A stretch of DNA of 61,126 nt, counting the filler, from Squatina squatina (lineage: Eukaryota), in NCBI GenBank assembly GCA_031763465.1. It is 4 parts of 4 records of this genome, joined end to end, with 100 filler letters (N's around TTAATTAATTAA, not from the genome) between each part and the next. Parts side by side here need not be neighbours in the genome. Positions count along the whole stretch, not along the records: positions 47,291 to 61,126 come from JARFOE010000219.1; 3 more parts are not named here. One strand, written 5' to 3'. A model generated the notes under the pieces. It was not told the DNA's origin, did not search any database, and saw only the letters and a list, made by a program, of their open reading frames with translations. The position numbers and the translations under genes were made by a program. Position 1 is the first letter of the stretch, and each line of letters begins with the position of its first letter. Shown here piece by piece: positions 1 through 61,126 of this stretch.

Positions 1-1029
1 TACTTTGTACCCATTTTATGTCCCAAAAACCAGGCACAACGCATACCCTTGAGTGGAGACATGTTCTGCTTTAGCACCATCACCTGCAGCCTTTGTCTTT
101 GGATGATGCTGTCACACTGCTTGCTAAATATGGGAAGCTATAAATGTCAACATACTTTTAAAAGGATTTTTACCAGTGAACAGGAGGGTCTGTGGGGGAG
201 ATTTTAATGCTATCATTGGCGGAGTGTTCTGTGGATTCAGATGAAGTTGTTCAGAGGCCACACTTGCCCTGTAATTTCAATGTGACCTTACCTTTTAGGT
301 TTGCCAACAATAATAGTAACTGAAACTAAGGAGCAAAATGAAGCCTCCGAGCGTAGGACTGAGGAACGTAGCAGATGAATTTTCAGGAACAGGAAAGAGC
401 CATTAAGCCAAAAAGCCTGTCTTTTGTGTTGTTCAGCTAATGTTGAGGCTGTTTGATCATCACTTTCCCTTTTCAGAAATACAAAGTAATGACCCATTCA
501 GTGTCCTGTACGTGGTAGATCCTGACTTGTGTTTCTCCCCCTCTCTCTGGAATTGCTTCTGTTTCCTTTGGGTTGTTGTGTTATTGTCCGATCCTGCTGA
601 GCTTCTGCCTCCTTTATTTAGAAGCAGGAAATGTTGAGGTTCTTCACACGGGGCTGGAAGTCTTCCCAGATGAGATTGGCTTTAGTTACAGTGCTCCTGT
701 GGCTTTGCTGTGAAACAAATAGGCTTGTGCTATCAGGAGGAAGGTAATTGTAACATTACCTTTGAATTCGAATGTAAGAGGAAGCATACTGGACAGTGGT
801 CAGCTTTTCCATATGAATAATAGTGTTGAGACTTTCTATCCTCAGTACAAGCTCAGTACAAGAGTATTATTTGAATTTTGGAGTGGAATTTGCACTGTCC
901 ATCTCTAACATTGACTGGACCATAACCTTTTATTTCATCAATTTCCTTAATTTCCCTCTGGCTGTCTCTTGTTCTTGGTACATAGTGATCATTTGTACAC
1001 TTCAAAGGACATCAAGAGTCGTTCGTGTA

Positions 1030-1215
1030 GTTTGGACTAGAGTCATGTGTAGATCAGACCAGTTAGTGGGTGGCAGGTTCCCTTCCCTGACCCAGTAAGG
1101 TTTTCATGACATTGCAGCTTACCAGATTTATTGACTTCAGCTTCACAATTTGAATGGGATTTGAATTCATACCCTCTGAATTGCTAGTTCAGTACCAAAA
1201 CCATCACATTACCTT
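1030..1215 (-). mobile_element. Degenerate tRNA-head SINE, same family as 35685-36056
   Basis: Colinear similarity with the 35685-36056 copy (ctagagtca...agacc, ttcccttccct, ccagatttatt, gatttgaattcata, tgctagttcagta..a.aaccatcacattacc). Confidence 0.5.
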
Positions 1216-3539
1216 AACCATACCATATGTTGTCAATGTGCTTCTCATAACTTGTCTTATTGATCTCGCTTGGCAACCTGGTGTTTATTTATGAATAGAT
1301 AAAACCAACATAAAAAGGAGGCTGAACTTCCTCATGCATTCAGTGAGCTTCTCACTTACTTAGACTCCTTCTTACTCTAAGATCCTCACTGCAAGCCACT
1401 CTTCAATCAATCACTCAGAACACCTCACACAAAGAACTTCTCGCTTAGTTAATTTATAGAGTTCCTCACACAAAGAGCTCCTCGCTAACTTACTCAAAGA
1501 ACTCAACACTCCAAGATCCTCATTCAGAGATACTCACTCACTCATTCACTGTGCTGTCTGGATCTTTCACAGTCATTGCGGGGCTTGGAGAATTAGGACT
1601 GCACACTGGCTCCATACAAACAGCGTTTGTCACTTGTGGGATACATGTTTGCACTGCAGACTGCTTGAAATAGCAGATGTCCCTTGCAGTGGTTTGGAAA
1701 GTTTTAATAGCATAAAAGTAAACTTAACTTATATGGCAAGAGCCATCCTTGTTCCAGATGTTATCTGCAGGCTATTGTGCTGCAACTGCCACAATCTGTA
1801 GCAGACTGTCTTGTGAAGTGAAGATAGCGAAGAGAGGTCTACTTTGATATGTCTAGATCAATTCTCGAAATTATGGAACACTATTGGTGCCGCCAAAGGA
1901 ATTCCCATCCTCACCCCTTTGTATTGTGCCATTTTAAATGGCAGCACAATCTAAATAATGAGGGAAAATATTGGGTGGGGAGAGGGTGGGGTAGTGGGTG
2001 AAAGAAAAAAGTGCTAAAATGGTGGACCACCCAGTTTATGCCTGAAGAAAAATGTAGCAAACTGTAGTTACAAATGCAAGACAAATTACAATACTTGAAA
2101 ACAACTCAAAACTGTGAACTCCATTTAAGAAACCTACTTGAGCAGGCAAGGCCCCAGACTGGGGAGTAAGACTGATTTCACGCAGTGAGGATCTGCGATG
2201 GCATTTTTGGAGCTTCGAAGGAACAACAAGGTAAAGTTCAGAGGAGTACTGACTATATTGTATTAGTAAAATAAAAATGGATAAGAAATATTGTGCTGGA
2301 GAGAGAGGTTATAAGTTAAAAGTGAGAGTGAGATACTATTTAAACAGTCGAATAGCGAGATCATCACTAAAGGGACTAACTGGTAGGAGTTACTGAGTNN
2401 NNNNNNNNNNNNNNNNNNNNNNNNNNNNNNNNNNNNNNNNNNNNNNNNNNNNNNNNNNNNNNNNNNNNNNNNNNNNNNNNNNNNNNNNNNNNNNNNNNAG
2501 TCAAAATATACCTGGACTAACCATACACATCTGAATGATGTAGATCTAGTCACAGTCTGTTATAGGTACCTTGTATTTATTAATTACAAATGGAAATATA
2601 TTTTGAGCCATTTGAATAGGTTGCACAGCTGAATTCCTTTTCATGCTTATTCATTCTGATTCAAATGCACAGATCAATCTTAAGGTTAGCATTTCCCTTG
2701 AGGACAGTAATGTGATGCAATAGATCAAAGTAAATACTTAGAGGAAATTGACTTCAAATATTCAAGTGTTTATTTTATGTTGCTATAATTCTGTTGAACA
2801 GGTTTTGCTAAACGAGCTACCTTAACTCCCTAAATTTGAAAGTCCTGATTTGGCAGCTCAATCATTAATATTTCACAATCATGAGGCTAGATTGAGTGAT
2901 TCACAATATTTAGTCTCTAGCTTCTTCTTTCCTTAAAAGGATGTGATCTCTAATTAGAGTGACAGAGCCTCAATCTGTCAATCTTACAAAGTTAACACAA
3001 GTTATGGCATGATTATCATATCTGCTGATGAAGATGTGACAGATACAATCTAGTTTTCATGGAAAAGAATTAAGCAGATCACGTGGTCCTTTTCTGAGGG
3101 ACAATACCACTGGCAAGCACCACTTGACGCTGACAAGGTTACAGTGAGCTTGTTTAAATGCAGCCAGTCACAAATTGCAGCAATTTCTTTTGCCAAACTC
3201 ATTTTGTTTTCAGCTCCCAAATAGAGTTACAGCACACTTTTACAAACTAACGCGCAGGAATTTGCTGAAGCAGGGTATCTCACGGAGTGCCCCGTGGGTT
3301 TGACTTGTTTGTACCTGTTTAAGCTTAAAAAAAATTTGTCCTCACACTTGCTGGAAGTGTAACCTGATAACAAACAGCAAGCATCAGCAAAATCTGGCTC
3401 ACAGACAAAGAAAAACTTGCATCGATATAGCACTAATGTGCATAAGCTATTTCAGAGTGCTTTAACATGAGGAAAGGAATACAATGAATACCAAGTAAGA
3501 GGAAATGGAATATAAATAGAGGGGCTTGGATAGATCAGA

Positions 3540-4060
3540 AAGCACTGTTTAAGAGAAGGACTTTGAGGAAACAGGGAGGAAGCGAGGGTGAAGGGATGAG
3601 GAGAGAGAAACACATTGAGGGTGATTAAATCATTGGCCTCTTGCCACCCATCATTGGAGGGAGTGAATGATAATGGTAAGGAAATGGATGGAGGACAAAG
3701 GGTGAGGCGAGTTACAGCAGAGTGAGGGGAATGAGAGAATACAGAGGTGGGGCATGTATTTCAAAGAGGAAGAGATGGGGTGGTGATGGAAGCGAGAGGT
3801 GGGTAGGAAGAGGAGCAGTTTGTGGGAGAGTGAAGGGGTACGGGATGTGTTGGAATCACTCCCCTTACCTCCACTAGCACCTGGCTTCAAATCCTTCCAT
3901 GCCTTTGCTCTACCCTACCTCTGCAATTTTCTGCATCCCTACATTTTACCATGCATCCTTTTCTCCTCTAGCTCTTCTCCACAGTGCACCACCTTTCCTC
4001 CATTCCACCATCAGCGCAGCCACTGCATTGCTGCTCTTTGCAATAAGGCAGGCCAGCAGT
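3540..4060. mobile_element. L2-type LINE ORF2 3' fragments in both orientations
   Basis: The + strand at about 3880-3980 reads FKSFHAFALPYLCNFLHPY, resembling the L2 ORF2 C-terminal motif FKSLHGLAPPYLCNLLQPY. The purine-rich 3540-3850 stretch looks like a reverse-oriented L2 remnant. Confidence 0.5.
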
Positions 4061-5135
4061 ATTTCAGTCAGACATGAGACTACTATATCTACTTATAGTG
4101 CCCTCACTGGAGGCAGAGCTGTCAAGTAATAATCAGCTGCTCCTCACTAAATTTTCCACATTACTACTGGTATGAATTTTGGTAAATAACTCTTTCCAGC
4201 TAGTTCCCTGGCATCAGCACGCACTGATTCAAATAATAAAAAGAGAAACCTGAGAAAGCTGAAGTTAATCTCAACTTTTTTTTTAGCTGAATCTCTTCCC
4301 TTTCCAGGGTTTCCCACTCCACCCATCACTCCTAGCGAAAACTGTACATCGGAAATCCAATCCAGTTCCCTGGCAATGCTGCTCTGAAACTGGAGGTGTG
4401 TAGGAATGGCCCGGAGAAGGATGACTTTGTCTCCCCTCTTCCTTCATGTGGAAGATGACAGACCTAAACTTGCCTTCTAGCTGTTCTGTGGTGCAACATG
4501 TTGGACTCCAGCAGTCTGCGGCATCCCACCTCTAATTGACTTTTAAATGACATCCAGATGGTGAATTTCCAGTTTTTAAGCAAAGCAGAAGTATTGTCAT
4601 GGTTCTGAATATGAACCATTGTGGAGTGCAAAATGTTATNNNNNNNNNNATTCCAGATATTTTGCAGTGATAACACAGTGCATGCTAATTGGCAGAAGTA
4701 CAATATGTTCAACAACTTTTGACCCATGTCCTGTAAGTATTTTTTATGTAAATGAGCATTTTCTACAACTGGAAGTAATATAAATAATGATTCTGGATTT
4801 GTAAGAAAACATTTGTTGTGCTTCATTCGAAATTGCTGATGTCACATACAGAGCAGTCGCACTGTATGGAGCTATGTTCAGCAGAGTCTATTGCTTTCAG
4901 TGCTGCTAGCATGTTATGGCATTACTATTGACGGAAATGTTCGACACACACTCGAGAATAAGTGCACAACCTCAATAATGTGCTTAATTACAAAGTCAAG
5001 TAGGTTTGCAGTTGTTTATTTCCTCACAAGTAAATGGCCAAAAAGACAAGGTACTGAATTATTTTTCTGGCAATCTTCTCTTCTCTCTGTTTCTTGTGTT
5101 AAGGTACAGCTCCACGGATACCAAAATCACCTTTA

Positions 5136-5371
5136 GTGCCATGCTCAAATTACCAGTCTTCATGTGTGAGCCTATACCTTCTGGCAGGCTGTTCCACCAT
5201 CGGGGGCAACACGTCCAAGAGTGATGCTGCCTCACCCAAATCCACCTAGGTGCTTTCCAATCAGGATTGCTGGGTAACAAAATGCCCTATTTTTCTCTTC
5301 CCAATTGAAGGGTAGTGAGGCCATTTCTAGCATCTTAACCATTGCCCTGGCTGTGATCAACTCAGACCAGG
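5136..5371 (-). mobile_element. AmnSINE2/LmeSINE1-like ancient SINE
   Basis: The reverse complement contains ctggtctgagttgatcacagccagggc, tggcctca, ggaaag, tgggtgagg, acagcctgcc and taggctcacacatgaagactgg, colinear with the AmnSINE2-type consensus as I recall it. Confidence 0.6.
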
Positions 5372-5401
5372 CCAATTAGCAAACTTACATCCTTCCAAGT
5401 G

Positions 5402-5586
5402 TTAGCTTGGCTCAGTGAGTCCACTCTAGCCTCTGAGTCAGAGGGCCCTGGCTTCAAGTACCACTCCAGAATATGACCGCATAATCTAATATAATTGGTG
5501 CTGAGGGAGTTTGGCATTGTTGGAGTTGCTGTCTTTGGGATAAGACATTAAACGACGGTTCTGTCTACCTGTTCAGTTGGACATAA
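5402..5586 (+). mobile_element. 5' (tRNA-derived) part of a SacSINE1-like Deu-SINE, interrupted at TAA by a Harbinger-like element
   Basis: A-box-like tggctcagtg, then gcctctgagtcagag, B-box-like ggcttcaagtacc, and gtgctgagggag...gtcttt...acattaaac. Matches the head of the minus-strand copies at 44760-45150 and 45588-45985. Confidence 0.65.
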
Positions 5587-5935
5587 GGGGCCAAAATTGG
5601 GCCCCTGTAACGTCCCATTAGCACCTCCGAGGAGCGCTAATGGGCCATTTTAAAAAAGAAACGTTGGGAGGCGGCCATCTCGCCTACCGAGAAATTCAGC
5701 TGGGGCGCCTGGCTAGCTGAATTTCGCGGCGGGTTGGTGCGTGACGTCATCAAAACGCCCTCGGTGCTCCACTTGCGTCCCGCGGGTGAAATTCACCTGC
5801 GGGATGCGGCCGCAGCGCGGGGCGGTTGCAGCAACAGTAAAACCTGTCGCTGCAACTTCGTAGTTAGCCGAAAAATGATGGTCCTCGGCCAGATTGGGCC
5901 ACCATCTCCAGTGTCGAGTCGTAGGGTGCGTTCAG
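5587..5935. mobile_element. End of a non-autonomous Harbinger/PIF-like DNA transposon
   Basis: Begins GGGGCCAAAATT right after TAA. GC/CpG-rich and colinear with 9011-9192 (ttagc.c.tccgagg.gc.ctaa, ggaggcggcca, aattca.ctgggg, gctgaatt.cg.ggcgggttgg, tgac.tca). Confidence 0.65.
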
Positions 5936-7842
5936 NNNNNNNNNNNNNNNNNNNNNNNNNNNNNNNNNNNNNNNNNNNNNNNNNNNNNNNNNNNNNNNNN
6001 NNNNNNNNNNNNNNNNNNNNNNNNNNNNNNNNNNNACATTCGAAACACAGGCCACCTAGAACTGGGACTGCTACACAGAGGGTCTTTTCCTGTGTGAGAC
6101 CAATATCCTGTAAACATCAGATTACAGTTCACTTGTGACTTCTTAGAGTTGATGGGAGCTGTGTGATTTTGATATTTTTAGTAACATTGACTAAGAATAA
6201 CACTTTTTCATTGAAAAATAATTAATAATTATTCCCCACAGTTCTTAATCTGTCAACAGAAAACTCGTGCACATGAATCATTGGCCAATTCATGAATGTA
6301 TTTCCAGATGGCAGTCACCCTGAGGACTTTAAGCAGCTATTTTTTGGGGGACCTTTTCATGAGTTTATTGTGATTGGTGTAATGACTTCCCCAGTTTATA
6401 CATCAACTTACTTGTTCAGTAGCCAATTCTCCTCTCAGGAAAGGAGAGCAAGTTACTTTAAGAATTTCCTGTCCTCCTCTATGCTCTAGGTACCTGCTGG
6501 TATAAATTGCTGTATGGCTTCCCCAGATGGCTCAGTGACTAAAGGTACCNNNNNNNNNNNNNNNNNNNNNNNNNNNNNNNNNNNNNNNNNNNNNNNNNNN
6601 NNNNNNNNNNNNNNNNNNNNNNNNNNNNNNNNNNNNNNNNNNNNNNNNNACAAATTCTCATTTTATTTTAAGCTACTTGCTCTGTTCGTAACACAGGATT
6701 AAGATTTTTAGGATGAAAACAAAGACTACTATGTCCTTTGGACATCGAGGTTAAATTAAGAACTGTTAAAAATGTTAAAAAATTAATGTTTGAAGTCTGT
6801 GCAACAGTAGCCTGTCCTCAGTACGGAGGTGGTCTACTGCTTTAATTAATCTGGCTGCTGGTGACCATTCTGGGTGGTCACAGATAAGAAACAAAGCTCG
6901 ATTCTTCTCTCCCAGCCCTGGTTCATGTGCTTAACAGCAAAAGGGTGGGTTGTTTTTGTAGCTCAGAAGCTTGCCTTTATATGCAGGTGCAGCTCCATTT
7001 CAAAATTTTTCTCTGTACAGTCAGCATTCCTCAATTGATTTTTGCCAGATGTTGTTCAGATAGTAGATTTGTGCTGTGGCTGAAACGATCACAATTTTGT
7101 CTTGCACATTAACCATGGAGGCAGCACACTTTTAATGGAACATTTTCATTGGCAAGACTTGCTGGTGCTACAATTATTTTGAGGTAATCCGCCAAAGCTC
7201 ACTGGTTATACAAGAACAATTAACTCCCGACTCCTTTTGAGGCTGCGATGACTCTTCATGGATGAAATTTGTCTTGGGCCGCAGCACAAAACGGGGGATA
7301 AAGCATCGGCAGGCACTCCATTATACATTCTGCCTGATTTTGTTTTCCGTTGACGGGGTATAAAACGGGCTGCCGATTTGCTGTTGCCCATTTTGCATTA
7401 CCGCCCAAGACAAATTTTGCCCCCTTTGTCTGATTTCTCTCTTATTCCACCCTTGGGAAGCTTACTCACCTCAACTCTGCAATTCCCTAAGATGGAAGAT
7501 CTATGATCTTGTCCTTTGGGGAAATGCATGCTCAAACCATATTCTACCATTCCTGGTAAAGCATATTGGAGCTCCAGTCAACAACGTTATTAAATCACCT
7601 TTATACACAGGCAACAGCCACTTTAATGCAATATTCCACAATTATCTATTCGGGCCAGAGTCTACTCATTGACTTCCTGTATTGATGTAATGTGGCACGA
7701 GTACCAGTACTATCGGCAAATTATGCTTCCACATTTCTTTTCTAACAAAACACTCCTGTTTCTGTCCACCAATTTTAGGCCCTGTTAGCAGCAATTCAGT
7801 AATGGATACCATTCTGGAGAAATCTTTCTTTTTTCAAAGCGA

Positions 7843-7979
7843 ATAAGAAATAGGAGCAGGAGTAGGCCATTCGGCCCCTCGAGTCTGCTCCGCCCTTCAA
7901 CAAGATCATGACTGATCTTCTACCTCAACGCCACATCCCTTGATTCTCTTAATATCTAAAGATCTGTCGATCTCGATCT
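7843..7979 (-). mobile_element. CR1 LINE 3' end
   Basis: ataagaaataggagcaggagtaggccattcggcccctcgag...gatcatgactgatc is the reverse complement of the CR1 3' tail seen on + at 38130-38220. Confidence 0.75.
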
Positions 7980-8844
7980 NNNNNNNNNNNNNNNNNNNNN
8001 NNNNNNNNNNNNNNNNNNNNNNNNNNNNNNNNNNNNNNNNNNNNNNNNNNNNNNNNNNNNNNNNNNNNNNNNNNNNNNNAAGAAAAGTCAGGGATGAGAA
8101 AAGGCCATTTGCCTACCAAACCCAGAGCTTCAAAACCCATGCACCGTCTACCCTGCCATTCATTTACTGCATCGATGCAACCTCCTGTGGGAAAAGCCTT
8201 CTGTAAGAAATCCCTGATACCCGAAGGTAGTTACAACAAAACCCTGCACCCATGCTCACATCACTATTCATTCCTCAGCCTGCTGCACAGACAGCATTCC
8301 ATCCCCTGCCTTCAGTCACTGATGCCCCACAGGAGTGTTTAATCATCTCCAGTTGTACACATTGCTTTAACCACCAATCTGCACTCCTCGAGACCTCCTC
8401 TGCTTGCAGTTAAATGCCATATTTTCTTTGGCTTTCTTTTCCAATATACATCAGCACTTGAAAAATAGAGGCGCTTACAGGGTGATTCGAAAGGGGTGTT
8501 TAAAATTATGATGTCACATTTTGATGCTCTGTTTCTTTCAGTACACGTTCCTGTGTCTCAGTCAATGCACTTTCCACCGTCAGTCGCTGTACTTCAATGG
8601 GAAGAAGTGCTAAAAATGACAGGATATCCTGACTTCAATCTGTTGCATCCGCCTTTCTCCTCTGATCACACCTCTTACTCACATTGCTCAAGTTCAGAAT
8701 TTCAGATTGTATACACCTGGTTTTCCATTTCTCATGAAGCCATTAACAAACCCACGTGGNNNNNNNNNNTTAGAATATTAAGGACTGTTCAGTGAGAGTC
8801 GAGTTGCACTTTCTTTTTCTTTTGCCTGCTATGGGAAGGTTAAT

Positions 8845-9010
8845 CCGTACCTAAGGAAGGATATACTTGCCTTAAAGCGGGTGCAACGAAGGTTCACTAG
8901 ATTGATTCCTGGGATAAGAGGCTTGTCCTATGAGCACAGATTGAGTAGAATGGGCCTATCCTCTCTGGAATTTAGAAGAATGAGAGGTGATCTCACTGAA
9001 ATATTTATAA
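8845..9010 (+). mobile_element. CR1 LINE ORF2 C-terminal fragment
   Basis: Translates to RKDILALKRVQRRFTRLIPGIRGLSYEHRLSRMGLSSLEFRRMRGDLTEIF, a typical CR1 post-RT motif. Confidence 0.85.
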
Positions 9011-9192
9011 AGGCTAGAAATTCAGCTCCTGTTGCACCCCGTTAGCGCTTCCGAGGGGCACTAACAGGACAAAATAGCGCCAGGAGGCGGCCAACTCACC
9101 TCCCGGGTAATTCACCTGGGGCTCAAAGGCCTTTACGCCTGGCCAGCTGAATTCCGTGGCGGGTTGGGTTGGCACATGACATCAAAAAGATG
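9011..9192. mobile_element. Harbinger-like transposon end inserted after TAA in the CR1 fragment
   Basis: Junction ...tttaTAA|aggctagaaatt; homologous to 5587-5760. Confidence 0.6.
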
Positions 9193-9292
9193 NNNNNNNN
9201 NNNNNNNNNNNNNNNNNNNNNNNNNNNNNNNNNNNNNNNNNNNNNNNNNNNNNNNNNNNNNNNNNNNNNNNNNNNNNNNNNNNNNNNNNNNN

Positions 9293-10309
9293 CCTGTGCA
9301 GCAGAAATCGCAAGGAGAGGGCTCCTGAGCTTCCCTTTCCCCTGACTGTACTGCAGCCCACGAGGTCCCGGTGCATCACCCAGTGCAGACCCGTGTCCTA
9401 AGCTAAGCTCTGATGGCCGTGTAGTGCCAGTATCTGAGCTGGTGCCTGAGGATGAGAGATGCAGTGACACAGTGCTAGGCTCGTCATCCTCCTCCCCCTG
9501 TTCTACTCCCTCCTGACTGGCTTCCGGGGGCTCAGGCACAGAATGGTCATCTGGTGGATGAATGTCTGAAAGCATAAATGGAACAAGAGTCGTGTGAAGG
9601 TTAGGGTAGCGGGGGCAGGAATGGAGCAAGGAATGCAGGCAGAATGAGCAGCTGAAAAGTTCTACGGCCTTGTGCTTTAACAGAAAAGTGGACTGAGAAG
9701 AGGGCATGCAAATAGAGGGCATGCAAATACCATTGTTGCTCCCTGCGGGCTGGTCATCTCTGGCGGCCACGGGGTCCAATGAGCTGCAGCACTCTCTCCT
9801 CCAGGTCGGAGAGGGGTCTGAGCTCAGGTTCCCCTCCCCCAGTCTGCTGCTGCTGCTGCAGCCTGTTGTGTGCCATCTTGGCCTGCAAAAGAAAGGAAGC
9901 TGTGTGAATAACATTCCAGTTATATATGTGGAAGAGATACCTGCCTTGGTTGAATAGCTGTGAATGTAGGCAAAGTGTGAAATGAGGCTGCGATTGTGAG
10001 TAGGCACAGATGGTTTGTGCTTGCATGTTGGGTTGAGGACTGCTTTGCACTCTGCAAACAGAGGCTGGTATTTAATAGTACTTAAAAAATGTACTCACTT
10101 TGACCACATGACTGAGGTTTTTGAACTTCTTTCGGCACTGTGTCGGGGTGCCACAGCTGCCCACAGAGCCCTGTATAGATGTGGCGCCGGCCTTCTTCCC
10201 GAGGGCGGGAAGAGTTGAGCCCTCCTTTGCTCAACAACCCCCCCATCAAGATCTCAAGGGCCAGGTCGCTGAACTTTCTGGAATGGTGGGGTCCTGGTGC
10301 AGCAGGCAT
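9293..10309 (-). pseudogene. Decayed Harbinger-type Myb/SANT-like (Myb_DNA-bind_5, NAIF1-related) gene, three exons (10309-10099, 9882-9731, 9565-<9293)
   Basis: Exon 1, with two frameshifts: MPAAPGPHHSRKFSDLALEILMG/VVEQRRAQLFPPSGRRPAPHLYRALWAAVA/QCRKKFKNLSHVVK|GTGAGT. Exon 2 follows ttttgcAG and reads AKMAHNRLQQQQQTGGGEPELRPLSDLEERVLQLIG. Exon 3 follows ttatgctttcAG and is acidic/Ser-rich. A GC-rich terminal region ending aattttgaaccc lies at about 10440-10610. Confidence 0.75.
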
Positions 10310-11305
10310 CTCACAGGTTGTGTTCAGGTAACAGTGTAACTGAGCAGAGAGAGCAGGCGATGCCTGAAATGACATCACCTTTAAGGAGTGGAATGCAGTG
10401 GAAGCTCACTTTGAGTCAATGAAGGTCAGGTGAAATTGGCTGCAGCTCCAGTAATCTCCAGTAACCCCTCCAGCGCCCCACTGGGCCCATTAACGCTTCC
10501 GACAGCGCCGCGCTCCATTTTTTTCCCCAAAGTCGCACAATTTTGCAGGCCAGTGCACTGGGTGCTAAAACTTCAATACTTTCACAGGTAGCGCAGGGAA
10601 TTTTGAACCCCATAACTTTCTCTCTCAAGCCTTTTTAAGTTGCTAAAGTACAGCGGCACTCATGATAACAACCAGGTCCTGCTCGAGCACCGTGGAAACG
10701 TTTGAGAGTCTCCTGATTTGTAGTCATAAACACAATCTCAGGTGTTGATATGCTTAACACACTGAGCTTGCTCACTGCTTTAGCAGCTTACATCATGATG
10801 CCATGTCAGCATCATGACATGGGATCAGTTCAGTTTGAAATTCCATGTCCAACTTCAGGGTGCAAATACATGAACATGCAATGTTGCCATTATGTGCCTC
10901 TGAACCATTATCAGATGGTGCTGTATGAAGCCCAGAAAAATGTGGCAGGATAAATGAGGTGATGGGCACGTGGGGCAGTGAGACGGTTCACCCTAGACCA
11001 GCTCAAAATAGGGAAGAGCGAAAGCATCTTGTTCATGCATTTCTCTCTTTCCATTGTCTCTCATGTTTCTCTCTCTCTCCACCCACAGTATTGCCATGGT
11101 TTTTTGTTTTACATGCTTGATGCAGACTATTCAGTTGTCATGGTAATTGTATTCTTTAGCTGAAAGAGGTCTGCAGGTTGCATTTCTGCATCAGAGTCAA
11201 AAATCAAACAGGATGGAGAGGGTGGGGGCTTTAATCTTGCGTATTCCAAGAACGCTACAGGTTCAGTAATGCTTGAGGTCCTTTAATTACCCTTGTTTGC
11301 TTTAG

Positions 11306-11418
11306 AATACTCAGTGCTAAGAATCACGGAGATGCATCAGGAAAGAAGTGGATGTGATGAGAGTTCATTTGGAGCCTGGAGGTTTCTGTTACTGGTGAAC
11401 CGTGTCCAGTATAAATCG
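11306..11418 (+). CDS. Candidate internal exon of an unidentified gene
   Basis: Acceptor ccttgtttgctttAG and donor TCG|GTGAGT. One open frame (phase 1 to 0): YSVLRITEMHQERSGCDESSFGAWRFLLLVNRVQYKS. No homolog recognised. Confidence 0.3.
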
Positions 11419-12849
11419 GTGAGTTGATCTAAAACTGCAGTAACCTGGAGAATCATTCAAACTATTTGCCAGGTGGGACTCTTTAGTATTTTTAAAATCC
11501 AGTGTTTCTCAATCATGGTTCCTGTTCACATGTGCCAATATGTTTACTGGAATACAACAAGCTTTTTCTGCCCAGATATTGTACCTCTGCTCAGAGACAG
11601 GTTGGTCCGCTGTGGATCTGGTTGGCTCAATAAGAGAAATTTGGCAGTGATCTGGTAGTTAGTGACCACTTTGTCACTTGAGGAGAAACCACGAATATGA
11701 CAATCCTAGTAGCCAAGGAGCCATGATTGCCACAAGGCAAGTGGAGGTCTATTTTGTGTATCCCCCCGCCCCAGTCCTGCATTTTGTTTATGCAGTACGT
11801 TGTGTGGGAATTATTTNNNNNNNNNNNNNNNNNNNNNNNNNNNNNNNNNNNNNNNNNNNNNNNNNNNNNNNNNNNNNNNNNNNNNNNNNNNNNNNNNNNN
11901 NNNNNNNNNNNNNNNNTTTGCAGCAGCCATCCCAGAAACTTGCTCAAATGCAGCACTGTTGAAAATGAGCAGGTGCAGCTTGATATAACCTCCCCTTTAA
12001 GAGCTGGAGTGAGCCAGTGTCAAGTACTGAAGGACGATTGCCGCATACAAGTCACCTTAAATTGGGTAGTACTCTGCCCCTGCAGTGCCCCACTGAGGTC
12101 ATTAATGCCTCATTTACCGCCCCCTTCCTTCCTGGGGTGCTAAAGTCCAATTTAGAAGAAGTTAGGATTTGTTTATGCCTGGCGCTAACTTTACAAAATT
12201 TTAAAAGTTAGTGTCCTGTTTCTCCCCCATAGTCTCTTTATACGCTGCTCCTCAGAGAACTTGAGGGCTCTGGACCTATACACCCTGTTTGGTAGGTAAG
12301 GCCATCCGCATGCTCCCTTCCTCCTCTGTGGACTCCCTGCTGCTCTATGTGGTCCTTCCATCTGTTGCTGAATTCCTATTTTCTGATGTAGCTAATATCT
12401 CCTTGAGCATCCTGACGGTTGTGCAGCAAGTACAATAAATAAAAAATGATTTTGCAGCCAACTACAACAGAGAAATACAAGCAAAATGTCTACTAAAGAA
12501 TTCCAGTAATCAAATGATAGCTTACTGTCCCTTTAAGTTACGCTCAACCTGGCTGTCAACCTACACTGTATCACCCATGAATAGTCACTGGCTTTAAAAA
12601 TCAGCGGAATCACTCCAAAATGTTACTAAATAATTCCAAGACCTGATGTCCTAAATATATTCCAAGACCTCGATTTAAACAAATGCATGAGACTCCTGTC
12701 TGTTCATGCCAGAAGCATTAGCCACCTAAATCGAGGTCTGTTCGAAAATCGCATCGAGCGAGCTTTGGATGTTAGGCCTGTGTTTTTTTCTCTCGCTATT
12801 TTCATCCCGCTAACGCCCAGCTCATGCTGAAATTAGTACAGGGCCGGTG

Positions 12850-13060
12850 TCTTCATCTCATGTCCATACTTACATTTCCAGCAGCGGTCACTGGATGGTG
12901 ATCAGGAGTGTCGATCTTCACCTCCCTAACATTGGGTAGTAATGCCTTTATCACTGTCCCAGATGCGATAATTTAACTTAGCATAGATCCAGGGCGCACA
13001 GCTGGGCACTTCTTGGTTCACATTCTCAGCTAGTTGTTGCTGCAACCAACTGATCCCTCG
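12850..13060 (-). mobile_element. AmnSINE2-like SINE remnant
   Basis: tttccagcagcggtcactggatggtgatcaggag...aacttagcatagatccaggg is the reverse complement of the body seen in the other copies. Confidence 0.55.
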
Positions 13061-14071
13061 AGGTAATCATTTCTGGTTATCTGCAAATGGCCCCCTGAGA
13101 GTGTCAGGGTGAAATAATATGTATCAATTCCTTAAACTTGTGAAAATGTAGCAGCATTTGGCATTAAACCAAGGGAATTTAAACACGATTGTCACGATAT
13201 TTTTGCTTCTCCTCACTGGATCAAGCTATCAGGAAGAGGAGTTGGAACGGTGCCTCTCCCCCTCCCCTCCCCTTTGTTCCTGTGGCAAGTAGGGCACATT
13301 TCCCACAGGAGCTGTCTGTAATGATGCACCCTGTTCAGGCTGTGCCGGGGCCAGCACTTTGCTGCTGGCAATCTTGCAAACAATCCAGGCAACAGGGAAG
13401 TGGAAAGGGATGAGCTGCACCATGATAATAGGGGATGATGGGCAACACCTATGAAAAAGAGCAACCGGGGCAGAGAAAGAAAAAAAACAAAGGTATTGTT
13501 TTGTCGTATCATGCCGGATTTCCCCATAGGCTATCGGTGAGAAAAATAAACTGCTGCACTATTTGTATAATGCAGGTAACAGACATCTTTGTCAGGGTGC
13601 TTTTCACGGAAAAGCAGAGGGTGAGTGCGAACTGGGACTCATGTGGATTAAAAAATCGGAGAGGATTACAGTGTTAATTTATTCTGATTGATAGCGAAAA
13701 TAACAGCAGGCAGCCATGTGTGATTTTTGAATGCAGCTTGTTGCTTGGTATCTGCTGACATTCCCCGATAAGGGTTGAATCGGTGTCAGAACAGACCCCA
13801 TGCTCAGACAGCTAAGTGATACTCGTCTCGGTCTCATTTCTGCAGCGAATATTATTTCTTTGGAAAAATGCATTCAGTCTGATAACCAATAAATAAATGA
13901 TTGATTCTCAAATTCTTAGAATGTAGCTGTGTCACGCACTGTGAAAATAGAGAAAATTGTATCGGAATGCTACCATGTAAGGAGCTGAATATTAAACCAC
14001 CCTTTGCATCATTACATCATATTTGGCCCGAGTACAGCACCAGGGACTCTACTACTGTATATGTAACACAA

Positions 14072-14128
14072 TGTATGTATGTGTGTGTTTGTGTTTGTGT
14101 GTGTGTGTGTGTGTGTGTGCGCGTGTGT
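14072..14128. repeat. (GT)n microsatellite
   Basis: An imperfect GT run is directly visible. Confidence 0.95.
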
Positions 14129-14269
14129 AGTACGTGGCTTCCCACCTTTTAACAATTTCCTGATTACTTGTGTGAGAAGTTGACTCGGGGGCGGGGGGGG
14201 GGGGGCGCCGGGAGGGAATACAGAGACAAATATTGTAATCATCGCTTGTTAAGATGATGCGTAGATAAG

Positions 14270-14508
14270 GAGGGAGAAATTTGCATGGTTTGCAACTGCC
14301 GTCAGCACCTCCTGGAGCGGGGGCAGGGGCGGGGCGCTACCGGTGGGAGGTAGCGGTGGCACAAAACTGTAGCGCTGCAGCCCTGCCAGTAGCGCCCCGC
14401 ACCACTGCACCTCTGGCGATGATGTCATCACTATGTGCCGTGACCTGTTTTCACCCCGCCGCGGAAATTGGGCAGCGGGTTGCAAACCGGGCCGCACTCC
14501 GCTCACGG
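14270..14508. mobile_element. Harbinger-like non-autonomous element end
   Basis: Begins gggagaaatttgc after TAA. GC-rich, with tcagcacctcc, agcgccc and tgatgtcatca motifs shared with other copies. Confidence 0.5.
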
Positions 14509-14608
14509 NNNNNNNNNNNNNNNNNNNNNNNNNNNNNNNNNNNNNNNNNNNNTTAATTAATTAANNNNNNNNNNNNNNNNNNNNNNNNNNNNNNNNNNNN
14601 NNNNNNNN
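14509..14608. other. Artificial scaffold-joining spacer N44-TTAATTAATTAA-N44
   Basis: The 12-mer at 14553-14564 is centred in Ns and the spacer totals exactly 100 nt. The same spacer occurs at two other sites. Confidence 0.95.
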
Positions 14609-15355
14609 CACATTTTAAATACTAGCTGGAGATGCAGATTACTTCAATCTTTATTTTAGTAGTGAACCAGGTCCCCACCTTCCCTGTCCCAAATGTTAAA
14701 ATTAAATTAAGTAATTGGATCTTACACCGTGCCACCATAAACATTGCATCTGGTTATGGAATCGGTCCTTTTATAAATTGACAATGTTTAGACAATCTAT
14801 CCTTGTTTCCTATTTGTTTGCACCTTAAAACAGCATGAACTATTGCTAATTAAAAAAAAAACTATAATGGTAGCAAGCATGGAGTAAATATAATATTCCC
14901 AATTATCTAGGCTTTGAAAAATGATTTAATAAACAGATTGAAATAGTAATGAATTGTTAGTTAACATATCTTACACATGTACTGAATATGAAGGCAAAAG
15001 TGTCTTATTATTTTCTTTTGGAAAGACATAATAAAGTGTTTACAGCAAGAAACTAATTATCTGAAGCCCAAATATAGAACATTTTATTTGAACTATAGTT
15101 AAACAAGAGGCTTTCTGTAGTCACAAGTGATTCTTACATGCAGGTTACACAACAACTGAGGAACTGTACGAATTTTGGCTGAAGAAGAGCAATAAAATCG
15201 AATGATCTCTAACTGGACAGTGACACCTCATTCTAGTTAATTTCTGTGGGCACTGAAATACCTCAAAATAACCAGGATGGAAGTTTGTGGTGTACTGGCA
15301 AATAGAAGTAAATAAAGGAGATTGTAATGCAAAAGATTAATCTTTTCAATTACAG

Positions 15356-15467
15356 TGTGTCAGAACTGTAGGAACGTGAAAAAACCCCATCGACATGGAC
15401 TTCAGACTCTTTCATATGTGGATGAATATCAACCTGGAATCCAGCTTCTTCACATTGTTTCAGCAAG
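15356..15467 (+). CDS. Candidate internal exon of an unidentified gene
   Basis: Acceptor tcttttcaattacAG and donor AAG|GTAGAA. A single open frame: CQNCRNVKKPHRHGLQTLSYVDEYQPGIQLLHIVSA, with a CxxC...HxH pattern. Confidence 0.3.
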
Positions 15468-15958
15468 GTAGAAATGTTGTTTTGAGACAGTCGCAAATAT
15501 CTGGGGAAAGAAAATACAGTTAAATGTGTGCAATGATGGATTGGATTATCTGCTGTAATCTATAAACAGGGTATCATTCTTCCAGCCTTTGAGGTAATTT
15601 CTCAAGAACGAAACTATCCTTATAACTAGGATGTAATATTTATATGCTACTCTATCACCTAATACTTTCTAAAAAAGATATCCCTGCAATTAGTAAATTC
15701 TGGTGTGAGAGTGTGCAGATTTAATCGGGTGATGTGGCGTTGATACATGCGTATCATTAATGACCAACAGGTTCTTTGTTCTATGGTCAAATCAGCCTGA
15801 CATAATTAACCACTGATATGAGCAGAGGCAAGGAAACACAAAGTAATGGAGAGTTGAANNNNNNNNNNNNNNNNNNNNNNNNNNNNNNNNNNNNNNNNNN
15901 NNNNNNNNNNNNNNNNNNNNNNNNNNNNNNNNNNNNNNNNNNNNNNNNNNNNNNNNNN

Positions 15959-16550
15959 CCTCCTCAACTTCTCCCCTCTGTTCTCTCTGTTGAAGCAGCA
16001 GTCGATCCCTGTACCTCAGGTATCACATGTGGTGACGGTGCAGTTCCCAGTCAACTGCCAGTACAGCCCCCATTATCGATGAGTGCAAAAGGGAAATTAA
16101 AGTTTAAAGTAGCTGGCTCACGTGATGGAAGCGACTTTGAAGCATTTGCAGCTCTGGAAAAGGCAACAAACAGACTGTAGCAATGAGGCAGCGCTTTCTG
16201 CCATCATAATGGATGCCCCACGCAGCAGCTGAAATAGTGTTCATTTTTATAATCAGACGGGGTATCACCACCCCAAAAAAGCAGGCGGTGTCACCGCCAG
16301 TTTTGCTCCAGAAGAATTGAGGCCAATTGTTTGTCGGGCAGCCATTCTGGGCGTTGCTCCCTTTGATGATGTCATGGAGGCCGTTTTGCACTTAGCGCCA
16401 CATTTCCAGTGCTCCCGTTAGCGCCCATTTAGCGCCAGCGCTAAACTGAGTCCAATTGCGCAAAATTCATTTTACTGCCAAAAATGGGTGTTACACCGCT
16501 AAATCCCGTTCTACGCCCATTTAGCACTAGCGCTGGATTGCCAATTGGAC
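15959..16550 (-). mobile_element. Harbinger-like element end with a decayed ORF start
   Basis: The minus strand reads MGAVLAVDWELHRHHM*YLRYRDRLLLQQRE. The adjacent terminal region carries repeated cccatttagcgccagc. Homologous to 56542-57277. Confidence 0.55.
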
Positions 16551-17410
16551 ACTCCCCTACTCTTATACTCCAATCCTTTTGTAATAAAGGCCAACATCCC
16601 ATTTGCATGTTGTACGTGCATGTTAACTTTCAGTGATTCATGTACAAGGACACCCAGGTCCCTCTGAATACCAACACTTCCCAATCTCTCACCATTTAAA
16701 AAAAGTATTCTGCTTTTCTATTTCCGATACCCAAGTGGATGACTTCACATTTCTCACATTATATTCCATCTGCTACCTTCTTGCTCACTCACTGAGCCTG
16801 TCTATCTCCCTTTGCAGCCTCTTTGATTTCTCCCCAAAACTTACTTTAGCTTTGTATCATCAATGAACTTGGATACATTACATTCAGTTCCCTCATTTAA
16901 GTCACTGATGTAAGTAGCTGGGGCCCAAGCACTGATCCTTGCGGTACCCCACTAGCACAGCCTGCCAACCTGAAAATGATTGGTCCATGAACCAATCCTC
17001 AATCCATGCTAGTGTGTTACCCAAAATCCCATAACCTCCACATATGTGCAATAACCTCTTGTGTGGTACCTTATTGAATGCTTTCTAAAAATCTAAATAT
17101 ACCACCTCCATTGGCACCCCTTTACCAACCCTGTTAGTTACAACCTAAAGAAACTCTAATAGATTTGTCAAACATTGATATTCCTTTCATAAATCCGTGT
17201 TGACTCTGTCCAATCCTATTATTATTTTCTAAGTGTCCTGTTACTGCATCCTCAGTGATAGATTCTAACTTTTTCCCTGATGTTAGGTTAACTGGTCTAT
17301 AGTTTCCCGTTTTCTCTCTCCCTCCTTTTTGGAATAACGGGGTTATATTTGCTACCATCCAATCCATGGGAACAGTTCTAGAATCTAGGGAATTCCGGAA
17401 GATCAAATCC
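16551..17410 (-). mobile_element. CR1 LINE RT fragments
   Basis: ORF 17134-17412 contains DWMVANITPLFQKGGREKTGNYRPVNLTS...QHGFMKG. VPQGSVLGP-type sequence (gggcccaagcactgatccttgcggtacccc) is at about 16921-16950. Confidence 0.9.
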
Positions 17411-20019
17411 AATGATCAATGACCGTGAAAGAGATTCACGGATACATTTCAGCATAACCTCAAGCTATGTAATATCAAAAGGTGACAGCGGGAAATATCT
17501 CTTGGCTAATCGTTTAAGCTAGAGAGCAGCTATCTGTGGTGGTGTTCAGCTGGTATGAGCACCAGCACATAGATCTTTTGAAGGTGAAACAGCAACAGCA
17601 TAATTTAACCAGCAGCAGCCAGTCACCTCAGATTGGCTGTCAGGGAAACATGCGGGAGAGTTTGCTTCTCTTGTACTGGTCTCAGTAGTCTTCAGGAATG
17701 ATTCTCTTTCCAACATGGGTCGTCATCTGCAAGTTCAAAGGGCTACCGCTACCTATACCCTCCAGACTTTATAAAACTGGGAGTTAAAAGTTTTGAGCTA
17801 CAGGGAAAGTCTATTTTGCAATTAACCTAATTTATGTTTGTAAATTAGGTCATATTAGCATAACTCATCCAAGCTTCTTAAAAATAGGACTTAATGTTTT
17901 GTGAGTTCGAGGGGAAAGTGTATTGTCTAATTACCCTAATTTGCATGTGATTTACATAATGACATCTCTACCAATTATACCCTTCAAATTCTGGAAAGGA
18001 AGGATCATTTATTTGATTAAATAGAAAAGTACATATTGACCTAGTTCTTCCCCCTCCTATTCATTGCTGTATTCCGTTACAAAGGATATTAACACTGTCT
18101 GCAGTCCTGTATCCCAGCACACGTAAGCTCCAAACTGAAGTAACATGCACTGATAGCATGTGGATTTGTTTCCACAGTTTCCTACTGTGTTCCCTGATTG
18201 AAAAATTCTCATCCTTGTTTTCGAATCTTTCCACGGCCNNNNNNNNNNNNNNNNNNNNNNNNNNNNNNNNNNNNNNNNNNNNNNNNNNNNNNNNNNNNNN
18301 NNNNNNNNNNNNNNNNNNNNNNNNNNNNNNNNNNNNNNCTTTTTTTGTTGAAATTTCGAAGGACAACAACGTGTGTTCGTTCAGCACCTTTCACATCACC
18401 ATGGCGGAATCAAAGAACATGATAATTAGTCCACTCCATCGGCTAACTGCCATATATTTTATCTGCGACTTAAAAGAATTACGTTTTTGCAGAGTCTTAC
18501 CATTTTGTGCAAAGTTTCCCAATATTTTAAGCATTTGTTACCGTATTATTGTACTGTCCATACAAACAGTAAAATGTTTGGTCATTCAGGGAATGCGATC
18601 CATTTGGCCTCAGGCATAAAAGTATCTCTGTGACAACGCAACATTAAACCAGAACTGGAGCTCTAACCCACATTTTGTAATATAGATGGTATAAGCTGAG
18701 CCAAACTCAGGAAGAAAAAATTAGGGATCGATGTAAAGAAACATTCTGGATGGGTTCTACCCATATTTATAATTAACAGAATCTTTCAAAATCCTAAGCT
18801 TGCCAAGTCCAGATGTTTCTGACAGCAGGTGAAATTTTGTGATGCTTTTTGAGTGCTCTTCCAAGCAGTTCTACAGCAAAATCTAGGGAAGATCCTCCAG
18901 CTGTCATACTATTTCAAAAATAACCTCTGCTTTTTTTACAAAAAGCTTATAAAAATCTAACAAGCTCCTACCATTCTCCTAATTATAGTGGGTGAATGTG
19001 CAACCTACTGCCGGGCTTCCAGCAATATCATTCTGCTCTAGCACCAAGACATCTGCAAGACTGCTTTGGAGATGGCTCTTTCTCCAGTTTTCCTTCCGTC
19101 TCTTCATGGGGAGGAACTTGGCCTCCCTTGTACCTTACTATAATAATGCAGATATGATTCGGGACAACAGAGTAGGGATCGAAACTGCATCCCAATTCAG
19201 TAGGTCATTGCATTAATATTTTCCATCATTAAAAAATCATATTGATGCCCTTCAATTTCAGGTGAGCTCTTTTCAATAACTGCAATAGATGTAATGGATA
19301 ATATTTTGCACTTTGCTCAAATTCAACATCCTAAATTTCTTCTCTTTTTTTGTATCAGATTTAAGCTATTTCCATCCATTTTGGGCCAGATTTACTCCTT
19401 TCAAAACAATGCTGCCTTTAAGCCTTACTGTTCACCTAGTTTTGTTCCAAAAAATGCCTCTATGACACGAGGGTTTTTTTTTGCATATGCAGTCATTTTT
19501 CCCTTCTCTTCCCACACTTCTATGTCTGGTGCTAATTAAAATGAAGTTTCACCTCATCTTAATTCATTGCAGCGATGTGAAAGCAGGTAAGTGACCACAG
19601 TTGATTCCCGAAGACAGCTGAAGAACAGGTGGGCTCACATCTGGTGCTTGCCGCCAAGGACAGAAGAATTGACCTTTAGCAAATTATTTTAAAATATGTC
19701 TTCAATTAATGTTAGCCTTTTTATCAGATGGAATTTTATTAATGTATTTGATTGGGGTCAGCACTACAGATTTGCATTTATTTAACACAACCTTCCACTC
19801 TGCATCTTGGTTTCTCCCAGACTGGGGACCTACTTTTATACAAAAAGATGCAACAGAAATTCAGACATAGAAACACAATAAAGATTGTTTTTGCTACACN
19901 NNNNNNNNNNNNNNNNNNNNNNNNNNNNNNNNNNNNNNNNNNNNNNNNNNNNNNNNNNNNNNNNNNNNNNNNNNNNNNNNNNNNNNNNNNNNNNNNNNNG
20001 GCTCAGTGAACCAGACACA

Positions 20020-20132
20020 GTCTGGGTCCTGACAGCATCCTGGCTGTAGTGTTGAAGACCTGTGGAACAGGACTAGTCATTCCCCTAGCAAAGCTGTTCC
20101 AGTACACTGGCATCTACCCAACAATGTGGAAG
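20020..20132 (+). mobile_element. LINE RT N-terminal fragment (CR1/L2 group)
   Basis: Translates to GPDSILAVVLKTCGTGLVIPLAKLFQYTGIYPTMWK. Confidence 0.7.
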
Positions 20133-21339
20133 TATTTATAAATGGAGAAAAAATCTGTACAATGCATCATTTAAAATTTAACACAATTTGAAGATCATTC
20201 TCCTCACTGTGCTTTATCAACTTGGTCTGAATATGTCNNNNNNNNNNCTAAATTCTGCCTGTGACAGATGACCCAAAATATTTTCAGCACAAATAAACAT
20301 GAAGCAGATAAGACTGATGAAAATTTGGCCAAAATTAATCTACTGTCCGTTCCAGTTTTCAGAATGGGTGGAGGTTGCCTTCAGGTAGATCCTCCCCTCA
20401 GTGTCCAATTAAAGAGGTAGGATGCCTGTTTAAGTAGAAGTACGACCATATTTCCTGCTGTGAACATAGGATGCCCATATTTAGAGAATACCAGGCAGGT
20501 AATTGTTTTAATATTTATAGGAGATGTTGTTTACATTTTACCATTCTTCGAACTGAATCATCTTGCTTCATCTAGTTTGAAATCTTACTTCATGAATTAT
20601 GAACTACAGAAGCCTAGAAACAACAGATAGATTTATATCCACAAGTATGTTGACTGGCTTTGTACTATAGAACAATGGAATTATTTTAAGCACATGAATA
20701 TTTAAGTAATATATGTAGGAGTAGCTGAGTTTATAAGCCAGCAAACAGCTCCCATATGCTGAATAAATTGTGATGCCTTAGGCCAGACTGCTTTAAGTGC
20801 GAAGAAGAGTTTTTTTTTTAGCTTACAACAGCTCTAACATTTCCCTGTTTGGAAATTACCAAATGAAAAGGTTTGCTTCACCAGTTTGATGTTTGCAGTG
20901 TGGATTTGTGTATGGTTATCCACTATAGCAGTTTGTAAGTTGGTGAAGGAGAATAGGGAATAGTGATAAATAAATTATTATAGATTATTAGATTTCATTA
21001 TATAATTGAAGGCACATTTATATTGGTGCCAGGACTCGATGAGAGCAGTGCTTAAGCTGTGACTCAAACCTTGGGCCATCATATTCTTTTTTATACTGCA
21101 CCATTGGCCCCTGGTGGAAGGTCAATAGAAAGAGTCATAGAATGGAAAGGCTGTAGAAAAGAAAAAATCGGGCTTGATGTAAAATGGGCTAACGATTTGC
21201 TATCTCCCATTTTGTCCTGCCGCCCGTGACCAATTCACACGCCATCGAACCGATAGACACACAGACAGAGGTATATTTGTGCATTCCTTTCTAAAGGCCT
21301 GGGGTTGAGGTTGGTGGTGGGGAATAGTCAGATATGTAT

Positions 21340-21640
21340 ACCCTGGGAAGAGCAACAAGACTGATCACAAGTGTAAACTGGAAGAATAAGGAGCATAGAC
21401 GAGAGAAGCTTAAACTTTACTGTCTAGAAAGAAAGCAATTAAAGGGAAACTCCACCAAATTATACAAAATGTTTATTAGTATAGATAAGAGGAACTCAGA
21501 TTCCTACTTAAAAGTAATGCAAGAAAAGAAGAATAGAGGATGCAGTGGAAATGAGCATAATGTAAACTAAACATGGATATCAGGAAGAGTCTTAACTGCA
21601 AGAGTTTTAAGTATGTGGAATCGCTGGCCGTGCATGTTAG
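21340..21640 (+). mobile_element. Old CR1 ORF2 3' fragment
   Basis: RATRLI...REKLKLYCLERKQLKGNSTKLYKM resembles the CR1 C-terminal motif. Confidence 0.6.
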
Positions 21641-22369
21641 AAGTGGCAAAAATATTGACAAGATTGTGTGTAAGAATAGAGTTCAGAGGGTCTGTGAAAC
21701 AAGAATCCAAATTACTGGTTTCTACAAGTTATCAATCTTCTGTTGATACACAATCTGTGCTAGATGTGTAAACAAATGCAAGATTGTACTACCATGTCAC
21801 TGGTAGATTATTTTGGGTACAAACTGAACATTGGGCCCTGATTTTAACTCCCGGTTGATTCCCCATTCAGGCCTGAGTTAAAATTACAGTCGGANNNNNN
21901 NNNNNNNNNNNNNNNNNNNNNNNNNNNNNNNNNNNNNNNNNNNNNNNNNNNNNNNNNNNNNNNNNNNNNNNNNNNNNNNNNNNNNNNNNNNNNNTGGAAA
22001 GTCAACAGCTGTGAGACGAGAGCTTTTATAGCACAACTGCAGCTGTCAACTAAAGAATTGAATTCATGGTCACACAACTCCCGACGTCCTTACCTGACAT
22101 GATCCCTGAGCAGCGTAATCCCCGTGGACAACATGATAAAATGGTAAGTTCAGCTCAAAATTCTTTTTAACAAGGTCATAATGAACTAAATTGCTTCCCC
22201 CGTCATTACGTGTCGGGTCTGTTCAGTATTGATAGACCCGACATCTGGGAAAGTAGCATGGTGGTGGCTTAACAGCAGGATCCCAACCCGTTGTCAATCA
22301 TTTTAAATGTAACAGCAGATGCCACCCATCCTGTCCACTGAGCTCTGGCAAAATTCCAGCATATTATCA

Positions 22370-22800
22370 AATGCTATTTGGAAGTCCATGTACATCCCAT
22401 CAACCACATTGCTCTCATCAACACTCTCCGGTACCACATCAAAAAACTCAAATTAGTTAAACATGATTTGCCGTTAACAATTCTATGCTGGCTTTCCTTA
22501 ATTAATCTACATTTGACCAAGTGACTGTTAAGTTTGTCTCTGATTATCGTTTCTAAAAGCTTCCCCACTACCAAGGTTAAGCTGACGGTCCTGTAGTTCC
22601 TGGGTTTATCCTGACACTCTTTTTTGAACAAGGCTGTAACATTTGCAATTCTCCAGTCCTCTGGCACTAACCCTATATCTAAGGAGAAATGGAAGACTAT
22701 GGCCAATACCTTTGCAATTTCCACCTTAAATACCCTCAGCATCCTAGGATGCATCCCATCCTGTCTTGGCGACTTATTTACCTTAACTACAGCCAGCCTT
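22370..22800 (-). mobile_element. CR1 LINE RT fragment
   Basis: Translates to HPRML...VPEDWRIANVTALFKKECQDKPRNYRTVSLTLVVGKLLETIIRD...ESQH...GKSCLTNL. Confidence 0.9.
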
Positions 22801-24580
22801 TCCAGCTGGGCACCAATAGCAGCACTAATCCATTCAAATTAAACTGGTCAGCATTCTATCAAAATACAGGTTAGAGATATTAGATTTCAGCACTTTAATA
22901 TTCATACACTAATATTGCACATGGTAATTCTAAACTTCGAAATGTGTTTATAACTTCCCAATATAAAATCCAGGTTAATTCAATACATTCATCTCTAAGA
23001 CAATCTTTCCAAGAAACGTTTTACCTTATTGCACTGAAACTAATTCGTGCATTTAACTTCGCCATTTGCAACACACAGTCACAATTAACAGGTGTACAGG
23101 ATGGCAAGTTCTTCATTCAGCTACAGGTACACTGCAAATGTAAGCTACACTCCTGGTAAATCCGCTCATTTTTCACGACACGCTCTGTTGAACTATGATA
23201 ATTACTGGTATACCACACACCTTCTTACTGGGTTGATCACTTTCTCAAATTAACATTTACGATCCAACCGATGCACAACTAATATCTCCAACGGTCCTTG
23301 ATATCGACGAGAGAAAGCGTGCGATTTCGGTCCATTGATTAAAGCAAGTCCAAAAATGTTACTTTTGTATCGCTACACATTTTCATTATTTTATCATGTG
23401 AACATTCGAGTGAATTTACCTGAAACGACACTTGAAACACCTTCTTTGNNNNNNNNNNNNNNNNNNNNNNNNNNNNNNNNNNNNNNNNNNNNNNNNNNNN
23501 NNNNNNNNNNNNNNNNNNNNNNNNNNNNNNNNNNNNNNNNNNNNNNNNTTAATCAGCAAGGTGCACTGACAGCTACAATTGACCAATTAATAGTTTTGAT
23601 ACTCCTGTTACCTTACCTTTAATGCAGACCACTGCCATCCTGCAGTAATAGCTTTTCAATATTTCATGATGTAAAATGGAATGTATGCCTAATGAATATG
23701 AATGACAGGCTGATTAAATGCAGTGCAATGCGCACCACTGTGTCTTCAAAGAGTAAAGAGTGTAGCAAATATGATAATTTTGTGGAACATACAGGGCAGC
23801 ATTCTGAAATAAAATAGAAATTCAATGCAATGTCAATAAAAGGTTGTTTCATAAGCTCATTACAAAGTCTTACTGGAATACTACAGCAAATCCTCTTCCC
23901 TACCTTGTTATTTTGTGAGAGAGAATCCGATTTGTGTGTCCCACAACATAAGACAAAAATAAAAACTGCAAGAAAAAGACGCATTAAAGAGCACCAGAGT
24001 GATGCTACCTTATCTTTGTGGAAGGGAACAGTGATGACATTGTTAAGAACTTACTTAGGACAATCTGAGACTATATAATGACTTGTGCTACAGAAATGTA
24101 TTTTTGTACAGTTCCGAGCAACTTAAAATCAGTTTCAACCACATAAGGAATCAATTTTATTGTCAACAGTCTGAATGCTGAATTTTCAATCATTTGCTTG
24201 TCTACATGTATACAAAACTGGATTCCTTCCAGTTTATTTTCTTGCTATGTTTTGAGTAAGAGAAACGAAGTATGAACTTTCCATCGGTAACATTTTGTTG
24301 CCTTCTTCATTTTAGTTCAGTAGTGACCCATAATTTTCAGAGCAGAAACTGCAAAGCCCATAACAATGAACAAATCATTTACACTGTTATAAACAACACC
24401 ACTGTGCAAAAGTGAAGTGTCCTTTTGAAAAATGTTTCTCCGTACCTTGTTAAACGACTACCTGAAGTTAACTAAGGTATNNNNNNNNNNNNNNNNNNNN
24501 NNNNNNNNNNNNNNNNNNNNNNNNNNNNNNNNNNNNNNNNNNNNNNNNNNNNNNNNNNNNNNNNNNNNNNNNNNNNNNNN

Positions 24581-24715
24581 ACTCACTCAACTTGTCTAAA
24601 TCATCTTCAAGCCTCCTTGCATCCTCCTCACAGGTCACATTGCCACCTAATTTTGTATCATCTGCAAACTTGGGAATATTGTATTTGGTTCCCTCATCCA
24701 AGTCATTGATATATA
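24581..24715 (-). mobile_element. CR1 LINE RT catalytic fragment
   Basis: YINDLDEGTKYNIPKFADDTKLGG contains the FADD motif. Confidence 0.9.
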
Positions 24716-25204
24716 CTGTATTTTTGGGGGTATTCCCATTCATGCTTATGGGGATTCCATACATTCGGAATCCACATGAGCCTGATTGAGGATTCCCCTC
24801 TTGCATTCGTTGGGCCGACCCACATGATCCCAGGTGCACTTGCAAACCACATGATCCCCTGGGATATGTAGGCCTCTACCTACAGGTACCAGGAGAGGCC
24901 CAGGACTGCGAGTCTCCGTACCTGCTTGACCACCAGGTACGCAGGAATTTTATTTGCGGATCGAAAGCATTTCCCCGCAGGAAGTTCAGGGCGATTATAA
25001 ATCTCTACTGCTGCCCATTACCTGTTATCTCCTCCCTTCCTTGCTCTTTATCTTTCTTTTTCGTTTCTGATGAAAGGTTCTAAGCCAAAATATAATTTCA
25101 GATGCTAACGGACTCAAACAGCAATGTGTCTTTTCAGATACATGTATTTACATTTTATTTCAAATTACTAGCTTTCAGTTTTTCTTTGTATCCCTACTCA
25201 GAGC

Positions 25205-25444
25205 TTGTTTAGAGAACAAGAAGTTCCTAATTTTAGGAAGTAACATTGCTCACAGGTAGGTAGATGTGTGCTCTAAAATAAACAGCCCGTACTGCATGAG
25301 ATGTCTGAGTTAAACAAATGTTGGGCAGATGTGAAGCACAGTGTGAAAGAAAAAGTGTTACATGTGAAAAGAGCAACATCAGAGACACGTGAAGAAATGC
25401 CACCCACCAAGGCTGTTATAATTCAAGGTGAAGGTCAAGGGCGC
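25205..25444 (+). pseudogene. Decayed Myb/SANT-like (Myb_DNA-bind_5) remnant, probably Harbinger-derived
   Basis: R*VDVCSKINS (TAG likely from TGG, Trp), then a frameshift to ELNKCWADVKHSVKEKVLHVKRATSET. This matches the W..(I/V)...(V/I)N ... E.KK.W.D.K...K.K pattern. Confidence 0.45.
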
Positions 25445-25544
25445 NNNNNNNNNNNNNNNNNNNNNNNNNNNNNNNNNNNNNNNNNNNNNNNNNNNNNNNN
25501 NNNNNNNNNNNNNNNNNNNNNNNNNNNNNNNNNNNNNNNNNNNN

Positions 25545-26015
25545 ATCCTTCACACTGTCCTGGGACAATCCAACACAATGCAGCTTCTTTGGATGAAGGT
25601 GAAATACCTTTGAAAAATGAACAAAGGTCTATTAATGGGTGTCAGGGTGAAATCTTGCCAGCTTTACCTGTCAGCAGTGACACTGTGGTAGATTCTGAAA
25701 GCACAGAAACAAACCATCAATCTAGTTCCACAGACCAGGATGGTGCTGATTCCCTCAAAGAGTATGAATCTTGTGAGATCCAAAATGCAGACTCATTTGA
25801 AATGGTCCATTTTGATGGTGCCAAAGAATTGTGCAATTCATCTGCTACACACTTGACTTTTGAGAAAATTCCGTCAACAACAGAAGCTCAAAAGGATGAT
25901 GTGGACCTCGGAGCTTTCCAGCAAGTTCTAGACAGCTTACAGAAGAGACAACTGAATGTCAGTCTTTTTGAAAAGATCAGGAAAGTCTATGGTGATCTGG
26001 AATGTGGATACTGTG
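25545..26015 (+). CDS. ZFAT: ZFAT (zinc finger and AT-hook domain protein), 3' part of the large internal exon; 5' part lost in a gap
   Basis: An open frame ends AFQQVLDSLQKRQLNVSLFEKIRKVYGDLECGYC-G|GTAAG. This matches the ZFAT motif LQKKQMNTSLCERIRKVYGDLECEYCGK, which precedes a C2H2 finger split by a phase-1 intron. Confidence 0.9.
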
Positions 26016-26639
26016 GTAAGAAATAGTCTATACTGACATTGTTAAATTTATCAGTTGAAACATTTATCTTTCACATGCCAAACGGCATTTAGATTTTTTT
26101 TGATTTTACATTCACTCAGAAAGTATTCCTCAGCTGTGTTTAAATCTATATTCTCTACCCAGCCAGCAGATGTCCTCTATGTATCTGACTGCTAATTGTG
26201 TTCAGTGTAACTGTTCACATGGAGTCACAGATGAAGCAATAAAAATAATATTCTGACCTATTAACTGTATTTGATGATCAATATGCTTTTGGTCACTAGA
26301 GGCAAATAAACATGGTTTCTAGTCAAGTAAACTATATTGCGATGTGAAGCATTAAGTTTTGTAAGTTGATTTAAGTTCCTCCGGGTAAATATGGATGCAA
26401 AGATTCTGGGGAAGAATTTAACATAAACTCAGAGATGGGCTACAAAAATAATGCTAACAAACAGGAAAAGAACACAAGATTAAAGATGACGAGAAGTATT
26501 AACAAAAAATACAGCCGAACATCTATGACTTGATGAAAGTAAAGGTTAGACCAAAGGAATAAGGGTAACACCAACAGTTAGGGAACAAATACAGTTTTAA
26601 AAGTAAAGTATAAAAGTACTGTTATAAATAAAATAAATG

Positions 26640-28095
26640 GAACAAATATTAAAAACAAATTAAACTGCATGTACAGCAATGTACACAGCATCCAAAATAA
26701 AATGGGGGAACTGGAGGGAATAATATGTAGCAAGGAACCAGATGTCGAAGGAATAACTGAAACATGACTACACAAAATACAATACTGGCAACTAAATATT
26801 GCAGGCTGTTACATAATCAGAAAGGATAGGAAAAGGAGAAGAGGGAGTGGGGTAGCTGTACTAATTAGAGATAACATAATGTCAATAGAAAAAAGGACGT
26901 AATTAATAGAAGGATAGAAACAGAATCCATATGGATTGAAATAAAAGATAAGAAGGAATCAATCATGCTTAATAGGGGTATACTACTGACCACCGAATAG
27001 TTGAAAGGAGGTGGAAGAAGAAATATGTAAGTAATATGTGAAATGAGTAAAGAACATGTAGTAATAATCATGGGAGATTTTAACAATCCCTTAATAAACT
27101 GGCAAGAAGAGGTAGTAAAAGGGGTACAGGGAATGGAGATTTTACAATATGTGCAGGACTCCTTTCTTACCCAGTATATAAAAAGTCCAACAAGAGAGGG
27201 TGCACTGCTGGATCTAGTAATTGGAAATGAACCAGAACAGATAAGTGAAGTAAGCATTGGGGAACATCTAGGCAATAGCGATCACAACATCATAAGGTTT
27301 AAGATAAAGATTGAGAAGGACATAAGTAAGACAAAGACCAAATTAATAAATTGGAAAAAATGATTTAAAGGAGATGAGAATGGATCTTGGGAAAATAAAA
27401 CATAAAAAAATAGAACAGCGGTGGGAAATATTTAAAATGGTAATCAATAGAGTGCAGGAAAATATATCCCACTAGAAAGCAAGAACAAACTAGTCATGCC
27501 ACACCATGGATGACTTAAAAAATAAGGGCAAAATTGAAACTAAAGAAAAAGACATACATTAAATACATAGACAACACAGGAAAGGGAATATGAAAAGGTT
27601 AGAAAGAAGTCAAAAAAACAATTAGGAAGACAAAGAGAAACTACAATATTAAATTATCAAGGAATATATAAAGAAATAGTAAAGTATCCCACAGACCTAT
27701 AAATAACAAAAGAAAAGTCAGGATAGGGACAGTGTCACTAAGGGTTGTACACAATAAACTCAGAGCTAATGATAGTGAAATGGCATCCACGAATATTCAA
27801 AGAAGTTAAAGAGATAGCAGAGGCACTATTATTTATATATATATATATATATATAGACTGGCAGACAGCTAGTGTGATTCCTATAATTAAAGAAGAGATC
27901 GAGCAAGTCCAGGGAACTATTAGCTTAATGTCGGTGGTGGGAGAAATAATGGAATCTTCACTCAAAGATGATACAGAAAATCATTTAGAAACTGAAAATA
28001 TAATAAACAACAGTTGGCATGGATTTCAAAAGGGAAGTCATGCTTGTCCAATCTTATTGAATTCTATGAAGAAGTAGCAGGAAGGGTAGACAAGG
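26640..28095 (+). mobile_element. Long degenerate CR1 LINE (APE endonuclease to RT start)
   Basis: Motifs LNCMYSNVHSIQNKMGEL...ITET, IIMGDFN..INW, PTREGALLDLV, LGNSDH and DWQTASVIPI...HGFQKG, with many stops and frameshifts. Confidence 0.92.
27834..27855. repeat. (TA)n microsatellite inside the CR1
   Basis: Directly visible. Confidence 0.9.
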
Positions 28096-28369
28096 TGTTA
28101 GAAATCAAAGATCTGCAGTAATCATCAGGTTTGTGCGCAAACCAAACTTGGTGGGTAGATTGTGTTTATTCAGAGTTTAGGACAGAATACAAAACATGAG
28201 TTATACAACAAAAGCTTATGACTGTGACAAATAGGTGGAGAACAATTCCTTGACTTCTCCTTTCGTCCAGGAGTGATCGACTTCCTATGAGTGGGGTCCG
28301 CTCTCAAAAGAGTGTTCAACCAGCTCACCCTTGTGATTCTCTTTGTCTCTGGTTCCTCTTGGTTTCTCT
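28096..28369 (-). mobile_element. Probable LTR end (ERV/Gypsy-type) inserted into the CR1
   Basis: CR1 homology stops abruptly at ...gacaagg|TGTTAG. There is a TG boundary, and AATAAA on the minus strand (tttatt, 28165-28170) about 70 nt from the end. The other end is lost in a gap. Confidence 0.4.
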
Positions 28370-28740
28370 NNNNNNNNNNNNNNNNNNNNNNNNNNNNNNN
28401 NNNNNNNNNNNNNNNNNNNNNNNNNNNNNNNNNNNNNNNNNNNNNNNNNNNNNNNNNNNNNNNNNNNNNATCAGGAGGCTTTCGAGGACACGTTGTCAAG
28501 AGTTCACCAACACTAGAGCAACATTTATTCTGGAAATTCTCTGTGGACTTCACCTTAAAAGAGTAAGCGCTGTGGTACTTCACCTGAAAGGAATCACCAG
28601 AAGAGAGGGAGTGCTTGTTCATCGATATCTTGCTAGGGGTCTCTCTTAGTCTAGACGAGGAATGGGGGGGAGGACATGAGGCCAGGCAGTGCAGCACCAG
28701 CTGCTGCAGGAGAGAGGGACCGGACGGACAGGAGGATGAG

Positions 28741-28856
28741 GTGGGCTCCTTCCCTCACTGCAGGTACACGGTATCCCTCTTCCTCTGGACCTCCTCCACT
28801 AGGACCTCCAGTGTTACATCCGAGAACCTGTACACCCTCTCCCTTGGTCCCTGTGT
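28741..28856 (-). pseudogene. Harbinger Myb/SANT N-terminal remnant
   Basis: QGPRERVYRFSDVTLEVLVEEVQRKRDTVYLQ* parallels RKFSDLALEIL..VVEQRRAQLF at about 10200-10290. Confidence 0.6.
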
Positions 28857-29499
28857 TATCCTGCAACATGCCACTGTATGCTAGCCAGAGCACGCTACAC
28901 TTTCAATGGAAGTGGGTGTGAGAAGCCCACCTAAACTGTTCTACAAAAATTGTGTCTAATCAGCATTTGCATACTAAACCTGCAGGTTTCTGTTTTTGCA
29001 AGCACGTTCAAATCAAGGTAATCTGCAATTAGGACCAAAATTGTGTGCTAAATCCAGACTTTCAAACAGGCATATCTGAGGAGCACTGCACCCATTTAGC
29101 ATCTGTTTTCATCCGTTGGCCAAAATAACCCCCATAGTGTGCTGACTGTTCACAGTTTTTATTATAGAGTAAAAAAGCCAAAAGAATTGAAAGTGCAACT
29201 GTGTGTGTGGTCTTTACAGATTAAAGTTGTCTAAGTCCTTATCCTACTGTTCCATAGGATAAGTGATGCAATATCTGCACATGTTACACCTGTTAACCGA
29301 TATATTCGATGCAAAAGATTTTAGTTTTATCTGCAATGACATTTAAACTCGAACTATACAAAATGCATACAATGGTCTCTTTGTTATGTTGCTTCCTCCT
29401 TTATATAAAAAGTGTGTGAACAAGATACAAAAGATGGGATCTGTTGTGCTCAGAGTCGTGCGGTGTATAAACAATTAAACCTTTTGCAAAGGTGTGTGT

Positions 29500-29780
29500 G
29501 TGAGAGAGTAGTGGGGCGGCTTGTGTTGTTATAAAGCGCTTTTAAAAGCTTAGAGACCAAGCTCCCGATGAGTGGATGCAGAGAGAAAGAGGCGCGGCCG
29601 AGCTATTCCCAGCGATATCACCGCCCCCCACCGCCACCACCACCTCCGGGGGGGGCGGGGTCACGCCGGCGCGCCAGCGCGGCGCTGATTGGCGGAGAGC
29701 GCGCTGACTGACAGCAGGGAGAGGTGGCGGAGCCAGTGAGGAGGGCGGCAGCGGCGGGGCTCGGCTGTGCTGCCTGTAAG
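29500..29780 (+). promoter_or_regulatory. CpG-island promoter (GC box, CCAAT box, PBX/PREP decamer)
   Basis: Dense CpG outside any repeat. GGGGCGGGG at 29652-29660, ATTGG at 29688-29692 and TGACTGACAG at 29705-29714. Confidence 0.75.
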
Positions 29781-29950
29781 CTGTGTGTGTGTGTGTGCCA
29801 TCAATAATTTACACAGGGACTCGGCGCAGCGCTATGTATTCATTTGTGCGTCTTCTTGTCAGGGCCCCTTCTTACACTTCAGGGGTCATTTAATTCCTGC
29901 TATAAACTAAGAAAGCGGGAGGGAGAGGCAAGCACAGAGCGGCGAAGGAG
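29730..29950 (+). other. Probable non-coding first exon (start approximate)
   Basis: Lies downstream of the promoter motifs and ends at donor GAG|GTGAGC (29950/29951). No convincing ORF. Confidence 0.5.
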
Positions 29951-30371
29951 GTGAGCTCTCTCAAAAAAAAATAAAGCCCATCCAAACAAAAAAAATTAAA
30001 AGAGGGGATAATTTTTTTTTAAACTCCCAAGAAGAGAGGAAACTGGATTCGATCGAGAGATAAGGAGCAAAGCAGCACATTGACACAGTGGAAGTCGGCG
30101 CTCGCTCGTCATGTTAGAGTTGCTGTTCGGTTTGGTTTGGTTTGGGTTAACCTGAATCCAGAATCCAAGTGAAAGATAAACCATTTGTCCCTTAATTTCA
30201 GCTCGAATGGGTGAGGGCCAAATGTAAAGAATAAGAGTGACATTGTACAGTATATAGTTCTGAAAATTCAGTGACAATCTTCTAATTCTCTTTCAACGTC
30301 CTACAAAGTCTTACCATGCTGCCTGAGCCATTGCATTCTAGTTTCCTGTTTACAGTGTTAGATAGATGTCA

Positions 30372-30471
30372 NNNNNNNNNNNNNNNNNNNNNNNNNNNNN
30401 NNNNNNNNNNNNNNNTTAATTAATTAANNNNNNNNNNNNNNNNNNNNNNNNNNNNNNNNNNNNNNNNNNNN
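30372..30471. other. Artificial scaffold-joining spacer N44-TTAATTAATTAA-N44
   Basis: 12-mer at 30416-30427. Confidence 0.95.
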
Positions 30472-30563
30472 GGGGAAGAGCCAGGGGAGTGGGACTAATT
30501 GGAGAGCTCTTTCATAAGGCCAACACAGGCAGGATGGGGCGAATGTGCTGTGTTATTCTATGA
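30472..30563 (+). mobile_element. CR1 3' tail
   Basis: gggagtgggactaattggagagctctttc...gaat...tgtgttattctatga. Confidence 0.65.
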
Positions 30564-31246
30564 CCTGATCCCCCAATCATTACAAAACGAGGCGGGGAGC
30601 GCGGGTAGGGGGAAATGAGTCCTGTTTATTAGGATAATAATGGGTTAAAGGGAAATTGGTGCAATGTGGAAAGTGCCATTGTATTTGAAGTTCAAGGATG
30701 CGGGTGTTGTATTACAGAGCCCACACGGCTTTCATTTGTCAGGATTTACAGGAAACTGGTAATACGACCATTATTATTAATTCAAGAGCAGAAAATGGGG
30801 AAGCTGGGACAGATAAGAGGCAGATAAAGGATTGCTCGACTCGGAGGTAAAAGTCAGTAACTGGCAGCTTCACGTCAATAGTTTATTGCAACACTATCTC
30901 GCCCTCTGCTATACAAACCGGAGAAGACCTCAGCAACATATTGATTGGGTAGCACATCTCCACACAGATTGACTTTCAGTTTGTTTTTGCGTTTGTCTTT
31001 CGTTAGGTGTGAATGACAGAGCGGGAGCTGAGGACGTTTGACGAGCCTGAGGGTTTGATCGCTGGCATGTGGCGTGTGAGCCGTGCCAAAGGTTTCTTCC
31101 AGGTGGAGGTGTGACCTGCAGCCGGTCCCTTTTTCTCCAAAATGTTGTGGGAGAGGCCACAGTGTAGCCACAGTGCAGGCCCGCATGAGGATACCGTCAA
31201 TCCAGTGTGCTCCGCTCGAGCAAGGGGATCACAGACAAGTGCAATT

Positions 31247-31323
31247 TCACACACACACTATCCCTCACCCACACACCCTCTCCCTCACACACACACACTC
31301 CCTAACTCGCACCCTCACACACA
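31247..31323. repeat. CA/CT-rich simple repeat flanking a ~600-N gap
   Basis: Directly visible. Confidence 0.85.
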
Positions 31324-33607
31324 NNNNNNNNNNNNNNNNNNNNNNNNNNNNNNNNNNNNNNNNNNNNNNNNNNNNNNNNNNNNNNNNNNNNNNNNNNNNN
31401 NNNNNNNNNNNNNNNNNNNNNNNNNNNNNNNNNNNNNNNNNNNNNNNNNNNNNNNNNNNNNNNNNNNNNNNNNNNNNNNNNNNNNNNNNNNNNNNNNNNN
31501 NNNNNNNNNNNNNNNNNNNNNNNNNNNNNNNNNNNNNNNNNNNNNNNNNNNNNNNNNNNNNNNNNNNNNNNNNNNNNNNNNNNNNNNNNNNNNNNNNNNN
31601 NNNNNNNNNNNNNNNNNNNNNNNNNNNNNNNNNNNNNNNNNNNNNNNNNNNNNNNNNNNNNNNNNNNNNNNNNNNNNNNNNNNNNNNNNNNNNNNNNNNN
31701 NNNNNNNNNNNNNNNNNNNNNNNNNNNNNNNNNNNNNNNNNNNNNNNNNNNNNNNNNNNNNNNNNNNNNNNNNNNNNNNNNNNNNNNNNNNNNNNNNNNN
31801 NNNNNNNNNNNNNNNNNNNNNNNNNNNNNNNNNNNNNNNNNNNNNNNNNNNNNNNNNNNNNNNNNNNNNNNNNNNNNNNNNNNNNNNNNNNNNNNNNNNN
31901 NNNNNNNNNNNNNNNNNNNNNGCCTCCTCCTGCTCCTATTTCTTATGTTCTTAACCTCACTGGGGTATTTAGATTCCCAATAAGAACTGAACTTCTCTTG
32001 ATTCTCTGTCATCTTTGAATAATCTGAATTGTGCGATCTTTTGCTATATCTTTACTTACTTTGGGTCAAAGGTCTAGCCAAAGGGTTAAAATTAAGTGCT
32101 GAATCATAATACGTGATGTGGGCATGTCCCCATCAGGAAAGCTATTCCATCGAGAAGTTTTCATTTTCTACTGACTTTAATACTCAGTGAGATGTGGGTG
32201 TATAGTCAGTGCATTGACTTTACACTTCTTAAATACTAGGAGTTCCCCCACCATTCTTTCAAGCATCACATCGTTATTAAGAGATTTTTTTTCCATTACC
32301 ACACACCACATCCTCCTCCTTGTCTCACTTCTGTTTCTTCTACCACATTGAAATGATTATATGTCATGTCAATACTAGGAATGAGGTGTATAGTTCATGA
32401 GGCGACTATATACATGTCTTTGGTCTTTGTGACAAAAGACCTTGCCCTTATAAAAGGAGGCACTTAGGAGGTATCGAACAATTATTTCTAGAATAATAGA
32501 AAACGTAATCTTCCACTCCTGCCTCCTCCTCTCCCATCTAAATAAGAGGGGGCAGCAGTAAAAGATTACACTTTCTAAATGGTGTGATAAAAAATGTTTA
32601 TTTGGACAACTAGAATCCTATTGATGAAAAAATGGGGTATTGCAATCCCGCTCCCACTTTCTAATCCTGTGAAGGGAATGAAATTAATGAATGATCCCAT
32701 CACAATTTGGGTTCTCTCCCAACATAACTTGCGCTTGCAACATAAAAAGGCAATTTCTTGAAGCGGACCAAATCCCATGTCGACTGAAACATGCCCTCTC
32801 ACTGGTGTTTTGGATTGGGTGAGTGACATGGAATGCCACAGGACTAGCAAGTACACTTTTACCATGGGATGGAGTGCCACAAGTCATTTTCCTATGTTAA
32901 AGGCACTGTGTCAGTGCAAGTTAAGTTGTTGTTATGCATTGAACAGGCAGTGTGAACCCAGATCATCAGGATTTGGAAGAACCAGTGTAAATTTTGTCTC
33001 GTAACCCAAAGCAAACTCAGAGCAATTTGTTGGCACTTTGCGTGGTGAAGATAAATGTACCCTTACAATGAATGCCATCTCCCACGCCTATACTTACAGG
33101 CACCCAGAACCAGTCTATGCCCTGGATTGTATTAAATTACTGGGCTTGGCATTTTTAAGAGGTTTTTCTCCAATATTTAAATTGTTTGTCACAGGCTGAT
33201 TTTTGGCAATGTTGTGCCGCGTGTTATAATATTGTGCTACAATTTAGCATTCGGATGAATTTGAATTAAAATGTTGGTCTAAACAACCAAAGTTTGATTC
33301 TCCAGCCCAACATTAGTGCCAGTGAGGCAACAAGGAGGTGTCACAATGCTGCAATGGGAGGTAGTGTTCTGAGGTTGGAGTCCAGGTGTATTTTTGGGCA
33401 AGAGTAAAAGGAACATCTGTAAATACCAGAGAATGACAATGGTTACCAAAAGCAGAAACCTGTTTCATTCCTTAGTATTGAATTTCTATACATGGGTGAG
33501 TACATTATCTTTAATAACCCCAATACATCTTCAGTGATATCATGCCCAGAAGCATAAACCAGAAGATCCATCAGAATTTCAAGGACGTATGTTATTTGCA
33601 AGAAGAA

Positions 33608-33795
33608 TAAAGATTTGCATTTATATAACTCTTTTCACGACCACCAGACATCCAAAGTGCTTTACAGCCAATGAAGTACTTTTTTGAAGTGCAGTCACCA
33701 TTGTAATATGGGAAACATGGCAGCCAATTTGCACACAGCAAGCTCCCACAAACAGCGTGATCTGTTTTTGTGATGTTAGTTGAGGGAAAAATATT
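33608..33795 (-). mobile_element. SacSINE1-like Deu-domain SINE, 3' part
   Basis: ttgcatttatata tail, ctttacagccaatgaagtactttt, and cagccaatttgcacacagcaagctcccac (reverse complement of the Deu-domain core). Confidence 0.8.
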
Positions 33796-34487
33796 NNNNN
33801 NNNNNNNNNNNNNNNNNNNNNNNNNNNNNNNNNNNNNNNNNNNNNNNNNNNNNNNNNNNNNNNNNNNNNNNNNNNNNNNNNNNNNNNNNNNNNNNGTGGG
33901 CGTGATATGTGCACAGGAAGAGACCGATAAATTAACCAAGTCTAATTTAGGTAAGAAGCATGCAGTTTCCCAATCAGCTGTCTCAAGGGGAAGCTGGATA
34001 AGTACACAGGGGGAGAAAGGAATGGAAGGATATGCTGATGGGGTGAGTTGAAGAGGGGCGGGAGGAGCAGAAACACCGGCACGGACCAGTTGGGCCGAAT
34101 GGACTGCTTCTGTGCTGTAAATTCAATAGAATTCTATTGCTGGAAAGCTTTAATCGAGCACGGGCAAATAAATATGGTCATGAGTGCCATTATGTGTAAC
34201 TTACTGTGTTTCAAGGCACTACCCTAAGGTTCCTGCCCTTTCCAAATATTTTAATCATATATTCAGGTGCAATGTCCGTTTAAGAAAGAACGAAGTTACA
34301 GACTTATCACCATTCTCAGCAGTGTCTCCAAAATATTTCAGAGAAGCTTCCAGCACAGAAGGAGGCCATTCGGCCCATCATGTTGGTGCCGGCTCTTTGG
34401 CAGAGTGATCCAATTAATCCCACTCCCCATCGCCCTGTCAATTCTCTTGAAAGTTATTATTGAATCTGTTGCCACCGTAATTAGAAA

Positions 34488-34700
34488 GACAGACTTGCAT
34501 TTATGTAGCACCTTTCACAACCTCAGGAGATCCCCACGTGCTTTACAGCCAATGAAGTACTTTTTGACGTGTAGTTACTGTTATAATGTAGGAAACGCGA
34601 CAGCCAATTTGCACACAGCAAGCTCCCACAAACACCAATGTGATAATGGCCAGATAGTCTGTTTTCGTGAGGTGGGGTGTCAGATAAAGATTGGCCCGGT
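34488..34700 (-). mobile_element. SacSINE1-like Deu-domain SINE, 3' part
   Basis: Same motifs as 33608-33795. Confidence 0.8.
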
Positions 34701-34836
34701 NNNNNNNNNNNNNNNNNNNNNNNNNNNNNNNNNNNNNNNNNNNNNNNNNNNNNNNNNNNNNNNNNNNNNNNNNNNNNNNNNNNNNNNNNNNNNNNNNNNN
34801 ACCATCTTATTTACTTTTAGAAAGTGAAAAATGAAT

Positions 34837-34954
34837 GGCCTGGATTTTGCAGTCAGCGGCGAGTGAATGTGACTCGCTGTTCAGCACTTGCACTGGCCCA
34901 TGGAGTTTCTGAGCGCTAATGGCCTCGCCATTATTTTCACCGCAAAATCCGGGA
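34837..34954. mobile_element. Very short MITE with terminal inverted repeats
   Basis: ggcctggattttgcag at the start and cgcaaaatccgggac at the end form an imperfect TIR pair about 115 nt apart. Confidence 0.55.
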
Positions 34955-35276
34955 CAATCTTTTCTTTTGTAAACGGATTCTTTTTGGTCTGAAATAGTTA
35001 GAAAAATGTCAGTATTCTATATGAAGTTGTCAAGTTAGAAACAGGAACCTTTGAAATTTTCACAATCTCTAGCAATACTGCTATTGGCCAGTGGGAGGCG
35101 GCAACTTTCTGGTGTTGGGGATCAATTGCTAATGTTTCATCACAGTCTCAATCGCTGATTGGGCAAAGCTTTTGTAATAAAATGGGCTGTGTGAGAAAAC
35201 TGATTATCTCAGCTATTTATACTTCATGCTTAAGTGTTTTGATCTGAAACTTACTGGTTTTCCTGTGTTTTGCCAG

Positions 35277-35373
35277 GGGCAAGTGTTGAAACATCAGTGC
35301 AGAATATCACTGCGAGACCAGATCATTTTCCTGCTTCCACAAACCACATACCCGACATCAATTTCTTCTACAT
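35277..35373 (+). CDS. Candidate 97-nt internal exon of an unidentified gene
   Basis: Strong acceptor ttttcctgtgttttgccAG and donor CAT|GTAAGT. Two frames are open (ASVETSVQNITARPDHFPASTNHIPDINFFY or GQVLKHQCRISLRDQIIFLLPQTTYPTSISST). Confidence 0.45.
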
Positions 35374-35684
35374 GTAAGTGGACAGTGGGAACTGGGAGTA
35401 CTATTTCATCCATGTGATTTGGGTTGGGGAAACGGAACACAACCAGGTCTAAGATTTCCCCCACGGTGCCCTTCCGATCACCGGTAACAGCACAAGAGTT
35501 AAGTGCTTCCCAGAATGGAGAGGAAAATAGGAAGGTGACTCAATCTGCGTTGTGTTTATTTGGCTAGTATTGGCTGCTTACTGAGTGGTATTGGCAACAG
35601 CCTGGGAGTAGTTTGCTTGTTCAAAGGCATTGCAAGGAATGTAAAGAAGAGAAGAAAAATATTGGCCTGTAATTTTTAAAAAAT

Positions 35685-36056
35685 TCATTCCTGGGATGTT
35701 GGTGTCACTGGCAAGGCTGACACTTATTGCCCATCTCTAGTTGCTTTTGAGAAGCCACCACCTTGAATACAACTGAATGGCTTGCAAGGCCATCGGGTCT
35801 GGAGTCACATACAGGCCAGACTGGGTAAGGATGGTAGATTCCCTCCCTAAAGGACATTAGTGAACCAGTTGGCTTTTTACAACAATCCAGTAGCTTTCAT
35901 GGTCACCATTACTGATACTAGCTTTTTAATTCCAGATTTATTTAATTTTTATTTTGAATTCCCCAGCTGTTATGGTCAGATTTGAACTCATATCCCTCAC
36001 CTCCTTAGCTCTAGGCCTCTTGGATTACTTGTCCAGTAACATAACCACTGTACTAC
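35685..36056 (-). mobile_element. Near full-length tRNA-head SINE with a LINE-derived 3' tail
   Basis: Head ggtagtacagtggttatgttactggacaagtaatcc...gagttcaaatc (A/B boxes). The tail gggcaataagtgtcagccttgccagtgacaccaacatccc is shared with the LINE end at 43157-43205. Confidence 0.75.
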
Positions 36057-36601
36057 CAATCCCCATGGTTTGCAGTTAGCGGTGAAGTGAAGGCGCTCGT
36101 CGCTGGCCCCGAAGAAAGCTTCCCACAAGGGTCTCGCGATCTCTGTGGTGAGAAGTTTGGCTTTTCCGATGTCCAGCTGCGATCAGTGCGAGTCAATGGG
36201 GAATCCCTAACGCGAGCTACTGTGACATCAACAGGCTGTCTGAGCAGCCAATCACAATGCAGAATTCTCACAGACCGGGAACCAGAAAATGAGGAAGCTC
36301 CTTTGATTTTAACTTTTTAAAATTGTTACAGAGAGCAAAACAAAGCTTGGGGCTCTCACACTGGGTAAAGGTAAACCTGAAGTAAAGATGAACAAACTTT
36401 AAAAAAAATATAACTTTTTTTTAAAGTTTCTTAAAAATTGTAATTTTTATTAAAATGGAGAAATTTGACACTCCACAAATTAAAATGAGTTTTTCAGCAC
36501 CATAATTTTGTTAGCAGTCAATATGCTTTTGAACCCCCAGTTACACAAGGTCTAACTTTAATGGGGTATTGAACAGCGATACTAGCGCAGAAAAGCCCAG
36601 A
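36057..36601. mobile_element. Non-autonomous DNA-transposon-like element
   Basis: The start tttgcagttagcggtgaagtgaa resembles the 34837 MITE end. A CpG-rich part is followed by an AT-rich interior. Confidence 0.45.
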
Positions 36602-36701
36602 NNNNNNNNNNNNNNNNNNNNNNNNNNNNNNNNNNNNNNNNNNNNNNNNNNNNNNNNNNNNNNNNNNNNNNNNNNNNNNNNNNNNNNNNNNNNNNNNNNN
36701 N

Positions 36702-36880
36702 CAGATTCAATCATGGCTTCCTAAAGGGAATTGGATAAGTACCTGAATGAAAAAGCTATGCAGGACTACAGGGAAAGGGTGGGGGAGTGGGACTAGTTGA
36801 AGTGCTCTTGCAGAGAGCTGGCTCGGGCTCGACAGTCTGAATGGCCTCCTTCTGTGCTGTAACTATTCTATGATTCTATA
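36702..36880 (+). mobile_element. CR1 3' end
   Basis: agggaattggataagtacctg...gaatggcctccttctgtgctgtaactattctatgattctat tail. Confidence 0.8.
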
Positions 36881-36884
36881 TATC

Positions 36885-37665
36885 CAATCCCATTTTGAAA
36901 GTTATTATTGAATCTGCTTCCACTACTCTTTCAGGCAATGCATTCCAGATCATAACAATTTGCTGTGGGAAAACATTTCTCCTCATTTCCCGTCTGGTTC
37001 TTTTGCCAATTATCTTAAATCAGTGACCTCTGGTTATTGATCTACCCGTCATTGGGAACAGTTTCTCCTTTTTTACTCTTATCAAAACCATTCATAATTT
37101 TGAACACCTCTATTAAATCTTCTCTTAACCTTCTTTGCTCTAAGCAGAATAATCACACATACTGAAGTCTCTCATCCCTGGTATCATTCTTGTAAATCTC
37201 CTCCGCACTGTCTCCAAGACTTTGACATCCGTCCTAAAGTGCAGTGTCCAGCTGCAGCCTAACCAGTGATTTATAAAGATTTAACATAATTTCCTTGCTT
37301 TTGTACTCTATAATAGGCCCCAATTTTAACTACAGGTAGACTCCCAGGCCAGGCCGGAATTAACATTACAGTCAGGTCTCAATGATGTCATTGGGCTGCA
37401 ACATGCAAAAGTAAAGAAGGACTCTGTTGGCTCAGGGGGTGTATTTTGGTGTCTGCTCAGGAAAGCAGGTTAAAATTGCAACAGTTGTTGCGATCCTGGC
37501 GGCTTTCGGACAGGTGAGAGGCAGGACAATTTTACCTGCCCACCTGCCAGGTTTCTGCTGAGCGAGTAGGGCTCAGATTCCCCCCATGTCTCTATCTATA
37601 AAGCCAGAGATTCCATTTGCTTTTTTTAACAGCTTCATCAACTTGTCCTAGCCCCTTCAAAGATT
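36885..37665 (-). mobile_element. CR1 ORF2 3' fragment interrupted by a MITE at about 37316-37585
   Basis: ttttgaacacctctattaaatcttctcttaacctt is the reverse complement of RLREDLIEVFK. CR1 sequence ...tactctat resumes as ...ctctatctataaagcc after the GC-rich insert. Confidence 0.75.
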
Positions 37666-38064
37666 CACTTTCAGTTAAGGGGTCAAGAGTGATGGTGGAG
37701 AGCTAGCACTGGGTATTATTAGCATACACATGAAAGCTTACTCCATGCCAGTGGTTGATGTCACACAGGTCATCCTAAGCGGAGGGGGCCATTGATAGAT
37801 TCTTAAGCAGACCCCAGAGGTGGTGGCATGGTAGAGCAAAGCGAAGCCTTTGTTGGCGATGGACTGGTTATATTCAGATAAATAGGAACGGNNNNNNNNN
37901 NNNNNNNNNNNNNNNNNNNNNNNNNNNNNNNNNNNNNNNNNNNNNNNNNNNNNNNNNNNNNNNNNNNNNNNNNNNNNNNNNNNNNNNNNNNAAAATCATT
38001 TTTTAAAAAAAGCTGAACAACATTTAGGGTTATATGAAGAGGAACATTCAGTACAACAGTTAGA

Positions 38065-38220
38065 TGTAGCTCTTAAAGCTAAAGGGAGCAAGGGATATGG
38101 GGAGAAAGCAGGGACAGGGTACTGAATTTGGCAGATCAGCCATGATCATATTGGATGGCGGAGCAGGCTCAAAGGGCCGAATGGCCTACTCCTGCTCCTA
38201 TCTTCTATGTTTCTATGTAA
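38065..38220 (+). mobile_element. CR1 3' end
   Basis: gatcagccatgatcatattg...gggccgaatggcctactcctgctccta..ttctatgtttctatgt. Confidence 0.8.
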
Positions 38221-38254
38221 CAGTAAAGAAATAATGATACATTTGTGCAAAAAA

Positions 38255-38385
38255 GTCTTGCATTTATATACAAACCCAGGACCTCCTAAAGCGTTTTACA
38301 GCCAATTAAGTCATTTTGAAGTGTAGTCATTGTTGGAAAGTAGGAAGCGAGGCAGCCAATTTTGGCACAGCCAGCTCCTAAAGTG
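38255..38385 (-). mobile_element. Deu-SINE 3' fragment
   Basis: cttgcatttatata...ttacagccaattaag...ggcagccaattt. Confidence 0.65.
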
Positions 38386-39824
38386 TGACGCCCAGAATTG
38401 GACACAATACTCCAGCTGATCAGTGATTATATAAAGGTTTAGCATAACTCACGGACAGACCAGCGATTGAACCTGGCCTGTATATTCCACCCGGCAGCTG
38501 GGCCTTCACCGAGTAGGCTAGGGCAGGAGCGCAGGCCCCAGTCTCTCTGGGGAGTTAATGAACCCATTCCCTCTCCAGATGGACTGGCAGTCTCCAAACC
38601 CTCAGAGGCTGTTTCAAAGGTTAACATCTGATTAAGTAGCTGTCAGCTCGTATGCTCATCTATTAATATTTAATAAACTTCTTCAATCAGAGGTTTGTAC
38701 GGTTTGGGGGCGGAATGGGCAAAGAGATGTCTTATCGACCTCCCTTATTTTAGCTGTAACTAATACTTTAAGTAAACTTGTTTTGGCCGCGGGTTTTTAA
38801 GTGTCTGCTACTCGGTACATCATTAGAAAAAGCTTGTTCCATTTAAAATGTAGAAAGCACATTCTGTTTTATTGAGTGGTGGAGGGCAATAGATTAACTC
38901 TTCACCCACCATGGCGCTATATCAAAGGATAGCCCAGGAGGGTGCACTACTGCAGGCGATGGGACGTACTCTCTTACGGTTGACGTGCTCTCAAATCGTA
39001 TGCCATGTCGTAAAGAANNNNNNNNNNNNNNNNNNNNNNNNNNNNNNNNNNNNNNNNNNNNNNNNNNNNNNNNNNNNNNNNNNNNNNNNNNNNNNNNNNN
39101 NNNNNNNNNNNNNNNNNGAGAGAGAGAGAGAGAGTCGTCATCCTCAGAACTGCCTGCAGAAAGCACTTCGGCAGCCACCAGACAGGGAATCGCATGCTGG
39201 GCTGCTCCGTCACTGGCCTACACCTTGGGGTTTCCCATTCCTTCATTTTTTTTTTTGTAGTCTCCTACAAATGGTGGTAACGCCTTTGGAGGATCTCCCA
39301 AAGGCTTTTAGAATTGCTGTCCCCCCGCCCCACACTGTTGTGACACTTCCTTTAATCGTAACTGGCCCTTTAAATTTCACTTCCACCCAGGTTTCCCGTT
39401 CCCACAGCTAATGCACTTCCTACACCCATTCAAATCTGCCCCTAAAGCTGTGCCAATGAGCTGGTTCCACAACACTGGGTGCCGACAGCACGCTGGCATT
39501 TGAGTCTGTCTAAAACCTGCTAATAGCCTTTCTGTTGTGAGCAAAAATGGAAAATCAAGGCTGAGGTTCCTGGAGCCATGAATAACTTTTCTTCTGGGAA
39601 GAGGAAATTCATTTTTAGCCAGGTAGCGTGGGTGTAACATTACCGATATCTATGGAGAAAGATTCCTTTGAAAATAGCATTCATCAGATTTTCAATGTTT
39701 TCTCGCTTTTCTATAATCTGAAAGAAATGACATCAAAGCATTTATTACTTATTGCACCCTTAAAAAGAAATAAAAAACCGTAACACAAAGCATATTATAT
39801 AGTACACCCTTGCTTTCAGAATAC

Positions 39825-40480
39825 TGGGGTAGAGTTTACACTTTGGGCGCAATTGACGATTCTGGTGAAAGTTGGGCCCATTTTGAGAAGTATTTGTTCC
39901 CCCCGAGTTTCCGCTCAAACTCATTTGCATATTGCCAAATGCGAAATCTGCCCTGCACCACGCAGTGGGGAGTGTTTCACAACAGCGCTTGTTTTAATTT
40001 TGCCTTAAGGACTATTCCTTGTCAATCCACCACCCGTGAGCCACTCGACTTAACATGATTGACAATGACTTTTGTAAAATATACAGAACTATTTCTGGTT
40101 AGATTGGGGTACAGTCGTCAGTGTTATAGTTTAAAAAAACAGTCCGTGCGCCCAACAAGAATCAGCCTCATTTCTGGACCTGCTCAGGTGCGCTAACGAG
40201 CGCGGTGAGTGGAAACTCGCCAAGACGATTGATGTGTTCCGTGGGGGCGTGGCCTGTTTTGTGGGAGGGGCCAGCTGCCAGCACAATGTTTTTAAAACGA
40301 GTGCAAAAGATGGCAGAAACTCCAGTTGCGCTGAACGCGATTTGGTTCAAATTCCGCGATCTTTTGGGCCGGATGCATCGATATCGGCGGAATTGTGGTG
40401 AAAGGCCCTGCACATGTGAATGAAAGCTCCGGGCCAGTACATGTCCATGTGTTTTGGATCAGTCCACTCTGCACTGGGCT
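39825..40480. mobile_element. GC/CpG-rich non-autonomous DNA transposon (Harbinger-like)
   Basis: Begins ggggtagagtttacact. CpG-rich, with no meaningful ORF, and similar in composition to the other Harbinger ends. Confidence 0.35.
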
Positions 40481-40717
40481 ACAGGCTCGTTTATCCTTGG
40501 TACAATCCAGCTGCAGTTTGAGAATAATACCACTGCACTGCCAAGATCATTAAAAGCTCTAACCATACATCAACCATCCAGCCAGAACTCTGTCAAAATA
40601 GAACGAGATATTTTTCAATGTGTAATTCATTTAGAGTACAGTAGCACAGTGGTTATGTTACTGGACAAGTAATCACAGGTCTAGACTAATCCAGAGAACG
40701 TGAGTTAACAGCGCAGT

Positions 40718-41180
40718 TAGAATCATAGAATGATACAACACAGGAGGAGGCCATTCGTCCCATCGAGCCTGTGCTGGCTCTGGGAAAGAGTGATCCAATT
40801 AGTCCCACTCCCCCGCTCTTTCCCCAGAGCCCTGTGAATGTTCCCCCTTCAAGTATTTCTCCAATTTCCTTCAATCTGTGTCCTCTGGTTCCCGACCCTC
40901 CTGCCACTGGAAACATTTCTCCTCATTTACTCGATCAAACCCCCTCCTGACTTTGAACACCTCAATTAAATCTCCCCTTAACCTTCTCTGCTCTAAGGAG
41001 AACAATCCCAGCTTCTCCAGTCTCTCCACATAACTGAAGTCCCTCAATCCTGGTACCATTCTAGTAAATGTCTTCTGCACCCTCGCCAAGGTTTGGCATC
41101 CTTCCTTAAGTGTGGTGCCCAGAATTGGACACAATACCTCAGCTGTGGCCTAACCAGTACCTTGTAACAATTTAGCTTAA
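40718..41180 (-). mobile_element. CR1 3' portion
   Basis: LARVQKTFTRMVPGLRDFSYVERLEKLGLFSLEQRRLRGDLIEVFK, plus the tail tagaatcatagaat. Confidence 0.9.
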
Positions 41181-41204
41181 CATTATAGTTCTAGTTGCCA
41201 GATT

Positions 41205-41732
41205 ATAAAAAAAAGATATAGAGGTACTGGAGAGGGTGCAGAGAAGATTTACAAAGATGATACCAGAAATGTGAGGGTGTACATATCAGGAAAGGATGAA
41301 CAGGCTGGGTCTCTTTTCTCTTGAAAAAAGAAGGCTGATGGGTGACCTAATAGAGGTCTTTAAAATTATGCAAGATTTTAATAAAGTGGATACAGAAGGA
41401 ATGTTTCCACTTGTGAGGAAGAGCGTAACTAGTGGCCATCAATATAAGATAGTCACCAAGAAATCCAATAGGGAATTCAGAAGAACCCTCTTTACCTAGA
41501 GAATGGTGAGAATGTGGAACTCAATACCACAGGGAGTGAGGGAGCGTTTGAAGCGAATTGAATAGATGCGTTTAAGGGGAGGCTAGACGAGCATATGACG
41601 AAGAAGGGAATAGAGGGTTATGCTGATAGTTAGATGAGGAAAGACGAGAGAATGCTCAAGTGGAGCGGAGCATAAACGCTGGCATGGACTGGTTAGGTCG
41701 AATGGCCTGCTTCTGTGCCATATATCCTATGT
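41205..41732 (+). mobile_element. CR1 3' portion
   Basis: DIEVLERVQRRFTKMIP...RLGLFSLEKRRLMGDLIEVFKIM, plus the 3' UTR gaatggcctgcttctgtgc. Confidence 0.9.
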
Positions 41733-42159
41733 TGTCCCTGTATGTGCCAGGGTCTCTTGCATATCTGTACAAGTTTAAACGTTTGAGGAATAATCAGAAA
41801 ATAATTCATAAAAATGCTTTCATTCCCACTACACTAAACTGCTCACCTGATGGATAGGGGAAAACTTGTTCAGTGCTGATTTTGCCTATAAAAATGTTTA
41901 TACCAAAGGATATTGACTCCTACAGAGAAAGATAATCATATTATATAAACAAAACACCCTGGAATATTTCTTGATTGTAGAGGTGGAGGAGCTATATAGC
42001 AATCAAAATTATTTTTTTCAGCATATGGACAATTAAATATTAAGTTGCTTTATTACTTTTCAAATCTAGAATGATCTCAATATTCTTCCAATAAATTCAA
42101 CCGCATGATCATCTGTGAATTTTGGTGACTACTTGCTACTTTATGCTTACTATGTCTGA

Positions 42160-42395
42160 GGGAGAACTGGATGGTGCAGTAGGTTAAACATTTTCACCTT
42201 TGGAAGCTGGGTTCCATTTCAGTCTTTGCTGATGGGATGAAAAGCTTCATTTGTTTATGGGCTGCAAGGGTCCCATGTGGAATGAGTTTGGACAATCTCA
42301 ACCCAGGTCTTTATAACAAACGCCCACACAAAGATTGCCCCTAATTTGGCCTTAATCAGCACCAAGTTGTAATTCTCAGAGCGGCTACAGGATGG
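42160..42395 (+). mobile_element. LF-SINE-like element, 5' half
   Basis: ggga.ctggatgg..cagt, tttcacct, ctgggttc, ggctg, cc.atgtggaatgagtt, tctca..ccagg, ccaca, aatttggc.ttaat..gcacc and tctcag are colinear with the LF-SINE consensus as I recall it. Confidence 0.65.
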
Positions 42396-42854
42396 TCCTC
42401 CGAATGCCTAAAGTGAAAAGTTTTCATTCACCAGCACTTGATGACCTCAAAATTTACAAAAGGCTTACTATTTGTAACCAGTTTGCAGAGAAATTAATTT
42501 GTCCTCTCAACAGGAAATTGTAATTGAATAGGACACCAAGTATTAATCTTATGACATCACTTAAGATGTCCTACTCCCTATAATAACTTCTTTCAAATTG
42601 AGAAAATGGGGGCAATGGGAGGTGAACACCAGGGTGGGGCCAGGTTACTGACAAGGTCAGATGGGGGCCAAGGTTGCCAGTTTTCCAGACTACTGTACTT
42701 CAGATCTGCGGATATAATCAGGCACCAGAACTAACTGTCATAAACACCTACTGCTCACACTTGATAAGATGCAACTGCATCTGATGAGCCACTAAAGGAG
42801 ACATTTTAGTCTTCCAAATAAAAACAGTCTCCATGGAAGCAATTACAAAGTTAC

Positions 42855-43210
42855 ACCGGCGCACTGTGGCTGCAGTGTGTACTGTGGCCACTCACCAAGG
42901 CTTCTTCACCTCCCAAACTCACGATCTTTGCCACCTAGAAGGACAAGGGCAGCAGGCTCATGGGAACACCACCACCTCCAACTTCACCTCCAAGTCACAC
43001 ACCATCCTGACTTGGAAGTATATTGCTGTTCCTTCATCGTCGCTGGGTCAAAATCCTGGATCTCCTTCCCTAACAGCACTATGGGAGTACCTTCACTACT
43101 CAGACTGCAGCAGTTCAAGAAGGCGGCTCACCACCACCTTCTCAAGGGCAACTCGGGATGGGCAATAAATGCTGGCCTTGCCAGTAACACACACATCCCA
43201 TGAACAAATA
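42855..43210 (+). mobile_element. LINE (CR1/L2 group) ORF2 C-terminus and 3' tail
   Basis: SFIVAGSKSWISFPNSTMGVPSLLRLQQFKKAAHHHL fits the SF...WN.LP......FK motif. Tail ggatgggcaataaatgctggccttgccag. Confidence 0.7.
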
Positions 43211-43404
43211 TTAGAAAAACCTGATTGGTTGTGCTTCTCTAATAAGAACGTTCTATTATCCATAAAGAACGGGGAGGCTTGGTGGAGAAATGATGGTGCA
43301 GTGCAGCCGTGCAATATACTGAGGGTTCCAACATGGCTGAGCTTATACTCGTGACTCGCTGCATGACAAATTCCCAATCTCAGCTGTGCTATCAAAGGGA
43401 AATT

Positions 43405-43740
43405 CAGAGGGAGTCTAGACAGTGCAATGGGTTGGAACATTCCCCATTCTGTTCCAGAAAAAAAGTTCAATCTCAGCTGTGATTGATGGGATGAATGTCT
43501 CCTCTTTCTCCCAGCTGCAAGGGCCCCAAATAAAATAAATGTAGTCACTCTCAATTATTTCCCAGTGAACACAAATCTATAATGCCTCACTATTAAACTA
43601 ACAAAAATTGGCAATCTCACTCAGAAGGCAATAAGGATGGCTGGTGTGAGGCGTGGAAACGTTTGTAGTGGTGCAGTAGAGGGTTGAGCTATACTGTGCA
43701 ATAACAAGTAACTTATCCTGCAACTGCCATACTGTACCCA
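43405..43740 (+). mobile_element. Second, more degenerate LF-SINE-like copy
   Basis: Shares tgatgggatgaa, gctgcaaggg.ccc, tctca, aattggcaatctca, gagggttgag and ctgccatactgtacc with 42160-42395 or the LF-SINE 3' half. Confidence 0.4.
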
Positions 43741-44174
43741 AAATGGGTCTTCAACGTTGCCATAAAGACAATGGGTGAATCGTGCCAGATTCAAAAAGAA
43801 CTTGCCAAAGAATTGCAGCTATTAAAAAAAAATACAAACTACCATGTACAGATGACTTCTGAATATCACAAAGGGAATACAGGAGTTAAAACATTTTCAC
43901 ACAAAATATACATTGCATTTGAACTCCTGAACTGTTAATGGAATTCACCAACAACTTACATTTATATAGTGCATTTAACATATTAAATGCCCCATTGGAG
44001 AAAAACCAGCACCACGGAGTAGTAAAAGATAAGAGAGATGACCAAATGCCTAGTCAAAAATATAGGTTTTGAGTNNNNNNNNNNNNNNNNNNNNNNNNNN
44101 NNNNNNNNNNNNNNNNNNNNNNNNNNNNNNNNNNNNNNNNNNNNNNNNNNNNNNNNNNNNNNNNNNNNNNNNNN

Positions 44175-44410
44175 CTAGATTCCCCTGCCATCGGGAACAT
44201 CCTCCCTGCATCTAGTCTGTCCAGTCCCGTTAGAATTTTATAAGTTTCAATGAGATCCCCTCTCATTCTTCTAAATTCGAGCGAATACAAGCCTAACCGA
44301 CCCAATCTCTCTTCATACGCCAGTCCTGCCATCCCAGGAATCAGCCTGGTGAACCTTCGCTGCACTCCCTCCACGGCAAGTACATCCTTCCTCAGATAAG
44401 GAGACCAAAA
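44175..44410 (-). mobile_element. CR1 ORF2 C-terminal fragment
   Basis: Translates to EGVQRRFTRLIPGMAGLAYEERLGRLGLYSLEFRRMRGDLIETYKIL. Confidence 0.9.
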
Positions 44411-44759
44411 CGGTAAGGGTATTAAGGGTTACGGAACCAAGGCAGGTAGATGGAGCCAACGGTGGGGACAGGCTTGAGGGGCTGAATGGCCACCTGCTGT
44501 TCCACAGCGCAGGGGGTGGGCTGAAGGGTGTCGGCAACAGCCCAGGTATGAGTCACGATCTCTCAAGATTACTAAAAAAAAAAGCACTCGAGAGAAAAAC
44601 AGGAAGTGTTGTTTGCTTGTGACCCCAAATTCTGAGAAAGGTGAAGAAGCTGCAAGCACTGGTATAACATCCTGCTATTAAAACAACCCCGCCTGTGCCA
44701 CTGGCTGCCCCACCACCCCAGGCCGACAAACTCTGTCTCCATTCTTCCCCACAACAAAA

Positions 44760-45150
44760 GCACCTTTATTTATACAGCACTTTTCACCACCTCAAGAGGT
44801 CCCAACGAGCTTTGCAGCCAATGAAGCTTTTTTTTTGAAGTGCAGTCACTGTTGTAATGTAGGAGACCAGCAGCCAATTAGAACACAGCAAGCTCCCACA
44901 AACAGCAATATGGTAAATGGCCAGATCACTTGTTGGTTGAGAGATCAATATTGGCTCAGGACACCGGGGATAACTCCCCCCGCCAGCTCTACTTCCAATA
45001 GCGGCCGTGGGATCTTTTACGTCCACCTGAGCGAGCAGACGGGAACTTCGGTTTCACGTCTCATTAGAAAGATGGCACCTCCGACAGTGCAGCGCTCCCT
45101 CAGTACTGGGAGTGACGGGCTAGATTACATGCTCGAGTCTCTGGAGTGGA
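44760..45150 (-). mobile_element. Near full-length SacSINE1-like Deu-SINE
   Basis: Tail, Deu core, gggatcttttacgtccacctgag and the tRNA-related head region ctggagtgg are all present. Confidence 0.85.
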
Positions 45151-45587
45151 AGCTTGCTGTACGCAAATTGGCTGGCGCATTTCCTGCATTACAACAGTGA
45201 TTACATAGTATATACAACACAGAACCAGTCCANNNNNNNNNNNNNNNNNNNNNNNNNNNNNNNNNNNNNNNNNNNNNNNNNNNNNNNNNNNNNNNNNNNN
45301 NNNNNNNNNNNNNNNNNNNNNNNNNNNNNNNNCAGGTGGGGGCATCCTATTGGCTCCATCCAGAGAGGACTAGGTCGGGACACTTCCTGGACTGAAATGA
45401 TATTAGCACTATTTAAGAGAGAGGTAAAGAAATAAAGAACCTACAGTTATATACATCTTTCAATTCCGCAGGATGCCTAAAGCCTAATTAAGCATTTTTG
45501 AAGTGTAGTCACTATTGTAATGTATGGAAACACGGCAGACAATTTGCACACAGCAATATCCCATAAACAGCAATCAGATGAAAGAAG

Positions 45588-45985
45588 AAAGACTTGCATT
45601 TATATAGCGCCTTTCATGACCATTGGACTTCCCAAAGCACTTTACAGCCAATGAAGTGCTTTTTGAAATGTACTTACTCTTGTAATGTAGGAAAAACGGC
45701 AGCCAATTTGCGCACAGTAAGCTCCCACAAACAGAAATATGATAATAACCAGCAATTCGAAAACTCCCCTGCTCTTCTTTGAAATAGAGCCTTGGGATCT
45801 TTTACGTCCACCTGAGAGGGCAGATGGGGCGTCAGTTTAATGCCTCGTCCAAAAGATGGCACCTCCAACAGTGCAGCACTCCCTCAGCACTGCATTGAAG
45901 TGTCGGCCTAGCTTCTGTGATCTCATCCTGAAATGGGGCTTGGCTCTCTGCCCTTCGGATTAAATGGTAGGAGTGCTACCATTCA
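45588..45985 (-). mobile_element. Near full-length SacSINE1-like Deu-SINE, preceded by a partial copy at about 45440-45580
   Basis: gacttgcatttatatagcgcctt tail through the gagtgctacca head. Confidence 0.85.
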
Positions 45986-46639
45986 TGTACAATTAAAACC
46001 CCACAGGAGAGCAGAAGGATTTTGTTTTTTGCAGATAATAGTCAGAAATTTTATCTGGACACATTCTGATGACACGATTGGTGAAACATTAATAGATAAA
46101 CTGCTGAATGAATGTTACTGCCTCAGTAATACGGCATAATACCACACTAACCAATGTCCAATGTAAGGCCTTTCTTTTGGTATCCAATGTTGTAAAGGAT
46201 AGTTTGAGGTGGTAGGTCCAAAATTTCAAAGTATAGTCTGAAAAGATAACTATTTGAGAGACTGATGAACAAAACTTTTTATGGCTAGAAATAAAAATGA
46301 TAATATGAGCGGCCACCGTTTTAACTGCTAGTGATAAGGTTACCCAGACACAATTGAATCTGGAACATTGTAGATGATCACCATATTTGAAAGATTTGTA
46401 GNNNNNNNNNNNNNNNNNNNNNNNNNNNNNNNNNNNNNNNNNNNNNNNNNNNNNNNNNNNNNNNNNNNNNNNNNNNNNNNNNNNNNNNNNNNNNNNNNNN
46501 NAATTCAATTTTTATCACAAATTATCTTCACGCCAATTCTTTAAATGCCAAATTAATGAGGCAAAAATAAAACAGCTTAATTCTAAGCTATGCATCGGTC
46601 CTTGTGTGGGAAGAGGTACTTCCTTAGCTAACACCATCG

Positions 46640-46912
46640 GAAAGCTGGACACAGCTCCACTTTGATCCAGGATCTGTTTTGGGGTCAGCCAGTTTCAGGT
46701 GGGGTGAGTGTATTATTGGCCTCAGCACCCCCAAGCTAAAGCTAGAGTCCCTGCTTCTGGCTACACTCCAACCATCTCTAGACTGGAAGTGCATGTTTGG
46801 ACAATGAGTAAAAAAAGAACTGGGCTTGACTGAGACGTCCTCAACAGTCCAAGAACCCCTCAATGCCGACAATCTAGGTCCACACATGAAGATCGGCCAG
46901 TTGGGCAAGGTC
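46640..46912 (+). mobile_element. AmnSINE2/LmeSINE1-like SINE
   Basis: attggcctcagcacccc...ctggaagtgcatgtttggac...tgccgac..tctaggtccacacatgaagatcggccagttgggcaagg. Confidence 0.65.
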
Positions 46913-47032
46913 CTTAAAACCCACCTCTATGTCCAAGATTGTGGTCACTCCTCCTAATACCTCCTCCTTTGGCTCAGCATCCATTTTTGCCTAATTACAC
47001 TGTAGGATCCTTTTCTAATGTTAAAGGCACTT
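46913..47032 (+). mobile_element. L2 LINE 3' end
   Basis: cttaaaacccacctct (LKTHL motif)...tggctcagcatccatttt...atgttaaaggcact. Confidence 0.55.
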
Positions 47033-47190
47033 TTTTTTTTTTTTTTACACACAGGGTGGTGGGTGTCTGGAATTTTCTGCCCGAATTGGTGGTGGAGGCA
47101 GAAACCCTGGACCTGCATCTAAAAGTGCTGTAAGTTGCAGGGCTACAGACCGGGTGCTGGAAGGTGGGATTAGAATGGGTACCTAGTTGT

Positions 47191-47290
47191 NNNNNNNNNN
47201 NNNNNNNNNNNNNNNNNNNNNNNNNNNNNNNNNNTTAATTAATTAANNNNNNNNNNNNNNNNNNNNNNNNNNNNNNNNNNNNNNNNNNNN
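47191..47290. other. Artificial scaffold-joining spacer N44-TTAATTAATTAA-N44
   Basis: 12-mer at 47235-47246. Confidence 0.95.
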
Positions 47291-48398
47291 ATGGAAGCAT
47301 TTGTGGCATATAGTTGGTCAGGTTTGAAAAACATAAATTTATATCCTGGTTATTCATGCTTTCTCATTAAAAAAATTGTATGGAATATTTTTAGTGTTAA
47401 GTTCCCAACTGTCCCAAAGCAGATACCTGATACCACCATTGCAGCCTAAAATGTTTACTGTATCTAATTTTTTTTAATCCACTTCTCTAGTTAACTTGGA
47501 ATATGCAGATTATTTTATAATATTACATCACTCAAGTTAATCTCAATTGTGTGCTAACTGCCAACATGATGGTGATAAATTGCTTGTGGAAGTTCATCTT
47601 CTATAAGGAAAGAAACTTCAGATAAACTGCCTGGGCAACTTTAAATTGCACAGAGTTGGAGTTATATTGCACCTGGTGTGAACGTAAACTGATGTGATCA
47701 CAAACACCCTTCTAGCAGGGAGTCGCATACTGGATATTTGATCAAGATCTGTCTCTCAAGTTATACTGTAACTTTCGTGTCAATGCACACCCAAAATTAT
47801 TTTGCATTGACCTGAAAATGGTAGTACACTGAAGCCTTAAATATGCGATTGTATCACCACAGAAACAGCATAGAGTCCCAGACTCTTGAATAAAATATGT
47901 TAATCTACTGAACTCTTGAAATATAAATGAGAAAATGTATGAGTCAAGTTTCTACTCACTAGAGTAGGCTGTTATCTTGATAGCTTCTACGAGAAAAAAA
48001 TGGCATCACTTACTGAATCTTAGAAGTGGCCTCAAAAAATGTCAATTAATAATTTAACGGAAAGCTGCAACATGGTCGGTGGTATCTTTCCTACGGTTAG
48101 AACACTTTTTTAAAAAAAAAATGTACACATTCACCCTATTCTGTAGCCAGTTAAATATATTTACTGAAATTTTTAATCTCCCTCCATTGTCAAAAATGTT
48201 GCATACATAGAAACATAGAAAATAGGTGCAGGAGTANNNNNNNNNNNNNNNNNNNNNNNNNNNNNNNNNNNNNNNNNNNNNNNNNNNNNNNNNNNNNNNN
48301 NNNNNNNNNNNNNNNNNNNNNNNNNNNNNNNNNNNNTTATATTCTATTCTTTATTTCGTTTTGTCTGTCAGAAGATGAAAATAGAAAACAGCACTTAC

Positions 48399-48477
48399 AA
48401 GCTCCAAGAAGGTAATGGCTGGAGGATTTTGTAGCTGTGCAGTGACGCGTCCAATTCCCCACATTCCACTCCAGCAT
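48399..48477 (-). CDS. Candidate alternative first coding exon within RTN1 intron 1
   Basis: ATG CTG GAG TGG...GGA GCT T|GTAAGT gives MLEWNVGNWTRHCTATKSSSHYLLGA. It has a consensus donor, ends in phase 1 like RTN1 exon 1, and sits in a locally CpG-richer context. Confidence 0.3.
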
Positions 48478-48789
48478 CCACGGACCCTCCTGCTGGTCCG
48501 CTTCAGTTTGACTCACACACCAAGCCAATAGTGAGGTCAATAACAAAGCAGGAAGTACTCATGCGGGCTGAATTGACACATGACAGCAACACGACACACA
48601 CACACACTACCATCAAACCTCAGTTTCTGTATAGCCTCATGGTCACAGGCTCCATTCCACAGACTCAAGGCATTCTCTCCCCCGGCCTAAGCAGATCATC
48701 CAGGATCCCCGATCCAGGGGTGTTCCCAATTGTCTGCAACTTTGTTGAAGGTTTGTTTCCTGATGGATGCTCCACATTTCCAAATCACA

Positions 48790-49880
48790 AGATAGACATG
48801 GATAGGGAAGACCATTTGACCCATCTTAGGTTATCAATCCAGAAAGAGGCTACCATCTCCCCAACACAGTATCCAATCACCTCTTAAATGATTCCAGGGC
48901 TTTTGTTTCCAATACTCTACTCAGAAGTCCATTCTGTGTGTTGATCACTATGTGGAGAACATCCTGACATTACTCCTAGAATTGCCTTTTGCCAGTTTCA
49001 ACCCATGCCTCCTTGTCCTACTGTTACATTTTAATTTGAAGCAATGTTCCACATGTACCTTTTCTATACCATTTACTATCTTATGTACCTTTATAAAATT
49101 GCCTGTCAGATGCCTGCTTTACAGGCTCAAAGGCCTAAGTTTCTCATAACTCAGATACATGATACTAGGGATAAGTCTTGTGACTTTTCTCTGAACCACC
49201 TCCAGGGTTTGACTAGAATTGGCTGACCACAGTACTATACAATTGGACTATGATATCCTATGTCTTACAACCCTACTTGGCTGTACAGGTCAGAATTATA
49301 TTTACTTCAATTGTTGGTCCAATCATGTTCAGTGTCAAGATTATTAAATCTCCTAGATTACTTAACTATTTTAGCACCACTTAGAAAATACTTTTATTCT
49401 CAATTTTCCTTCTTATATACAGCTCATTATACTTGTCTGTATTAAATTTTATCTGCCATTGTTCCACCCGCTTACATATTTTGATTAATGCTTTCCTGAA
49501 CTGCATCCGCTGCCACTTCTAGGTTGGTACCATCTGCAAATTTGACTAGTTGCACTGAGCTTCTGAATTCAAGTCTTAATATGAAATTGAAATAGTAGGG
49601 TCGCAACACCAATTCCTGGGCTGCTCCACTAGTACTTACCTGTAATGAATAATCACTGCTTTCTACCTTGCACTAATTTCTTACCTATTCACACATTTTG
49701 CCCTAAACATTAAGTTTTATTGGTAGCTGTTGTGTGTAACTTTGTCACATTTTTCTTGGAATTCAAGTTATATCACATCATAGGGCTTTCCAATCTGGAA
49801 TTGGAAAATTGATCTGTAATGTCATTTTCTCAAAATAAAGCCAGTCAAACAAAATCTTCTCCTTCTGAAACTATATTGGC
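48790..49880 (-). mobile_element. Old CR1 LINE, RT to 3' end
   Basis: catctgcaaatttg is the reverse complement of KFAD. gggtcgcaacaccaattcctggg is the reverse complement of PQ..VL.P. 3'-end signature near 48800-48900. Confidence 0.7.
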
Positions 49881-50755
49881 TGCAGTTTACTAAATTATAA
49901 AATGCACTTAACTGAAAATGCTGAAGTGTAGACGTTTAGTGCCAACTTAAATTTTTCTGATTGAGCCACAACAATCAAAAACCAGGATTATGGCATTTTG
50001 TGAACAATGAATCTTTAAAAGTTTGCACTCTCAATCACTTCTGTGGTATTCATTTGACACTTCAAATATTCATCCATATTTTTCAACTAACATGACAGAA
50101 CAAAGGACTCCCCCACTAATTGATGTGCTACTTTAACTTTATAAATAGCCTATATTGTAGTTTTTACTCACTAATCCTACAGAGCCAAAATGTCATGCTC
50201 AAAGCAGCAATAAATTCCAATAACCAACTTTGTACTAATAGCTGAATTTCAAACATCCTACATCTAAAAAAAAAAATCCCACTATTTAATTAACTCTTAT
50301 GCTGCCAGTAATACTATAAAAGATTCGTCAGATACTGCAACTTAACTCATGTTTGGAACAAGTTTTAAAGTCTACTTCAGTCTGTTCTGAAAATCAGACT
50401 GAAGGGTAAGTGCCAACATTTTTAACAAAGAATCCAGTGAATCCATGCCAATTTCTACTCAGAGGGGGGCAAAAAATGCGTCTGCAATATTACAAACCAT
50501 AAATATTACATTTTATGTATTCGCAATTTCAGAAGTCAATGCTTCAAACAAAATTAGCATTAATTAAAGTATTATTTAGCTCAATNNNNNNNNNNNNNNN
50601 NNNNNNNNNNNNNNNACTGCTGTATTTAAAAGCGCGCTGAACGACCTATTGTAAATCTAAAGTGAGATTCACTCAACGAGCACGCCTTGTTCTTAATGCG
50701 ATTTCCAAAGCATCTCTGCAGTCTGTGCGCGTTGCCGACCCCCACCCCCCTTTAC

Positions 50756-50990
50756 CTGCGGATGCAGTTGCCTTGGTAACAGGCTGTCCCCTGGAGTCTG
50801 ATACAAGCGGCTGCTTCACCTCGGCTCGCCAGCTCTCTGCTGCTGCAGCTGCATCCCCGCCAGCAACAGCCACCCCCGCCTGCGGACTGCCACCGACACC
50901 ACGACCACGGTCACGGTCAGTCTGCTCAGGACCCTCTCCTTCGCTCCACTCTCCCTTTGCAAACTGCTGGACGAAAGGATTGTTCGCCAT
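50756..50990 (-). CDS. RTN1: RTN1 (reticulon-1) isoform A, coding part of exon 1
   Basis: MANNPFVQQFAKGEWSEGEGPEQ...GSPQAG...SDSRGQPVTKATASA-G|GTAAAG: 235 nt, phase-1 donor. It resembles human RTN1A exon 1 (..W...GEGE...PQAG...SPVAMETAST-G). It is also divergent from LRRC9, matching the known RTN1-LRRC9 synteny. Confidence 0.8.
50767..50780. promoter_or_regulatory. RFX X-box GTTGCCTTGGTAAC inside the RTN1 coding exon
   Basis: Matches GTNRCC-N(0-3)-RGYAAC and is near-palindromic. Confidence 0.6.
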
Positions 50991-51059
50991 GATGGGTGGA
51001 TGGATGGATTACGAGGAGATGCGTGTTTTTAAAAAGAACTTGGTTTCTTTGTGCAACTG

Positions 51060-51145
51060 TTTTCACTCCGACTCCCCGCCTCTCTGTACGCATGTGAAAA
51101 TGGCTTGTTTGGTTCAATGTTTCTACCCTGACGTCACATGTGGGA
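51060..51145. promoter_or_regulatory. RTN1/LRRC9 promoter motifs: GC box and a full CRE overlapping an E-box
   Basis: CCCCGCC at about 51074-51080, TGACGTCA at 51129-51136 and CACATG at 51135-51140, about 140 nt upstream of the RTN1 ATG. Confidence 0.5.
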
Positions 51146-52092
51146 GGATGAACTAAAAGATTGAGATGGCTGATGGGAATCATTCCGACTACAACTCAAT
51201 GTAAATATTTATATACTGGAAATAAATCAATACAATTATCAACTTGCCAGTTTTTTAAAAACATTTTTAAAACATTAAAAGCATTGACTATTTCTAAAAT
51301 GTTATAAGCGTATAATTACACTGGAGTCACTGCAAGAAGTTGTTCATATCTGAATTTTTAAAATCCCATCTCTGATCTGTACTCGCATACCTAACCGATG
51401 CCTGCGCGATCATGTTTTATTTAACGCCCCTCCTTAGGACTGAAATGTAGCCCTTGGGTTTTTACCATCCGCTCGTACATTTATGTCCCACCCATTGAGA
51501 CTGGTGGAATTTTGACCAGAATAAGTGGATCCATATGGCACCGCCTTTTTTATCGCCCTTTTGTCCATGGTGGAGATTTTCTTCACCACGTACGTATTTG
51601 GAAAGTACAAAAAATTGATCTACCTTCTGCTCAGGTCTTCTCAATTGTCATGCATGTTTACAGATCTGATTATAAACAATAACAACTTGAGGCAGTTTAT
51701 TTGTAGTACAGTCTGAGCCCCAGAAAACCGACTTGTCAGATTCCTAATTATAATGTTTGGAGATGATGACCATGAAACCTGCAATGGTATGCTGGCAAAA
51801 GTGAGAAACTGTTAATGCCATTGTTTTACTTTAGTGGACCATGACACAGGTAGTTTCTGTTTGCAAAAACAAAATTAACAGAACAAGATACAATCGACAC
51901 ATTAATTAATTGTCTCCATTCTGGAAATAGGTTGATAAAAATCTCTCTTCCCTAAAGCTTTCTGGTTTAGTAGTAAGGTATAGTACTTCACAACAGAAAG
52001 GTACCTTGTTGGTAAGTACACATGGTCTTCTAGTGAGATGATCATTTAGATTAGCTATTTATATCAATAACTGTTCTAAATCAAAATGAATG

Positions 52093-52141
52093 AAAAGGTA
52101 GAGAAATCAAATCAATAAAAAGGTAGAGAAATCAAATCAAT
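52093..52141. repeat. Direct tandem duplication (25-nt period)
   Basis: aaaaggtagagaaatcaaatcaat occurs twice. Confidence 0.9.
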
Positions 52142-52976
52142 GAGAAGCCTTTATAATGGGAACAGATGTTGCTGTATAATTGTTGAAAAGAACAGGCACA
52201 AAGTAGACAAGAAATACATTTTTCAGGTATCTGCAAAAAGTTAATTATTAAAAATTATCAAGAAACTATTCATCTAAACCTGATAGAGAAATCACCAAAT
52301 ACGAACAATTAAGTGCACTAGCATACAACTTTAAAAAAAAACTGCATTACACAAGTACATTCTATCTCAAATAAGTTAAATAGAGATGAAGCATCTAATG
52401 TCCAAAACTTGCTACATACTACACATGCCACAAACCCCTATATACTTGCAGAATATATAATACTCCAAGCAATCTTTCATTAATTGGCTCGAGAGAGTCA
52501 AATATATGATGGGGGTGTAAAACTGCAGTGGAATACAGAGCAAGAATTATGATCAGACACACTTTATTCAATCACTGCAACTTGTCTTTGCATAGTAATA
52601 GAAAAATAATGAACACGCTANNNNNNNNNNNNNNNNNNNNNNNNNNNNNNNNNNNNNNNNNNNNNNNNNNNNNNNNNNNNNNNNNNNNNNNNNNNNNNNN
52701 NNNNNNNNNNNNNNNNNNNNNNNNNNNNNNNNNNNNNNNNNNNNNNNNNNNNNNNNNNNNNNNNNNNNNNNNNNNNNNNNNNNNNNNNNNNNNNNNNNNN
52801 NNNNNNNNNNNNNNNNNNNNNNNNNNNNNNNNNNNNNNNNNNNNNNNNNNNNNNNNNNNNNNNNNNNNNNNNNNNNNNNNNNNNNNNNNNNNNNNNNNNN
52901 NNNNNNNNNNNNNNNNNNNNNNNNNNNNNNNNNNNNNNNNNNNNNNNNNNNNNNNNNNNNNNNNNNNNNNNNNNNA

Positions 52977-53220
52977 ATGAGGGAGGGAGAGAGGTAGAGT
53001 GTGTGTGTGAGAGAGTGAGGGAATGTGAATGTGTGTGAGAGAGACGGAGGGAGAGAGGGAGAATGTGCGTGTGTGAGAGGGGGGGGGAGTATGTGTGTAT
53101 ATGTGTGAGGCAGAGAGAGAGCAGGAGTGTGTGTGAGAGAGAGTATGTGTGTGAGAGACAGAGAGACAGAATGTGTGTATGAGAGAAAGAGAGAGAGGGA
53201 CTGTGTGTGTGAGGGAGAGG
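52977..53220. repeat. GA/GT-rich compound simple repeat
   Basis: Directly visible; flanks a 356-N gap. Confidence 0.9.
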
Positions 53221-53604
53221 TATCAGTCAACCGTGGAGCTCTGCCATTCCAGCTGCAGTTTGTCATTAATCATAAGAGTTTAACATATAGTGAAATCTTT
53301 ATCTTCACTGACTGACACACAATGGTTTATTTTAGATAATTAGTCGGTACGAAACCTCCCTACAGTTGGATTCCTGGCATAGATTCCTTCTTTATATTGT
53401 AACACTGCACTTCAAAAGGTTTGCTGTGTTCCATCGGTGAAAGATTGAGTGAATAGCTACTTCGGCCTTTTAAAGTCTGTGCAGTTACTCAGAAAGCAAA
53501 TAGACAAAACTGGGTGTTTTGATTAGGTTCTCCAGAAAAGAGCCAACAAACAGCTTAACCTTATTGCCAAACAATATATTTTTTTAATGTTTTCTATTTG
53601 TCAG

Positions 53605-53823
53605 TGTATATCTAATGCATTGTCATATGAGAGGATTGCTCAGGAAGGACCAGGAGTCACTGAACTGGAAATGTTTTTCTCGGGATATCCTCGAATGGTG
53701 GGACTGCTATACTTCCCAAATTTAGTTGTTCTTACATTAGTGAAGCAGAATATCAGACGAATCGAAGGTTTAGAAGCATGTCCTTTGCTTACTGAACTAT
53801 GGATCGTAGAGTCCCACTTAGCG
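53605..53823 (+). CDS. LRRC9: LRRC9 exon (N-terminal LRR region)
   Basis: tttctatttgtcAG|CISNALSYERIAQEGPGVTELEMFFSGYPRMVGLLYFPNLVVLTLVKQNIRRIEGLEACPLLTELWIVESHLA|GTGAGT. Matches LRRC9 CLCNGLSYE...LEMFF.GYPRIVGL..FPNL. Confidence 0.92.
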
Positions 53824-54560
53824 GTGAGTTGCATGTTTTGGTGGAACGCAATAAGAATACTTTGAGTATCAGTGATGGGTAGTAGAAGTCTCTGTCATTC
53901 TTTTTCTAAATAGTCCTTTTTGTTAGAGTATGTCAAATACTATTAAATCAACATTGAATGACCTTTGTAGATTTTAAATTGTATTGACTTCCTGTAACAT
54001 AACATTGGTAAATTACATTTGTATCTAATTAACCAAAGATTTAGATAAGTTACAGAGCCATGTAATGTTTTCATAACTTACAGCATTCTTTGAAAAACCT
54101 TGTTAAAAGCTTGTTTATAACCTTGTTAAAGTTTTTGCTTCGAACAAATATGTTATCCCAATCCCAAGGAATTACTAGTGACTTTATATATTTTGAATCC
54201 TCATGATCTTTGCATTTCTAAAGTCATGGAACCAAAGTATTAAGTTGCCGTTAGTGGTCCAGCTGAAAATAATTTGCAGCAGCTCAACATTGCCACCAGC
54301 AGGCATTTGTAGATGCTACAAATTTAAAATTGAATTTTAAAAAACTGGTTACAAGACTATGGGAGTAATTATCAATTTACCATTAGAGTGTAAAACTGGC
54401 ATGATGTGTCATTTGCCGATTAAGGAAACTGCCTGATGACCCTTTCCAACATGCAAGACTGACTCGCAGAGGCTGCCAGTTCCAAAACAGCCCTCAATAT
54501 TGAGTTAATGCACATAAAACCTGCAGTGACAAATGGACTTGTCATCAATTAAAAGCACTA

Positions 54561-54714
54561 TACTGCAGATGCTGGAAATCTGAAATAAAAACAGAAAATG
54601 TTAGAAATACTCAGTAGGTCATGAAAATCATTGACCCGAAACGTTAACTCTATTTCTCACTCCACAGACGCTGCCTGACCTGCTGAGTATTTCCAGCATC
54701 TTCTGTTTTTAATT
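54561..54714. mobile_element. Penelope-like terminal-repeat remnant arranged as an inverted repeat
   Basis: Arms 54587-54621 and 54676-54710 are near reverse complements. The core ttgacccgaaacgttaactct...cagacgctgcctgacctgctgagt is shared with 60940-61031. Confidence 0.65.
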
Positions 54715-56073
54715 TTGTCTTAAATTAAACTACAGACATATACCACATTAACTCAAGCATGTAAAACTGTATCCCAGCAGTGGATAATTGAGGCATTGCT
54801 GAACTGTGCTGTGTATGTCAAAGGTACAAGGTTTATATTTAAGGGGTGTCCTGAGTGTGATAATAACCGATGGGAAATTTAGAGTTTGGACATTTTATTT
54901 AGTGAATTTTCCAGCATTTAGTAGTCTATTGAAATTATGCCTCTCAAGCCAAGGTTAATGGATTGTATTTTGAGGCTGTAATGGCGACGAAACTGTCAGC
55001 AATTGCCATCATTACCCTGCAAAACTGACAGCAACTTCTGGCGTCCACACATGCACAGTTAAATGTGGAAATCAAGAGGTTGCTGTCAGTGATTCCCTGC
55101 TGCTCCACAGGGCACGCTATTGAAGTTCCCACAGACAAAAATCTTTTTGAAATCATTGAACTGATGAGAATTTCACCTTGAACACTCGAATATCGCTGTT
55201 AAAAACATCTAAAGTAGTTAAGTCTTGTTCATTTGTGGTGTAACTGGATTTTTAATAGTATAGTAAGTCATAATTACAGCTGAACAACCTCCCTGAAAAA
55301 CTAATTTTATATTTGTGGAGTGTCAATTTTTTTAAATTATGATAAAGTTCAATTTTTTAATATAATAAAAATAAAGTTTTTTAANNNNNNNNNNNNNNNN
55401 NNNNNNNNNNNNNNNNNNNNNNNNNNNNNNNNNNNNNNNNNNNNNNNNNNNNNNNNNNNNNNNNNNNNNNNNNNNNNNNNNNNNCAACAATGGTAAAATA
55501 GCCTGATGTCTTTGTGTCAAAGCTCCTACATGAAGAGTGACACTTGGGCAAAGTACAGCAAAAGGTCAATGCATTCAAGAGGGATTGGAGAAGAATTGGA
55601 ACGAAATATGTGTGTATATATGAGCTGGATATCTAAACTGAGTGAATGTTAAATGGATAAATATATGTGGTTGCCATAGATGAGTGGAATATAGTGGTTG
55701 TCCCCCTATTGAGATTATAGAAATGTAATCTCTGAAATGCAATTGATTGGGTTTGAATAATATAAATTGTATAGTTAGATTGACATTCTGTCATCTACAG
55801 AGGTTGGGAATTGATTTATTTCTTTGCGTTCTATCTGTGATTCCTTACCTCCCTCAGGACATTGCACAAATTGGTTGGAATCCATGACAGTGCAAATTAC
55901 ATATGATCTGTTGGAAGAAATTGGAGGGATGTGACAGGCTGATTGTTCTTTGGTCTTTGCTTGCTCCATATTAATGCTATTTTAGATATACACTTTCCAT
56001 GTCAAACTTGATCGAACATAAAGTATTCAATTGCAAAAAGTTATTGAATCAAATTGTTTAACTTTGCTTTTAG

Positions 56074-56214
56074 GTCAGATCATCATTGCCAAAGTCTTCC
56101 TTGGCCGCAGTGTTCAGGCTCTTGATTCAGAATGTGTAGAACGAATAAATTACCCTAACGCAAATTCTGTCTATAGACCTCGAAAAGTGGACACCAGATC
56201 TGCAATTGATAAAG
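56074..56214 (+). CDS. LRRC9: LRRC9 internal exon (central non-LRR region)
   Basis: ctttgcttttAG|(G)QIIIAKVFLGRSVQALDSECVERINYPNANSVYRPRKVDTRSAIDK-G|GTAATG. 141 nt, phase 1-1. Matches LRRC9 ISKVFLGQSVQA...NYP..NSV..PRK. Confidence 0.88.
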
Positions 56215-56319
56215 GTAATGAAATGCATAATACATTGGTATTGCTTTTAAAAAATAAATGGTCTTTGAATAATTTTATGGCCAGGAAAAGCAAGAAATAA
56301 AAATAAAAACCAAGACGCT

Positions 56320-56441
56320 GGAATAATCTTATGTGCAGGGAACATAAAAACTGACTGTAAAAGTTTCTATAGATATGTGAAGAGAAAAAGATTAGTGAAG
56401 ACAAGCGTAGGTCCCTTACAGTCAGAATCAGGGGAATTTAT
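56320..56441 (+). mobile_element. CR1 ORF2 linker fragment
   Basis: NIKTDCKSFYRYVKRKRLVKTSVGPLQSESGEF. Confidence 0.75.
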
Positions 56442-56541
56442 NNNNNNNNNNNNNNNNNNNNNNNNNNNNNNNNNNNNNNNNNNNNNNNNNNNNNNNNNNN
56501 NNNNNNNNNNNNNNNNNNNNNNNNNNNNNNNNNNNNNNNNN

Positions 56542-57277
56542 TGATGCCTGCTGCCTGGCATCATCTTGGTGTGCCCTCATCTCTCTCGCATCCAAAAGGA
56601 GGTGATCCCTCTACCTCATCTACCTCATGTGGTGTCGGTGGAGATCCCACTCCAACATGAGTAATGCCCCCCATGGCCGAATAGTCACATTGGTCACGAA
56701 GCGAATGGGTCAGGCAAAGATAAATATCAATGTGACTCGTCTCTCTGCTCCAAAAGGACACCATCCCCGCACCTCCATCCCCACTCCTACATTAGTGATG
56801 GCTCTCATGGCCAAATAGTCAAATTTAAAAAAATCAAAAGTGGGCAGGAAAAACCACTTTTTACAGTAAGTTAACCACTTTTACACTTTCAAACAATGCC
56901 TTCAGCCCCATTAAGCCAACAAAATGGCAATTGAAAAAAGAGTTTTTAACGCTGATTTTCTTAAAAATAAACCTTAACCAATACTCCAAACTGGGTGACA
57001 GTGCCCAAAAAAATGGGCGTTGACACCGCTAGCTTTAAGGTTCATCAGCCTTCACGAATTTTTAAATGGGCGACCATTTTGGGCGTTGCGTCTACTGATG
57101 ACGTCATTGACGGCATCTAATGCTGGATGCTGAGTTTCTAGCCCTAAAGGCTTAAAGCCCATTTAGCGCCAGCATTAAGGGGAGACAAATTTCCCATCGG
57201 TAAATTCAGTGCCCAAAATCGGTGCTAGGCTGATAACGCCAATTTAACGCCCCAAAAAAGGATGAATTGGCTGCCCT
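56542..57277 (-). mobile_element. Harbinger-like element end with a decayed ORF start
   Basis: MG/ALLMLEWDLHRHHMR*MR*RDHLLL is homologous to 15959-16075. Terminal region contains cccatttagcgccagc and TGACGTCA and ends gaattggctgccc|tta. Confidence 0.6.
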
Positions 57278-58065
57278 TAGCTTTTTAATAGGAGCACACT
57301 GCTACCACTACGGAGTTCTGTCTCACTGTAGTTACATGGTGATATGGTTGGAATAAGCGAATTAAAGATATGGCAAAATGCAGCTGTAAATATACCTGCT
57401 ACAGGCAGTTTCTGATGCTTCAAATAAAAACAGATTTTTCATAATCAGCTTCTTAGAGGAAATCCAAAATCCTTTCTCAACAGGATGGTAATCAGTATTT
57501 ATTTCTATCAAATGAGTGAATGGGAAGTAAAAAAAAAACACAACTCCCCTCATCCTATGGAGTTTCTTATTATATCCGAGTTGAGAGAACATTTTTTAGA
57601 ATATTGCATCTGCTATATTACCCGCTTTGTAGCAGCCATAGCTCCCCTGCTGGATATGTCCAACTTGTAAGTAGTATTTGCATTGTCGTTCATGGAGTCA
57701 ATAACTCATTCAACCATCCTCCCATTTAAAATTTGATGAATGAAGAAGGGAATTAAGAAATTCTAATGAAAATAAAGACAGCATTTTGCAGAGTGTTTAA
57801 ATGAATGTGTTTAATCAATTATTTTTTTTTTACAAATTGAATTTATTTAGAATGATCTGCAATCATTTTATNNNNNNNNNNNNNNNNNNNNNNNNNNNNN
57901 NNNNNNNNNNNNNNNNNNNNNNNNNNNNNNNNNNNNNNNNNNNNNNNNNNNNNNNNNNNNNNNNNNNNNNNGGGATTATTGCCATTTGTATCTATACATG
58001 TTAGTTTAGATTGTGGTAAATAAAAAGGGTAAGTCATAACATAGGTACTTCCTTTTATATTTTGA

Positions 58066-58392
<327 letters not shown>

Positions 58393-60376
58393 TAATGTAA
58401 GAGGTTTTGCAAGCAACCAAATATGTCAAGACATGCATTTTTGCAGTTCAAGAATAACCCCTCACATGGACATGCAAATACAGTCAGCTAAGAGAACTTG
58501 AAACTAGCTGCTAGGTTGTCGATTGGAAGTGGATATGACACTATTTTCTACTAAGACATGCAGTGCGATGTGAATACCGGCTGTTCCTTCTGCCAGTAGT
58601 ATGATGTTCAATTGTGCTAGCAGAGTGATGGATCTAACCTAACCACAGATCTTCAATGCCATTTACCCTGAGCTCATCACTAGCTACTTGAACCAAGAGA
58701 TCATAAAATCATAGAATATTACATTATAAACCATTCAGCCTATCAAGACTGACTAAGTGCTTTTCTCCACATGTTTCATTGACTCTAATTCCACTCCCCA
58801 TCTTTCCTTGTATATTTCCTTTTTGCATCAGGTATGAAAAGGCCAAGTTATCTCAAATCAAANNNNNNNNNNNNNNNNNNNNNNNNNNNNNNNNNNNNNN
58901 NNNNNNNNNNNNNNNNNNNNNNNNNNNNNNNNNNNNNNNNNNNNNNNNNNNNNNNNNNNNNNTTGGCCCTCCCCTTTAATGGAAGGGAGGGCCCCTTCTA
59001 CGTGGCAGCTCTACACATTGCAGCATGTAGCACTGCGCTGCTCTTATTTTGCTTCTGCCCTGCTCGCGCTCCACAGAGCAAGTGGAGCACGTTATTTTGC
59101 ACTCCACTTGCTCTCATGGGTGGTAAGCCCAATGTCACGAGCGGGGCTTGACTTCTGCGCCTGGTGCAGGAAGTCTCGCCTCGCGGCTCTTGCCGCCCCC
59201 AAACGGGGCGCTATGTAATCCCCAACCCCAACCCCCCCCTTGTCTTGGGTACAGCAATATGAGTCACTCCAGTAAGTGGCCTGAGCATCTTGTGTTTAGG
59301 AATGTGTCTGCACTGCCTAGTATACAACTTATCGATAGTATTCCACTTTTGGTCTGAACTGGATATTCACATCTTTCACACTTTCACCCATGTGTGCTCC
59401 TGCAATCATTTTGAACGGGAACCAAGAAATTGCTTGGTAAGACAAGGCCATTAAGGGACTTAGTTCAATCAATGCAACTTGCCTTCATGCAATAATATTG
59501 AATACAGTATACCTCTCCATACCTGTTGGTCTTCTTGCTTGACATAAAGTAACTTCCAACTGTCCTCCTGCATTCTAAAGTTGAGCCCTCACAGTTTTCT
59601 CTTTTTAAGAACCCTGACTGACTGCCTGTTTCTCTGTCTGTTTTGTAAAAAAAAAAAATCTGCTTGTGTCAAAATCAAAGAGGAGAGGCTGTGCCAGATA
59701 AACCTGCCGAGAGTCAGGGACCAGGGACCTCCCAATATAATGGGTGTGAGGTTCTTAGCAATACCAAGGCAGGCTAATGAATTATTGTTTACAGTCTTTT
59801 GGAAAATCACTTCAAAGTCAAGCTCATCAGCTTTTAAGCTACCTTTTTGTTTTAGTACTTTTTTAAAATGTCTGTTGATACACAGTGCTTTAAGACACAA
59901 TCCTTACGTGTAACTGTTGAATAAAATTTGTTTTATGTAAAATGTGCAACTGATGAAAAAAAAATCTTGAGATTTCTCAGGGTCTGAAACTTCCATCATC
60001 CTTAACAGCTCACTCCTACTGTTACATTTCCAATTGAACAGTGAAATTCAGCATTTAGAACTTAGCTACAACCCTATATCCAGGAACAATTTTCTTTCCC
60101 AGACCCCCACTGGGGGCCCAACAGGCACAACCCTGTGCTTGCTGCAGGACCAGTACTCCCTTGAAACACCTTGCACTGGGATTGGGTGGGAAATATGGTG
60201 AAAATAGGAATGTAGCCACAGTGGCACAATCAAATTTCTAGGTAACTGTATATTAAATTAAATGTGTATATTTATAAATTAAAAATTAGAAGTTATTTGC
60301 AGCATTTTACTTTTGAAACCTGAGTACGGTTAGGGCCATATAAAAGCATTACCTCAAGTTTTGTATTTGTACATAG

Positions 60377-60478
<102 letters not shown>

Positions 60479-60660
60479 NNNNNNNNNNNNNNNNNNNNNN
60501 NNNNNNNNNNNNNNNNNNNNNNNNNNNNNNNNNNNNNNNNNNNNNNNNNNNNNNNNNNNNNNNNNNNNNNNNNNNNNNATTTATACTTGAGTGGATGCAC
60601 ACATTTTTTATATGCGCATCATACATGGTATTTGACTCATTTCAACTCTTTCCATTGTAG

Positions 60661-60878
60661 GCAATTTTATTAGTCAGATTGAGGGCCTTGATCGCCTTCA
60701 GTACCTTGCTGAATTATCATTGGAGCGAAACCGGGTCAGAATGATTCATGAGAACTCCTTTTTGGGCCAAAGCGCTCTCATTGAGCTCCATCTAGAGGAG
60801 AATAGGATGCGTGACCTTAACAACCTATATCCACTGGTAAAACTGCAGCGACTTTTCCTTGGTGCGAACAAAATCCAG
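60661..60878 (+). CDS. LRRC9: LRRC9 internal exon (C-terminal LRRs)
   Basis: tctttccattgtAG|(G)NFISQIEGLDRLQYLAELSLERNRVRMIHENSFLGQSALIELHLEENRMRDLNNLYPLVKLQRLFLGANKIQ|GTAAAG. Confidence 0.9.
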
Positions 60879-60939
60879 GTAAAGAAAGAATTCGCATTTA
60901 TATAGTGCCTTTCAATACCTCAGGATGTATCAAAGACCA

Positions 60940-61031
60940 GTTATTGACCTGAAGCGTTAACTCTGTTTCTGTATCCACAGATGCTGCCTGTCCTGCTGAG
61001 TATTCCCAGCATTTTCTGTTTTTATTTCAGA
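60940..61031 (+). mobile_element. Penelope-like remnant, preceded by a Deu-SINE tail at about 60885-60935
   Basis: ttgacctgaagcgttaactctgtttct...cagatgctgcctgtcctgctgagtattcccagcattttctgtttttatttcagat. Confidence 0.6.
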
Positions 61032-61126
61032 TCCTAGTCCTCTTTAGCTTGGGCATTTGGAGCTAATTGAGTGATATTATTTTTTGTGACTTCTACTTTG
61101 AAACAAAATATGTGTTCATTTTACAG

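Follow-up and report, generated by a model that had tools for sequence, protein, structure and literature searches.

Besides encoding protein, the end of the first coding exon of RTN1 is likely to double as a gene switch. From sequence comparison we predict a dual-coding RFX site there, with a probability of about 0.7; this figure sums the reading in which RTN1A is the main target, to which we give even odds, and the one in which the site serves LRRC9 or both genes. The motif, an X-box palindrome, stands in the RTN1A reading frame and is retained in three vertebrate classes, and the substitutions that fall on it track its degeneracy. The window, by which we mean the whole 61-kb stretch of DNA analysed, is a draft scaffold from a cartilaginous fish, broken by 40 runs of N; its features are listed in Table 1.

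Table 1. Features around the X-box, in window coordinates.
Feature	Positions	Strand	Remarks
RFX X-box palindrome GTTGCC-TT-GGTAAC, RTN1A codons V-T-K-A-T	50767..50780	.	No other site in the window is free of mismatches
RTN1A (reticulon-1a) first coding exon, 78 codons + 1 nt	50756..50990	-	ATG at 50990, donor after 50756
Exon-end block (X-box, TGCATC flank, CAG/GTAAA donor), DNA-conserved in shark, teleost and bird	50751..50783	-	
TGCATC flank, the same in all three classes, two fourfold-degenerate sites included	50761..50766	-	Outside the 14-bp X-box and not accounted for by it
5' splice site CAG/GTAAA	50751..50758	-	CA would fit the spectrum of residue 74 (A, T, P = NCA codons)
Non-coding RTN1 promoter block, 23 of 24 bases equal to the bird locus	51087..51110	-	Holds GCCATTTT and an E-box; bird counterpart L003:1870-1893
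CRE palindrome TGACGTCA, upstream of the RTN1A ATG	51129..51136	.	Present in the teleost promoter too (L002:700-830)
Possible upstream LRRC9 exon piece	51835..51849	+	WTMTQ, similar to the Heptranchias N-terminus, ends at GT; weak, E 0.025
Probable LRRC9 start (ATG, M-N-T-L), inferred	52609..52620	+	Preceded by an acceptor-like AG; cut off by a 355-N gap
LRRC9 coding exon, residues 24-96 of the Heptranchias protein	53605..53823	+	
Four further LRRC9 exons	between 56073 and 60878	+	

As the preliminary description had proposed, the consensus X-box GTTGCCTTGGTAAC (50767-50780) lies within the RTN1 coding exon, where the minus strand reads GTT ACC AAG GCA AC(T) in the RTN1A frame; all four degenerate third positions of these codons carry the consensus base. 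The exon is 86% identical to Pristiophorus reticulon-1a (P0001) over 78 amino acids, and across 28 reticulon-1a proteins of sharks and rays its frame shows 58-86% identity. The X-box lies 210 nt below the RTN1A ATG, and 11 nt separate its end from the donor. One skate protein model (P0023) suggests a 5' UTR of at least 60 nt, and the promoter motifs are found 100-150 nt above the ATG. No later RTN1 exon was found in the 61-kb window. A second GTTGCC half-site was observed in intron 1 (50731-50736, plus strand), 20 nt from the donor; in the alignment it has no clear teleost or bird counterpart.

The site is the sole match to GTNRCC-N0-3-RGYAAC, the consensus of Emery as quoted in PMC5838959, among the 57,049 non-N bases of the window. 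The loose consensus match by itself is within the chance range, with 0.4 matches expected from Markov simulations and one seen. For the perfect palindrome GTTRCCNNGGYAAC the same simulations gave an expectation of 0-0.017, and one was seen, at the exonic site. Of 20,000 synonymous recodings of the exon under the window's own codon usage, 75 produced the perfect palindrome and 2,071 the loose Emery consensus. Because the shark site was chosen for matching, these recoding and simulation figures are no test on their own.

To examine the site in orthologous DNA, we scanned metagenome contigs with a degenerate pattern, which returned three loci; a strict pattern returned none. The degenerate pattern fixed the third base in codon 3 (G) and in codon 4 (A/G), so that orthologs breaking these two positions could not be returned; in V, codon 2, T, A and S any third base was allowed. 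L002 holds exon 1 of a teleost rtn1a (86% to Labrus) and L003 that of a bird RTN1 (98% to P0066), while L001 was rejected as a chance bacterial match. Orthologous codons that break the X-box would have spoken against the preliminary description; both orthologous exons found retain it at the DNA level, as GTTGCTATGGAAAC in the teleost and GTTGCCATGGCGAC in the bird. The Emery consensus is matched by the shark and bird sites; the bird site matches it exactly on its reverse strand, and its synonymous change falls on the consensus N. The teleost site is one base off, at a position where the validated sites of FGF1 and MAP1A deviate as well. No X-box in any of the three loci has fewer mismatches than the exonic one.

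The Val codon is GTT in all three DNA sequences. Recoding gave a probability of about 0.007-0.014 for a broad-consensus match in both non-shark lineages, a value that becomes somewhat higher when the bases fixed by the pattern are allowed for. As a control, three chance bacterial matches (two of them identical) lacked GTT, and none fits the broad or the Emery form, although the permissive consensus form of this analysis fits one of the three. Scans with the search pattern gave two chance matches in prokaryote genomes and none in viral contigs. The proposed constraint on synonymous positions was also seen: three fourfold sites are identical across shark, teleost and bird, the three sequences that make up the whole DNA-level comparison. 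Two of these sites lie outside the 14-mer, and the chance that both would be identical in all three sequences is about 3e-4.

We then compared 94 RTN1 proteins carrying the end of exon 1, consisting of 85 of 114 search matches and 9 others; 29 proteins (same-species isoforms, unnamed duplicates and models without the exon) were left out. The set comprises 17 cartilaginous fishes, 16 ray-finned fishes, 1 lungfish, 1 caecilian, 1 mammal, 9 reptiles and 49 birds, with no frog, human or lamprey. At the five positions of the motif the residues were V (93) and I (1); T (47), A (40), S (4) and V (3); M (77), K (16) and L (1); A (76), E (17) and T (1); and T in all 94, which yields 11 distinct pentapeptides. 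The VAMET peptide, ascribed earlier to human RTN1A, is documented as the mammalian state by one rodent. The broad X-box form GTHNYY-NN-RRNAAC stems from work in worms. Codons that satisfy the strict Emery consensus exist for 71 of the 94 peptides; for a symmetric form the number is 89 and for the broad form 93, the symmetric and intermediate forms having been defined after the orthologs were known. The looser forms are required by the E, S and V variants and by VSLTT of the lungfish, which fits the broad form alone; IAMAT of the snake Candoia fails even this one. The earlier claim that both peptide versions fit the X-box holds for VTKAT, whereas the E-bearing half-site GGAAAC breaks the quoted RGYAAC consensus. 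GGAAAC is present in the validated MAP1A site and in a de novo RFX motif.

Substitutions were reconstructed by parsimony on a tree built without the motif columns, with expectations taken from RTN1's own substitution spectrum. The five motif columns took 23 changes, 16 of them at position 2. The broad allowed set took 22 of the 23 changes against 16.5 expected (P 0.002), the symmetric set 19 against 9.7 (P 1e-5), and the strict Emery set 14 against 7.2 (P 0.0009), in line with the expectation that substitutions stay within the degeneracy of the RFX motif. With changes within birds removed (n=18), the counts were 17, 14 and 10 for the broad, symmetric and Emery sets (P 0.009, 0.0006 and 0.017). 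The swaps K>M and A>E each occurred twice at the motif; elsewhere in RTN1 they have shares of only 2.3% and 3.2%. Position 2 changes at the rate of an unconstrained column, and its column (68) is the sole one of 213 fast columns confined to A/S/T/V and the only fast column with slow columns on either side. A protein constraint to small residues could mimic part of this pattern. The change A>V, a transition that would give a perfect half-site, was seen nowhere among the 94 proteins.

The description of the site as the best-conserved island of the exon was correct in part. Among five-residue windows of exon 1, VTKAT took 23 changes, against at least 30 for all windows away from the island, but the lowest windows, KATAS and ATASA (8 changes each), extend past the X-box. 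The island is retained in a copy annotated rtn1b, and a pattern search found no such motif in RTN2/3/4-like and invertebrate reticulons among 144 further representatives.

If the island were instead a short protein motif of the RTN1A N-terminus, V-x-x-x-T-A-S, its likeness to an X-box would be due to chance. The conservation of A72 and S73 outside the X-box is consistent with this, as is the presence in RTN1A exons 2-3 of other, more conserved islands, one of which (VPTVT) is also broadly X-box-compatible. In a control with the broad form, the windows compatible in at least 90% of 35 rows numbered 2 of 2,126 in RTN1 and 0 of 4,505 in LRRC9, and the two RTN1 windows were the X-box site and VPTVT (compatible in 34 of 35 rows). 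With the two stricter forms no window reached 90% of the 35 rows, the X-box site included. Protein constraint leaves synonymous bases free, yet three fourfold sites are identical in the three classes, and the K/M and A/E swaps are chemically radical as well as rare elsewhere in RTN1. We consider a protein motif improbable as the explanation.

Because bony vertebrates carry (A/T)-M-(A/E) at the center of the site, we also considered translation of a shorter RTN1A from an in-frame internal ATG with strong Kozak surroundings (RCC ATG G). The teleost and bird DNA have a purine at -3 and G at +4, and six database protein models start at the motif Met, although these may be merely truncated. The ATG is not conserved: the window shark and 16 of 17 cartilaginous fishes have Lys and the lungfish has Leu. 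Moreover, an internal start leaves the invariant V and T unexplained. This explanation appears very improbable.

Splicing is a more serious competitor to the dual-coding reading, because the block of frozen DNA reaches as far as the donor. The constraint extends beyond the 14-mer X-box, and the identity of the two outer fourfold sites suggests that something beyond the 14-mer is conserved. The TGCATC flank may be a preferred RFX flank or a splice signal; several validated X-box sites are followed by TG (PMC5838959 Table S5). The splice donor would account for the last codon, and the last 11 exonic bases are probably held additionally by splice-site constraint. Donor position +5 is A (GTAAA, 50751-50755), a non-consensus base common to shark, teleost and bird. 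It is thus conceivable that the exon end is frozen by an enhancer together with this donor and that the X-box match is a by-product: the three-class identity spans the motif, TGCATC and the donor, residue 74 varies among A, T and P only and is thereby limited to NCA codons, and annotated isoforms join RTN1 exon 1 to several different downstream exons. Exonic splice signals are reported to constrain about 15-20% of fourfold sites strongly (PMC6169883). Splicing, however, predicts neither a palindrome, nor confinement of changes to degenerate positions, nor nearby RFX peaks, and the exon end has no stable RNA structure (z +0.79). An RNA hairpin was rejected on the same value. Overall, the substitution pattern favors the motif and the reach of the block to the donor favors a share for splicing, and we judge splicing as the main cause to be quite unlikely. 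The proposal that the island is kept for DNA binding rather than for protein sequence is in keeping with the X-box in both orthologous exons, with changes that follow its degeneracy and with mouse RFX1 and RFX3 peaks less than 1 kb downstream of the Rtn1 start; the continuation of the frozen DNA to the donor speaks against it as a complete account.

The promoter module of RTN1 (51087-51136) is deeply conserved as well, with a CRE and a TGAAC(C/T)AAA motif common to shark and teleost and a 24-nt block common to shark and bird. The spacing between the CRE and TGAAC(C/T)AAA is 12 nt in both fish promoters, and the bird contig has no CRE within 284 bp upstream. We take GCCATTTT, within the 24-nt block, to be a YY1-like motif.

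In the teleost locus (L002:506-1732), rtn1a and lrrc9 stand head-to-head, with the first coding exon of lrrc9 at 1676 on the opposite strand and 1.17 kb from the rtn1a ATG (506). The probable shark LRRC9 ATG lies 1.8 kb from the X-box on the same contig, and the head-to-head distance of the two shark genes is probably 1.6 kb; a shark counterpart of the teleost first coding exon was not found by tblastn. Between 53605 and 60878 the window contains five LRRC9 exons, corresponding to residues about 24-96, 562-609, 915-977, 1090-1123 and 1259-1335, and because 100-N gaps lie between them, distances across these gaps are not real. The many gaps, the presence of only five LRRC9 exons and the lack of any RTN1 exon after the first had at first raised the suspicion that the closeness of the genes is a scaffolding artefact. 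This was dropped in view of the compact teleost arrangement and the probable shark LRRC9 start on the same contig. The head-to-head neighborhood is probably real and old. In salmon, lrrc9-rtn1a is a region of large effect on migration timing with its strongest signals intergenic, and RFX goes unmentioned in the accessible part of that preprint (bioRxiv 10.1101/2024.03.30.587279).

This closeness in fishes makes the proposed regulation of LRRC9 by the site possible. Under one version of dual coding, an old head-to-head promoter, the RFX-bound site would act chiefly on LRRC9 or equally on both genes. Besides the short distances, it is consistent with this that the exonic site was the best X-box of the RTN1-LRRC9 interval in a motif scan of both fishes, that it is the sole zero-mismatch X-box in the 1.8-kb teleost locus, and that LRRC9 is RFX-dependent in mouse (PMC7498320) and frog (PMC3889689). 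On the other hand, two weaker X-box half-sites in the teleost interval (1199 and 1638) are nearer to lrrc9 than the exonic one, and the island persists in the copy annotated rtn1b. Mouse Lrrc9 has RFX1 and RFX3 peaks of its own at +494 and +499, neither of which is assigned to Rtn1 under the 5-kb upstream rule (PMC7498320), and in Xenopus, where LRRC9 is a direct Rfx2 target, the summit and the model start of LRRC9 are 9 bp apart (PMC3889689). Action chiefly on LRRC9, or equally on both genes, is unlikely in our view, and the link to LRRC9 is not needed to account for the site. Since LRRC9 shows an RFX peak of its own in both mouse and frog, we regard RTN1A as the likelier target. Further observations point to RTN1A: the site accompanies RTN1 into amniotes, it is kept in the rtn1b copy, and the RTN1 promoter carries the CRE and the 24-nt block. 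From the peak assignment, the mouse Lrrc9 and Rtn1 starts would be more than about 4.5 kb apart. We take the actual distance to be about 33 kb.

Published occupancy data place RFX peaks near the mouse Rtn1 start. In mouse ependymal cells an RFX1 peak at +768 and an RFX3 peak at +714 are assigned to Rtn1 by GREAT (PMC7498320 Table S8); these could lie in intron 1 rather than on the exonic motif. At least 7 RFX1, 2 RFX2 and 9 RFX3 further peaks are located deeper in the gene, so that the gene body holds at least 8 RFX1 and at least 10 RFX3 peaks according to the same table. The peak at +143.6 kb is numbered RFX1_5 and would be among the strongest if the numbers are ranks. In RFX knockout ependyma Lrrc9 was down (log2 -1.38), and Rtn1 is absent from the accessible part of the differential-expression table (PMC7498320); rtn1 is likewise unlisted in the accessible part of the frog study (PMC3889689). 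Functional human X-boxes concentrate at -500 to +500 of the transcription start (PMC5838959). In human neurons RFX3 promotes CREB binding at neuronal promoters, and RTN1 is not named in the main text of that report (PMC11888390), the part of it considered here. RTN1 and LRRC9 are absent from the supplement files of PMC5838959 (5) and PMC4542305 (2), and the supplement of PMC4634137 has expression rows only.

From these data we infer RFX1/RFX3-type binding at the exact site, with CREB cooperation in neurons and RTN1A as the main target. An RFX dimer would occupy the exonic palindrome some hundreds of bases past the transcription start and would likely raise RTN1A transcription, with CREB at the upstream CRE as its presumed partner in neurons. 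As the codons belong to a fast-evolving exon, the RTN1A protein would tolerate whatever residues the motif permits, such as K or M and A or E. In fishes, where the LRRC9 start is within 2 kb head-to-head, the site may serve LRRC9 too. A bolder version, which we regard as doubtful, is that the RFX site predates the split of sharks and bony fishes and has since dictated five RTN1A residues, with the radical K/M and A/E swaps only at degenerate positions. The site would then have been the master switch of an ancestral head-to-head promoter joining an ER-shaping gene of neurons to a gene of cilia, and a separate site would have been gained later by tetrapod LRRC9.

Elsewhere in the window, positions 25545-26018 (plus strand) form an open exon that ends in KVYGDLECGYCG followed by a GT donor and resembles the start of a C2H2 zinc finger. 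It had no Pfam, atlas or PDB match, and it may resemble ZFAT. Since this exon is placed where RTN1 intron 1 is expected, the scaffold may join unrelated contigs. Three segments (22374-22838, 27031-28077 and 44054-44428) presumably are fragments of CR1/L2-type LINE retrotransposon frames.

Selection on codon-embedded factor sites is disputed, and the evidence comes mostly from genome-wide statistics. The RTN1 site is a single, very old and editable example where silent and amino-acid changes alike appear to track a known motif. If the dual-coding reading is true, silent or missense variants in RTN1 codons close to the exon 1 end could have regulatory effects, and the long RTN1A isoform would be tied to the RFX3 neuronal program and possibly, in fishes, to the cilia gene LRRC9. 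Exonic factor sites ('duons') were reportedly described by Stergachis in 2013, and that work is said to have its critics. Both exonic factor sites and X-boxes downstream of transcription starts are already known, and the RTN1 case is a new and very old example; no description of an exonic RTN1 X-box was found in the openly available papers and supplements searched.

Among known X-boxes downstream of the transcription start are those of MAP1A (+33 to +80) and MYC (+522; PMC5838959 Table S5). Like them, the RTN1 site is a palindrome of 14 bp with 2 bp as spacer, probably some hundreds of bases into the transcribed region, and the half-site variants of its orthologs (GTTTCC, GGAAAC and AGCAAC) occur in validated sites (PMC5838959). 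Unlike them, it lies in coding sequence, is traceable from sharks to birds and is a predicted site. Exonic transcription-factor sites are a known kind (bioRxiv 10.1101/2021.09.06.459186), and, as in duons, the RTN1 codons double as a predicted factor site in a region where the protein is under little constraint. In contrast to duons, which are genome-wide statistical sets of disputed selective weight, this is a single site with frozen synonymous bases and motif-tracking non-synonymous changes. The RTN1 gene further resembles the neuronal promoters co-bound by RFX3 and CREB (PMC11888390) in that 350 bp separate an X-box from a CRE around the start of a gene expressed in neurons; it differs from them in that RTN1 goes unnamed in that main text and in the CRE-less upstream stretch of the bird contig. 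In mouse ependyma and frog epidermis LRRC9 itself is a direct ciliary target, bound by RFX and dependent on it, but there, unlike at the RTN1 exonic site, the peak is located at LRRC9's own start (PMC7498320, PMC3889689).
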